Assembly: GCA_002269645.1 (NCBI GenBank) | Contig: NIVC01000150.1 | Span: 372,001-436,000 of the forward strand | DNA: 64,000 bases | Source of the DNA: Macrostomum lignano | Lineage: Eukaryota | Reading direction: 5' to 3' | In this document: positions 1 to 64,000 of the stretch, one piece after another | How the letters are laid out: each line of letters begins with the position of its first letter | Position numbering within the stretch: the first letter of the stretch is position 1 | Notes under the pieces: generated by a model | Databases searched by the model: none | The model's input: only the letters and a program-made list of their open reading frames with translations | Told to the model about the DNA's origin: nothing | Made by a program: the position numbers and the translations under genes

Positions 1-937
1 CGGCTCGATAAGAAGACTGAAGCAAAAGCATTTTACAAGTGTCGCCGCGAAGGTTGCAATGCCAGGGCCATCGTCGACGGTGGATATATTTCGCACAAGA
101 GTGGACAGCATCGTCATGCGATTGATGAAACTGAAGCCCAGAGGATGAAATTTGTGCAGCATATCAAGAACGAATATACCAACAACAACGCTCCAATGCC
201 TCAAGTATACCGGCAGGCCATTGCTATGGACGCCTTTCAAGCAAACCCGGCGACATTGCCGACATTCGGTAGTATCAAGGATGCAGCATACCGTGCTCGG
301 CACAAGAACTTGCCCCTCTTCCGGCCACTCGAGCTGATTATATCGTTGATCCAGAGACTCAACAAACTCTGTGGGTTTTTGACATCAATGGAGGCACACC
401 GAATCGCATCGTTGGGTTTTCATCGAGCGAGCTGATCCGCGCACTCGCAGAAACTGATCGCCTTCAAATTGACGGGACCTTCAACTGTTTTGCGAATATA
501 TTTGAGATGCTGACAATCTCCATGGCAAGGTGCTTGGAGCGTGGGAGCCCCTGGCTTTTTTAAGGTTATAATAATTCCTGAACACTTGGTTGCAGCCAAA
601 CGCTCGCTATAACCGACAAATGTGGAACCATTTCAATGAAGATGCAGACAGAACTATCAATGCCGCGGAGAGCCGACACCATGCGCTAAATTCGATAAGT
701 CGCAACCATCGGCTCAATGTCCACAAATTTTTAAAGGAGTTGCGAGTTGAAATTGTCAATGCAGAGACGCGCATTCAGCAGCGAGCCGGGGGGACTGTAC
801 CACCGCAGCCGAGGCTCCGAACCCGGCAACTAGCGAATGCTCTAGCGACCTTCAGAGGGCAGTTTCTCAACGGCCAAAGAAATCCACGGGACTACGTGGA
901 TGCTTACAGCTACACTTTGCACGACGCGGTTGTCTAA
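1..937 (+). pseudogene. Degenerate Mutator/MULE transposase (frameshifted, internally deleted; 5' end runs off the window)
   Basis: Frame 1 from base 1 gives FYKCRREGCNARAIVDGGYISHKSGQHRH (FLYWCH/WRKY-type finger). After a frameshift near 318 it reads ...RLQIDGTFNCF (DGTF at 471-482, first MULE catalytic Asp) and LHGKVLGAWEPLAF. It then jumps directly to FLNTW...WNHF...RTINAAESRHHALN (RTNN..ES.H catalytic-Glu motif), with stop at 937. The middle of the DDE core is missing. Confidence 0.85.
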
Positions 938-1351
938 GTTTCAACTGAACTGAACTCGTAATGATATTAACAGTTTAAAGTTTATTGGTAAAATGTCTGC
1001 TTCTGTGGTCTGTTATTCGACTTCTTACTGTTTGTGTTAGGTCCAGTATGAATGAAAAATAGAATAAAATTGATTGCGAATGTGAAATACAGAAATGCCG
1101 ATTGAAATCGTTTCTGGTGGCTTTTCTGGTAAAATAAATAATTGGTTTTATTGCATTGATTTCTGAGTTGATTTCTGAGTTCGTAATGCTGGTAAGCTAA
1201 CGAAATTAAGCTGCAAAAAGGCTATGGTAGGTAAATGCTCGTGCAATATTACTAATACAATACTTTATTTTTCAAGCCATAGACATCTAAATCACACTTG
1301 CACTAGTGTAGTTGTCTATGGTCTAATGTCCAGATGGTTATGAAATCAGTG

Positions 1352-1387
1352 TCGGCGAAACGAGAATCGGCGAAATTAGAGGTACCC
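1352..1387 (+). mobile_element. Probable right terminal inverted repeat of the MULE element
   Basis: TCGGCGAAACGAGAATCGGCGAAATTAGAGGTACCC has tandem CGGCGAAA sub-repeats typical of Mutator TIRs and lies about 450 bp after the transposase stop. The left TIR is outside the window, so the pairing and TSD cannot be verified. Confidence 0.45.
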
Positions 1388-1670
1388 GTCTCAGTGTGTC
1401 TTCATTCAACACCATGCTTCATTTCGCTACTGGGCCATAGACAATGAAAAACAGTCTTCAATAGCTTGATTCTCCCAATAAGGATTAAATTGCTTGTTCC
1501 TATGCTCAATTGGCTTGGAAAATGCTGTAATATACTTGTTTTTTACACTGCTTGGTGCTGAGCTGAGCAAAAAGAGGGGAGTTACCATAGACAGTGGAAA
1601 CTTCGAGACGAAATTTCAATCCTTTTCACTCTGAAAAAGGGACAATAGAATCGGAATTTGCAGCCCAACT

Positions 1671-2221
1671 CATAGATCTTATATACACTAGATAGGCCAC
1701 TCAGTGGCACCCAGCCAAACCATTGAGTCTATGGGAAGCACTCCAAGAAGCGGTGATTTTCAGTTACGCCCGTAGTTTTCAGTAGTTTGTGCGCATATTT
1801 ATCAGTAGCTGAAACGAGCATTAAATTAACTTTTTATTTAGCTGTGTCAGCGTCAGACTTAGGATGCCTTTGCATGACCAGTGTAAGGTTATAATCAGCA
1901 GAGTGAGTTCAGAGAGAAAGAAATCGTCTATACATTTTTCTGGGTCAGAAGGCTGTTGGACAGCAGTGTATTTTTTAAAGAAAACTAAAAGACGTTGGCT
2001 CAAATGAGCGGATCCACCCCTCTACACAGTTCTGCGGCAGAGCCCCTCCTCGGGCTGATCCGTGTCTAGCCTGCTAAAAATTTTAGCTGCGTCATTTTAT
2101 TGCGATTCAATATATTTCTTCGTCCATTTCCATAGACTACTGACGATTAGTTTTCAGTAGTGCAAGCGAACATTTTTTCGTTAGCTGAATGGGGAGTGGC
2201 CTATCTAGTGTAAGATCTATG
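1671..2221. mobile_element. Non-autonomous TIR element (MITE), hAT/P-type 8-bp TSD
   Basis: TIRs CATAGATCT(TATA)TACACTAGATAGGCCACTC (1671-1702) and GAGTGGCCTATCTAGTGTAAGATCTATG (2194-2221). Flanks GCCCAACT (1663-1670) and GCCCAATT (2222-2229) match at 7/8. Confidence 0.8.
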
Positions 2222-3161
2222 GCCCAATTAGTAAGGCTATTTTAGTCTGTGTGTGAAAGGATGGAGAAAAGTTTTTTATCTATTACTTGTAGATCCAAAA
2301 AGCAAGGTCAGAATAAGCTGATTTTGCACAGATCACTTCAGCACCGTTCAGGCTTTCATCGGATTACTTTGTTACCGAATTCTCCCAGGAGTAGTTGACT
2401 AAACGGGCATTGTCAAAATTGAAACAGAGTTTGGCAAAGTTGAAGCTCGATCTGTCAATATTGATTGCAGATTTTGAGTGCCCGGCCATAGAGTGTCAAT
2501 ATTGAAGAGGAGTTTGTCAACTTCAAAGTTCTCCTTGTTCAAGATCGAGGGTAAAATGGTGTAAAGCAATCGTATTTTTAGCTGATTTAGCTGTGGAAAT
2601 TTAGAAATAAAGCTAAATAAACTTTGGTTTTATAGCCTAGTCTACAATTATTTAAATTAGCTTGTAGGTTGACATAATTAGATAAAGCTAATATATAGCA
2701 TTTCACATATAACAAAAAATAATAGGACTTCATTCACACTTACCCTGTAAGTTCGTAGCTCAATCCAATTAACAAGTTAATTCTTAGTTTCACTTTCAGC
2801 CCCCGACCGCGTGTTGTGAGACCGACTTCTGTCTACTTTATTCTATAATTTTCTTTTATCTGCTATGCCTCAACCCCGGGCCAAAGTGTTGGATGTAAAA
2901 ACAATCAATCGATAATTCTCCGTCAGCAGGGGGGGGGGGTCCAAAACTGTCGGAGCAAGCTTATTGGCTGGAAGGAGGGCGGCTGCCCCCTTCTTGACAT
3001 AGACATAAGACTAGTTCGCCAAACTTACCACGCCTAAGGGGCAACGCACTGTTGTACTCGTAAGCAGCTTGTTTATCAGACTACATAGGCCATAGACAGT
3101 CTGCGTGGGCCGGGTTTAACTCGTACAGAACAGCAACGTTAAAATCTGGTAATGTTAGAGA

Positions 3162-3858
3162 CAAGGACGACTTAAGTAGAAGGACGGGAAACCTCGTTTC
3201 TTAGAAAAGTTTTGAAGGCACTTTTTCCCGAAAAAATACACTACGGAGATAGGAAATTTTCATTTTTTCAGCACAAAAATTGCTATTACTTTTGATAGGA
3301 GGCAGATCCAGTGCTCATCTTTTGATATGTTGTGCCTTTTTATTGCTCTATCGATATTTATAAAGCTTTTAGTTCAGAAAATTAGGATTCTATGTAATTT
3401 TTTTATTCTCCGTATATTTTCACGTGTCTTGTGATTGAAATACATTAGAATGCCACGGCTCGGCTCTTTGGTTTTAGAAGTCTATTTTATCATTCTTAAC
3501 TGACTGTTTAGCAAATATTCGTAACAGAGATGATAAAACAGGTTCATAAAACCAAATATTAGAGCTGTGTCATGCATTTTTGTGATTTTCAGATACAGGA
3601 AATGTACGTAGAATAAAAAATTGACATATAATCCTAATTTTCTGAACGAAAAGCTTTATAAATATCGATAGAGCAATAAAAAAGGCACAACATATCAAAA
3701 GATGAGCACTGGATCTGCCTCCTATCAAAAGTAATAGCAATTTTTGTGCTGAAAAAATGAAAATTTCCTATCTCCGTAGTGTATTTTTTCGGGAAAAAGT
3801 GCCTTCAAAACTTTTCTAAGAAACGAGGTTTCCCGTCCTTCTACTTAAGTCGTCCTTG
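3162..3858. mobile_element. Foldback-type non-autonomous DNA transposon with ~250-bp TIRs (P or hAT superfamily)
   Basis: Starts CAAGGACGACTTAAGTAGAAGG and ends CCTTCTACTTAAGTCGTCCTTG. Arms at ~3162-3409 and ~3610-3858 are near-perfect for about 200 bp. Perfect 8-bp TSD GTTAGAGA at 3154-3161 and 3859-3866. Confidence 0.9.
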
Positions 3859-5089
3859 GTTAGAGATAGGAGAAATGATAGGCAAGGAAATTAATAAAAG
3901 TAAAAAAAAGAAGACGAGGGCAGGGGAGGAGAGGAGAGAAAAGAGAGTAAAGAGAAGATTAGAGAGAATGGAGCTGAGAAAAGACACAAACCTTGAGCAG
4001 GCCGGATTGTCATTGTAAAATTTCGAAGGACCCGAGAGCCGGATAAAGTCAAGTGTGGCTTGCGGGCCGGGCGACTTTAGCCGACCCCTGCAGGGGATGT
4101 CAATTTTTCTATGTTAATTTTATTGGCTCTGCTAAAATAAAAAGTCCAAATTAAATTAATTAAATTACAAATGTTTACAAATGTTTGTCGATTTCAGTAA
4201 TTTCAGCTAAATCCGATATTTATTTAGTAGATAATATTCGACTAGCACCTTGGGAAGCAAGCTCACGCAGACCATTAGTTAGTAAACTATTAGTGTACAA
4301 GCGAAGCAGAGCGAAACATCAGTAGGTTGTTTAGTACGTACTCGTAAGCCGAGTTGAATTATGGTTAAACGAAAGCTTCAACACATTAGTAGCCATTATT
4401 TCCCAAATACCCTCGAACATATTTTACACTAATGCAAAAGATAAGCAAGGTAGATAGATAATAAACGTGGGAAAGCATAAGCAGTCACGTGATGAAATGA
4501 TGAAGTTTGAAATTTACACCGGCAGGTGTTCATTGAAGAGTGCACCTATTTGCTTATAGTGAGTTTTTCTAATTAATTGCTAGTGCATAAATATTATCAG
4601 CCTATAGATAGTGAGTCAAGTTTCACATAAGTAGTGATAACGCGCATGAACGTACTAATTCACTGATCAGATATACAAGAAAATCAGCACACTGTCGAAA
4701 GGAAATATTTACAAGAAAATTTATTTTTTTGTTATCAAGGCGCTATAAGGCGCTAATATCATACTACCAGTATATAATCGTTTTGACTTGAATGATTTTT
4801 GTCTTAAAGGAATATTAAGCTACACATCCGGTGAAAAATATAAACTAGGCATCTATGAATGCAGTTACTTATTTAATTATCGGAAAATGATCTACCTTTA
4901 ATAGGCTTGCTTGCTAAAGTAAAATTTAACTGCTTCATAAGTTGCCATAACCTTGCTTGCATCATAACTTAGTCCGCTTACAAAATCAAAGTTACCCGGT
5001 TAATCAAAGTTAACTTTAAAATAGTTTGAATAGTTTGAAGCAAGCAAGAGATTGGTGCAGTGTCGCACAGTTCAAGCAAAGCACGTCAA

Positions 5090-7714
5090 TTAAAAATCTG
5101 ATCTTAGTTTTTCACCTGAAGCAGGCGAACACTTCACCCCTACACGGTTCATTGCGTATCGATAAGGCGAATACTGCAACAGGTGGAACTCGCGTCCCGG
5201 ATGCGCCAGCATGTGATGCCGGAACACGTGACGCCTAAGGCCGTATAACCGGCCGCACAGGGTGCACTTGTGCCCTGGGATGCTTAGGTGATGACGGACA
5301 ATGTGACCGCGAATCAGGCCGGCCGAAGTGGCCGTGAGACTGCAGAGACTGCATCTGTAGGTATCCTCGGCACTTGCACCATCGACTGCCGAGGCGATGA
5401 CTTTTATTACGTGGTGACTCTCGGGTATTGGAGGTCTGTCTCGGGTCGGTTTCATCTCGACTGGCTCTCCGTCGCTGTCACCTTCTGGCTGTTCGGCAGC
5501 TTCAGCGCACGCAGGCGTCGGTGACTTCCCCGGAGTCAAACAGCCCTGTCGCTGTTTCCGATCAGGCTTAGACGATTCGTCCAATAGGAAACCAGAGCTG
5601 CGACTGAAGGCGGGCGGAACAAATGGCAGTAAACTTGATATAACTTGATTCATCTCCACTGTTTCAGAAATAACCAAATCACTGGGCTTACTACTTTGAG
5701 TAGCTTCTTAAACTCTATTCTGAGCTAAATAAAGCTAAATAATAATAATTGATTACACCTGCCCTAATGGGCAGATGTGCAATCGACAGCTCAGCCGCAG
5801 CTATTGCGCGGCGCATCTGAAGGCTGCGTACGGCTGTTCAGTCCAAGGGCTGGGGGGTCGCCACACACCCTCAATTACCCCAGCTAATGCTGGCACCCAT
5901 TTTACAGCTGGGTGAGCTGGAGCAATGCAGAGTTAAATGTCTTGCTCAAGGACACAAATTGTTCCGAGTGAGTCAAGAATCGAACCCCCGACCTTCAACT
6001 CGTGAGTCCGACGCTCTCACTACTAGGCGACAACTCCCCGACTAAAACGCACGCTAAAACCTACCGAACCAAGGCTAAAACCTACGAGTAGCAAGAATAG
6101 AGCGTGAAGCTAATCTCTTATAGGAAGCGCTAAAATCCTCTGTTAACTTAATTCGATGCGTCTTGTCACCTATTATTGGCAGTCTGTCTGCCAGTCTTTC
6201 TTCGAGTAGTTGAAGTGGTGCCCTTCCACTTCAGCCTCGCCAGATGTAGCAGCAGTTGATCCGGCAATAATCGGTTGTCGTCTCTACTTAACCTGCTCGC
6301 GTGCATGCAAGTCGTCTTGTAGCGGTCAGGCACTTTGGCATGGACTCCCAGGATGTGCTTGCGAATGTCGCCCATGCCGTGCGGACTGATGGCCGAGCAG
6401 CCGGAGCAGCGGAATGCTCGCCGATTGGAATGCCGCGTCACAGCCACTTTGTAAGTGCTATAGTAGTCCATTTTGGTGCGCAGGACAGCCAGGGTATTCT
6501 GGAATTCGTAGAATTACTAACCATATGCAAAACAGTTGAAGCAAATCTCATTCAACAAAAGCCATTTTTTAATTTCGGCTTTCAATTTGATTTCTCTTAA
6601 ATTCAAATTTTTACGATAGACAGGTGTAGCCTCGCCAGGCAATCTGGTCGTTGAAGCTACATCTCACTTTGTCAAAGTTAAATCTCACTTTTTCAAAGCC
6701 ACATCTCAACTGTTCTAATAAATTGACAAAGCTAAATCTCAGACCTGTTCAAAAGCTACCGGTAAACCTTACCTGGTCACAAATTCCATTCATCAAAGTC
6801 TGCAGTGCACTCCAAGAATACGGCAAATCAATGACTCGCTCAAGCTCGCTCTCAGTCAGAGACATCAGTGTAGACAGTCGCTGCTCCTCAGTGGCCTCTT
6901 CGTGCGGCTGAATGGGCAGCTGCGGAAGCGGCATCACTGATGCCGGAGATGCCGGACTGTAAAGCAGCGAAGGAAACTCGGCGCCGCTGTCTTCGCCATC
7001 GAAGCTCCTCAAAATGGCGGCGACTCTGCCAGGCCGTTCAGTAGCCAGCCGGAGCAGCATTTGGTCTGGGTAGAGCCGCCAGTTATTCTCCCTGGAGATT
7101 CTGCTGGCCTGACAGCAGACCGTCAGCAAGTCGTGCCCGATGCGGGCGTGCACGCCCATCACGTGACGCCTAGCGTCGGCTAGAGTGCTCGGTCGGACGG
7201 TTGCATTCGGACGTCGGATGGTGTGGAACACGCGGCCGCACTGGCATTTGTACGCCACCGTCCGTCCGCGGCGCATCTGCCGGACCAGACGGTAGTCGGA
7301 GTAGGCTCGCATCTTTCGCATGAGCTCGGCCCGCTGCTCAGGCTCGCTGCACTGATCTTTGAGCAGCAGAACCAGCGCAGACTCAGAGAATGGCAAGCTG
7401 ATCTCCTCTTCCTCGTCGACACCTTCCGCTGCTTCGAAGTGGCTGGCGTTCTGACCGAAGTGCAGCTGGCTGGTTGGCGCGCTGTCCAGCTGCCGAATCT
7501 GCTGCTGGCTGCCGATGCCGGTTCGAGAAGTTTTGTGTGTTACGCTCGCGTCCGCTCTGCCGCTGCTCGGTCGCTTCTGAGGCTCACGCAATATTTGGGA
7601 CAGAGCGGAGCAGGCCGGCTTCGAGCGGCTCCGCAGAACTTTTGGCACCTTAACCGACTCGTCGATAGGAGTCACGACCCGACTGCTGGTCACTTCTTCG
7701 TGGATGCGAATCGC
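5090..7714 (-). CDS. C2H2 zinc-finger protein, 3' exons (two extended-finger domains plus two terminal C2H2 fingers)
   Basis: Exons 7714-6773 (phase 0/0), 6498-6170 (0/2) and 5603-5090 (2/stop), each with canonical AG/GT sites and matching phases. Fingers: YKCQCG..RRHVMGVH, FRCSGC..RKHILGVH, YRCSLC..GHIVRHH, HKCTLCG..RHHMLAH. Confidence 0.8.
5735..6040 (-). mobile_element. tRNA-derived SINE with V/Meta-type central domain
   Basis: The minus strand begins GGAGTTGTCGCCTAGTAGTGAGAGCGTCGGACTCACGAGTTGAAGGTCGGGGGTTCGATTC (A-box and B-box). It continues with GTGTCCTTGAGCAAGACATTTAAC, the conserved core seen in V-/Meta-SINEs, then a 3' hairpin TGCCCATTAGGGCA and an (ATT)n tail. It sits in a zinc-finger gene intron. 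Confidence 0.7.
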
Positions 7715-9204
7715 CTGAATATTTTTATTGACAATATTTAAACCACGCTCTTTTTTAAAAGACGCAATAAAAAAGGTTCAGGATCTGGTAGGATGGAAGA
7801 CCAACTGAGGCATCTTTACGAGACCAAAGTGTCTCGAGCAGCAAGTTCAGGGCTGGGGGTATACAAAAACGTCAGAGTTACCCGAAAATCATTCGTTCAT
7901 TCAAACACAGTCTCTACAGGGCGCAATACATGCAAGCTGCAGACCCAACGAAGCTTTTTGGAGATTTGTGAAACGAAACACACCGTGCTGCATGGTCCAG
8001 GCCCTGTGGAGCGGCCGGGGCAAGCGGCAGTCAACCACTTGTTCGTCTTGGCCTGCCTTGTTTCATTTCTACTAAGCGCAGCACGAGCCATAGGCGGCAT
8101 TGACGGGTGGGCCCTTGCCGTCCTGGCGAACTGATAAAGCAATATCGCCCCCCGCCCCGGCCGCGCTGCACTGCAGAGAGGCATAGTAGCCAGGCGTTGA
8201 GCTGCATGAAAGCCATACAGTCAAAGCCGAACGGATTTGTTTGTCCATGGGGCAGCTGTTCCTTCGTTCAGCACTGATTCAGAGACGCGCACGCAGCGAA
8301 GAAGGCGTGGGGGGGGGGGGGTTGGCTACAGCCCCTTAGCCCTGGGGGTCTCTTCTCCACAGGGCTAGTTTGTCGCGTCGAGACTGGCGACTTTGTGATT
8401 TCCTGATATTTCTGCTTTTACCCGGCGGTACCGCCGGCCGCTGCGCCACCCCTGAAACCCCCCCCCCACCACCGAAATTAGTGAGGCTTCTGCGCAGGGG
8501 AGGATCGCGAACACTTCGAAATCTCGCACCAAGGTCTGTTTAGGTTCGCTCGTTGAAATTGGAGTGAATTGAGTGCTATATGCGCACTAATTTGCCACCT
8601 TGTGTGCGTGTGGAGACAAGAGGTATTGGCTGCCAGCCACCGCAACAAAATCCGCAACACACAGGTTTGAGTCGGGACTGTTTCTAAATGCTTCATTGCA
8701 TCCATATACTCCAATTGTTTTATTTCCAGTGGAAAATGCGATGGCGGATGTGCAGATTCCCTTATGCTAGCTTGATTCTCAGAAGAGGAAGTGCAGATTC
8801 CCTTATGCTTTTCGAGTCCAGCTACGAGCGCTCTGTGAGAGGAGCTTCAGAAGCCCTTTCAAATGGATTAATTCTCAAAATGGACTACTCAGCCTAAGAA
8901 TGCAGCTTCTGTTCTAATCTAGGTAATTATTGCTGCATAACAGGGGAGGATACAGGGGGACAGGGACTTCGATTGTTTTCGTTTGTTTTTGGTCTCTGCT
9001 GATTATATTCCGTCAGCTATTGCAGTTCATAGGCTTTGCAATGGCAAACAGGTATGCATGCCTCGGGGCTTGATCGATCAGGATTGCCTTTCAAAGCCCC
9101 TTACGAACAGTGAAAGATTTCTTCTCGTTGTTCGTTGTCTTTTCGTTGCTTTTCCGTTTCTATTATCGAACTCGCAAGATTCAGGTTTCCATCTTCTGTG
9201 CTCT

Positions 9205-10085
9205 GAAATCCCCGCGAATTAGAATCTGAAATCCCCGCCCATAAGACTCTGAAATCCCCGCCAATTAGACCCTGAAATCCCTGCCAATTAGACTCTGAAA
9301 TCCCTGCCAGTTAGACTCTGAAATCAGGGACTACTCAAACACCGGGACGGGAAACAAAAATTCTTTTACGAGGCTGGCTGGCAATTATTTTCATTAGAGA
9401 GATGCTGTGTTACTTTGTTGTCTATGGTTATTTTCTACTGCTGATGATAGACCAGCCTCGTAAAAAAATTCCAGCCCCCCGTCCCGGTGTTTGAGTAGTC
9501 CCTGTCTGAAATCCCTGCCAATTAGACTCTGAAATCCATGTCAATTAGGATCCGGAATCCCCGCCAATTAGAATCCAGAATCCCAGCCAATTAGAAACTG
9601 AAATCCCCGCCAATTAGAATGTGGAATCCCCGCCAATTAGAATCCAGAATCCCCGCCAATTAGAAACTGAAATCCCCGCCAATTAGAATGTGGAATCCCC
9701 GCCAATTAGAATCCAGAATTCCGCGCCAATTAGAATCCAGAATCCCCGCCAATTAGAAACTGAAATCCCCGCCAATTAGAAACTGAAATCCCCGCCAATT
9801 AGAATGTGGAATCCCCGCCAATTAGAATCCAGAATTCCGCGCCAATTAGAATCCAGAATCCCCGCCAATTAGAAACTGAAATCCCCGCCAATTAGAATGT
9901 GGAATCCCCGCCAATTAGAATCCAGAATCCCCGCCAATTAGAAACTGAAATCCCCGCCAATTAGAATCCGGAATCCCCGCCAATTAGAATCCAGAATCCC
10001 CGCCAATTAGAATCCGGAATCCCCGCCCGTTAGAATCTGGAGTCCCCGCCAATTAGAATCCAGAATCCCCGCCAATTAGAATCCG
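9205..10085. repeat. 23-bp minisatellite (GAATCCCCGCCAATTAGAATCCA and variants)
   Basis: Direct inspection. Variants ending AATCCA, AAACT and AATGTG recur in trimers. The array is interrupted by a MITE at 9325-9504. Confidence 0.95.
9325..9504. mobile_element. 180-bp hAT-type MITE inserted in a minisatellite
   Basis: TIRs CAGGGACTACTCAAACACCGGGACGGG / CCCGTCCCGGTGTTTGAGTAGTCCCTG. Perfect 8-bp TSD TCTGAAAT at 9317-9324 and 9505-9512. Confidence 0.9.
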
Positions 10086-10626
10086 AAGCCTCAGTAATGA
10101 GAATCATAAATGAAAAAGCATATCGTTAGCTGTCCAGCTTGTTAACCTAAAAGCTTAACAAACATCCAGCAACTACAAAACCACAGTGCAACGCACCCAT
10201 AAGTCAAAGCAGAAACGAGAAAGGCAGGTAGTGAGGGCCAAGCAACAGCTCAGAAAGATGAGATCTGTGTATAGACCTATGCTACGGAAGCAGGCGAGGA
10301 CTATAAAGCCAGAGGGTCCGAGCGACTGGGAGTGTCACCGACCGTGTGTGTGACAGGAAATCAGAGAGACCGGGCTCGCTTGTTGGTACGCACGCCAGGG
10401 GGGGGAGGGGCGATCCAGCTGTACCCGCCTGACTGCCTCACCCACCCGAGAGCCGACTGCATGCTTGTATCGTCGAGGTGGGAGAGAGACAGGCAGACCG
10501 ACGGAGAATCAGAATTAAGAGCGCGAGGGGTTGCTTGGGCTGTTGGGTTGTGAATAGGCCAGAGGTCACAGCTTGAGAGCCCGGCCAAATGGCCTAGCGC
10601 ACTCAGCTCTGCACAACCTGCTATTG

Positions 10627-11170
10627 ACTACTGAGTCAGTCAGTCAGTCAGTCAGTCAGTCAGTCAGTCAGTCAGTCAGTCAGTCAGTCAGTCAGTCAGT
10701 CAGTCAGTCAGTCAGTCAGTCAGTCAGTCAGTCAGTCAGTCAGTCAGTCAGTCAGTCACCCACTCACTCAAGTCAGTCAGTCAGTCAGTCAGTCACCCAC
10801 TCACTCAAGTCAGTCAGTCAGTCAGTCAGTCAGTCAGTCAGTCAGTCAGTCAGTCAGTCAGTCAGTCAGTCAGTCAGTCACCCACTCACTCAAGTCAGTC
10901 AGTCACCCACTCACTCAAGTCAGTCAGTCAGTCAGTCAGTCACCCACTCACTCAAGTCAGTCAGTCAGTCAGTCAGTCAGTCAGTCAGTCAGTCAGTCAG
11001 TCAGTCAGTCAGTCAGTCAGTCACCCACTCACTCAAGTCAGTCAGTCAGTCACTCACTCAAGTCAGTCAGTCAGTCAGTCAGTCAGTCACCCACTCACTC
11101 AAGTCAGTCAGTCAGTCAGTCAGTCAGTCACCCACTCACTCAAGTCAGTCAGTCAGTCAGTCAGTCAGCC
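10627..11170. repeat. (TCAG)n microsatellite with periodic TCACCCACTCACTCAAG interruptions
   Basis: Direct inspection. It begins just inside the GTGAGT donor at 11184. Confidence 0.95.
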
Positions 11171-11184
11171 AGTCTCAGACTCAC

Positions 11185-12368
11185 CCCACTCAGGGGATGC
11201 TCAGAGGCAATATGCGCATCAATTCTGGCGGCATCAGTGGACGCCAAGCCGCACTCTGAGCAGTGGTTCAGCCCGAATCTTAGACAGCCTTCCTCGCCGT
11301 CCTTGCCGCTGCATTCAGCCTGATGACTGACAAAGGCCTTCCAGCTCATCGCGCAGAACTGGCAGTTTGGACAGATGAGCGATGAAGCGCCCGAGTGGTG
11401 GTTGGCGCTGACTAATAAGCCGCTGGCGAAGCTGTCCGCATCGCTGTGGCATCGGTCGACATGCTGCTGAACAGCCAGCTGGGAGGGACTCTTTACTAGG
11501 CAGCCGGGCACTCGGCAGTGGTGCAGCAGCCCAGATGAAGCCGACGAGTCAGTTGAGAAATGTCCAACTAGATGTGCTGCTATGTCGGAGAGCGCTAGGT
11601 CAGCGAAACAGTAGGGGCAGGGCATTGGCACCGCCTCCGGGCCTTCGCTGTGGTGCTGCGATTTCAAGTGCTGGATGAGTTGATCCGGCTGCCAGGCGGA
11701 GAAGGCCAAGCAGTGTCCGCAGACGAAGCAGCCGCTAGCGGATTCGAGAGCGCAGACTGTGTTGAAAAGGCGGGCCTGACGTTCCTGCTGCGAGAGCAAG
11801 ATGGCGCGGTGGCGCTTCAGTTTGGCTATGAGGACCTGCAATTAGGATAAGAATTTTGCATAGCGCATATTTTATTAAAGACAAATAAACTTTCACAAGT
11901 TAAAAAAATGCACGCAATTTTCTTGTCATATCAAAAAACACATTGTATACACATGCTGCAGTACAGAATCTAGGTAAAATGTTTCAAAATTCTTAGTGTG
12001 TAAAAATACTTTTAGCTGATCACATACTACAATTTATATAGTCCTATATAACAAAAGTATTATAAATATTAATATATTAAAAACACAGATTAAAACGAAT
12101 ATTGCTTTCTCACAAGCAAAAATTGAATTAATTTAGTGGTATCTAAAACTTAATATAAAATATTTTAAGCACAATTAAAAAGCTTAAAATAACATTGAAA
12201 ATTTTAGAAGACAACTGTACAGTAAAACAGATTTAAAAATTAAATAATTTAAAAAACAAAAAAAAATGTTGTAAAAAGACTCACAATAGCTGATAATGTA
12301 TCGACTTGTTTGGTTTGAGAAGCAGTGCAGTTTAATTCACTTAAACCTTTAATAGTCTGGTAATTCAT
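11185..12368 (-). CDS. C2H2-type multi-zinc-finger protein, 5' exons (probably the same gene as 5090-7714)
   Basis: Exon 11835-11185 (cag|GTC...GGG|gtgagt, phase 0/0) encodes five fingers: CFVC..HLKSQH, CPYC..HLVGH, CRVPGC..HVDRCH, CPNC..HQAEC and CSEC..HIASEH. A candidate first exon at 12368-12285 (MNYQTIKG...TLSAI|gtgagt) splices in frame but is less certain. Confidence 0.7.
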
Positions 12369-15300
12369 GTTTGTAGAAAATAGCAAACCAGATAGAACTA
12401 CGAACTAATATTAAAGTAGCACTAGCTATCTATAAGCCAGATTTCTCATAGCTGAAACAACGTATAAAACGGTTCCACCGAAGCATGCTCAAATCTGCGC
12501 AAGCTTTATTTCCACAACAATATTAACAAATATACACGAGCTTTATGTATAAAATAAATCCCACCATTAAATATTGTTACTCAGAAGATTATCTTAAGCT
12601 ATTGTGTTTATGCCCTCTTAACTGAGCAATAAAAAGTAGAGTTAGGCGTTATTTTAATATTATATAGTTCTTTCCGCCAAGCTTACCATTTTCAGGAAGT
12701 TACATAATTTACACTTAATAGAGATGAGAATATTAATAAAAACCCCAATTAGATAGAATGTTCGTTTTTTCTAGCATGCTTTTCTTTGCTCCATTGAATT
12801 TTTAAAAGCCTTGCTGGCAAAGTAAGAAATCCGATCGTGTTATAAAATGCGAATTAACAGAGCCGTCAACATGCAGACTCCGTCAAACTGATTTATGTGT
12901 ACAGTACTTTTTGGTTACTATATTCGAATTCGTTCATATTTTCCAACAATGCATTTAGTTAACTGTTGGGCTTTGTATTATATAGCTAGTATTCGTTATG
13001 ATTACTTTCCAAAATTACTTGACTTTTTCGTTCCAAAATTAAAAAATATATTATAAATTTTGTAACTATAATAATTTGTTAGAATCTTATTCCGTTACAT
13101 GTAAATACTGCTGAAACATGGTAGAACCCTCTGTAATTGGATATAAAAAATATTTGTTCGTTGGAGTGATACGCGTTGCTATGCCACTGCCGCTGTGAGT
13201 TAGCATCGCAAATTCGTCCTCTCCTGTATTTCTAAAGCGCGGCCATCCCCGTTTTTTCTCATGTGTTTTGATCAAAAACATTTAAAGTGCATTTATCGCG
13301 TGCTTCTTCTTCAGAGTATATATTTGCATCGCACGTCACACACTATCCATTTTAATGTGACGTGCGATCACCCCTAGCTATTGCTCAACATTTTTCCAAT
13401 ATTCATTCTTAATCTATCTCGACACCATAATATAAAATCAACCGAACTAGCTATTAATACAAAGTTCAGAGCATTAGCCATTCAAATCTCTGTCTGCCTC
13501 TGCCTATTTTCTCATTTGCCATGAACCGTGGCATGAATTAAGTGTGAGTAGAGAGTGCGCCTGTCGCAGGGAATGGATAGAAGCTGAGGACCCTCGTACA
13601 CCGAGTATGAGGCGATTCCAACCTAAGAATCATAGCACCATGAGCTCTCTCTGGGACCTGCACTTTCCCATCCGAGCCCATCTAGGAGGAACTGTAGCCT
13701 AGGCCTAGCATCGCCAACCAACTAAAGACCCCCCTATTCAAAAGTCCTCGTTTCCAGCACTGACTAGACTGTCCCTTTGTATGCCTCGCATAGAGTCCCT
13801 TAATCGGCCATTTCTAGCACAGTTGGGGTCAAGAACCTTATAGTCTGCTACAGACCGGAATTCCCGTCTTGTTCGTGGGATTTTAATTTCACCGGGTGTT
13901 ACTCCTGCACAGGTGACTGGTGGCGGCCACGCGCCTTTGGCATGTTACTTCAAACAACCCGGGCTCGCGCTGTCTAGATAAATGGGATCTTGGCCCATTG
14001 GGATCTTGGCCGCAACGTCATCTACCACACCATCCAGAGGCGGACAAAAAGTCTAGGGGACGAGGTCTGGCGGCTGTAACTTTCAGCGCCAGAGCTCAGA
14101 GGTTTGCAGAGGTATTCTCAGCATGCAACCCAGCAGGTTACGTCAAAAAAAGTAATTTTGAACTTTGAAAACATTCAGAATATTAATGATTAGTTTTATT
14201 AAACTTTTCTGCTAAGACTACTGCGGACTTTCCTTCCGCAGTAGTATTCAGGGTGTATACGAGCGTATGTCTTAGTTTTGTTTATTTATTTGTCTCATTT
14301 GGATAACTTTTAATTTTCTTGAAAATAAGTGAAAAACTTGCAGCATGAGTTGACCGTTCATGGGGTTGCAAAAGATATCAAGAGTTGTTAGTTCTGAGCT
14401 TTTTTTAGCCACCCGAGAGATACTGTCTGTGGTAAATCCTTCACTTCACGCTGTGCCAACTGCATTGCAGCTTTGCCTTAATGGCCATAGACTGTCAATT
14501 GCCACAGACAGCCAGCGACATTCTTTTTCTATAGTTTATATCTTATCTGCAAAGTTTAATTCGTTCAAGAATAAAATAGTCTATGGTAAAAACCCAAACT
14601 CTAGCTTCACTTTTCAACCCCTACTAGACTGGCATTAAACTAGGATTACGCTTGATAAATCATCTCTGTACCATTATTGACAAATTTGAAGTTCAGAAGA
14701 TAAAATAAAATATACAGGGTATACAAAGTCTTAGCGCTGGCATAACAGACATAATACGGATTCCTATCTGTGCATTTTTGCATTTTTGCATTTTGCAGTG
14801 CATTTTGAAACGAAAGTACAATATATCAAATATATACAAGCGGTCCTTGCTGGAGTATGAATACAATTTCCTGTGCTAATCCAGTCCAGATGTCAACTTT
14901 AAATGTCCACGGTTATGTACCAGTGAGTTGTGGATTTTCTTTTATCAACTACATGTATTATGATGTGCATTTGCATATCGAAGTGCTGGGGTGGCATCAT
15001 TGGTCTTACTGCGACTGTACAATGCACACTGCAGCAGAACACTCATGGCACAGAAGTTAAGCAACGTCACTTCATTGATACACAGTGATTGCATTTTAGT
15101 GGGCGCTAGCGTCCTGGGCGCTAGCGTCCTGGGCGCTGGCACCAGAGGCGCAAAGCACCGAACAATTTGAAGCAATCGATGTCGCAGTATTCCATAATAT
15201 ACAGGCAACGGTTGAAATTCTTACACAGAAGAAGAGAGTTTGAGGCTGCCAAGCTTTCGGAGGCTTTGGGTAAGAGACAGACAGACAGACAGAACCGGGG

Positions 15301-16256
15301 GACCCCCAAGTCATGTGATTCGGTTCTGCACGCTCACGCGCTCTCCCCGTGACTTGGCTCGGCGATACGAGCTCTCTACTGCCTGCCTGTTAGTCATAGT
15401 TAGTGATTACGCAATAACTCTCAAGGTCAACCTGTCTGGGCCACCAGTGCCCACCACACACTCTCTCTTCTCTAGCTTCGTCCTTTCCTCCGATTGCGAA
15501 GTTCTTTCATTATTTTCCATCGCAATAGGGGGGGGGGGTCTGACAGTCGGTTATGCAACAGCTCTCTGCGCACACGTCACAGATGGACAGTCTGGGTAGG
15601 AGAGACAGAAAAGGTCATGCCGACCAATGAGATTCGCCTATACGAATATGACAAAACGAATGGCCCCAACCTCAGCCTCCTCCGCCCAACTCCAAGCTTA
15701 TATTCGAGGGCCCCAGGAAGAAAATGGGTCCCTCCAAGCAGAGCCCCCACTCGCACCGACCTCTCTTTCTGTGCTTTCCCTGTTCGCGCCCTCTGCCACG
15801 GTCTTCTTCTTGTCTGTTTTATTTTCCAAATTCTCGCAGGCGCTTCAAATGTCCACGATGGATTGATCAATATGCATTATTGACACGATCGGCACTTTTT
15901 AAGCTGACGCATCATCGTGGCCAGATGGAGCACCAGCAGAGAGTTGGAATCAGCATCCGACTGTCAAATATGCCCTACAGTCCAAGACTTGTGTGTTGTA
16001 TTTGATATTATCCATTTATCTTTGACTATTATTTCTGTATATAACCGGTCGTGTAGACTCGAGGGACCTTCATGTGTTCACTGCAAGATACGCAATGCGC
16101 TGCTGCTGCTGCTGCTGCTGTGTACACGTGAAGCGCCCTAACCGATCTACGATAATCAACTGCTAATCCGAATTAGTGTATTTCATTATCTTACCGATTT
16201 TTAATAAGGACTCATTTTGATGCGATTGTGATTTATTATCTGCAGTTTGCTAGTTA

Positions 16257-16550
16257 GTGCACCAGGGGGCGCCAGCAAGGGTACCGGAGTGGCGCCAGTA
16301 AGGGTACCGAGGGGGCGCCAGTAGGGTACCAGGGGCCCCAGTAAGGTACCAGGGGGCGCCAGTAAGGGTACCAGGGGTCGCCATTAAAGGCACCAGGGGG
16401 CGCCAGTAAGGGTACCAGGGGTCGCCATTAAAGGCACCAGGGGGCCCGAGTAGGGTACCAGGGGTCGCCAATAAAGGCACCAGGGGGCGCCAGTAGGGTA
16501 CCAGGGGTCGCAATAAAGGTATCAGGGGGCGCCAGTAAGGGCATGGGGGC
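16257..16550. repeat. GC-rich degenerate minisatellite (GGGGCGCCAGTAAGGGTACCA-like)
   Basis: Direct inspection; unit length varies around 23-25 bp. Confidence 0.85.
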
Positions 16551-16751
16551 CGTTTTATTGGCTTGGATGGATTAAGCTGTTACGTTGAATATTTAGCTCA
16601 AAATAAAACATGAAACTCATCGTATCGCTAGTCAAATAAGATGTAAAGAAACTTTCTTATGATCCATTCTTGGTTATTATAAGATTTTTTTTAAATTAGA
16701 GTTCTGAAAAAGAAATCAGTGATTTAAACTAGATAGACAATGTGAATTCAG

Positions 16752-19001
16752 CTATATTCCAACAAAACGATAGGGCAGAGTTGCTCCAACGAAGGACATG
16801 GCGATAGCGTCGAGCCAAGGACCTCTGGCCACCGAGTTGACGCAGTCACACGACTCGATGTACGAGGAGGCGAAGACCGCCAGCAAAATGATGTAGCACA
16901 GTACTGGAAATGAATTAAACGAAAAAATAAGTTCGTGATGTCCTTTTTAGCTACTGTTAGTAGAAATGCATGCAAATCAACGTATAGAGTAAAAGTAAAT
17001 TATAAAAACAGTTTTATCACCGGCGATGAGGACGGAGACGCTGGCGCTCAGAATCACTGGGCGACTTTTTCTTGCCGCACCGAGAACGAGAGCTGCAACA
17101 TCTGCGGCCGCGGCGACCACCAAAGACAGGCAGGCAATGACAGTCAGGGCAGTCATAGCGTTGAACTTCGTCTCTGGATTTGGGGCGGAATAGGGTTGGT
17201 TCTTGTGAAATTGAGTGGCTAACAGAATTTCAATGGCGTTGTTTTGGTTTAGCTAATTTGTGATGTGAGGAGAGCTGCATGAGTATCAGAAGAGCTGCAT
17301 GAGTGTCAGGAGAGCTGCATGAGTGTCAGAAGAGCTGCATGAGTGTCAGGGAAGCTACATGAGTGTCAGAAGAGCTGCATGAGTGTCAGGGGAGCTACAT
17401 GAGTGTCAGGAGAGCTGCATGAGTGTCAGGGGAGCTAAGTGAGTGTCAGGGGAGCTAAGTGAGTGTCAGGAGAGCTACATGAGTGTCAGGGAGCTAAGCG
17501 AGTGTCAGGGGAGCTAAGTGAGTGTCAGGAGAGCTGCATGAGTGTCAGGAGAGCTGCATGAGTGTCAGGAGAGCTGCATGAGTGTCAGGAGAGCTGTATG
17601 AGTGTCGAGAGAGCTGCATGAGTGTCAGAAAAGCTGCATGAGTGTCAGGAGAGCTGCATGAGTGTCAGAGGAGCTAAGTGAGTGTCAGGAGAGCTACATG
17701 AGTGTCAGGAGAGCTGCATGAGTGTCAGGAGAGCTACATGAGTGTCAGGAGAGCTGCATGAGTGTCAGGAGAGCTGCATGAGTGTCAGGAGAGCTGCATG
17801 AGTGTCAGGAAAGCTGCATGAATGTCGAGAGAGCTGCATGAGTGTCAGAAAAGCTGCATGAGTGTCAGGAGAGCTGCATGAGTGTCAGGAGAGCTGCATG
17901 AGTGTCAGAGGAGCTAAGCGAGTGTCAGGGGAGCTAAGTGAGTGTCAGGAGAGCTACATGAGTGTCAGGGAGCTAAGCTAGTGTCAGGGGAGCTAAGTGA
18001 GTGTCAGGGAGCTGCATGAGTGTCAGGAGAGCTGCATGAGTGTCAGGAGAGCTGCATGAGTGTCAGGAGAGCTGCATGAGTGTCAGGAGAGCTACATGAG
18101 TGTCAGGGAGCTAAGCGAGTGTCAGGGGAGCTAAGTGAGTGTCAGGGAGCTAAGCGAGTGTCAGGAGAGCTACATGAGTGTCAGGGAGCTAAGTGAGTGT
18201 CAGGGAGCTAAGTGAGTGTCAGGGAGCTAAGCTAGTGTCAGGGGAGCTAAGTGAGTGTCAGGGAGCTGCATGAGTGTCAGGAGAGCTGCATGAGTGTCAG
18301 GAGAGCTGCATGAGTGTCAGGAGAGCTGCATGAGTGTCAGGAGAGCTGCATGAGTGTCAGGAGAGCTGCATGAGTGTCAGGAGAGCTGCATGAGTGTCAG
18401 AAGAGCTGCATGAGTGTCAGGGGAGCTAAGTGAGTGTCAGAAGAGCTGCATGAGTGTCAGGAAAGCTACATGGGTGTCAGGGAGCTAAGCGAGTGTCAGG
18501 CGAGCTAAGCGAGTGTCAGGGGAGCTAAGTGAGTGTCAGGAGAGGTGCATGAGTGTCAGGGAAGCTACATGAGTGTCAGGAGAGCTGCATGAGTGTCAGG
18601 GAAGCTACATGAGTGTCAGAAGAGCTGCATGAGTGTCAGGATAGCTGCATGAGTGTCAGGAGAGCTGCATGAGTGTCAGGAGAGCTGCATGAGTGTCAGG
18701 AAAGCTACATGAGTGTATCCAGGTTGGCAGAAATATAAAATTTTCTTTATCCCTTTTCACTACTCAGACAAAACAATGTTGAGTAGTAACTTACGGCCGT
18801 AAACGCTCTTCATTTCGGAGAATCGATCTGTAAAGTTATATAGGATTTTATCGAAAACGAACATGTTTAAATTGACAATTGACAATTGTTATAATTGGAG
18901 CACTCACTGGGCCAAATATTGAAACAGGGTGACGCAATGCTAAGCAGCAGGGCCAGGAAGGTGAAGAATGCGGTTGACGCTGCTGTTAGGTTGAGCTGCA
19001 T
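16752..19001 (-). CDS. Small four-transmembrane protein (132 aa), claudin/PMP22-like topology
   Basis: Exons 19001-18908, 17173-17021 and 16903-16752, both junctions phase 1 with gtgagt/ccag and gtgata/ccag sites. Product: MQLNLTAASTAFFTFLALLLSIASPCFNIWPKTKFNAMTALTVIACLSLVVAAAADVAALVLGAARKSRPVILSASVSVLIAVLCYIILLAVFASSYIESCDCVNSVARGPWLDAIAMSFVGATLPYRFVGI. It has four hydrophobic segments and a basic RKSR loop between TM2 and TM3. Confidence 0.75.
17270..18716. repeat. 20-bp minisatellite (GAGAGCTGCATGAGTGTCAG) filling intron 1 of the 4-TM gene
   Basis: Direct inspection; two variant classes (GCTGCAT and GCTAAG[C/T]) are interspersed. Confidence 0.95.
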
Positions 19002-19284
19002 TTTGGTTTCAGAAAAATAAATCCGGTACACCTGTGGCCTGTTTAACTGGATTTTATACTGGGCATTTTTAGACTTTATGTTATTACAAAGTTTTGGACA
19101 ATTCTCAGCAAATAATTCAGTTGAAATTCCGCATATGTTGGACCGAAATTCTCGGCATCAAATGTGAAGGCAGTGAAGAAGGACTTTTGCTTGATTTGTG
19201 CTTTGACAGGAAGTTCGCTGTTTGGCATGAATGACCATTCACTTCAGATGTATTTTTAAAAAGTTTAATGCTGCATTGTTGGCG

Positions 19285-19895
19285 CCTCTGTTTTGGCGCC
19301 TCTTGTGCTTCATTTTTGGCGCCTTTTGTGCTTCATTTTTAGCGCCTCTTGTGCTTCATTTTTGGCGCATCTTGTGCTTCATTTTTGGCGCCTTTTGTGC
19401 TTCATTTTTAGCGTCTTTTGTGCTTCGTTTTCGGCGCCTCTTGTGCTTCATTTTTAGCGCCTTTTGTGCTTCATTTTTAGCGCCTTTTGTGCTTCGTTTT
19501 CGGCGCCTCTTGTGCTTCATTTTTGGCGCCTTTTGTGCTTCATTTTTGGCGCCTCTTGTGCTTCATTTTTAGCGCCTCTTGTGCTTCATTTTTAGCGCCT
19601 TTTGTGCTTCATTTTTGGCGCCTTTTGTGCTTCATTTTTAGCGCCTTTTGTGCTTCGTTTTCGGCGCCTCTTGTGCTTCATTTTTGGCGCCTTTTGTGCT
19701 TCATTTTTGGCGCCTCTTGTGCTTCATTTTTAGCGCCTTTTGTGCTTCATTTTTAGCGCCTCTTGTGCTTCATTTTTGGCGCCTTTTGTGCTTCATTTTT
19801 AGCGCCTTTTGTGCTTCGTTTTCGGCGCCTCTTGTGCTTCATTTTTAGCGCCTTTTGTGCTTCATTTTTAGCGCCTCTTGTGCTTCATTTTTTGG
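19285..19895. repeat. 23-bp minisatellite (GCGCCT[C/T]TTGTGCTTCATTTTT[A/G])
   Basis: Direct inspection. Confidence 0.95.
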
Positions 19896-20315
19896 CTTTT
19901 CATTTTACTCCCGCGCAAGTTCAAAGTATTCCAGCTTTTTCATGCTGAAAAAATGAATCCAAAGCCTTCCAGCTCGAAGAAATCTCCAATTCCGTTTATT
20001 TACTCTATCGATAGACCGAGAGCTCCCAGTAAAGCTCAGCCGTGCATTAACATTTATAAGTTATGGCCTGTTTTTGGTCCTCTGATAAAGAGGTTTTTTG
20101 ATTTAATAATATTTTGCCAGTAGGTAACAAAATTTACGTAAAAAAGTTAAAATATAAAATTAGCATTTGAAAAAATTACAAATTACTTCAAGACGTGTAA
20201 TTTTGCACTTTTTTTTAGAAAACAAAGTTTGTTATAAAAATAGACTTTTTGTTAAAAATATTTGGCGTAGTTGAAGGTTAAGCAAAATATGGGGCAGCCG
20301 GGCCACGCTGACTGT

Positions 20316-22571
20316 TCAGGAGCGGCAGTCCCGGTGCGGCGGTGCGGAGTCCACATCGGAGCAGATGGACGGCAGGCTCTCGGTCGGCTGCAGCAGGTGG
20401 TGCACCGCGGCCTCCCGACGGGCGCTTCCGCCGGCTCGGCCGGTGCCGCCGCTGCAGTCCCAGTTCAGCACCCGGTTGATGCTGCAGCGGATCCTGTGGT
20501 GTCCTCGGTGCCGGCCTGACGAGTTGCAATTGGCGAAGTTCGACTGTTGCTGCTGCTGCTGCTGCTGCTGTTGTCGCTTTTTCGATTTCTGACACCTGCG
20601 CGACGCCGAGGTTGCGCAATTCGACTTCGCGCCAATTCGTTGGGCCTTTGAGCAGAGTTGAACCTGCGGCTGACAGGAGGTTGTCAGAGCGTTCTGAGTC
20701 AGGCAGGCCGTTGTCACTGACGCTGCTGCTGCTGCAGCGGACGCTGAGGCGGCGGACAGGGCGGCTACCGACTGTTGAAGCAGCACGAGCACCGACTGCA
20801 CCGGGACCGGGTTGACGCACTGGCACTGACCGGGCGGCATCTCCGCTGCCGGCTGGTGCTGCGACTCGTTCTTCGGCCCCGAATGCAGCTGCTGCTTCTT
20901 CTGGTCGGCCGCGGCGGCGTGAAAGATCCGGCTCTGCGCCGAGGTCAGGCTGTCGTAGGAGCCGATGCGGACCATCACGGACTCGGCCGTGGACGAGGTG
21001 ACGGTCGACGAATCGCACAGCGCCGCCTCCTCCGGATCGGCGGCGCTCGGGCCAGTTTGATTGATAAACTGCTTCAAATCCGTTTCCTTCGGGCCGTGCG
21101 AGTCTTCTTGGCTCCCGGCACCGTCAGTGAGAATTGTGGCCGCCGTGGTTGGGGTCGTCACTTCCAAATATTTTTCCGATTCATGCGGCTGCGACGGCAT
21201 GCTTGTGTGGTTTTTTAGCGTGGCGCCTTTTGCCCGGCTTGTATCCTCTGCTTTCTGCTGCTGCTGGACTGGGGATTCCACAATCTGATAATTGACCGAG
21301 TAAATCTCGTTGAACGGGTACTGCTGATAAACCACTGCCACTGCCGGCTGGTGCAGCTGCCGGGCCCTGCAGTTTGAGCGGCCCGTGGCGCTGTTCTGGC
21401 TGCTGTCGAACTCGCCGCCGCCTTCGCCGAAGTCCTTCATCCGGTCCCTCTCCGGCGAGCCGTCCTCGGTCATCTTGTCGCTGTTCGAGTCAGCCAGTTC
21501 CAGGCTGCTGTACTCCCGCTTCGCTCGCTCCTCGACCGCCTTCACCGCCGCCTCAGCTTCGGCAGCGTCGTCAGACTGAGGCGCTCCGCCAGCCCCGGCT
21601 GGTTCGCTCTCGCTCTGCTTCACCTGATTTGAGCCGGTCTGCTGCGCCTCCACTGCAGTGCTGTCCGCGTCTACCTGCTGCCCGGTCTCCAGCTCGATGG
21701 TCTGCTCCGACACCGACACCCCCCGCTGCTGGCATGGATCATGGTGGTAGAGCAGCTGCTGGGCTGGCTTCACCGAGCCGCTGCTCAAATCATCATCATC
21801 GTCTTCCTCCTCCTGCTTCGCTTCCTCGGGTTCCGGCGGCAGGGCCGCGTCCTGCGGCTGTTCACTGGCCGGCTCGGCGTTCTGACCGTCCTGCGGCCTC
21901 TCGCTGGCCGGCTCAGCGTTCTGGCCGCTGTCCTCGTCGCTGTGCGAGTCTACCACTAGCGGCATCGCCGTATCCTTCCGGCTGACGGTTCCCTGGCCCG
22001 GTTCCTCTTGCAGGACGTTGCGCAGACTTTCGCTGGTCATGGAGACGCCGAGGCCGTGCACGCCGAAGTTGAAGTAGGAGTTGGCTGGGCTGGCCTCGCT
22101 GCCCGAAATTGTGGTGGCGTCGCTGTTGGAATCGGCCAGCGAGATGGCCGGTTCGGAGCCCAGTTCCAGCGGCTCCATTTCCAGCTTCTTGCCCCATGCT
22201 GAAGTATCTGGCTCTTGAACGCCGTCTTGACTGCTCGCATCATCGACTGTGGTGAGTTTCGGCCGATCGTCGCGGTTCGGCTTTGCATCCGAGTTGAGCA
22301 CGTCGCCTATCAGGGAGTCGTCAGCGCAGCTGCGCAGCTCGCCGGCACCGCAGCTGAACTCGCCAACAGCCTCGTGCGTCGCGCCGCAGTGGCAGACGAC
22401 GACCAGCTTGACTCGACGACCGGCGCAGCCCGAGCGGCCGCCGCGGCTCAGGACGATCGGGCAGAACGTGAACACTCGGATTCGCTGAGCTGGCGAATTC
22501 GGCTCGTTGTTCCTGGCGTGTTGCTGACGGCATTCGACGACAAGGCAGGGCAGCGGTGCCGCCTGCGTCAT
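20316..22571 (-). CDS. Intronless 751-aa protein of unknown function: N-terminal Cys/His cluster, acidic and Gln/Ala-rich low-complexity body
   Basis: Uninterrupted 2.25-kb GC-rich ORF between AT-rich flanks. N-terminal CLVVEC..H...FCP....C....VCHCGATH....FSC. Internal duplications (QNAEPASExPQD twice, LADSNSD twice), poly-Q and poly-A. No family recognised. Confidence 0.75.
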   Translation of the reverse strand: MTQAAPLPCLVVECRQQHARNNEPNSPAQRIRVFTFCPIVLSRGGRSGCAGRRVKLVVVCHCGATHEAVGEFSCGAGELRSCADDSLIGDVLNSDAKPNRDDRPKLTTVDDASSQDGVQEPDTSAWGKKLEMEPLELGSEPAISLADSNSDATTISGSEASPANSYFNFGVHGLGVSMTSESLRNVLQEEPGQGTVSRKDTAMPLVVDSHSDEDSGQNAEPASERPQDGQNAEPASEQPQDAALPPEPEEAKQEEEDDDDDLSSGSVKPAQQLLYHHDPCQQRGVSVSEQTIELETGQQVDADSTAVEAQQTGSNQVKQSESEPAGAGGAPQSDDAAEAEAAVKAVEERAKREYSSLELADSNSDKMTEDGSPERDRMKDFGEGGGEFDSSQNSATGRSNCRARQLHQPAVAVVYQQYPFNEIYSVNYQIVESPVQQQQKAEDTSRAKGATLKNHTSMPSQPHESEKYLEVTTPTTAATILTDGAGSQEDSHGPKETDLKQFINQTGPSAADPEEAALCDSSTVTSSTAESVMVRIGSYDSLTSAQSRIFHAAAADQKKQQLHSGPKNESQHQPAAEMPPGQCQCVNPVPVQSVLVLLQQSVAALSAASASAAAAAASVTTACLTQNALTTSCQPQVQLCSKAQRIGAKSNCATSASRRCQKSKKRQQQQQQQQQQSNFANCNSSGRHRGHHRIRCSINRVLNWDCSGGTGRAGGSARREAAVHHLLQPTESLPSICSDVDSAPPHRDCRS

Positions 22572-23029
22572 TGCTGCGGAGGTGCAGTAGGTCGCGGTTC
22601 CCTGGTGCTCGAACTCCCGGCTGAATTTGCCTGCCCAGCAGCCGGTTGCGAGATTTTATTTTGAACGTCTCAATCAAGTCAAAGCAGACTTGCGCGCGCT
22701 TTGATGACTTTTTAGCGTTTCAATTTATCAACTTCTCTATTTAACGATTTTAGTCTATGGCTCTGTCCTCTGCGGCTGCCTAGTTTCTCTGTGGCGTGCT
22801 CAAGGGGTCAGCGGAATGGGCACGATCCTGCTCGCCTCCGTCAAATGGATCTGCATCAGTCTTGTGATTTGTGGGCCTATGACTGATTTTGGTGTGAACA
22901 AAAACCAGTGTGATGGACCTCCGTTCTCTTCACTGCAAACTGCTAAGTCTAAAACTCTTGAGAGAAAATTGGCAGCGGACATTGGATACATAAAATCGAT
23001 CTTTTCAAGGGGTTCCAACTGCTAGGTAC

Positions 23030-23735
23030 GCGTGACTTTCCAACACCAGCTGGTAGCTGCACCTCACGGGTGAGTGACTTTCCATCACCAGCTGGTAACC
23101 TCACGGGTGAGTGACTTTCCATCACCAGCTGGTAACCTCACGGGTGAGTGACTTTCCAACACCAACTGGTAACTGCACCTTACGGGTGAGTGACTTTCCA
23201 ACACCAGCTGGTAACTGCACCTCACGGGTGAGTGACTTTCCATCACCAGCTGGTAACTGCACCTCACGGGTGAGTGACTTTCCATCACCAACTGGTAACT
23301 GCACCTCACGGGTGAGTGACTTTCCAACACCAGCTGGTAACTGCACCTCACGGGTGAGTGACTTTCCATCACCAGCTGGTAACCTCACGGGTGAGTGACT
23401 TTCCAACACCAACTGGTAACCTCACGGGTGAGTGACTTTCCAACACCAGCTGGTAACAGCACCTCACGGGTGAGTGACTTTCCATCACCAAATGGTAGCT
23501 GCACCTCACGGGTGAGTGACTTTCTATCACCAAATGGTAGCTGCACCTCACGGGTGAGTGACTTTCCATCACCAAATGGTAGCTGCACCTCACGGGTGAG
23601 TGACTTTCCATCACCAAATGGTAGCTGCACCTCACGGGTGAGTGACTTTCCATCATCAACTGGTAGCTGCACCTCACGGGTGAGTGACTTTCCATCATCA
23701 ACTGGTAGCTGCACCTCACGGGTGAGTGACTTTCC
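23030..23735. repeat. 42/36-bp minisatellite (CACGGGTGAGTGACTTTCCATCACCAGCTGGTAA[CTGCAC]CT)
   Basis: Direct inspection. Unit lengths are multiples of 3, which explains the spurious repeat ORFs. Confidence 0.95.
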
Positions 23736-24837
23736 AACTCCAACAATAAACAAAGAGCTGACACCAGAGGATTTGAATGCCTGCAAGCGGAGACAATACC
23801 AGCCACTGGTCTAGATCGACATCAAGAGTCTAACGCAGATTATATCGCTTTATATTTGTCGACAACTAGTCGAGTAAAGTTGAATCACAATAATAACAAT
23901 GGAATTCCCAGTAGACAATAATTAGTAATAATTATAAGGACCACAAAAATTTTATATTCGTTTCGACAAGACAGACACGAGAGCAGCGAAGCAAAAACGC
24001 GGATTAAACAACTTCAGACAAAATTCAAAAAGCGGATTAAAAGGTCGTAATCTGCAAAATAGTAATAAATTAATTATATAATAGAAAGAATTCCGTAAAA
24101 ACTGGTGCAACAATGTTTATGTATTACTAACAGTAGCAGTATATATAATATCAACGATAATAAAATGGATAAACACGGGTACACAAAATATTCTAAGTAA
24201 ATGAAATAAAAATAAACACACTATTCGAAACACGAGCTGCGAGCTGCTTGGACAAAAGACGGGCAACACGCGCGAACACAAAATGCCAACAAAATGAATT
24301 CGCATGATTTTGATTCAATGGCTGGCTTGAGAGACAGCGGCGTCACCAAGGTAGAGAAGCAGATTAGTTAAGAAGTGTCTTGATCGGGTGAATCTTCCGA
24401 TATGTATCGAAAATAACTTTCCGAAGGAGAAATAAACCATTGAATTAATTGGAATAGAGGAAGTTGGTGAGGCTTAAAAGATGAATAATACAACACCTGG
24501 TTAAAAATGCCAATTAAACTAAGAGACACAAATATATATTGATATTGAAGTATGCATTAGCTAACATATTCTTAGTTCTCACTTTCACAATAATATTTAT
24601 ACATACGGTTCAAACAACAGCACAGAATAATGGTGGTGGACGTTGAAAAGTTCTCACAACAGGAAATAAAACTGCCAATACAAGCGTAACTAGTTTCATA
24701 ATTCGGTAAATTTTACCAACATCAATAATTGTTTCTTTATGAACTAGCTTCGTTTGAGACAAAAAAGTCGAAAAAAGAACAACTGTCTATCAAGATTTGT
24801 CTTTAACATATTCAGACTCGCTTAGGAAATTGCAAGA

Positions 24838-25495
24838 ATGGACTCGCTGAATCGCTCGCTAAATGACTCGCTGAATCCACTCGCTAAATGACTCGCTAAA
24901 TGACTCTCTAAATGACTCGCTAAATGACTCGCTAAATGACTCGCTAAATGACTCACTAAATCACTCTCTAAATGACTCGCTAAATGACTCGCTGAATCAC
25001 TCGCGAAAATCACTCGCTAAATGACTCGCTAAATCACTCTCTAAATGACTCGCTGAATCACTCGCTAAATGACTCGCTGAATCACTCGCTAAATCCCTCG
25101 CTGAATCTCTCGCTAAATGACTCGCTGAATCACTCGCTGAATCACTCGCTAAATGACTCGCTGAATCTCTCGCTAAATGACTCGCTAAATCCCTCGCTGA
25201 ATCTCTCGCTAAATGACTCGCTGAATCACTCGCTAAATCCCTCGCTGAATCTCTCGCTAAATGACTCGCTAAATCACTTCCTAAATGACTCGCTGAATCA
25301 CTCGCTAAATGACTCGCTGAATCACTCGCTAAATCCCTCGCTGAATCTCTCGCTAAATGACTCGCTAAATCACTTCCTAAATGACTCGCTGAATCACTCG
25401 CTAAATGACTCGCTAAATGACTCGCTAAATGACTCGCTAAATCCCTGTCTAGATCACTCGCTAGATCCCTGTCTAGATCACTCGCTAAATCCCTT
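24838..25495. repeat. 12-bp minisatellite (CTCGCTAAATGA and variants)
   Basis: Direct inspection. Confidence 0.95.
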
Positions 25496-25663
25496 TCTTT
25501 AAAAGAACTCGTTAAAATGCTGGATAAAACTTGCTTATTGAATGCCCTTAAAAATCTTTTAAAACTCGCTTAAAAGTTTCTTTTAAACTTGTAATAAGAT
25601 TTCTGTGAATTGCAGAGCTTCTCTTATAATCAAATCGCAGCTATCGTCCATCTCCGCCGATCC

Positions 25664-28600
25664 TCAGCCAGTCTTCTCCTCATCCGTGGGCTGCTGCAGG
25701 GTCATCTCTTCATCCGGTTCGGCCGGCGGCTCCACCCGCTGGTACTCGGCGCGGCGAACAATGTACACCACCAGGATGCAGAAGATGCCAAGGACAAAGC
25801 CCAGAGTGTTGCTCAGCTTCTCCCAAGCCGGCAGTTTCGAAGCGTCGCTGTTGGAATTAAAGGGATAAAAATCCCAAATCGGATTAGACAGCCAAAAGGA
25901 ATTTGAATCATTGGGATAAATATCCCAAACCAACCAGAGATCCCGCTAGTGAGGATCAATGGGATAAATATCCCAAACCAACCAGACAAACCGCTAGTGA
26001 GGATCAATGGAAAAAATATCCCAAACCAACTAGACAACCCGCTAGTGAGGATCAATGGAAAAAATATCCCAAACCATCCAAACAACCCGCTAGTGAGGAT
26101 CAATGGGATAAATATCCCAAACCAACCAGACAAACCGCTAGTGAGGATCAATGTGATAAATATCCCAAACCAACCAGACAAACCACTAGTGAGGATCAAT
26201 GGGATAAATATCCCGAACCAACTAGACAACCCGCTGGTGAGGATCAATGGGATAAATATCCCAAACCAACTAGACAACCCGCTAGTGAGGATCAATGGGA
26301 TAAATATCCCAAACCAACTAGACAACCCGCTAGTGAGGATCAATGGAAAAAATATCCCAAACCAACTAGACAACCCGCTAGTGAGGATCAATGGAAAAAA
26401 TATCCCAAACCAACTAGACAACCCGCTAGTGAGGATCAATGGGATAAATATCCCAAACCAACTAGACAACCCGCTAGTGAGGATCAATGGAAAAAATATC
26501 CCAAACCAACTAGACAACCCGCTAGTGAGGATCAATGGAAAAAATATCCCAAACCAACTAGACAACCCGCTAGTGAGGATCAATGGGATAAATATCCCAC
26601 GAAAAAGAATGCAAGGAAAATGATCCCAACTCACTCGTGGAACGCGTTCTTCTCAGTGATGCCGGTGATGGCGGTGACGGTGGTCATGCAGAACAGGATG
26701 ACGCCCCAGTGCTGGTGAATAGGCAGGTACATCTTGCGGTAGCTCTGCGGAGTCTGCGGCAGCAGGAAGTGGATCAAGCCGCCGACCCACTGCAGGCAGA
26801 ACAGCAGGACGCAGGTGAGGCCCAGCCAGGAGTGCAGACTCCACATGTTCGGCTTGGGGGGCTTGCTCAGGTTATGCGAGTCGAAGACGGCCTTCAGGCC
26901 AACGATGGCAAAAATGAGGGCCAAGATGTGCAACGAGGCGTGGATGACCTTGACGCGGAACTTCTTGACGCTGCGGAACACGCGGTAGACTAGGATTCCT
27001 GCGGGGATGGAGTGCCATGGGGATAATTGGGGATGGAGTGCCATGGGGATTATTAGGGATGGAGTGCCATGGGGATTATTGGGGATGGATAGAGTGCCAT
27101 GGGGATTATTGGGGATAGAGTGCCATGGGGATCATTGGGGATGAGTGCCATGGGGATTATTGGGGATGGAGTGCCATGGGGATTATTGGGGATGGATAGA
27201 GTGCCATGGGGATTATTGGGGATGGAGTGCCATGGTGATCATTGGGGATGGAGTGACCTGGGGATCATTGGGGATGGAGTGCCATGGGGATCATTGGGGA
27301 TGGAGTGCCATGGGGATTATTGGGGATGGAGTGCCATGGGGATCATTGGGGATGGAGTGCCATGGGGATTATTGGGGATGGATAGAGTGCCATGGGGATT
27401 ATTGGGGATGGATAGAGTGCCATGGGGATTATTGGGGATAGAGTGCCATGGGGATTATTGGGGATAGAGTGCCATGGGGATTATTGGGGATAGAGTGCCA
27501 TGGGGATTATTGGGGATGGAGTGCCATGGGGATTATTAGGGATGGAGTGCCATGGGGATTATTGGGGATGGAGTGCCATGGGGATTATTGGGAATGGAGT
27601 GCCATGGGGATTATTGGGAATGGAGTGCCATGGGGATTATTGGGGATGGAGTGACCTGGGGATTATTGGGAATGGAGTGACTTGGGGATTATTGGGGATG
27701 GAGTGACCTGGGGATTATTGGGGATGGAGTGCCATGGGATTATTGGGGATGGAGTGCCATGGGGATTATTGGGGATAGAGTGCCATGGGGATTATTGGGG
27801 ATGGAGTGCCATGGGGATTATTGGGGATGGATAGAGTGCCATGGGGATTATTGGGGATGGAGTGCCATGGGGATTATTGGGGATGGAGTGCCAAGGGGAT
27901 TATTGGGGATGGAGTGCCATGGGGATTATTGGGGATGGAGTGCCATGGGGATTATTGGGGATGGAGTGCCCTGGGGATTATTGGGAATGGAGTGCCATCG
28001 GGATTATTGGGATGGATAGAGTGCCATGGGGATTATGGGGGATGGATAGAGTGCCATGGGGATTATTGGGGATAGAGTGCCATGGGGATTATTGGGGATG
28101 GAGTGCCATGTGGATTATTGGGGATGGAGTGCCATGGAGATTATTGGGGATGAGTGCCATGGGGATCATTGGGGATGGATTCCAGAAATGCAGAGGTCCC
28201 CAGCTCCCCGCCAAGTGCCCAAGCCTCACCGTCAGCATAGAGAAACACCAGCCCGATCACCATGAACAACGGGTGGAAGTTGAACACTCTCTCGGGCACC
28301 CAGCTGAAGCCGCCGTGGTAGACGGACATCCACACCGCAGTGAGGATCACGGCTAGAAGGCCGACCGCCTGAGGAAAATGTTGGATGGGAGATTTGAGGT
28401 GATGCTTTGCTGCCGTAGTGCTTCCGGCTGGCTGACTGAGATTGGGATATTTCTGGGACTGCGGATGGGATAAGGAATGTGCAATTTCATATGAGCTGGT
28501 TTAGTGGTGTGGGATCTGAGATGGTATGGGATTTGATATGGTGTGGGATCTGATATGGGATCTGATATGGCATGGGATCTGATGTGGGATCTGATATCGT

Positions 28601-28988
28601 GGGGGATCTGATATGGCATGGGATCTGGTTTTGGGATTGAGGCAGAAGCTGGCTTGGGATCTGGCTAAGGAACTGATAATTAAAGACGGATCAGGAACGG
28701 GGAGCCTGAGAGGCAGCCGTCTCACTGGATACTGTAACCTCATTTCACGCTGTGCTGCCGGTGCTTCAAAAAAGCAATCTAAGCTGGTTGATTTTTCAAG
28801 CTTAACCGAAAAAATCAAATCACTTTATAATCCAAAAAAGCAAAAAAAATTTGCATTCAAAACAGAAGTTCAATGCTTCACATTACCTGAGCAATCAGCA
28901 CCCAGATGGTGAACATCTTCATCGATGGCTCTCCGGTGTTGCTGCTACCGCCAGAGGCGCCCGGGTGGTCAAGATTCTCGTAGGGCAT
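25664..28988 (-). CDS. CYB561: Cytochrome b561 family ascorbate-dependent transmembrane reductase (CYB561/CYBRD1/CYB561A3-like), 262 aa
   Basis: Exons 28988-28887, 28368-28230, 26998-26635 and 25847-25664 with phases 0/1/2 all consistent. Motifs FNFHPLFM, GILVYRVFR, KVIHASLH, NMWSLHSWLG and LPIHQHWG provide the four heme His and the ascorbate-binding motifs. Exact orthologue not resolved. Confidence 0.93.
25905..26600. repeat. 48-bp minisatellite in cytochrome b561 intron 3
   Basis: Unit GATAAATATCCCAAACCAACTAGACAACCCGCTAGTGAGGATCAATGG, about 14 copies. Confidence 0.95.
27003..28180. repeat. ~26-bp minisatellite in cytochrome b561 intron 2
   Basis: Unit GGAGTGCCATGGGGATTATTGGGGAT with optional GGAT/AGA insertions. 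It fills nearly the whole intron. Confidence 0.95.
28500..28630. repeat. Degenerate ~12-bp repeat (GGGATCTGATAT) in cytochrome b561 intron 1
   Basis: Direct inspection. Confidence 0.7.
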
Positions 28989-29849
28989 CGCGGCTTGAAC
29001 GGAGAAGAATAATGGGGATTATGGTGATATCTGAGGATAACCTGGCTGTGTCTGCTGCCTGAGTATGGATGCAGCTCACACTCGCCTCTTCAAACTCCAA
29101 GAATGCTAAGCTGCAGCACGCCTCTTCCGTGCTAAAAAAAGAGACAGACAGGGGGAAGACAGAGAGGAGAGGAGAGGAGAGGAGACACTGTATGTAAGGG
29201 CCTGATGTCAGTGTACAGCTGCACCAGCCTCTCTCCTTCATCATTAGGAGAGAGGAGAAGAAAAGGTCAGTCGATTTCTCCGCCTCGTCTCCCACTCTCT
29301 CCACCCCCGCAGTTGCTATGCCGACCAATGCCAGGAACGACCGAGCGAGCAGAGAAGAGGAATATGGAGAAGGGGGGAGAGGCTGAGAGTGCAATTCTGA
29401 CGCGAGGAGAGCTCAGCCTCCAGTCTCTCTCTCCGCATTCGCTCTTTCCATCCTAAAAAAATCCCAAATCCCAGATAGGCTGCAGGATTGAGGTCAGTTC
29501 TGCTTCTGGGAGAGAGGTTGCAGAAATTTCAGCCAATGTCGGAAAAAAGAAAGAATAATTAGCACAGCCGAAAGAAGACTTGCTGCCAGTGGCAGGTTGT
29601 ATCAAACTCTGCATCTGGCCACAGTGGGTTTCCCTCAAGGCCTGTCCGTTTTCCACAGGAAATCAATGTAGAGTGAAGAGATGAAGTCAGGAGACTGCAG
29701 GGGAGGGGCTGAAAGTGGGAATAATTGATGGGGATTCAATGCTTAGATGTGCTGGGGTGGCGCGTGAAAGTCAGATGTCGTTCACGTGATATCTGCAGTT
29801 ATTATTCACAGAGTAGCCATTCACACGATACAACTTGATAACCATTCAA

Positions 29850-32800
29850 TGGATATTTTATGGTCATTCACTGGATATTGGATGGTCATTCACTGGATAT
29901 TGGATGGTCATTCACTGGATATTGGATGGTCATTCACTGGATATTGGATGGTCATTCACTGGATATTGGATGGTCATTCACTGGATATTGGATGGTCATT
30001 CACTGGATATTGGACGGTCATTCACAGGATATTTGATAGTCATTCACAGGATATTTAATAGTCATTCACAGGATATTTGATAGTCATTCACAGGATATTT
30101 GATAGTCATTCACAGGATATTTGATAGTCATTCACAGGGTATTTGATAGTCATTCACAGGATATTTGATAGTCATTCACAGGATATTTGATAGTCATTCA
30201 CAGGGTATTTGATAGTCATTCACAGGATATTTGATAGACATTCACAGGATATTTGATAGTCATTCACAGGATATTTGATAATTATTAACAGGATATTTGA
30301 TAGTCATACACTGGATATTGAATAGTCATTCACAGGGTATTTGATAGTCATTCACAGGATATTTGATAGTCATTCACAGGATATTTGATAGTCATTCACA
30401 GGATATTTGATAGTCATTCACAGGATATTTGATAATCATTAACAGGATATTTGATAGTCATACACTGGATATTGAATAGTCATTCACAGGGTATTTGATA
30501 GTCATACACTGGATATTGAATAGTCATTCACAGGGTATTTGATAGTCATACACTGGATATTGAATAGTCATTCACAGGGTATTTGATAGTCATTCACAGG
30601 ATATTTGATAGTCATTAACAGGATATTTGATAGTCATTCACAGGATATTTGATAGTCATTCACAGGGTATTTGATAGTCATTCACAGGATATTTGATAGA
30701 CATTCACAGGATATTTGATAGTCATTCACAGGATATTTGATAATCATTAACAGGATATTTGATAGTCATACACTGGATATTGAATCGTCATTCACAGGGT
30801 ATTTGATAGTCATTCACAGGATATTTGATAGTCATTCACAGGATATTTGATAGTCATACACTGGATATTGAATAGTCATTCACAGGGTATTTGATAGTCA
30901 TTCACTGGATATTTGATAGTCATTCACAGGATATTTGATAGTCATTCACAGGATATTTGATAGTCATTCACAGGATATTTGATAATAATTAACAGGATAT
31001 TTGATAGTCATACACTGGATATTGAATAGTCATTCACAGGATATTTGATAGTCATTCACAGGATATTTGATAGTCATTCACAGGACATTTGATAGTCATT
31101 CACAGGATATTTGATAGTCATTCACAGGATATTTGATAATCATTAACAGGATATTTGATAGTCATACACTGGATATTGAATAGTCATTCACAGGGTATTT
31201 GATAGTCATACACTGGATATTGAATAGTCATTCACAGGGTATTTGATAGTCATACACTGGATATTGAATAGTCATTCACAGGGTATTTGATAGTCATTCA
31301 CTGGATATTTGATAGTCATTAACAGGATATTTGATAGTCATTCACAGGATATTTGATAGTCATTCACAGGGTATTTGATAGTCATTCACAGGATATTTGA
31401 TAGACATTCACAGGATATTTGATAGTCATTCACAGGATATTTGATAATCATTAACAGGATATTTGATAGTCATACACTGGATATTGAATAGTCATTCACA
31501 GGGTATTTGATAGTCATTCACAGGATATTTGATAGTCATTCACAGGATATTTGATAGTCATTCACAGGATATTTGATAATCATTAACAGGATATTTGATA
31601 GTCATACACTGGATATTGAATAGTCATTCACAGGGTATTTGATAGTCATTCACAGGATATTTGATAGTCATTCACAGGATATTTGATAATCATTAACAGG
31701 ATATTTGATAGTCATACACTGGATATTGAATAGTCATTCACAGGGTATTTGATAGTCATTCACAGGGTATTTGATAGTCATTCACAGGATATTTGATAGT
31801 CATTCACAGGATATTTGATAGTCATTCACAGGATATTTGATCATCATTAACAGGATATTTGATAGTCATACACTGGATATTGAATAGTCATTCACAGGGT
31901 ATTTGATAGTCATACACTGGATATTGAATAGTCATTCACAGGGTATTTGATAGTCATTCACAGGATATTTGATAGTCATTAACAGGATATTTGATAGTCA
32001 TTCACAGGATATTTGATAGTCATTCACAGGGTATTTGATAGTCATTCACAGGATATTTGATAGACATTCACAGGATATTTGATAGTCATTCACAGGATAT
32101 TTAATAATCATTAACAGGATATTTGATAGTCATACACTGGATATTGAATAGTCATTCACAGGGTATTTGATAGTCATTCACAGGATATTTGATAGTCATT
32201 CACAGGATATTTGATAGTCATTCACAGGATATTTGATAATCATTAACAGGATATTTGATAGTCATACACTGGATATTGAATAGTCATTCACAGGGTATTT
32301 GATAGTCATTCACTGGATATTTGATAGTCATTCACAGGATATTTGATAGTCATTCACAGGATATTTGATAGTCATTCACAGGATATTTGATAATAATTAA
32401 CAGGATATTTGATAGTCATACACTGGATATTGAATAGTCATTCACAGGATATTTGATAGTCATTCACAGGATATTTGATAGTCATTCACAGGACATTTGA
32501 TAGTCATTCACAGGATATTTGATAGTCATTCACAGAATATTTGATAGTCATTCACAGGATATTTGATAATCATTAACAGGATATTTGATAGTCATACACT
32601 GGATATTGAATAGTCATTCACAGGGTATTTGATAGTCATTCACTGGATATTTGATAATCATTCACAGGATATTTGATAGTCATTCACAGGATATTTGATT
32701 GTCATTCACAGAATATTTGATAGTCATTCACAGGATATTTGATAGTCATTCACAGAATATTTGATAGTCATTCACAGGGTATTTGATAGTCATTCACTGG

Positions 32801-33548
32801 ATATTTGATAATCATTCACAGGATATTTGATAGTCATTCACAGGATATTTGATAGTCATTAACAGGATATTTGATAGTCATACACTGGATATTGAATAGT
32901 CATTCACAGGGTATTTGATAGTCATTCACTGGATATTGAATGGTAATTCACAGGATATTTGATGGTCATTTACTGGATATTTGATAGTCATTCACTGGGT
33001 ATTTGATGGTCATTCACAAGATATTTGATGGTCATTCAATGGATATTTGATAGTCATTCACTGGATATTTGATAGTCATTCACAGGATATTTGATAGTCA
33101 TTCACTGGATATTGAATGGTCATTCACAGGATATTTGATAGTCATTCTCAGGATATTTGATAGTCATTCACTGGGTATTTGATAATCATTAACCGGATAT
33201 TTGATAGTCATTCACTGGATATTGAATGGTCATTCACAGGATATTTGATGGTCATTCACTGGATATTTGATGGTCATTTACTGGATATTTGATAGTCATT
33301 CACTGGGTATTTGATGGTCATTCACAAGATATTTGATGGTCATTCACAGGATATTTAATATTCATTCACTGGATATTTGATAGTCATTCACAGGATATTT
33401 GATGGTCATTCACTGGGTATTTGATAGTCATTCACTGGATATTTGACGGTCATTCACTGGATATTGGATGGTCATTCACTGGATATTTGATAGTCATTCA
33501 CATGGTATTTCATAGTCATTCACAGGGTATTTGATAGTCATTCACTGG
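29850..33548. repeat. 3.7-kb 22-bp satellite (GGATATTTGATAGTCATTCACA) with higher-order structure
   Basis: Period 22 throughout. A variant block ...ATAATCATTAAC...CATACACTGGATATTGAA...CACAGGGT recurs many times. Confidence 0.97.
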
Positions 33549-33549
33549 G

Positions 33550-35190
33550 TCAGCAACCTCAGCAACTGAGGATCTGGGAGGCTGGCCCAGCAACTGAGGA
33601 TCTCGGAGACTGGCATAGCAACTGATGATCTGGGAGGCTGGGATAGCAACTGAGGATCTGGCATAGCAACTGAGGATTTGGGAGGCTAGCCCAACAACTG
33701 AGGATCTGAGAGGCTGGCCCAGCAACTGAGGATCTGAGAGGCTGGCCCAGCAACTGAGGATTTTGAAGGCTGGCCCAGCAACTGAGGATCTGGGAGGCTG
33801 GCCTAGCAACTGAGGATCTAGAAGGCTGGCCCAGCAACTGAGGATCTGGGAGGCTGGCCCAACAACTGAGGATCTGAGAGGCTGGCCCAGCAACTGAGGA
33901 TCTGAGAGGCTGGCCCAGCAACTGAGGATCTGGGAGGCTGGCCCAGCAACTGAGGATCTGAGAGGCTGGCCCAGCAACTGAGGATCTGAGAGGCTGGCCC
34001 AGCAACTGAGGATCTGAGAGGCTGGCCCAGCAACTGAGGATCTAGAAGGCAAGCCTAACAACTGAGGATCTGAGAGGCTGGCCCAGCAACTGAGGATCTG
34101 AGAGGCTGGCCCAGCAACTGAGGATCTAGAAGGCTGGCCCAGCAACTGAGGATCTGGGAGGCTGGCCTAGCAACTGAGGATCTGGGAGGCTGGTCCAGCA
34201 ACTGAGGATCTGAGAGGCTGGCCCAGCAACTGAGGATCTGGGAGTCTGGCCCAGCAATTGAGGATCTGAGAGGCTGGCCCAGCAACTGAGGATCTGGGAG
34301 GCTGGGATAGCAACTCAGGATTTGGGAGGCTGGCACAGCAACTGAGGATCTAGAAGGCTGGCCCAGCAACTGAGGATCCGGGAGGCTGGCCTAGCAACTG
34401 AGGATCTGAGAGGCTGGCATAGCAACTCAGGATTTGGGAGTCTGGCCCAGCAACTGAGGATCTGGGAGGCTGGCCCAGCAACTGAGGATCTAGAAGGCAA
34501 GCCTAACAACTGAGGATCTGAGAGGCTGGCCCAGCAACTGAGGATCTGGGAGGCTGGCCCAGCAACTGAGGATCTAGAAGGCTGGCCCAGCAACTGAGGA
34601 TCTGGGAGGCTGGCCCAGCAACTGAGGATCTAGAAGGCAAGCCTAACAACTGGGGATCTGAGAGGCTGGCCCAGCAACTGAGGATCTAGAAGGCTGGCCC
34701 AGCAACTGAGGATCTGGGAGGCTGGCCTAGCAACTGAGGATCTGGGAGGCTGGCCCAGCAACTGAGGATCTGAGAGGCTGGCCCAGCAACTGAGGATCTG
34801 GGAGTCTGGCCCAGCAATTGAGGATCTGAGAGGCTGGCCCAGCAACTGAGGATCTGGGAGGCTGGGATAGCAACTCAGGATTTGGGAGGCTGGCACAGCA
34901 ACTGAGGATCTAGAAGGCTGGCCCAGCAACTGAGGATCCGGGAGGCTAGCCCAGCAACTGAGGATCTGAGAGGCTGGCCCATCAACTGAGGATCCGGGAG
35001 GCTGGCCTAGCAACTGAGGATCTGAGAGGCTGGCCCAGCAACTGAGGATCTGAGAGGCTGGCCCAGCAACTGAGGATCTGGGAGGCTGGCCCAGCAACTG
35101 AGGATCTGAGAGGCTGGCCAAGCGACTGAGGATCTGGGAGGCTGGCCTAGCAACTGAGGATCTGGGAGGCTGGGCCAGCAACTGAGGATC
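33550..35190. repeat. 28-bp minisatellite (CAGCAACTGAGGATCTG[A/G]GAGGCTGGCC)
   Basis: Period 28; it abuts the 22-bp satellite directly. Confidence 0.97.
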
Positions 35191-35664
35191 CAAGGGGCAG
35201 TGCAATGTAAGTCCCTATGCTTAGAATTTTTAAGCTAATCACCCTAAGCAAATTGAAGAGTGACAGCAGATGTCACAGGTGAGCCAATTAGACATGTAAA
35301 ACAGCGACAGCAAAGACGCAGTCAGTAATGTATTTATTCATTAAATTTAAACCCAGGAACAAAATGAAAAAAACACACAAAATCTTCATCATCTTTCTGG
35401 CATGATAGAGATTTTTCTCAGTCAACAAAAGTCTATGGATATGACGGTTGGGGAAAGATTGGATATTAAACAGGAAAATTTCTAATCTCTGATCGAGTTG
35501 CCAGGAAAAACTGAAGGTAAAAAAATCATGATAAAATCCATCAGCCTGCACAACGGCTTGCCAAAGGCTAAAGATTTTCAAACAGACTAAAAAACAATGA
35601 AAAACAACACGATTGTTTTGTGGAATTCTCTTGATAGCAGAAATTAGTCCATTTCTAATAGACC

Positions 35665-36350
35665 ACATTAGCAATCCATTCTATTCCTTCATCGGTGATG
35701 CTGGCTAGATTAGCAATCCATTCTATTCCTTCATCAGTGATGCTGGCTGGATTAGCAATCCATTCTATTCCTTCATCAGTGATGCTGGCTAGATTAGCAA
35801 TCCATTCTATTCCTTCATCAGTGATGCTGGCTAGATTAGCAATCCATTCTATTCCTTCATCAGTGATGCTGGCTAGATTAGCAATCCATTCTATTCCTTC
35901 ATCAGTGATGTTGGCTAGATTAGCAATCCATTCTATTCCTTCATCAGTGATGTTGGCTAGATTAGCAATCCATTCTATTCCTTCATCAGTGATGCTGGCT
36001 AGATTAGCAATCCATTCTATTCCTTCATCAGTGATGTTGGCTAGATTAGCAATCCATTCTATTCCTTCATCAGTGATGCTGGCTAGATTAGCAATCCATT
36101 CTATTCCTTCATCAGTGATGCTGGCTAGATTAGCAATCCATTCTATTCCTTCATCAGTGATGTTGGCTAGATTAGCAATCCATTCTATTCCTTCATCAGT
36201 GATGTTGGCTAGATTAGCAATCCATTCTATTCCTTCATCGGTGATGCTGGCTAGATTAGCAATCCATTCTATTCCTTCATCAGTGATGCTGGCTGGATTA
36301 GCAATCCATTCTATTCCTTCATCAGTGATGCTGGCTGGATTAGCAATCCA
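35665..36350. repeat. 42-bp minisatellite (TTAGCAATCCATTCTATTCCTTCATCAGTGATGCTGGCTAGA)
   Basis: About 16 near-identical copies. The same unit occurs in the opposite orientation at 48085-48752. Confidence 0.97.
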
Positions 36351-36914
36351 TTCCAACACACAGTCATGCAGTTTCCCAAAGTTTACAAAAGCATTAACAT
36401 TCACAAATGAATTCAGCAATACTTCAAAGCGGTAAATAAAATGATACTAAGCTTAACTATTTGCACAAGTCTCCAATCGAATGCCTCTTCAGAGAAGAGA
36501 ATTAGCAGTGTAAAACAGAAGTCGTAATCTAAAAAATAGGCCACACTAAACAACTAATCACAATTTAGATTAACACAGATTTAACCGTTTTAAAATCAGA
36601 ACAGAAATCCAGGTACAGACAGGAGAAACAGCACGGCAACACCTTGATAACCGCTGTGGCACATTGAGAAGTAAAACTGTGAAAACCGAATGTCATTATC
36701 GTGATTGATCACTTTCCAAGTAATGAGCAACAGAGTCGAATGTTTCGTAAGGAGATAAAAAAGGAAAAAGATACAAAAACTACAAAGGAATGCAGGACTT
36801 CTTCTGGCTTGCAGAAGAAGCTGGGCGGTCTCTGATGCAGCAGCATGGGTTCTAGTCTGAACCTGCTTGCTTTAAACAGTCCTAGGATGAGACAGGCAAA
36901 GGTAAGGTTTGTGG

Positions 36915-37080
36915 CGATTTTTCAGTTTGCTTTAAGCGATTTGTCGGGTTGTTTCAGGGCGATTTTTCAAATTGCGTTGGGGCGATTTTTCAGGTTGCTT
37001 TGGGGCGATTTTTCAGGTTGCTTTGGGGCGATTTTTCAGGTTGCTTTGGGGCGATTTTTCAGGTTGTTTTGGGGCGACTT
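36915..37080. repeat. 23-bp repeat (GGGGCGATTTTTCAGGTTGCTTT)
   Basis: About 6 degenerate copies. Confidence 0.8.
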
Positions 37081-37329
37081 TTTAAAAGGATTCAAGGCAA
37101 TTTTGATGGAGAGGGGAATTACTTACGAGGGCTTGGGGCATTTACTGAAGAGCTTCTGCAAAGGCTTTTTTCTGCACAACAAGTGCAGAAAGACTTAAAC
37201 ATGGTACTAAGTACAAACATTAGAGATGAGAAGCAAAGGCCAACTTTAAAATGAACAGTATAAAAACTGACTCAGGAATGAACTCGTATTTTACTTTGCA
37301 GAGACCAAAGCGATCAGCCCAACTAAAAT

Positions 37330-39170
37330 ATCAATCAATCAATCCAATCAAACTAATCAACCTGTCAATCAATCAATGAATCAATGCAATAAAACTAGTC
37401 AACCTGTCAATCAATCAATTCAATCAAACTAATCAACCTGTCAATCAATCAATTCAATCAAACTAATCAACCTGTCAATCAATCAATTCAATCAAACTAA
37501 TCAACCTGTCAATCAATCAATCCAATCAAACTAATCAACCTGTCAATCAATCAATCAATTCAATCAAACTAATCAACCTGTCAATCAATCAATCAATTCA
37601 ATCAAACTAATCAACCTGTCAATCAATCAATTTAATCAAACTAATCAACCTGTCAATCAATCAATCCAATCAAACTAATCAACCTGTCAATCAATCAATT
37701 CAATCAAACTAATCAACCTGTCAATCAATCAATTCAATCAAACTAATCAACCTGTCAATCAATCAATCCAATCAAACTAATCAACCTGTCAATCAATCAA
37801 TCAATCCAATCAAACTAATTAACCTGTCAATCAATCAATCCAATCAAACTAATCAACCTGTCAATCAATCAATCAATTTAATCAAACTAATCAACCTGTC
37901 AATCAATCAATCCAATCAAACTAATCAACCTGTCAATCAATCAATTCAATCAAACTAATCAACCTGTCAATCAATCAATTCAATCAAACTAATCAACCTG
38001 TCAATCAATCAATCCAATCAAACTAATCAACCTGTCAATCAATCAATTCAATCAAACTAATCAACCTGTCAATCAATCAATCCAATCAAACTAATCAACC
38101 TGTCAATCAATCAATCAATTCAATCAAACTAATCAACCTGTCAATCAATCAATCAATTCAATCAAACTAATCAACCTGTCAATCAATCAATTTAATCAAA
38201 CTAATCAACCTGTCAATCAATCAATCCAATCAAACTAATCAACCTGTCAATCAATCAATCAATTCAATCAAACTAATCAACCTGTCAATCAATCAATTCA
38301 ATCAAACTAATCAACCTGTCAATCAATCAATCCAATCAAACTAATCAACCTGTCAATCAATCAATCAATCCAATCAAACTAATCAACCTGTCAATCAATC
38401 AATCCAATCAAACTAATCAACCTGTCAATCAATCAATCAATTCAATCAAACTAATCAACCTGTCAATCAATCAATCAATTCAATCAAACTAATCAACCTG
38501 TCAATTAATCAATTTAATCAAACTAATCAACCTGTCAATCAATCAATCCAATCAAACTAATCAACCTGTCAATCAATCAATTCAATCAAACTAATCAACC
38601 TGTCAATCAATCAATTCAATCAAACTAATCAACCTGTCAATCAATCAATCCAATCAAACTAATCAACCTGTCAATCAATCAATTCAATCAAACTAATCAA
38701 CCTGTCAATCAATCAATCCAATCAAACTAATCAACCTGTCAATCAATCAATCAATTCAATCAAACTAATCAACCTGTCAATCAATCAATCAATTCAATCA
38801 AACTAATCAACCTGTCAATCAATCAATCAATTCAATCAAACTAATCAACCTGTCAATAAATCAATCAATTCAATCAAACTAATCAACCTGTCAATCAATC
38901 AATCCAATCAAACTAATCAACCTGTCAATCAATCAATCCAATCAAACAAATCAACCTGTCAATCGATCAATCCAATCAAACTAATCAACCTGTCAATCAA
39001 TCAATTCAATCAAACTAATCAACCTGTCAATCAATCAATCCAATCAAACAAATCAACCTGTCAATCGATCAATCCAATCAAACTAATCAACCTGTCAATC
39101 AATCAATTCAATCAAACTAATCAACCTGTCAATCAATCAATTCAATCAAACTAATCAACCTGTCAATCAA
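37330..39170. repeat. ~34-42-bp minisatellite (ATCAAACTAATCAACCTGTC followed by (AATC)n AATTCA)
   Basis: A fixed core plus a variable (AATC)n microsatellite. It ends about 20 bp from the GALNT stop codon. Confidence 0.95.
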
Positions 39171-39192
39171 TACAACAGCAGACAAATAAAGC

Positions 39193-41611
39193 TCATTTAA
39201 ACCCGTCCATCTGCCAGAGCTGCTCGTCCCCGCGGCCGCAGGCAACCATGGCCGGCTGGGACTTGGGCTGGGCGGCCAGCAACGGCACACCCATGCAGAG
39301 ACCGGTGTAAACGTGTCGCACCCGGAAGGAGCTGCCGCCCGCGCTGTCGGCAGCGAACAGCTGTTTGCTATCGGCATCGTCGCAGGTCTCCAGGGTGAGC
39401 TCGGCCCCCGAGTAGGCCAACGACCAGCAAACGTCGTCGCTGCGAAGTCGATTATCGGCGCCCCAGGCGAACAGCTGGTTGCCGCCCTGGCCGTGGCAGG
39501 GGCCCAGCCCCAGCTTGGCGTGCGCCTGATGGCCCATCGTGTCTGCGCACATCTTGTACCGGCTGTTGCCCATGGGGCCCAGGTATCTGAGGGGTGGGAT
39601 TGGGTGGGCGGGCGAGTGATGAACCGGTGAGGGAACAGGTAAAGTCGGAATCATTGGAACCGGTGAGGGAACAGGTGATTTTTGAATAATTGGAACCAGT
39701 GAGGGAACAGGTGATTTTTGAATCATTGGAACCGGTGAGGGAACAGGTGAAAACGGAATAAGTGGAACCGGTAAATCACAGGCAAATATAAGTCGGACCC
39801 GGTGAGATTTACCTGGCATTGGCAGGAAAATGCGACTCGGGATAAATATTTTCCAAATACCAGCCAAAAGATTTACAATTCAGTTTGGCTTTCAATTTCA
39901 ATCTGGCAGTCACGTCGCCATAGGCAACGGAGCGCAGGGCGGGGTTGATTCGCAGCAGCAGGTCTTTGTAGTCGTCCATCCACACGGCGGCGGTCCGCAT
40001 GGCGTTCTTGTTGAGTATGTTGGCCACGCCGCCCGGCCACGAGTAGGGCGAGATCTGCGGATTCGCATGGTCACTTGTTGTCAATCAAAGACAGGGGACA
40101 ATGACCAACTAGAGACAGATGGGTTTCGGGACAATGACTAACTAGAGACAGGGTATCGGGACAATGACCAACTAGAGACAGGGGGTATCGGGACAATGAC
40201 CAACTAGAGACAGGGGGTATCGGGAAAATGACCAACTAGAGACAGGGGGTATCGGGCGATGACCAACTAGAGACATCGGGCCAATGACCAACTCGAGACA
40301 GGGGGTATCGGAAAAATAACCATCTCAAAGACAAGCCAATGTGACCAATCAAAGACAGCAATGACCAATCAAAGACACCTCAATGACTAATCAAAAAGAA
40401 GCCAATGACCAATCAAAGACACAAGTCAATGACCAATCAAAGACAAGCCAATGTGACCAATCAAAGACAAGTCAATAACCGATCAAAGACAAGCCAATAT
40501 GACCAATCAAAGACAAGTCAATGACCAATCAAAGACAAGCCAATATGACCAATCAAAGACAAGTCAATAACCAATCAAAGACACCTCAATGACCAATTAT
40601 AGACAACTCAATTACCAATCAAAGACAACTCAATGACCAATCAAAGACAAGCCAATATGACCAATCAAAGAGAAGCCAATATGACCAATCAAAGAGAAGC
40701 CAATATGACCAATCAAAGACAACTCAATAACCAATCAAAGACACCTCAATGACCAATCATAGAGAACTCAATGACCAATCAATGACCAAAGACAAGCCAA
40801 TATGACCAATCAAAGACAAGCCAATATGACCAATCAAAGACAACTCAATGACCAATCATAGACAACTCAATGACCAATCATAGAGAACTCAATGACCAAT
40901 CAAAGACAACTCAATGACCAAAAATCAGCACCTTGCGAAAGACGTGACCAACTCGGGAGCACGTGACCAGCAGCAGGTGGCCGCCGCACATCCACACTCG
41001 AAAGGACATCTCCAAGTTCTCGCCACCCCAGATTTCCATGCCGGAATCATAGGCGCCGATCTCGAAGAAATAGCGCCTGTCAATGGTGAAGAGCCCGCCA
41101 GCCATGGTCGGGGTGTACAGCGGCATGGATCGGTCCTGCTTTCGCCTATCGAACTCGCGCTGGGGCACCGGGTACCAGCGGAAATTCAATCGCCAGTTGA
41201 ATCCGCCCCAGGTGCTGTCCGAGGCCGGCACGTATTGGAAATTCTGCTCAGATATGACATCGATAATCGGGCAGGCTACCGCCCGGCGGTTCCGTTTGAT
41301 CTCGGCTAGCAGGGGCTCCAGCCAGCCTGTGGTGGCCTCGCAGTGCGCGTCCAAGAAAGTGATGGTGTCGCCCTGGGCAACCGAGGCGCCACGGAGGCGA
41401 GCTCGGATCAGGCCGCTCCGGCTGGACATTCGCAGCACCCGAGTTGGCGTGGACAGGGTGGCAGTGTACTCGTCTAGAGGCTTGCCCAGGAACGGCCGGG
41501 TGCTGCTATCGTCAACTAGGATGACCTGCGGACGGAGACGCTTTAATTATTGTTGATTTCCTCGAATGTCTCCATAACAACAGCTGTCATTCAGTCCTCC
41601 ATTGATTCAAT

Positions 41612-41684
<73 letters not shown>

Positions 41685-41869
41685 TAGATAGACAGACAGA
41701 CAGACAGACTGACTGACAGGCAGACAGACAGACAGACAGACAGACTGACTGACTGACAGGCAGACAGACAGACTGACTGACAGGCAGACAGACAGACAGA
41801 CAGACAGACTGACTGACTGACTGACAGGCAGACAGACAGACAGACAGGCAGACAGACAGACAGACAGAC

Positions 41870-41925
<56 letters not shown>

Positions 41926-42869
41926 TGACAGACAGACAGACAGACAGACAGATAGACAGACAGACAGATAGACTGACAGACAGACAGACAGATAGACAGA
42001 CAGACAGATAGACAGACAGACAGACAGACTGACAGGCAGACAGACAGACTGACAGACAGACAGACAGACAGACAGACAGGCAGACACTAAGACACTAAGA
42101 CATTTTTAGCCTGCTTTGGTCGTTCCCAATAGGGATTAATTCTTAATTTAAGTTATGAACCATGAAAAACACAGTTTAAGCATTGTTATTATCAACTTTC
42201 AACGATTAAGCATGAACTAACTACTAGTAACAGTAGTAGGTAAAGTAAGCTAAGCGCATAATAAAACGCGCGAACCTCTTTAAGACAGCCGGCGCACGAC
42301 CTGTCAATAACAGAGTGCACCGTCCTGAGCAGGGTGCTCCAGGCCTCGTTGTGGAACACGATCACCACGCTGGTGGTGGGCAGCCGATCCGGGTACAGCT
42401 TGGTCTGGCAGGCCGACATTCGATAATCGGGCAGCGTCCGGTTCAGCGCCATTAAGTCGCTGGCAACCAGGTTGAACTGGTTCTCCGAGAACAGGATCTT
42501 TGCGCGTTCGGCCAGCTCTGGCGGAACCACAACAGCCGCGCCGTTGTCGCCGGGGCGGGAGGGCGCCAGGCCCACCGCGTTGACCAGATTGTTCCACAGA
42601 GCGCCGACACCCCCGGCGCCGCCGCCTCCCCCAAGGCCGGCGGAGGACGGGAGCGGCGAAGAAGACGACGCTGCCGCATCTTTGGCGACGTTGAAAAGCT
42701 CGACGGCTGAGGCTTCAACTGGGTTGGGCGAACCGGCGTAGAGCAGGCAGGCGAGGCCCAGCAGGCTGAGCAGAAGAACGGCGACGACTGCCGACCGATT
42801 GGAGAGGCGGCCGCGACGCTGGTTGCAGCATTGGCGGCAGCGACGACGGCGGCAGACGAGCGACAGCAT
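39193..42869 (-). CDS. GALNT1: Polypeptide N-acetylgalactosaminyltransferase, GALNT1/13-like, 607 aa
   Basis: Exons 42869-42276, 41525-40932, 40054-39813 and 39586-39193 with phases 0/0/2 consistent. It has a type II TM anchor, [33 protein letters not shown] (DXH), [39 protein letters not shown] and VGHVFRK, plus a C-terminal ricin-type lectin with CxD motifs. GALNT1 versus GALNT13 is not resolvable by eye. Confidence 0.95.
39620..39805. repeat. Degenerate ~37-bp repeat in GALNT intron 3
   Basis: GGAACCGGTGAGGGAACAGGTGA... about 5 copies. Confidence 0.8.
40095..40918. repeat. Compound minisatellite in GALNT intron 2 (AATGACCAACTAGAGACAGGGGGTATCGGG grading into AATGACCAATCAAAGACA...)
   Basis: Direct inspection. 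Confidence 0.9.
41610..42085. repeat. (GACA)n microsatellite in GALNT intron 1
   Basis: Direct inspection. Confidence 0.97.
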
Positions 42870-43994
42870 TCGATAAAGTGATTACCGGTGCCGGGGTGCC
42901 GGGGCTGCAGCGGAGGCCGCTGTGGTGCGCAGACAGGAGTGGCTGCTGCTGCTGGCTGTCGCCGCTGGAATTTTGGGGAAAGCCAAACGGCAATAGAAAT
43001 TTGACCACGGGTGCGAAATTGTTAATCAACAATAAACATATTGTTTACACATTGAGGTAGGTAAACATTTACTAAAGCAGCTGTTGAAAACTGTCGGGAA
43101 AGGCAATGAAGAAAAGAAAAATTCGTGCTGACACTAATTAGCAAAACAATAAAAGTGGCCCATCAATTGGCTGGGCGGCGTTTTTCAGCGTCAGGGTGGT
43201 GGGCAGTCGGCAGTTTTCAACACTACTCTCAGAACACTTAGACAGCCAGTGCCTGTCAAAAGTATTCAGACCGCAATCCAGCTTCTTTATAGTGCGCCGC
43301 CGCCTATTCCACTATTCATCTTTCATTCCGACTTGGAACTTTCCGACTATGGAATGTTGCTTTTTAAAATATCTATAGGTAGGGGGGGGGCGGGGACACG
43401 GCGCGGCCGTCCGCCGATATCAAAGCGACGCCGACAGGCTGCGGGCGCACACGCTAATAGATAGATAAAGGAATTCGCACTTTGCGCAGAGGATGGTCAT
43501 TACAAAGGAATGGCTGGCTGGGTTGACGGCGCGCACCGAATGAAATCTGCGAGCAGTTGGGAGTCTGGACTTTTATTGCGCACGGACGTCATCAAAATAG
43601 GCGGATATTTTCTACGGAAGCTTGCCGTCTAACGCCTGGATTATTTTATCTGTGGTACGAGTAAATAAATACGATTTATTTACTAATGACTAGATCCAAT
43701 ATATTCGTATCTTTTAAACCAGCGTAGTTAATACTCAAAGACTTGGACAGTGCAGAAGTTCTTCATGGATAAAGGAATTAACATCATATGATAGACGAAG
43801 AATAAAATCACTTGAAAGGTAATCCAAAATATTTCCAAAATTTGTCTATGGATGCTCCCAGTTCATATGTGCAGATTTATTGTTGCCCTGAAACCCACCA
43901 AACTGTCTATGGTTCTCAGCAGCGAAGCTCATCATAAAAGTACTTGGCCACACCCTCGAGTAGAATAAAGCGGCACTTCTGCAAGAAACCAACA

Positions 43995-44537
43995 ATGCAA
44001 GGTCGTCGAACACTTGCTAGCACAAAACAATCGGCCAAGATGCTAGCAAAAGGCGACAATGGTACGCGAAAGCAGCAGATAAGTCAGGCGCAACAGCAGC
44101 AAAAGAAGCAATCGTCAAGCGCATGCCGGGAACTCTGCACCAGTTGTCAATCGCGGATTCAAGACATTCTCCAAGGCGAACACGATAGAAGCTGCGGCGA
44201 GCGAGACTTTGAAATTTTTCAAACAACAATGCCCGACTATGCTGTTACTATGGTGCGCCAGAAACTGCTCAAACTAACCGAATCAAACAATTATCTGACT
44301 GGAGATGACGATAGCGAAATTTCTGGCAAAATAGGCAAATATCTCAGCCGGTTCATGGAGGAACGATTCGGCGGCGTCTGGAATGTCATTGTCGGGCAGG
44401 ACTTTGCCGCCTCCGTCATCTACGGAGCAAACAGTTTCCTGCACTGCGGCATCGATTCGGTGAACTACCTGCTGTTCTCCTGGCAGCCAGTCAGCTTGTT
44501 CAGCGACTGCATCGATAACAGCCTGAGGCTTTATTGA
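43995..44537 (+). CDS. Dynein light chain (LC8/Dynein_light family) domain protein with ~60-aa N-terminal extension, single exon, 180 aa
   Basis: First ATG at 43995 (the ORF track starts at an upstream TTG). FEIFQTTMP...ISGKIGKYLSRFMEERFGGVWNVIVGQDFAASV...FLHCGIDSVNYLLFS matches the DLC fold signature (W.vivG..F). Confidence 0.85.
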   Translation: MQGRRTLASTKQSAKMLAKGDNGTRKQQISQAQQQQKKQSSSACRELCTSCQSRIQDILQGEHDRSCGERDFEIFQTTMPDYAVTMVRQKLLKLTESNNYLTGDDDSEISGKIGKYLSRFMEERFGGVWNVIVGQDFAASVIYGANSFLHCGIDSVNYLLFSWQPVSLFSDCIDNSLRLY

Positions 44538-44849
44538 ACGCGACAACCAACAACGCAAACATTCTGACAGTAGCTACAGCATTGCTGTACATTATTTTAT
44601 CAACAGGCATACATGAGTGGTGCAACTATCAGTGTAACCAATGCAAATAAGCGTAAAGCAAAGCATCAATATACTAACGGGAATCTAACAACAATTTAGA
44701 AAACAACAACTCCGTCTGAGCCACATTTGAAATTATTGGTTCAGTATATTTAATATGATGACTTAAAACCGGTGGATGAAAACATACGAAACAATAAACT
44801 GATCATTTATTTAGCATAGTTTATCGCGCGGGTGTGCGTTCTTTTGGTC

Positions 44850-45424
44850 TCATCGGATCGAACGTTTCCTATGCTTTTGCTGCCATTTAGCACTGCTGAT
44901 TGATGGCTTCTGACGCGACTTCAACGGGGCTGCTTCTGGACGCGGCGGCGGCGTCGGCGGCGGCGTCGGCGGCGGCGCAGTCAGAGGCCAGTGCCGCCCA
45001 AGCGACAATTTAAAGTGCAAATCTGTAAGCTGATCGGCTGTCACGTTAGCCGTAGCAGTTGAAAATAATTGACGCATTAACAGATGAGGCAGCTGAGGCT
45101 GGGAACAGCAGGTTAGCATCAGGGATAGGCGAAAATGCCGATCGACCAGGTCCTCCTGGCTGCCGGGGCCCAGACAGGTGTGAGTCACGGTAGTGGTGGT
45201 AGCACCAGCTGCTGCTGCAGGCTCCACTCTGGGCTTTATAACTGACGAAGCTCGCTTAGCAACCGGCTTTTTCGGCGAGCTAGGCTTCGATAATCTGCAG
45301 ATTAAAAAATTACCAAAATACGTATTAATAGATTAAAACTTTATTGATTAATCAATAGAATATCAGCTAAACAAAAAATTATATTGAATTTTCAAGCTTA
45401 CCGTAGCGCAGGTTTCACCGCCAT
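44850..45424 (-). CDS. VGLL4: Vestigial-like 4/Tgi-type TEAD cofactor with two Tondu (TDU) motifs, ~155 aa
   Basis: Exons 45424-45402 and 45294-44850 (phase 2, gtaag/gcag). Motifs DLVDRHFRLSLM and QLTDLHFKLSLGRHW align with the two VGLL4 TDUs (VEEHFRRSLG, VDDHFAKALGDTW), and an upstream RASSVI resembles the VGLL4 RPSVI motif. A TATAAATA lies about 110 bp upstream. Further 5' exons cannot be excluded. Confidence 0.7.
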
Positions 45425-46039
45425 CTCCTTTTATGAACGTTTTTTTCCTCGGTTCGAACTTCGAAGGAACTTCTTTTAAAGAGAGATTTGGAGAGAGGGA
45501 CCCAGGTCTCTGGGTCGGGTTTTGCGCTTCTATTTATAACGGAGAGGCAGGGAGAGGGCAGAGAAAAGAAGGAATTCCAAAGGCCAGACGGAATAGCCCA
45601 GGGCAATTGGGGGTGGCGGTGGGCCCATCCAATAGCAGGCAAAGGGGTTATTTCAGTTGGATTTTGTCCAGCCAAGCAGGCTGTATATATTCGACATTTT
45701 TTCTTGAACAAAAAAAACACAGAGATAGAGAAACCGCAAGTCAGGTGAAGGGCGACTGGGCTACAGGTGGCACTTAAAAGAAGCAAGGACAGGGGAGTGG
45801 AAGGCGAGAACGAAGATAAGCTTGGCTGCTGTCGCAGTATTGCGCCTGTTGCCCTCTTGCCTCCTCGCGAGCGAGCATTCAAAAAATGCAGCCAAACCTG
45901 TAGGAATGCCAGGAATCTCTGGCGTGACCAAGCCAGGTGGGGTGGGGGGGTACTTCGGCATACCAGACCCAATGCACTCTCTCACTTTGCCTCCATCTTA
46001 CTATGCGCATGTTTGTCTTAATATCTATATCCTTCTATC

Positions 46040-47225
46040 TTTGTCTCCATCTTTATGTCTCTGTGTATATTTGTCTCCATCTTTATGTCTCTGTCTATCT
46101 TTGTCACTCTTTGTCTCTCTGTCCATCTTTGTCACTCTGTCTGTCTCTCTGTCCATCTTTGTCACTCTGTCTGTCTCTCTGTCCATCTTTGTCACTATGT
46201 ATGTCTCTCTGTCCATCTTTGTCACTCTGTATGTCTCTCTGTCCATCTTTGTCACTCTGTCTGTCTCTCTGTCCATCTTTGTCACTCTGTATGTCTCTCT
46301 GTCCATCTTTGTCACTCTGTGTGTCTCTCTATCTTTGTCACTCTGTATGTCTCTCTGTCCATCTTTGTCACTCTGTCTGTCTCTCTGTCTATCTTTGTCA
46401 CTCTGTATGTCTCTCTGTCCATCTTTATCACTCTGTATGTCTCTCTGTCCATTTTTGTCACTATGTATGTCTCTCTGTCCATTTTTGTCACTCTGTATGT
46501 CTCCCTGTCCATCTTTGTCACTCTGTATGTCTCTCTGTCCATCTTTGTCACTCTGTATGTCTCTCTGTCCATTTTTGTCACTCTGTATGTCTCTCTGTCC
46601 ATTTTTGTCACTCTGTATGTCTCTCTGTCCATCTTTGTCACTCTGTATGTCTCTCTGTCCATTTTGTCACTCTGTATGTCTCTCTGTCCATTTTTGTCAC
46701 TCTGTATGTCTCTCTGTCCATTTTTGTCACTCTGTATGTCTCTCTGTCCATTTTTGTCACTCTGTATGTCTCTCTGTCCATCTTTGTCACTCTGTATGTC
46801 TCTCTGTCCATCTTTGTCACTCTGTATGTCTCTCTGTCCATTTTTGTCACTCTGTATGTCTCTCTGTCCATTTTTGTCACTCTGTATGTCTCTCTGTCCA
46901 TTTTTGTCACTCTGTATGTCTCTCTGTCCATCTTTGTCACTCTGTATGTCTCTCTGTCCATCTTTGTCACTCTGTATGTCTCTCTGTCCATTTTTGTCAC
47001 TCTGTATGTCTCTCTGTCCATTTTTGTCACTCTGTATGTCTCTCTGTCCATCTTTGTCACTCTGTATGTCTCCCTGTCCATCTTTGTCACTCTGTATGTC
47101 TCTCTGTCCATCTTTGTCACTCTGTATGTCTCTCTGTCCATCTTTGTCACTCTGTATGTCACTCTATCTTTGTCACTCCTTATGTCTCTCTGTCTCTCTT
47201 TATGTCTCTCTGTCTGTCTCTGTCG
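46040..47225. repeat. 30-bp minisatellite (TCTCTCTGTCCATCTTTGTCACTCTGTATG)
   Basis: Direct inspection; highly homogeneous in the centre. Confidence 0.97.
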
Positions 47226-48084
47226 CTCTTTGTATCGCTGTCATAAAGAGTCTATCTGTGGGCTCTCAGTCTATGTTTGTCACTATTCAATTCAACTCCA
47301 ACAATAGTTTAATGGCAAGAATTTGTTGACACAAGTGAAAATAAAAAGGACACAAAAGGTTAAAAGCTGCTTTTTCATCACTATACTAAAAATGACTACA
47401 TGAAATAATTTGAAAAAAAGAAGGCGTGTTTATCGAAATTTGGCTTAGATTTAACCAATTCCCAAAAGCAATCACATATGTACGAACTGGAAGGTGTCGG
47501 AATAGAAGGAAAAACGCCCTAGCTATTAGGAGAATTTCACGTTAAGACATGCAGAGGAATGCAGAGATGGCAGAGATGGAAAATCGGGGAGCGGACTGAA
47601 TCCCAGAGACGATTTCACATAGCATAACACACTGTTGGCAACCATCGTCTGGGCAGGAGCTCCTGCGATTTAATAACCCCCACCCCCCACACACACACCC
47701 ACGCACACACAAACCCAGAAACACGTGAATACAAATTAAGCATGGCCTCAAAAAAACACAAAGAACTAACACAAAAGATCAACGCTATAAAAGCGCGGAA
47801 TCCGTCTCCAACAAGAATGCCTACTGTAGTCTATATATACACTTTATACCAACTGCCATCAATCAAAAAGCGAGCGCCAGACGCCGCTCCCATCATCAAT
47901 TGCCCGGCCTGCCTGGGCGTGCCTGGAGGCTGAACTGAGAGGCCAGCCAGAATAGAAATGGCGCAGACACCTCGTGATCGAGGAAAACGCTACAAAAAGT
48001 CTAACCAAGTACGCGGTTGACCCCCCCCCCCTGAAGAAGCCTGTTTTCAAGTGCAGCCTGGGACCATACTTCATACCAGATTTG

Positions 48085-48752
48085 AATGGATTGCTAATCT
48101 AGCCAGCATAACTGATGAAAGGAATAGAATAGATTGCTAATCTAGCCAGCATCACTGATCAGGGATGAAGGAATAGAATGGATTGCTAATCTAGCCAACA
48201 TCACTGATGAAGGAATAGAATGGATTGCTAATCTAGCCAGCATCACTGATGAAGGAATAGAATGGATTGCTAATCTAGCCAGCATCACTGATGAAAGGAA
48301 TAGAATAGATTGCTAATCTTGCCAGCATCACTGATCAGGGATGAAGGAATAGAATGGATTGCTAATCTAGCCAACATCACTGATGAAGGAATAGAATGGA
48401 TTGCTAATCTAGCCAGCATCACTGATGAAGGAATAGAATGGATTGCTAATCTAGCCAGCATCACTGATGAAAGGAATAGAATGGATTGCTAATCTAGCCA
48501 GCATCACTGATGAAAGGAATAGAATAGATTGCTAATCTAGCCAGCATCACTGATGAAGGAATAGAATGGATTGCTAATCTAGCCAGCATCACTGATAAAG
48601 GAATAGAATGGATTGCTAATCTAGCCAGCATCACCGATGAAGGAATAGAATGGATTGCTAATCTAGCCAACATCACAGATGAAGGAATAGAATGGATTGC
48701 TAATCTAGCCAACATCACTGATGAAGGAATAGAATGGATTGCTAATCTAGCC
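48085..48752. repeat. 42-bp minisatellite, inverted copy of the 35665-36350 family
   Basis: Unit GAATGGATTGCTAATCTAGCCAGCATCACTGATGAAGGAATA, with an internally duplicated variant block (CTGATCAGGGATGAAGG twice). Confidence 0.95.
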
Positions 48753-48967
48753 ACCACAGATACAACATTATAAATAACCAGTTTAGTGATGGTCTTTAGT
48801 ACTCGATACGGGCAGTACAAAATTTTGTATATTATTAAAAAAAGGCAAGCTTTAAGCCATATTTTCGAGCAGACATGCTGCTGTTATTAAAGAATTACAA
48901 TAAATCAAACAAATTTGCTATATTTTCAGCGTGGAACTGGGATAGAGACACATACACTCAGATACAG

Positions 48968-49204
<237 letters not shown>

Positions 49205-49517
49205 CACACAACACAAGGATCATTACCCAGCATATCAGTTTAATTCATGCACTGTAAATTGGGTTAACAGATTATTTTGTTCGGACAGACAGACAGACAG
49301 ACATGATATTTAGCCACCAGTATACTTTTGCACTGCTACAGTCTAGACAACTTTCATTATAATAGTTCTATTGTGTACTAGGCTACGCGAACAGGAATAT
49401 CGAGGGTTCAAGAGTAACAGACTAGCATTTTATGCATTCATAGCATTAATTTTTCTGCAGGATAAATAACTTGTAGACAAATGTTGATAAAAATATTCAA
49501 TCGAGATTCGAAAAATG

Positions 49518-50335
49518 GATTGAAGTGACCTGGGATTGAAGTGACCTGGGATCAGAGTGACCTGGGATCGAAGTGACCTGTGATCGAAGCGACCTGGGAT
49601 TGAAGTGACCTGGAATCGAAGTGACCTGGGATTGAAGTGACCTGGGATTGAAGTGACCTGGGATCGAAGTGACCTGGGATTGAAGTGACCTGGGATTGAA
49701 GTGACCTCGGATTGAAGTGACCTGGAATCGAAGTGACCTGGGATTGAAGTGACCTGGGATTGAAGTGACCTGGGATCAGAGTGACCTGGGATCGAAGTGA
49801 CCTATGATCGAAGTGACCTGGGATTGAAGTGACCTGGGATCGAAGTGACCTGGGATTGAAGTGACCTATGATCGAAGTGACCTGGGATTGAAGTGACCTG
49901 GGATCGAAGTGACCTGGGATTGAAGTGACCTGGGATTGAAGTGACCTCGGATTGAAGTGACCTGGGATTGAAGTGACCTGGGATCGAAGTGACCTGGGAT
50001 TGAAGTGACCTGGGATTGAAGTGACCTCGGATTGAAGTGACCTGGGATTGAAGTGACCTGGGATCAAAGTGACCTGGGATCGAAGTGACCTATGATCGAA
50101 GTGACCTGGGATTGAAGTGACCTATGATCGAAGTGACCTGGGATTGAAGTGACCTGGGATCGAAGTGACCTGGGATCAAAGTGACCTGGGATCGAAGTGA
50201 CCTGGGATTAAAGGGACCTATGATCGAAGTGACCTGGGATTGAAGTGACCTGGGATCGAAGTCACCTGAGATTAAAGTGACCTACGGATTGAACTGAAGT
50301 GCTTAGGGTTGAAGTGACCCAAGATTTAAGTGACC
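49518..50335. repeat. 16-bp minisatellite (GAAGTGACCTGGGAT[T/C])
   Basis: Direct inspection. Confidence 0.97.
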
Positions 50336-51059
50336 TAGGATTTCAATTTTCAAGTCATATATGCCTTAAAATTCCTAAAAGCTAAATTATTTGAAAACAT
50401 GTGCAACATAGGACCTTTATAGTAGTAACCAATGAACATTTCTTTCAAAAAAGTAAGTACAACAGGCAAAAAAGTCATGAAAATATATTTTGAAAAAATA
50501 TAAGTTGTTTACATGTCTAATAAGAATAGTTCATGAAAAATTTCAATATTTAATTAAGGAAAAGGCAAACATCAAGTCAAAGATAGTTTAAATGATCAAA
50601 TTGAAATAGATTGTAGCCTTTAGAAACTATTATAAGGCAGGTATATGCTAGAACAAAATGGTCTTGCAAACTGCTAAGATACATAAGATTGATTATATAT
50701 TTTGGGGGTCCGCAAGACTGACAACTCTATCTCATATATCTAATAAGATATACATTGCAATGCATTACTAAATATACACAATAATACTCAGTTAAAGAAG
50801 TAATATATATTTCATATTATGATTATATTTTATATTTCATATTAATATCATACATGCGCAACTGCTGGCCGACCTGGCCGATCCGGCCACTGTAAATCGT
50901 GGCTGACCAGGGGTAAGTCGCAAAATTGAGTCAACCAAAAACAGAAAAACACAAGAACCAAGAAAGGCAAGAGGAAAGCGAAAGAAAGAGCAGTTCAGGG
51001 AAAATGGTGAAGCAAAAGAAAAACAATTCGCAAAAGAAGCAAACTAAGTTGTAAAAAGA

Positions 51060-51680
51060 ATCAGGTAAGTCGCAAAAGAAGCAAACTAAGTCACAAAAAG
51101 GATCAGGTAAGTCGCAAAAGGGTTAGGTAAGTCGCAAAAAGGATTAGGTAAGTCGCAAAAAGGATTAAGTAAGTCGCAAAAAGGATTAGGTAAGTCGCAA
51201 AAGGGTTAGGTAAGTCGCAAAAAGGATTAGGTAAGTCGCAAAAGAAGCAAACTAAGTCACAAAAAGGATCAGGTAAGTCGCAAAAGGGTTAGGTAAGTCG
51301 CAAAAAGGATTAGGTAAGTCGCAAAAAGGATTAAGTAAGTCGCAAAAAGGATTAAGTAAGTCGCAAAAAGGATTAGGTAAGTCGCAAAAGGGTTAGGTAA
51401 GTCACAAAAAGGATCAGGTAAGTCGCAAAAGGGTTAGGTAAGTCGCAAAAAGGATTAGGTAAGTCGCAAAAAGGATTAGGTAAGTTGCAAAAAGGATTAG
51501 GTAAGTCGCAAAAAGGATTAGGTAAGTCGCAAAAAGAATCAGGTAAGTCGCAAAAAGGATTAGGTAAGTCGCAAAAAGGATTAGGTAAGTTGCAAAAAGG
51601 ATTAAGTAAGTTGCAAAAAGGATTAAGTAAGTCGCAAAAAGGATTAGGTAAGTCGCAAAAAGAAGCAACTAAGTCGCAAT
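51060..51680. repeat. 21-bp minisatellite (AGGTAAGTCGCAAAAAGGATT)
   Basis: Direct inspection. The TAAGTCGCA core recurs at ~50915 and ~53125-53160. Confidence 0.95.
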
Positions 51681-51929
51681 AAGAGGGAAGTAAGTCACAA
51701 TCAGAGGCAATCAGGGGGTAGTAGGTGCAAGTGTGGCAGGAGAGCAAAAACAGAATAGAAGCCTTCAACCACAGACAAGATCTTTGAAATCAGAAGCCCG
51801 CGTCAACAGTTTCCCATTGATTTCTTAAACTCTGGAGCAGGGGTTGGCAAACTCCGGCTCGCGAAGCCCCTCTATCTGGCCCTCGCCCCTCGGGTTCTTT
51901 GAAACTTCCTAACTAGCAAGGTTGGTGTC

Positions 51930-52610
51930 TCTTCAACTCTCATCTCTCTCTTCTTCTCTACCTTGCCTCCCCTCCTCTCTCTCCCCCCTTGTCCCTCTTC
52001 TCTCTCCTCTAATTTTTACTCTCCTCTCTTCTCCCCCTTTCTCTCTACCCTTTCTTCTCAATGCCCTCTTCTCTCCTCTTATCTTCAGCAAAAATATGTG
52101 CATATTTTCTTACTTCAAAGTAGAGAGAGTAGAAGATTAGAGATAAGCAAACAGAGGAGAGGCGAGCGATGCGATGGGAGAAAAGATAGAAGAGGAGAGA
52201 AAAGCTGAGGGAGGAAAAAGAGATGAGAGAGAAGAGGAGATTAGAGGAAAGAGGAAAGAAAAGATGATGGATGAGATCAGAAGAGAGGAAAGAGGAAAGA
52301 GGAGAGAGTAGATGAGAGAAGAGAGGATAAAGAGGAGATGAGAGGAGAGTGAAGAGAGGAGAGATGAGAGAGTAGAAAAGTGAGGAGAGATAAGATGAGA
52401 GAGTAGAGTGGAGAGAGACGAGAGGGAAGATAAGATGAGAGAGTAGAGTGGAATGGAGAGAGACGAGAGGAGAGATAAGAATGTAGAGAGGAGACAGAAG
52501 AGATAGGAGAGGAGAGGAAAAAGAGGAGAGAGGAGAGGAAAGAGAGAAGGGATAAGGGATGAGAGAGAAAAGAAAAAGAGGATGAGAAGATTGAGGAATG
52601 GAGAGAATTT
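51930..52610. repeat. Polypyrimidine block (51930-52085) facing a polypurine block (52120-52610), low complexity
   Basis: Direct inspection. Confidence 0.8.
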
Positions 52611-55600
52611 GCAAAGGCCTCAAATCTTAGTTTAACATGCATTACTCCCATCTTTGCCTTTTTCCTAACTGTTAACAAGTTTTTGTTTGAGCATGACTTC
52701 AAATTTAGAATCTATGCAAAAATAGTTCCGGGAATTAGAATTCAGTGGTTTAAAAATCTGTGGGTTTTCACAGCTTGTATCTCTACTGGATTCGTATTCT
52801 GCATCTGATGAGCCATCTGAATCAGGGCTCTCATCTTCCATGCCAAATCGTCTAGCAAATCGTTCTTGAGCTATAGGTCACACTGTATTCACTTCACTTA
52901 CTTCTGGACATTCATGAATCATGACTTTTGTAGTATGCTCACTACACTGTACTGACAATTTACTAATTGCTTCATGCCGCCACTAGATGACATACTGATT
53001 AGCTGTTATAAAAACGCAGAATCTGCACGCAGCACTAATTAGCTGGCGAGGCATTTAGCTTTAAAAATATAGTCATAGTTACTCCTGCCGTTTACTTAAA
53101 GTTTTCGCTTGGCTCTTTCATAGGTAAGTCGCATTTTTTATCGAAAACTAAGTCGCACGGCCAGCGTAATTTCAGAAGTTGCGCATGTATGTTAATATTG
53201 ATATTAATGTTTATTCTAACATTTTTGCAACATAATAAAATTGCAAAAATATGGCTGTTTTTGGTCCAGGCAAAGTAGATGAATACCATGGCTTTTTGGT
53301 CTTAGAATTATATCCTTAAGTCTATAGTTAAAGTCAAAAATATATCCTTGTATAGCTATAGGCCTTTTTTATCATTTTAGATTAAGTCTCCAAGTATAGA
53401 ATTAGAAAAAAGACAAGGCATATTCCTAAATGTTAAATATAGAGTTTAAGATATAGTGCCATAGGCCTATCTCTAAGTTTGACAATAACTTTACTGTCAA
53501 TATACTTAGCTTGTTATATAGGCTTTGGCTTATTATAAAGTACCTATATAAAACTTAATAGCATTTTTTCTACTTTTCTCTCTTCTGTACCTATTTTACT
53601 ATTTGCCATAGGTTTTTAAAGCCCCACTTTTCAGGCTTTGCCTTAAAACTATATTCAATAGTTTTAATTTTTAGCTTGATTTTTTGTATAATTTAGTCAA
53701 TACTTTGCTTAAATATTTGCAACAAAACCTTCCTTACCTTGTTATTGCTGTGTTTTGACTACCATTTGTATTTTGCTTTCAGTCCTAGTTGGTAGGGGTG
53801 TAGGCCAACATAATTGATTTTTTATACTAGGCCTACCAATGATAGTGTCCTGTTCTTGCTATGGGCCATTCCATATAACTTAGACAAAAAAGGCAATTTT
53901 TTATTTTGTGTTTTCAAATATGTTTTTAATAAGTAAATATTTCTAGCTAAAAATAAAAGTAAATAAATTAATAAAGTAAATATTACAATTGTGACATTTA
54001 AAACAAATGAAATATTATTGGAATGTTCATTAGTGTAATAGTGTATAAACTTTTTCTATTCATATTGGAATTTTTGTACTTTTTTTAACTTTGCATCTCT
54101 AAGTAAATCATTGTAAATCAAGTAAATTCAAGAAAACAATTAAGCCCATTCAACTTTTTCATTTTCTATTGTTACACCATTACAATCATTTTGCCTTCAA
54201 TTATTTGTTTTTTATCACTTGCACTCATAAAATGGTCATTTTCCAGTATAATATACACATTTTTCTTTAAGATAGGCAAAAAATTGAATTATATGGAATG
54301 ACCCCTATGCATCAAAATTGGATCTAGTATTCTGCATTAAAACATATTGATAGCAAGATTTAGGTGAAAATAATAAAAGTATAATAAAAATACGAGGGAA
54401 ATATCTTTTAGAAAAAATCGATTTCTTATCACATCACTGTTGAAATATTAATATACAGTATACACATTTTAGATTAATCTGCTTCTTCTATGGGTATGGT
54501 ATAAGCGTAAAAAAATATGAGGTACACTAGTATGCAATCTCAAAACTCTCAGCTCAACTCACAAGTTATAAATTGAAATAAAGGTGAGAAAACATGTTTT
54601 TACACTTGAATGTAGTGCGTATACGCCCTACGCCCTACGGGCATAAGGCAATTTTTTACATTTGTTTTCTTTTTTTGCCAAAATTCTTATCTAACTTTCT
54701 TTGAAAGAACCGACTTTAAAACCGTGCGCAATTTTCACTTCGTGAAAGAAGATTATTCGAATCTTTTTCGAAAGCAAAAAGGTTAACGTCTTATGTTTTC
54801 ATTTAGGGTCAAGAATCAGATAAATTTGAAAATGATGCGTTTCCGGCTCCTCAAAATGGAGAAAAGTACGAAAACTTATGAAAATGTTTTAAATTAAAAC
54901 TCACCACAGCTATTTTTGATATTTGGTACAAATACGAATTGTAGGCCACGTCTTTATATTACAAACATATTCTTGTCATTTTTCCTCTCAATGTGGGATA
55001 GGGTGCATAGTCCCAGAAAATTATAGGCTGTAAAATAAAAAATCTTAACTTGGATCATGTGGTTCTAGATCATCATCTCTTCTATGAGCTTTTCAGAAAA
55101 ACGGTACATATACTACTATATAAAGCTGCGGTTTGCGCTATGCTTGCCTTGAGCAAACCGGCTTTTTATAGTGACCAAGCACGCTCATTCTGTACGCCCC
55201 CGCCGCGTGTGTACGGCAGCTCGGGTAGGTTGGGTGAACACCCACCCCTCCGCCGGCGGGGGCATTTTATTCTTGCAACCGCGCTGCTGGGCACTTGGCA
55301 GGCAGTGTGTTTTTGCGCAGTTCTTTTTTTCTTCTTTTATCCTTATTTTAAATGCCTGACAATAAGAAATATAATGCAATACAATCGAGGTCTCGCTGCA
55401 GCCTAATTGCTTTTGCCAAACGTCGCATTTTTTTATTGCTTGAGAGCATTATAGCTTAGATGTACTAGTACATGTATATATATAATTACTGTAATACATG
55501 CATTCTATTAGCCAATTAGCTCGAGCTCAGTAGTATATAAATTTCCCGAGCCGATTTCGAATCGGCAATATTTTCAATTTTACTACGGTTACATTTTTGA

Positions 55601-55746
55601 TCCTTCCAAAATGTATTCCAAAATATATCCAATGTATCCAAAATGTTAAATGCAATTGTATTCATGTATCAATCAAGAGCGACGATATCTCATTTCGCGA
55701 CGTAGGCACGGGTACGCGAATACTTTACTTCATGTACATTTACGAC

Positions 55747-56590
55747 TGTGTAAGGCCTCTTTTTATTCTTTTTTACTCGAAAATCTAACTGTCTATGCCA
55801 TTTTAAATCTGCGCATTTGAAAGAAAAACTTTTTGTTTAAGTACTCGTATTTCTCAAAATATTTTTGCAATTTAATTTTTGTTTTGAACAAACTGCACTG
55901 AAATTTTAGTAATTAGACGCGATTTTGGGCGAGGAGAAGATAACTCGACTAGTTTCGAGCTTCGAAACAGCCTTCAGCCTTTACTAGCTAGTTGAGAAAA
56001 TCTATTACGAATTCCGAGTAAATAATTGAGAAGTGATTCCGACTTAGTATAATTTTCCGAGAGTGAAGTATCCTGTAAATACTACTGATTAATTAGAAGA
56101 CGAAGTAGATCTCAAAGCAGACTTATAGAATACCGGAGGCCGTGACCCTGATCTAATCTCGGGAGCGCCCAGAACGGGAAAGATCATACATGCAGTACAT
56201 ATACCAGTAGAGACATGTACATGTACATACCGCTCAGGGAATACGCTACCAGAACTAAGTAAGAACGCTACCAGTACAGAGAGAAGACGCTACGCAGTAA
56301 GAAGAAAGGAATACGCAATTATATATACTTAGCTCAATACTCAGACAGATACTCAGACAATTACTCATATATATACTAAGAATAATTCACAGACCGATTC
56401 TAAGAAAGTATAGAATTAACCCTACGAAAACTTAGTGACAGTATAGTGAGACTATTAATTTAGAGGGTAGAACTTTCCCCTTAAACAACTTTGGTGGCAT
56501 CAAAGAGATTAAATTAAAGGCAGCTGCAAAAATTCTAGTATCAGCAGTTAGCTAAGGATTATTAAAGACAGGGGAAACAGTCCCGTCACA
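55747..56590 (-). mobile_element. Probable solo LTR (Gypsy-type, 844 bp)
   Basis: TGTG...CACA termini and 4-bp TSD CGAC at 55743-55746 and 56591-56594. AATAAA on the minus strand near the 55760 end. No partner LTR in the window. Confidence 0.55.
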
Positions 56591-56880
56591 CGACCTAGTT
56601 GTAAATGTACATGTAGATAGCCAAAAACGTGTTATTATAAGAGTATTGCAGTACGTTTCCGGAAATTCTTTGTCTCTTTTTGTTTCTTTGTCTGCTGATC
56701 GTGGATTCTCAAGCGTCGAAGTGAGAGTTTCAGATCAGGCTAATCGGGTGATGAATTAAGTTCCACTTACATAGATAGCTTACATGTATATTTTAATAAT
56801 TTCGGAAATTTCCCTCTCGTCCTTGAGTCTTTCTGGTGCAGTCCACATGCCGTGCTTCATTTGTACACTTACGCCAGGGG

Positions 56881-57247
56881 TTTTTTTAGAGGCAGGGGGG
56901 GGGGGTTGTGTGCACCCTGGCGCACTTTAAGCGACATAGGCACACAACCGGCGAGAGGCATTACTGCCCATTCCGCCGACTCCCCTGAGCAGGCATACAA
57001 GCGCGCGGATACGTACGCAGGCACACACTCACACAGGAGTGTACAGCGGCCCTAATTTTATTTTATCGTTAGGCATGTACACTTCACTGCGCCTTGGGGG
57101 GTTGGCTCTCAAGGCCGTTAATTGCACGAGCAGAGCCAAGCCGAGATTCCAATTCAGCCCCAAATTAATGTGACTGCACTTGGAATCGAGCCTGGGTCGC
57201 TGGCACACCAGAGCAGCTGCGCTACCGCTGAGCTACGGCCCGCCCCC
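56881..57247 (-). mobile_element. tRNA-derived SINE (second family) with 13-bp TSD
   Basis: The minus-strand head GGGCGGGCCGTAGCTCAGCGGTAGCGC...GGCTCGATTCC carries A and B boxes, with a short poly-A at the 3' end. Direct repeat CTTACGCCAGGGG at 56868-56880 and 57248-57260. Confidence 0.6.
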
Positions 57248-57756
57248 CTTACGCCAGGGGTGCTCAAATATGTTTCCAAACAAGTACTCGTAATTGAAGA
57301 ATTGCTCTAGAGTCACACCTAAAATTCGCGTATGCACGAGAAGCATGATGCATACAAAGGGGGGTTGTGTGTTACGATAATATATTGTAATTGCATATGC
57401 AATACTGTGTATCGCAAGATGAAGAACCGTGAAAATTAATATGAAATATACTATACAAGCAGAGCACAACATTAAGAAAAAATGTCGTCGATTAATGCAC
57501 ACGCTATGGTATACATGTACATGTAACACGTCTGCCGAATATACCTAATGTACACCGTGGTTTTATAGTATTATGCGTATTTAGTCGTAGATAAGTAATA
57601 GATCCAAAATGACTTTGACTATTTCTCGATAGCCAAATTTCTATAATACAGTAATAATACGCTGTAAACACATTTCATTTGAAATGCAATAACTGCTAGA
57701 ATGACCGGCTGGAACTTTGCGATTGCAATTACAGCAGCTTTTCCTGCTCTGTGCGC

Positions 57757-60198
57757 TTACTTTGCTGTTGTCTTGGCGGCGCTACAGCTAGTGGACGTCC
57801 AGCCGCCGCAGTAGAGAGGAGTGAAACGGTTCCTGCCGGTGGAAGCTGTCAAATCGACTGGCGACGACGTCTTCTGCCAGCACGGCATCTGGGCTTTCCG
57901 TCGGCCGTTGTAGTCGTCGCTGAACAGTTTTTTCTTGTGAATTCGACGATCTGAATTTGTGGAATGCTGTGGCCGATGCTGGCACTGTTCTTTGCCTGGC
58001 CGCACTATGCTCGAATTGCACTGCATTTCGACAGCTTGCTGCTGCAGTGGGGAATTCGGATGGTTTAATTCGATAATCTTCTCGGGTTCTTGCAAACTTT
58101 GCCGCGCAATTTCACCATTGTTGGTATTTTGCAGAGTCACCTGAAGTAGCTGACTTTGCTGAGTCTGATGCATATTCTGCTCAAGAAATGGACTCCGTTG
58201 AGTTGGATATTCGTTCTGTTGAAGCACTGGACTCCGTTGAGTTGGATATTCGTTCTGTTGAAGCACTGGACTCCGTTGAGTTGGATATCCGTTCTGTTGA
58301 AGCACTGGACTCCGTTGAGTTGGATATTCGTTCTGTTGAAGCACTGGACTCCGTTGAGTTGGATATCCGTTCTGTTGAAGCACTGGACTCTGTTGAGTTG
58401 GATATTCGTTCTGTTGAAGCACTGGACTCCGTTGAGTTGGATATTCGTTCTGTTGAAGCACTGGACTCTGTTGAGTTGGACATCCGTTCTGTTGAAGCAC
58501 TGGACTCCATTGAGTTGGACATCCGTTCTGTTGAAGCACTGGACTCCGTTGAGTTGGACATCCGTTCTGTTGAAGCACTGGACTCCGTTGAGTTGGACAT
58601 CCGTTCTGTTGAAGAACCAGATTCTGCTGAGTTGGGTGTCCGTTCTGTTGAAACACTGGACTTTTCTGCTTCTGTTGAACAGTTTGTTGAAGAATTTGAC
58701 TTTGTTTAGGGTGTTGCAGGTTTTGCTGAAGCACACATGTATGACTCTGTTCGGGTTGCAAGCTTTCCTGATAGACCTGACTCTTCTCGGGCTGTTGCTG
58801 AATTTGGTTATTCAAGTGACCTTGATAGAGCCTTTGTAGATTGGCCTGATGTGTTTGAACTTGCAGAAGTGGCTGAGGATTGCTGTTCTGAAGTGTGAGA
58901 TTTGGCTGAAGCAGTTCATTTTGCTGGGGTTGAGCATACACAGATTTCTGAATCATTCGACCCTGCTGTTGCTGCTGCAGATTCTCCTGAAGCAGTTGGA
59001 TTTGCCTTTGTTGCTGCAAATACTTCTGAAGCAGCTCAATCTGCTGCCTTTGCTCCAGATTCCTTTGATGAAGCTGGCTCTGTTGGAGTCGTTGCAGGTT
59101 CTTCTGAAGCAACTTGATTTCCTTTTTTTGCTGCAGATTATTCTGATGCAACTGGCTCTGCTGCAATTGTTTCAAATGCTTTTCAAGCTGACTCTGTTGC
59201 TTTTGCTGCAGATTCCTCTGTTGTAACTGGCTCTGCTGAAGCTGTTGCATATTTTTCTGAAGCAGCTGGATCTGCTTTTGATGCTGCAAAATCTTCAGGT
59301 GCAACTTACTCTCTTGTTCGTACTGCAAATTCAAGTTATTTTTAACAAACTGGATCTCCTTTTGTTGCCGACTTTTCTTCCTTGATTGGTTTTGTTGAAG
59401 TTGTTGCAGAACTTTCTGATTTAGCTCCAGCCGCTGCAGTTTTTCCAGATACTTTTTCCGTTTATCTCTAATAAGCAACGCTTCATTTCGATTTTGCTCC
59501 GTTGGAACTAATGAATTTGTTGGCTCCGATGAGCGCCGCGGGATAACGTAGGTCGCGCTGTCCAGAACTCGACGGCTGACGCAGAAATCGTTGTCGCTTG
59601 CCTCGCACGAACTCGAATCTTCGTTGTCGCTAATTCCCCATGCGTTGCTTTGGTTTAGTTCATCAATGTTATCATTAAATATGCCTTCAAAGCCCCAATC
59701 AAACAGCTGCCCATCGGTGTCGGCCTTGAGCTTGCGCTCAATCTTACTGATGGTGCTCATTCGGAAACTTTCACCACCACCGCCGCCTTCGCCGCCTTCG
59801 CCACCTTCGCCACCTCCACCATCAATGTTAGTCATTTTGATACTTTCGCCACTGCGGCCGCCATCAACGCCACCGCCGTCGCCTCCATCGATGTCATTGA
59901 CAAGAGGAGTATCTTCGCCACTCTCAACAGGTTCTTCCTCGCCACCATCGTCACCATAGACCTCGATGTAGTCATCGCCACCCGGGTCGGCTTCGTGAAC
60001 TGCTCCGATGCCCCGATCGCAGATGATTTTCCACAGCTCTCTGCGGTATTGCAGCTTGCATTCGTTGATTTGGGATCGCAATGGCTCCAGGTCGATGCCA
60101 AGGTCTATGACTGAACCGAGCACGGCCGGTGTGGGCGCGCAGAAAGTCGTGTCGTTTTCGTCAGGCATCCTTAGACTTCTCTGCGTAAATCGGTTCAT
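57757..60198 (-). CDS. Intronless Gly/acidic/Gln-rich protein of unknown family, paralogue 1 (813 aa; probable start Met11 at 60168)
   Basis: 2.4-kb ORF. The N-terminal 54 aa from Met11 are 29/54 identical, ungapped, to the ORF at 61498-62802. It also contains ~25-aa Gln/Leu repeats, a 13-aa tandem repeat and a C-terminal FTPLYCGGW. Confidence 0.85.
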   Translation of the reverse strand: MNRFTQRSLRMPDENDTTFCAPTPAVLGSVIDLGIDLEPLRSQINECKLQYRRELWKIICDRGIGAVHEADPGGDDYIEVYGDDGGEEEPVESGEDTPLVNDIDGGDGGGVDGGRSGESIKMTNIDGGGGEGGEGGEGGGGGESFRMSTISKIERKLKADTDGQLFDWGFEGIFNDNIDELNQSNAWGISDNEDSSSCEASDNDFCVSRRVLDSATYVIPRRSSEPTNSLVPTEQNRNEALLIRDKRKKYLEKLQRLELNQKVLQQLQQNQSRKKSRQQKEIQFVKNNLNLQYEQESKLHLKILQHQKQIQLLQKNMQQLQQSQLQQRNLQQKQQSQLEKHLKQLQQSQLHQNNLQQKKEIKLLQKNLQRLQQSQLHQRNLEQRQQIELLQKYLQQQRQIQLLQENLQQQQQGRMIQKSVYAQPQQNELLQPNLTLQNSNPQPLLQVQTHQANLQRLYQGHLNNQIQQQPEKSQVYQESLQPEQSHTCVLQQNLQHPKQSQILQQTVQQKQKSPVFQQNGHPTQQNLVLQQNGCPTQRSPVLQQNGCPTQRSPVLQQNGCPTQWSPVLQQNGCPTQQSPVLQQNEYPTQRSPVLQQNEYPTQQSPVLQQNGYPTQRSPVLQQNEYPTQRSPVLQQNGYPTQRSPVLQQNEYPTQRSPVLQQNEYPTQRSPFLEQNMHQTQQSQLLQVTLQNTNNGEIARQSLQEPEKIIELNHPNSPLQQQAVEMQCNSSIVRPGKEQCQHRPQHSTNSDRRIHKKKLFSDDYNGRRKAQMPCWQKTSSPVDLTASTGRNRFTPLYCGGWTSTSCSAAKTTAK
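58180..58620. repeat. 39-bp coding minisatellite (QQNEYPTQRSPVL, ~11 copies)
   Basis: In frame within the 813-aa ORF. Confidence 0.95.
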
Positions 60199-61497
60199 TT
60201 TGAGTCCTTGTTCAATTAAAAATCATGGATGCTCCTTAATATCAAAAGATTTTAAATAAAACCTCTTGAAGGATTTTGCATTCGATGTGCATTTTAAACT
60301 GCCATAGACAGCCAAACTATGGGGACATAAGTAGTAATATCTTGAGTTAAAAATAGCTAATACTCAAGTCGAAGCAGGATACAGTGGCTCGGTGGAAACG
60401 CGTCCGACGAGTACAAAAACAAAACTTTGAACGGGGAATCATGTGCCGCTAATTATACTGTAGGGTCCACCTATAAGGGCCGGGCAAGCAGCGGTATGCT
60501 CTCGGGCTTGCAAACGTCGGGGAGAACCGGTTTTGGCCCGAGGTGAGTGAGCCTGAAGACTGGGCAGGGGCAGATAAAGTGCTCATGGTTTTCACTGCCT
60601 GCGCGACAAAAAGGGGCACCGCTCCTCAGGTACCTGGTCCTAAAGGAAACGGTGGCAAGCAAAGCAGCCATGGCCGGAGAGGGCCACGCGCCATGCTGAC
60701 TGCTCTAAGATCCCTGCGGGTTGAGCCAAAGGCGAGCTCTACGCAGGAGGGGGAGGGACAGGGGACGGCAGCGAGGGATTGTCTGCAATTGGGATTTGAT
60801 CACCGAGATGGGGATGGGGCCTCTGGGCCCGGCCTGAGAAGCGCGCTGGCGGAGCTGGCCTTGGCCAGCAGGTCCGGGATCTATTTGAGCTGCACCTCAT
60901 TGCCCAGCGCGAGCCCATTGAGCTGGGCGTTGCAGTCCAGGACAGATTTGGAGCTGGTAGTACTATGGCAGAGAGCCTGAAGGGCTGCTTGGCTGTCGGA
61001 CTGAAAATAGTATGGGACCATATGTACACGCGTGTGCTTTTTCAAGTTTCAGTTGCGAATGCAAAGTAAAATCCGTCAATTGCAAAAAATGACGAATACG
61101 AGCGTACTGTACAACCTTTGGCCCAGTTCTACTCTTCTCAATGAATCATATTGTTCTTGCTCATTCTAATAATTCGTTAATGGTATAAACGTAAAGAAGT
61201 GGACTGCATTGACAATTATTCATGCCTTGTACTTGAGTATAGGCTGCAGAATACGGGTCAACCTTTCTCATTCGATTGGTACCGAGGAAGGTTATTACAC
61301 TTCTATTGTACAGGCATTTAATTAGACAGCATACGGAGGGGCTTTAAAAATAAAAAATTATTAACATACGTTTAGTTGCGTAGGAGGATATTTAAAACCG
61401 ACACAAACTCGAATTGTTGCGTTGTTCAAAAAAGTAGCCATGAAATATTTGTATGTAGTTAGCCTGGACAGTGTTGAGTAGCTTACTGACGAGTTCG

Positions 61498-62802
61498 TTA
61501 CCGTTCCGTACCGGAGTTCTTGTGCCGCTTCTTCTTGGCTATGCACGTGGCAGATTTGTTCCAGTCGCCGCATTTCATTGGAACAAAAGAGTGACTACCT
61601 ATGTGGCGCCGCGCCGGCGCACTTCCTGCTTCGCTCTTCAGTGATTCGTCGGCAGCTGTTGTGCTGTGCGGAGAGGAGCAGCTGCTGCTGCTGCTGCTGG
61701 ATGTGCTGGACAAGTTGTAGTCATGCAGGTGAGACATTCGCCGGCTCAGGTACGCCAGCCGTGGATTGACTGGATGCGACTGCTGCGTACATGCTTCGAA
61801 CGGGTTTTCTGCATAATACCGCTGCATTGGATAGGCGGACCTGGGCTCTAGATACGACTTCTGCTGAGATAGGAAATCTCGCTGTTGTTGTTGAAGAAGA
61901 AAATTACTTTGACTATTGTATTGCCGTTGAATGTGAGGTTTCTGCTTCTCTGCATAAGACTGCGGCTCAAATTGCTGATGCAACTGTTGTGGCTTGCGTC
62001 GCGATTTAGCCGGTCGTGGATGCTTGGAATGGGGCAGACGGTGCAGAGGAGGCTGCACCTGAGCTTCAGGATACAGCAGCTGTTGCGCTTGCATTGCGTT
62101 TGGAGGACCTGGCGGGGGGATTTTTTGCGGAATAAACTGCTGCTGCTGACCTGCAGCCTGGGGTTGGTAACCGGACTGCTGTTGCGACCGTTGGTTTGGC
62201 CCCTGGTTCCGCAAAATCGTTGCACCTTGTTGCATCATCATCTGCGCCTGTTGAGTCAGAAGCGTCTCAGCCAGAGTTGCTGAGTTTGGTGACGAAGTCT
62301 GCGAATAGGCCAGGACTGGGCTGCTGCACTGTTGGACTCCTTGGCTTTTGCGATTGCGCCATCTGGCGTTGCTGCCGCCTTTGCAAACTGCACCAGAGTT
62401 CGATGCTGAAGTACCAAATCTTCTGCTTCTGGCGTTGCTCTGGTTTTCATCGTCGCCTTCCTCAGCTGGCTGCTCCTCGCCAATGCCACCGCCGCCGCCA
62501 ATACCACCACCGCCGCTGCCGCCGCCGTTGCCACCGCCACTGCTGCCGCCACCGCCACGGACGCCGCCGCCGAGGCCACCGCCACTGCTGCCGCCGCCGC
62601 CGCCATCGCCTCCACCACCGCCGCCACTATCGCTACCCTGAATACCCTGATCGCAGATGATGTTCCACAATTCCTTGTGGTAGCGCAGCTTGCAAGCTTG
62701 AATCCGATCGCGAGCTGGGGCCAGGTCGACGCCAAGGTCGATTATGCTGCCGAACAAACCGAAGGCAGGGGTGCAGAAGACCGTGTACTTTTTACCGGAC
62801 AT
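61498..62802 (-). CDS. Intronless Gly/Gln/Ser-rich protein of unknown family, paralogue 2 (434 aa)
   Basis: Shares the N-terminal domain and a C-terminal FVPMKCGDW motif with paralogue 1; poly-Gly, Q/P-rich centre, basic tail KKKRHK. Confidence 0.85.
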   Translation of the reverse strand: MSGKKYTVFCTPAFGLFGSIIDLGVDLAPARDRIQACKLRYHKELWNIICDQGIQGSDSGGGGGGDGGGGGSSGGGLGGGVRGGGGSSGGGNGGGSGGGGIGGGGGIGEEQPAEEGDDENQSNARSRRFGTSASNSGAVCKGGSNARWRNRKSQGVQQCSSPVLAYSQTSSPNSATLAETLLTQQAQMMMQQGATILRNQGPNQRSQQQSGYQPQAAGQQQQFIPQKIPPPGPPNAMQAQQLLYPEAQVQPPLHRLPHSKHPRPAKSRRKPQQLHQQFEPQSYAEKQKPHIQRQYNSQSNFLLQQQQRDFLSQQKSYLEPRSAYPMQRYYAENPFEACTQQSHPVNPRLAYLSRRMSHLHDYNLSSTSSSSSSSCSSPHSTTAADESLKSEAGSAPARRHIGSHSFVPMKCGDWNKSATCIAKKKRHKNSGTER

Positions 62803-64000
62803 TTTTTACTTATTAATTCCTCTTATGCATGCATGAGAGCTTAAGCCAAGTTATGGCTTTTTGCTTGGGCATGAAGAAATTGTTCATTTGCCAACGATAG
62901 AGAGAATTCTAAAGCAACTGATCTCGTACCATAGAGATGAAAAGGACAAGGAGGTAAATGCTCATGTTTGCATAATAATTCTATATTGTATTGCATTCAT
63001 GTACAAGCGAGCCGGTTACGAAGCTTTGTATGTCTTTCCGGTTTATTGATTTATTTATCAATATCATAATGACATTTACTAGTAGGTAGCCAGCTTCACA
63101 AAAGTTTTGAGGCGAGAGGGCGAAAGCAATGGTGAGAAAAGCCTGGCAGAGCCAATCAGCTCCGAGCAAACAGGCTTGAGCCAGAGCTACTAGCAAGAAC
63201 AACACGTACAAATACAAGGCTAAGATATGAGACGCAGTATAAAGCACGAACAAGCATGTGGTAGAAATTGAAAAAGTGCAGAACACCGTCCGTTAGGCGC
63301 AGGACGCAAAGCTCTAGAGAACGCATAGCGCTGAATGGGGTTTTGCCATAGACAAATTCTGTCGAGAGAAAATCCGCGCTAGATAAATCCCATTTCTCGA
63401 AAGCATGCTCAATGGACCAGCGATATGATAAACATGTATATACATGTACATGTGTAACCGACCTTCCCAGCTCATTTCTAGAAAAATAAACTGCAAGTGT
63501 ATAGCGTTTTAATTCAAGGTGCCCATGGATTTTAGCTTCAGAAGTCCAGATTTGTACACCATACATTTGCATGTCTGTAGCTGTCCTAAATCTTCCCCAA
63601 GCACTCCAAACCGTTACGCCCCGATCGACCTCGCTCTACACTATAATTTAATCCCTTATGCTAAAAAAATGTGGACCACAAATGCCTGCAAGTAGTTTTT
63701 GACCTATTCAAAATCCGAGAAGAGACAGAAGCATAAGCGCATATATCCTGAAGTAGTTGCGGCCGGGCGACACGATCAAGGCTGACTTAAAGTGTCTTTA
63801 ATACATGTAAGTTGTAATGCTGGGCAGAGGATGTAAATGTAGTAAACACGAATTAAAATAATGGACTGACCTCCGGTTAGGCTACGTCAATCAGGCGCTC
63901 TAGGAGTGTCATCAATTGCAAATTGGAAAAGTGCATAAGAAACAAATATGCAGGATTAGCAACAGAATTAAAGTGCATGTTCATTAGTAGTGACTTGCAT

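What the first reader, a model, noticed from the sequence alone, without database searches (positions are those of the whole stretch)
57757..62802. Tandem intronless paralogues sharing an unrecognised 54-aa N-terminal domain
Seen: MPDENDTTFCAPTPAVLGSVIDLGIDLEPLRSQINECKLQYRRELWKIICDRGI (60168-60007) versus MSGKKYTVFCTPAFGLFGSIIDLGVDLAPARDRIQACKLRYHKELWNIICDQGI (62802-62641). They are 29/54 identical, ungapped, with three invariant Cys and a Trp. Everything downstream (poly-Gly, then Gln-rich) is unalignable, which points to purifying selection on a compact folded domain heading a long disordered or prion-like region. I recognise no Pfam family. The L..P...I...KL.Y..E+..+I spacing has only a faint by-eye resemblance to BESS-type dimerisation motifs. 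Inference: a lineage-specific family of condensate-forming or oligomerising proteins, possibly retrogene-derived and germline-expressed.
Basis: partly seen in the sequence, partly recalled or inferred. Interest (0 to 1): 0.78.

Follow-up and report, generated by a model that had tools for sequence, protein, structure and literature searches.

The report
Flatworm-only disordered protein family, conserved ends
Two neighbouring genes of the flatworm Macrostomum lignano belong to a small, undescribed, apparently genus-restricted family of mostly disordered proteins that keep only a short N-terminal strand-plus-helix motif and a short C-terminal motif; this is a real but fairly ordinary orphan family with no functional data yet.

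Summary
ORF-A (57757-60198, minus strand, 813 aa) and ORF-B (61498-62802, minus strand, 434 aa) share 29/54 ungapped N-terminal identities (BLASTP E=8e-18; at most 12/54 in 20,000 shuffles).

The window is Macrostomum lignano assembly Mlig_3_7, contig NIVC01000150.1. Both ORFs are annotated there as hypothetical proteins from RNA-seq-guided gene models.

An exhaustive HMMER search of 1.84 billion proteins found true relatives only in M. lignano, plus one transcript-like contig in two unidentified read sets. There are at least six paralogous loci, including a second tandem pair.

The N-terminal element is under purifying selection (dN/dS about 0.2-0.3; 0/354 nt differences between duplicate loci against about 1.4% neutral). 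AlphaFold2 does not model it as a compact fold. It gives a short strand-like segment with alternating hydrophobic and Asp/Gly residues, then one helix of about 26 residues, in a largely disordered Gly/Gln-rich protein.

Pfam, PDB sequence search and Foldseek find nothing. That rules out BESS, F-box and transposon ORFs at these sensitivities. There are no retrocopy hallmarks.

My best reading is motif-anchored disordered scaffold or adaptor proteins, probably nuclear. The function itself is inference. Interest is low to moderate.

The parts
57757..60198 (-). ORF-A, 813-aa single-exon coding region. It corresponds to GenBank PAA89508.1 (BOX15_Mlig024224g1), a 735-aa model that skips six repeat units. 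An alternative start is Met11 at 60168.
60007..60108 (-). ORF-A conserved N-terminal core (aa 31-64): IDLGIDL strand-like segment followed by an amphipathic helix.
   Evidence: AF2 helix 38-64.
59644..59655 (-). ORF-A N-Q-S-N motif (aa 182-185), preceded by an acidic stretch. The last Asn is invariant in the family alignment.
58939..59496 (-). ORF-A Gln/Leu/Lys-rich region predicted as one long helix (aa 235-420, pLDDT mostly above 90). It is built partly from 78-nt and 153-nt repeats. No 3.5-residue periodicity was found.
58175..58662 (-). ORF-A in-frame 39-nt minisatellite, 12.5 copies of a 13-aa unit (QQNGYPTQRSPVL-like). Copy number differs in the duplicate locus and in the annotated model.
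57799..57825 (-). ORF-A C-terminal motif FTPLYCGGW (aa 792-800).
61498..62802 (-). ORF-B, 434-aa single-exon coding region, annotated as a gene in GCA_002269645.1.
62641..62742 (-). ORF-B conserved N-terminal core (aa 21-54): IDLGVDL segment followed by an amphipathic helix.
   Evidence: AF2 helix 28-53, pLDDT about 80.
62485..62625 (-). ORF-B poly-Gly/Ser linker (GGN-type triplet repeat).
62434..62445 (-). ORF-B N-Q-S-N motif (aa 120-123), acidic before and basic after. N123 is invariant in the family alignment.
61561..61587 (-). ORF-B C-terminal motif FVPMKCGDW (aa 406-414), followed by the basic tail AKKKRHK.
60199..61497 (-). Spacer between ORF-B and ORF-A, presumably the 3' UTR of B and the promoter/5' UTR of A. 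It contains a block of about 900 nt, partly G+C-rich, with no substitutions between the duplicate loci.

Best explanation
ORF-A and ORF-B are an old tandem duplicate pair from a small, previously undescribed protein family that is so far seen only in Macrostomum. Members share one layout. It starts with an N-terminal core of about 34 aa: a strand-like segment of alternating hydrophobic and Asp/Gly residues, then a helix of about 25 residues (R..I..CK.RY..E-hydrophobic-W..-hydrophobic-C). Next come a flexible Gly/acid-rich linker, an acidic N-Q-S-N motif followed by basic residues, a long and fast-evolving disordered Gln-rich and often repetitive middle, and a C-terminal F-V-P-M-x-C-G-x-W motif with a basic tail that resembles a nuclear localisation signal. 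Shown here: the genes are real, transcribed and lineage-restricted, and only the short terminal motifs are constrained. Inferred here: the proteins act as motif-anchored disordered scaffolds or adaptors. The N-terminal strand-plus-helix and the C-terminal motif would dock onto partners or onto each other, the Gln-rich middle would add weak multivalent self-association, and the basic clusters suggest a nuclear site of action.
For: Significant paralogy at both termini. The exhaustive HMMER search returned six true relatives, five from M. lignano and one from a Logan read set. The same three motifs and their order recur across paralogues. There is a second tandem pair, P0012 plus an intact unannotated 459-aa ORF in L008. 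The whole arrangement is preserved in the duplicate locus L007. On selection, the N-domains show 0/354 nt differences against about 1.35-1.4% in flanks and 1.15-1.45% in the disordered middles. Domain dN/dS is 0.25 for A versus B (dS saturated) and 0.18 for P0002 versus its tandem copy, while the ORF-B middle is at 0.72. AF2 models only the N-helix and Gln-rich helices as ordered. Gene models are RNA-seq-guided. P0009 sits on mRNA-like 1.6-kb contigs with an AATAAA near the 3' end. Basic clusters lie near the C-termini.
Against: No functional, localisation or expression-pattern data could be found. AF2 does not pack the C-terminal motif against the N-terminal helix; its pLDDT there is about 41. 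P0004/P0005 lack the C-terminal motif in their annotated isoforms. The second tandem copy has Val in place of the motif Cys. The long helix of ORF-A has no heptad periodicity, so coiled-coil self-association is not supported. Nuclear localisation rests only on basic clusters seen by eye. The phyletic restriction could partly reflect the weak two-sequence profile used for the single exhaustive search.
Confidence: 0.6

Rival explanations
1. The N-terminal element plus the Gln-rich region make these proteins homo-oligomerising, condensate-forming or prion-like germline proteins.
For: ORF-A is 18.5% Gln and ORF-B is 11.3% Gln plus 13.4% Gly. The proteins are largely disordered, with long Gln-rich helices. 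The N-helix has a hydrophobic stripe with 3-4 spacing (L, I, C, Y, L, I) that is compatible with helix-helix pairing.
Against: The 186-residue helix has no 3.5-residue periodicity; 739 of 1,000 shuffles did as well. There are no RGG or aromatic-rich sticker patterns. No germline or any tissue information could be retrieved. AF2 monomer models say nothing about oligomers.
Confidence: 0.2
2. The N-terminal core derives from, or mimics, the 'DECKRRY-x4-WK-x3-D' helix pair of PPP-family (PP1-like) Ser/Thr phosphatases. That would mean exonisation of a phosphatase gene fragment.
For: The only PDB sequence hit of the family profile is phosphatase 8pq7_A residues 136-152, DECKRRFNVRLWKIFTD, against the family's NECKRRYHREVWKILCD.
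Against: E=0.84 is not significant. The similarity is confined to 17 residues and does not extend to either side. No phosphatase (PPP) family appeared among the Pfam hits, even at E<=5. AF2 predicts one continuous helix rather than a helix-turn-helix.
Confidence: 0.04
3. The ORFs are spurious or decaying: open frames in low-complexity repeat DNA, or transposon- or retrocopy-derived sequence rather than functional host genes.
For: The window is full of minisatellites that stay open in several frames. Parts of ORF-A are tandem repeats. Duplicate copies in L007 and L002 carry 1-nt frame breaks. Retrotransposon ORFs lie near the L002 and L008 copies.
Against: The conserved termini are not repetitive and show dN/dS well below 1. 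There are zero substitutions in the N-domains between duplicates. Copy number is low and the flanking genes differ at each locus. No TE-domain Pfam hit was found. No poly(A) tract follows either ORF. The frame breaks sit in short homopolymers of a PacBio assembly, and intact versions exist.
Confidence: 0.06
4. They are secreted reproductive or adhesive proteins (seminal fluid, cement gland or shell gland). The hydrophobic N-terminus would act as a signal peptide and N-Q-S as a glycosylation sequon.
For: ORF-B begins MSGKK followed by a moderately hydrophobic stretch. N-Q-S fits the N-x-S/T sequon. Many lineage-specific Macrostomum genes are reproduction-related (titles).
Against: In P0008 and P0009 the same core lies 87 residues from the N-terminus. 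The ORF-A N-terminus is acidic. The hydrophobic part is the conserved strand-plus-helix, not a cleavable leader. P0009 lacks the sequon.
Confidence: 0.05

Closest known systems
Taxonomically restricted (orphan) flatworm genes without known domains, such as the flatworm-specific gene studied in M. lignano in PMC5816591
   Same: They are restricted to the lineage, annotated only as hypothetical proteins, and match no Pfam family. They evolve fast outside short conserved elements.
   Different: No homology to any described flatworm-specific gene was found or tested by name. This family is defined by its own N-terminal strand-plus-helix core and C-terminal FVPM.CG.W motif, neither of which is described anywhere I could find.
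Disordered adaptor or co-regulator proteins that work through short terminal motifs flanking Gln-rich regions (general class, from established knowledge)
   Same: Only short motifs at the two ends are conserved. The middle is variable, repetitive and Gln-rich, and there are basic clusters.
   Different: No partner is known, and none of the motif patterns I checked by eye fits. Those were the eIF4E-binding Y-x4-L-hydrophobic motif, RVxF, LxxIxE, the Keap1 'QD.DLGV' degron, the LC8 TQT motif and eh1/WRPW.
PPP-family phosphatase core helix pair (PDB 8pq7_A residues 136-152)
   Same: Both carry a 17-residue string of the form ECKRR[YF]-x4-WK-x3-D.
   Different: The match is not significant (E=0.84). 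It has no flanking similarity and no catalytic residues, and the predicted secondary structure differs.
   Same: Both are short helical elements of about 40 aa.
   Different: Neither window protein nor any of the seven relatives scanned gave a Pfam hit to BESS, even at permissive thresholds.

Membership tests
BESS motif (PF02944) | Match to the Pfam BESS profile | tested here: not met
   hmmscan of ORF-A and ORF-B at E<=1 and of seven relatives at E<=5 gave no BESS hit.
F-box (PF00646 and relatives) | Match to an F-box profile, with the LP..I...L....CK.W spacing | tested here: not met
   No Pfam hit. The family spacing CK..Y..E.W differs from the F-box CK.W (direct reading).
Zf-CpG_bind_C (the UniRef label on one P0005 cluster entry) | Match to Pfam PF12269 | tested here: not met
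   P0004 and P0005 gave 0 families at E<=5 with current Pfam.
PPP-family Ser/Thr phosphatase (fragment) | Significant sequence similarity extending beyond the ECKRRY..WK helix pair, or metallophosphatase motifs | tested here: not met
   The only hit is 17 aa at E=0.84. No phosphatase family appeared among the Pfam hits.
Transposon-encoded ORF | TE protein domains, high copy number, or terminal repeats around the unit | tested here: not met
   No TE Pfam domain. There are about six loci, each with different flanking genes (IFT122-like WD40, HYOU1/HSP70, TFIIS).
Processed retrogene | Intronless copy of an intron-bearing parent, poly(A) remnant, dispersed position | tested here: inconclusive
   ORF-A, ORF-B, P0002 and P0008 are single-exon while P0005 has three coding exons. 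However, no A-run of 8 or more follows either ORF, and the copies are tandem, which points to DNA-level duplication.
Globular protein domain with a known fold | Confident compact AF2 model and a Foldseek match | tested here: not met
   pTM 0.21 and 0.24. Only a single N-terminal helix is ordered in the element. Foldseek against the PDB gave 0 matches.
Canonical coiled-coil protein | 3.5-residue hydrophobic periodicity over the long helix | tested here: not met
   The strongest period is 4.35, which reflects the 26-aa repeat. Power at 3.4-3.7 was exceeded by 739 of 1,000 shuffles.
Secreted protein with an N-terminal signal peptide | Cleavable hydrophobic leader at the extreme N-terminus in all members | tested here: not met
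   The core lies 87 residues in for P0008 and P0009, and the ORF-A N-terminus is acidic. No dedicated signal-peptide predictor was available.
Macrostomum-restricted orphan family (the filing used here) | Relatives only within the lineage despite an exhaustive search | tested here: met
   hmmsearch over 1.84 billion representatives gave true hits only from M. lignano plus one Logan read-set protein. The word-indexed searches and the metagenome scan added nothing. Caveats: the profile had only two sequences, and the organism behind SRR30276804/SRR30276812 is unknown.

The most novel reading that the evidence does not exclude
The N-terminal strand-plus-helix core and the C-terminal FVPM.CG.W motif are a co-evolving head-to-tail pairing module that arose de novo in Macrostomum. 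It would let these disordered Gln-rich proteins polymerise into a lineage-specific nuclear or germ-granule-like assembly. Tandem duplication and in-frame minisatellite expansion would tune valency.
Probability: 0.1. Interest if true: 0.55.

Novelty: new member of a known kind. Interest (0 to 1): 0.3.

Why it matters
If the reading holds, this adds one small, cleanly delimited orphan family to M. lignano, a flatworm with working transgenesis and RNAi. Two very short conserved motifs bracket a freely evolving disordered region, so the family is a convenient case for studying how lineage-specific disordered proteins arise, duplicate in tandem and change repeat number. It does not bear on a long-standing open question. 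Orphan 'hypothetical proteins' are very common in flatworm genomes, and no phenotype, partner or expression pattern is known.

Tried and rejected
- **Word-indexed protein searches:** The two-sequence and six-sequence N-domain alignments returned nothing, and full-length P0009 returned only P0008.
- **False positives in the exhaustive search:** Three of its nine hits were rejected after reading the sequences. P0003 is a bacterial TPR-like repeat protein, and P0006 and P0007 are translated repeats.
- **Pfam:** The scan of both window proteins at E<=1 and of seven relatives at E<=5 gave no credible family.
- **Structure-based searches:** The PDB profile search gave one non-significant phosphatase hit. 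Foldseek against the PDB gave no match.
- **Metagenome scan:** The search for the CK[LR][RQ][YF]x[RKQ]E[VL]W pattern produced 30 pattern matches, none of them a relative.
- **Literature and supplements:** Searches for the six locus tags and the two SRR accessions found nothing.
- **Rfam:** The window and the spacer gave nothing meaningful.
- **Linear motifs considered by eye and rejected on spacing:** the eIF4E-binding Y-x4-L-hydrophobic motif, PP1 RVxF, B56 LxxIxE, the Keap1 DLG degron (the QD prefix is missing), the LC8 TQT/GIQVD motif, the BC-box, a ribbon-helix-helix fold (no second helix or turn), and a conserved zinc site (only two Cys are invariant, and they lie on different helix faces).
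- **Not allowed by the tools:** The L007 copy could not be included in the AF2 alignment.
Full report
**Observation**

Each heads a long continuous ORF. ORF-A is 57757-60198 (813 aa; an in-frame Met lies 10 codons upstream of the quoted Met). ORF-B is 61498-62802 (434 aa). In-frame stops lie shortly upstream of both ORFs.

The 54-residue stretches are 29/54 identical without gaps, including three Cys and one Trp. BLASTP gives E=8e-18. In 20,000 shuffles the identity never exceeded 12/54. A tblastn scan of the whole window found no third copy.

BLASTP also aligns the C-termini, GRNRFTPLYCGGWT-STSCSAAK with GSHSFVPMKCGDWNKSATCIAKK, at E=0.003. That score was reached in 1 of 5,000 shuffles. Both proteins also carry an acidic N-Q-S-N motif.

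**Source and gene status**

The exact ORF-B product is a called gene on contig NIVC01000150.1 of assembly GCA_002269645.1. This is the Mlig_3_7 assembly of the free-living flatworm Macrostomum lignano (PMC5730564).

ORF-A corresponds to PAA89508.1 (BOX15_Mlig024224g1), a 735-aa hypothetical protein. That model differs from the ORF only by omitting 78 residues, which is six 13-aa units of the in-frame 39-nt minisatellite. The 'intron' is therefore repeat slippage, and both coding regions are effectively single exons.

The Mlig_3_7 annotation was built from a genome-guided RNA-seq assembly (StringTie/TACO, TBONE, TransDecoder). A gene model there implies transcript evidence. I could not obtain tissue-level expression. 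The locus tags do not occur in the searchable literature or in the supplements of three relevant papers.

**Family**

Two word-indexed searches with N-domain alignments found nothing. The single exhaustive HMMER search of 1.84 billion representatives gave nine hits. After reading the sequences, three are repeat-driven false positives: P0003 is a bacterial TPR-like protein, and P0006 and P0007 are translated repeats.

Six are true relatives:
- P0001 is a near-identical copy of ORF-A.
- P0002 is Mlig025130; Mlig012493 is in the same 90% cluster.
- P0004 and P0005 are Mlig028124.
- P0008 is Mlig005397.
- P0009 is known only from 1.6-kb mRNA-like contigs in read sets SRR30276804 and SRR30276812, whose organism I could not identify.

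All named members are M. lignano 'hypothetical' or 'uncharacterised' proteins. A search with full-length P0009 retrieved only P0008, and a metagenome scan found no relatives.

An HMM scan of the fetched loci found an unannotated second copy just downstream of P0002. It is frameshifted in L002 but is an intact 459-aa ORF in the duplicate locus L008. The family therefore contains two independent tandem pairs.

The window pair itself is preserved, with its upstream IFT122-like WD40 neighbour, in the duplicate contig L007 at about 97.4% DNA identity. This fits the known redundancy and three subgenomes of this neopolyploid assembly.

**Architecture**

Alignment of the members shows a shared order of elements:
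1. A core of about 34 residues: [IV]-D-hydrophobic-G-hydrophobic-D-[LV], then R/Q..I..CK[LR][RQ][YF]..E-hydrophobic-W.[IV][IL]C. The invariant residues are D, G, D, I, C, K, E, W and C.
2. A Gly/acid-rich linker.
3. An acidic N-[QN]-[SK]-N motif followed by basic residues.
4. A long, unalignable, Gln-rich and often repetitive middle.
5. F-[VT]-P-[LM]-x(1-2)-C-x(1-2)-W near the C-terminus, usually followed by a basic cluster (AKKKRHK, SKRRHGK, SKRRI).

In P0008 and P0009 the core lies 87 residues from the N-terminus. P0004 and P0005 lack the C-terminal motif in their annotated isoforms, and their gene has three coding exons.

**Selection**

Between the window and L007, non-coding flanks differ at 1.35-1.39% and the disordered middles at 1.15-1.45%. 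The two N-terminal elements show 0 differences in 354 nt, and the ORF-A C-motif and tail 0 in 84 nt. About five differences would be expected in the N-elements at the neutral rate.

Nei-Gojobori estimates for the core:
- A versus B: dN 0.34, dS 1.37 (saturated), ratio about 0.25.
- P0002 versus its tandem copy: dN 0.07, dS 0.37-0.40, ratio 0.18.

Estimates for the middles rest on few substitutions: 0.72 for ORF-B (12 non-synonymous, 5 synonymous) and 0.21 for ORF-A. Purifying selection on the N-terminal element is therefore supported.

**Structure**

AlphaFold2 with the family alignment gives low global confidence: pTM 0.21 for ORF-B and 0.24 for ORF-A.

In ORF-B the only ordered parts are a helix at 28-53 (pLDDT about 80) and two Gln-rich helices. 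The C-terminal motif stays at pLDDT about 41 and unpacked.

In ORF-A the N-helix is at 38-64, and one continuous helix spans residues 235-420 at pLDDT mostly above 90. The 13-aa repeats and the rest are disordered. That long helix has no 3.5-residue hydrophobic periodicity, so a canonical coiled coil is not supported.

The N-terminal 'domain' is therefore not a compact fold. It is a strand-like segment with alternating hydrophobic and Asp/Gly residues, followed by one amphipathic helix. The conserved hydrophobic positions on that helix follow a 3-4 spacing (L, I, C, Y, L, I), with an extra hydrophobic cluster (W, I, C) at its end (read). Foldseek against the PDB returned nothing.

**Comparison with known families**

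Pfam gives no family for either window protein or for the seven relatives scanned, even at permissive thresholds. That excludes BESS, F-box, TE domains and the UniRef 'Zf-CpG_bind_C' label at this sensitivity.

The family profile has a single, non-significant PDB hit (E=0.84). It is the DECKRRFNVRLWKIFTD helix pair of a PPP-family phosphatase, against NECKRRYHREVWKILCD in the family. I treat this as chance resemblance, because it is 17 residues long with no flanking similarity.

There are no retrocopy hallmarks. No A-runs follow the ORFs, the arrangement is tandem, and an intron-bearing member exists.

**Interpretation**

Shown: this is a real, transcribed, lineage-restricted family with at least six paralogous loci. 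It expanded partly by tandem duplication, and only short elements at the two ends, plus one internal motif, are constrained.

Inferred: the proteins act as motif-anchored disordered scaffolds or adaptors. The N-terminal strand-plus-helix and the C-terminal motif are docking elements, for partners or for each other. The Gln-rich middle contributes weak multivalency, and the basic clusters suggest the nucleus.

I put about 0.85 on the descriptive part and about 0.25-0.3 on the functional part.

**Verdict**

The element is a short motif rather than a folded domain, two further shared motifs were missed, and nothing supports a retrogene or BESS link.

Orphan disordered proteins are common in flatworm genomes, so interest is low to moderate (0.3). 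The family is undescribed but of a familiar kind.

Noticed in passing
window 60401-61300 (spacer between ORF-B and ORF-A): About 860 aligned nt with zero substitutions between the window and the duplicate locus L007, where about 12 would be expected at the 1.35-1.4% seen in the flanks. Only indels differ, and one of them is 37 nt. Positions 60401-61000 are 59.5% G+C. Rfam and Pfam recognise nothing here, and the stretch is not repeated in the other fetched loci. It could be a promoter/UTR under constraint or a recent gene-conversion tract.
   Followed up: partly
L008 8037-9416 (+), and L002 12026-13383 (+): An unannotated family member of 459 aa lies in tandem downstream of P0012/P0002. It has a (GGKA)n Gly/Lys-rich linker in place of the Gly/acid one, and Val replaces the Cys of the C-terminal motif. 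It is intact in L008 and broken in L002 by 1-nt deletions: one frameshift in the coding region and one just after the ATG.
   Followed up: partly
L007 10001-12037 (duplicate of ORF-A): The duplicate copy of ORF-A is interrupted after residue 462 by a 1-nt deletion next to a G-to-A change that creates a TAA stop. It also has two further 1-nt deletions and a 157-nt repeat deletion. The 1-nt deletions lie in or next to short (2-4 nt) homopolymer runs of a long-read assembly, so real pseudogenisation and assembly error cannot be told apart.
   Followed up: partly
window 58175-58662: An in-frame 39-nt coding minisatellite of 12.5 units. Its copy number differs between the window, the duplicate locus (about four units fewer) and the annotated transcript model (six units fewer).
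   Followed up: yes
window 39193-42869 (-) and 43944-44537 (+): Exons of a polypeptide GalNAc-transferase-like gene: the start of Glycos_transf_2 at 42192-42869 and a Ricin_B_lectin domain at 39193-39867 (E=1e-14). A dynein light chain type 1 ORF lies at 43944-44537 (E=9e-11).
   Followed up: partly
window 20316-22571 (-): A 751-aa ORF, acidic and Ser-rich with a poly-Gln run near its C-terminus, has no Pfam match. It may be another uncharacterised disordered protein.
   Followed up: no
window 5090-5677 (-), 6749-7693 (-), 11161-11841 (-): ORFs with weak, sub-threshold C2H2 or Di19-type zinc-finger matches at 5090-5677 and 11161-11841. The ORF at 6749-7693 has no Pfam match, but its sequence looks related to them by eye.
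   Followed up: no
window 10.6-11.3 kb, 25.8-26.7 kb, 33.5-36.4 kb, 37.5-38.9 kb, 45.8-47.3 kb: Large minisatellite arrays that stay open in several reading frames on both strands, for example SVSQ repeats and LSLCMSLCP repeats. They inflate the mechanical ORF list and are probably non-coding.
   Followed up: no
P0008 and P0009 (L006, L003, L004): This sub-branch shares an extra motif, DDW-x-NWNNSS, and a long His/Gly/Pro-rich N-terminal extension. L003 and L004 carry different 5' leaders upstream of a common point, which could reflect alternative 5' exons, trans-splicing or assembly chimeras.
   Followed up: no
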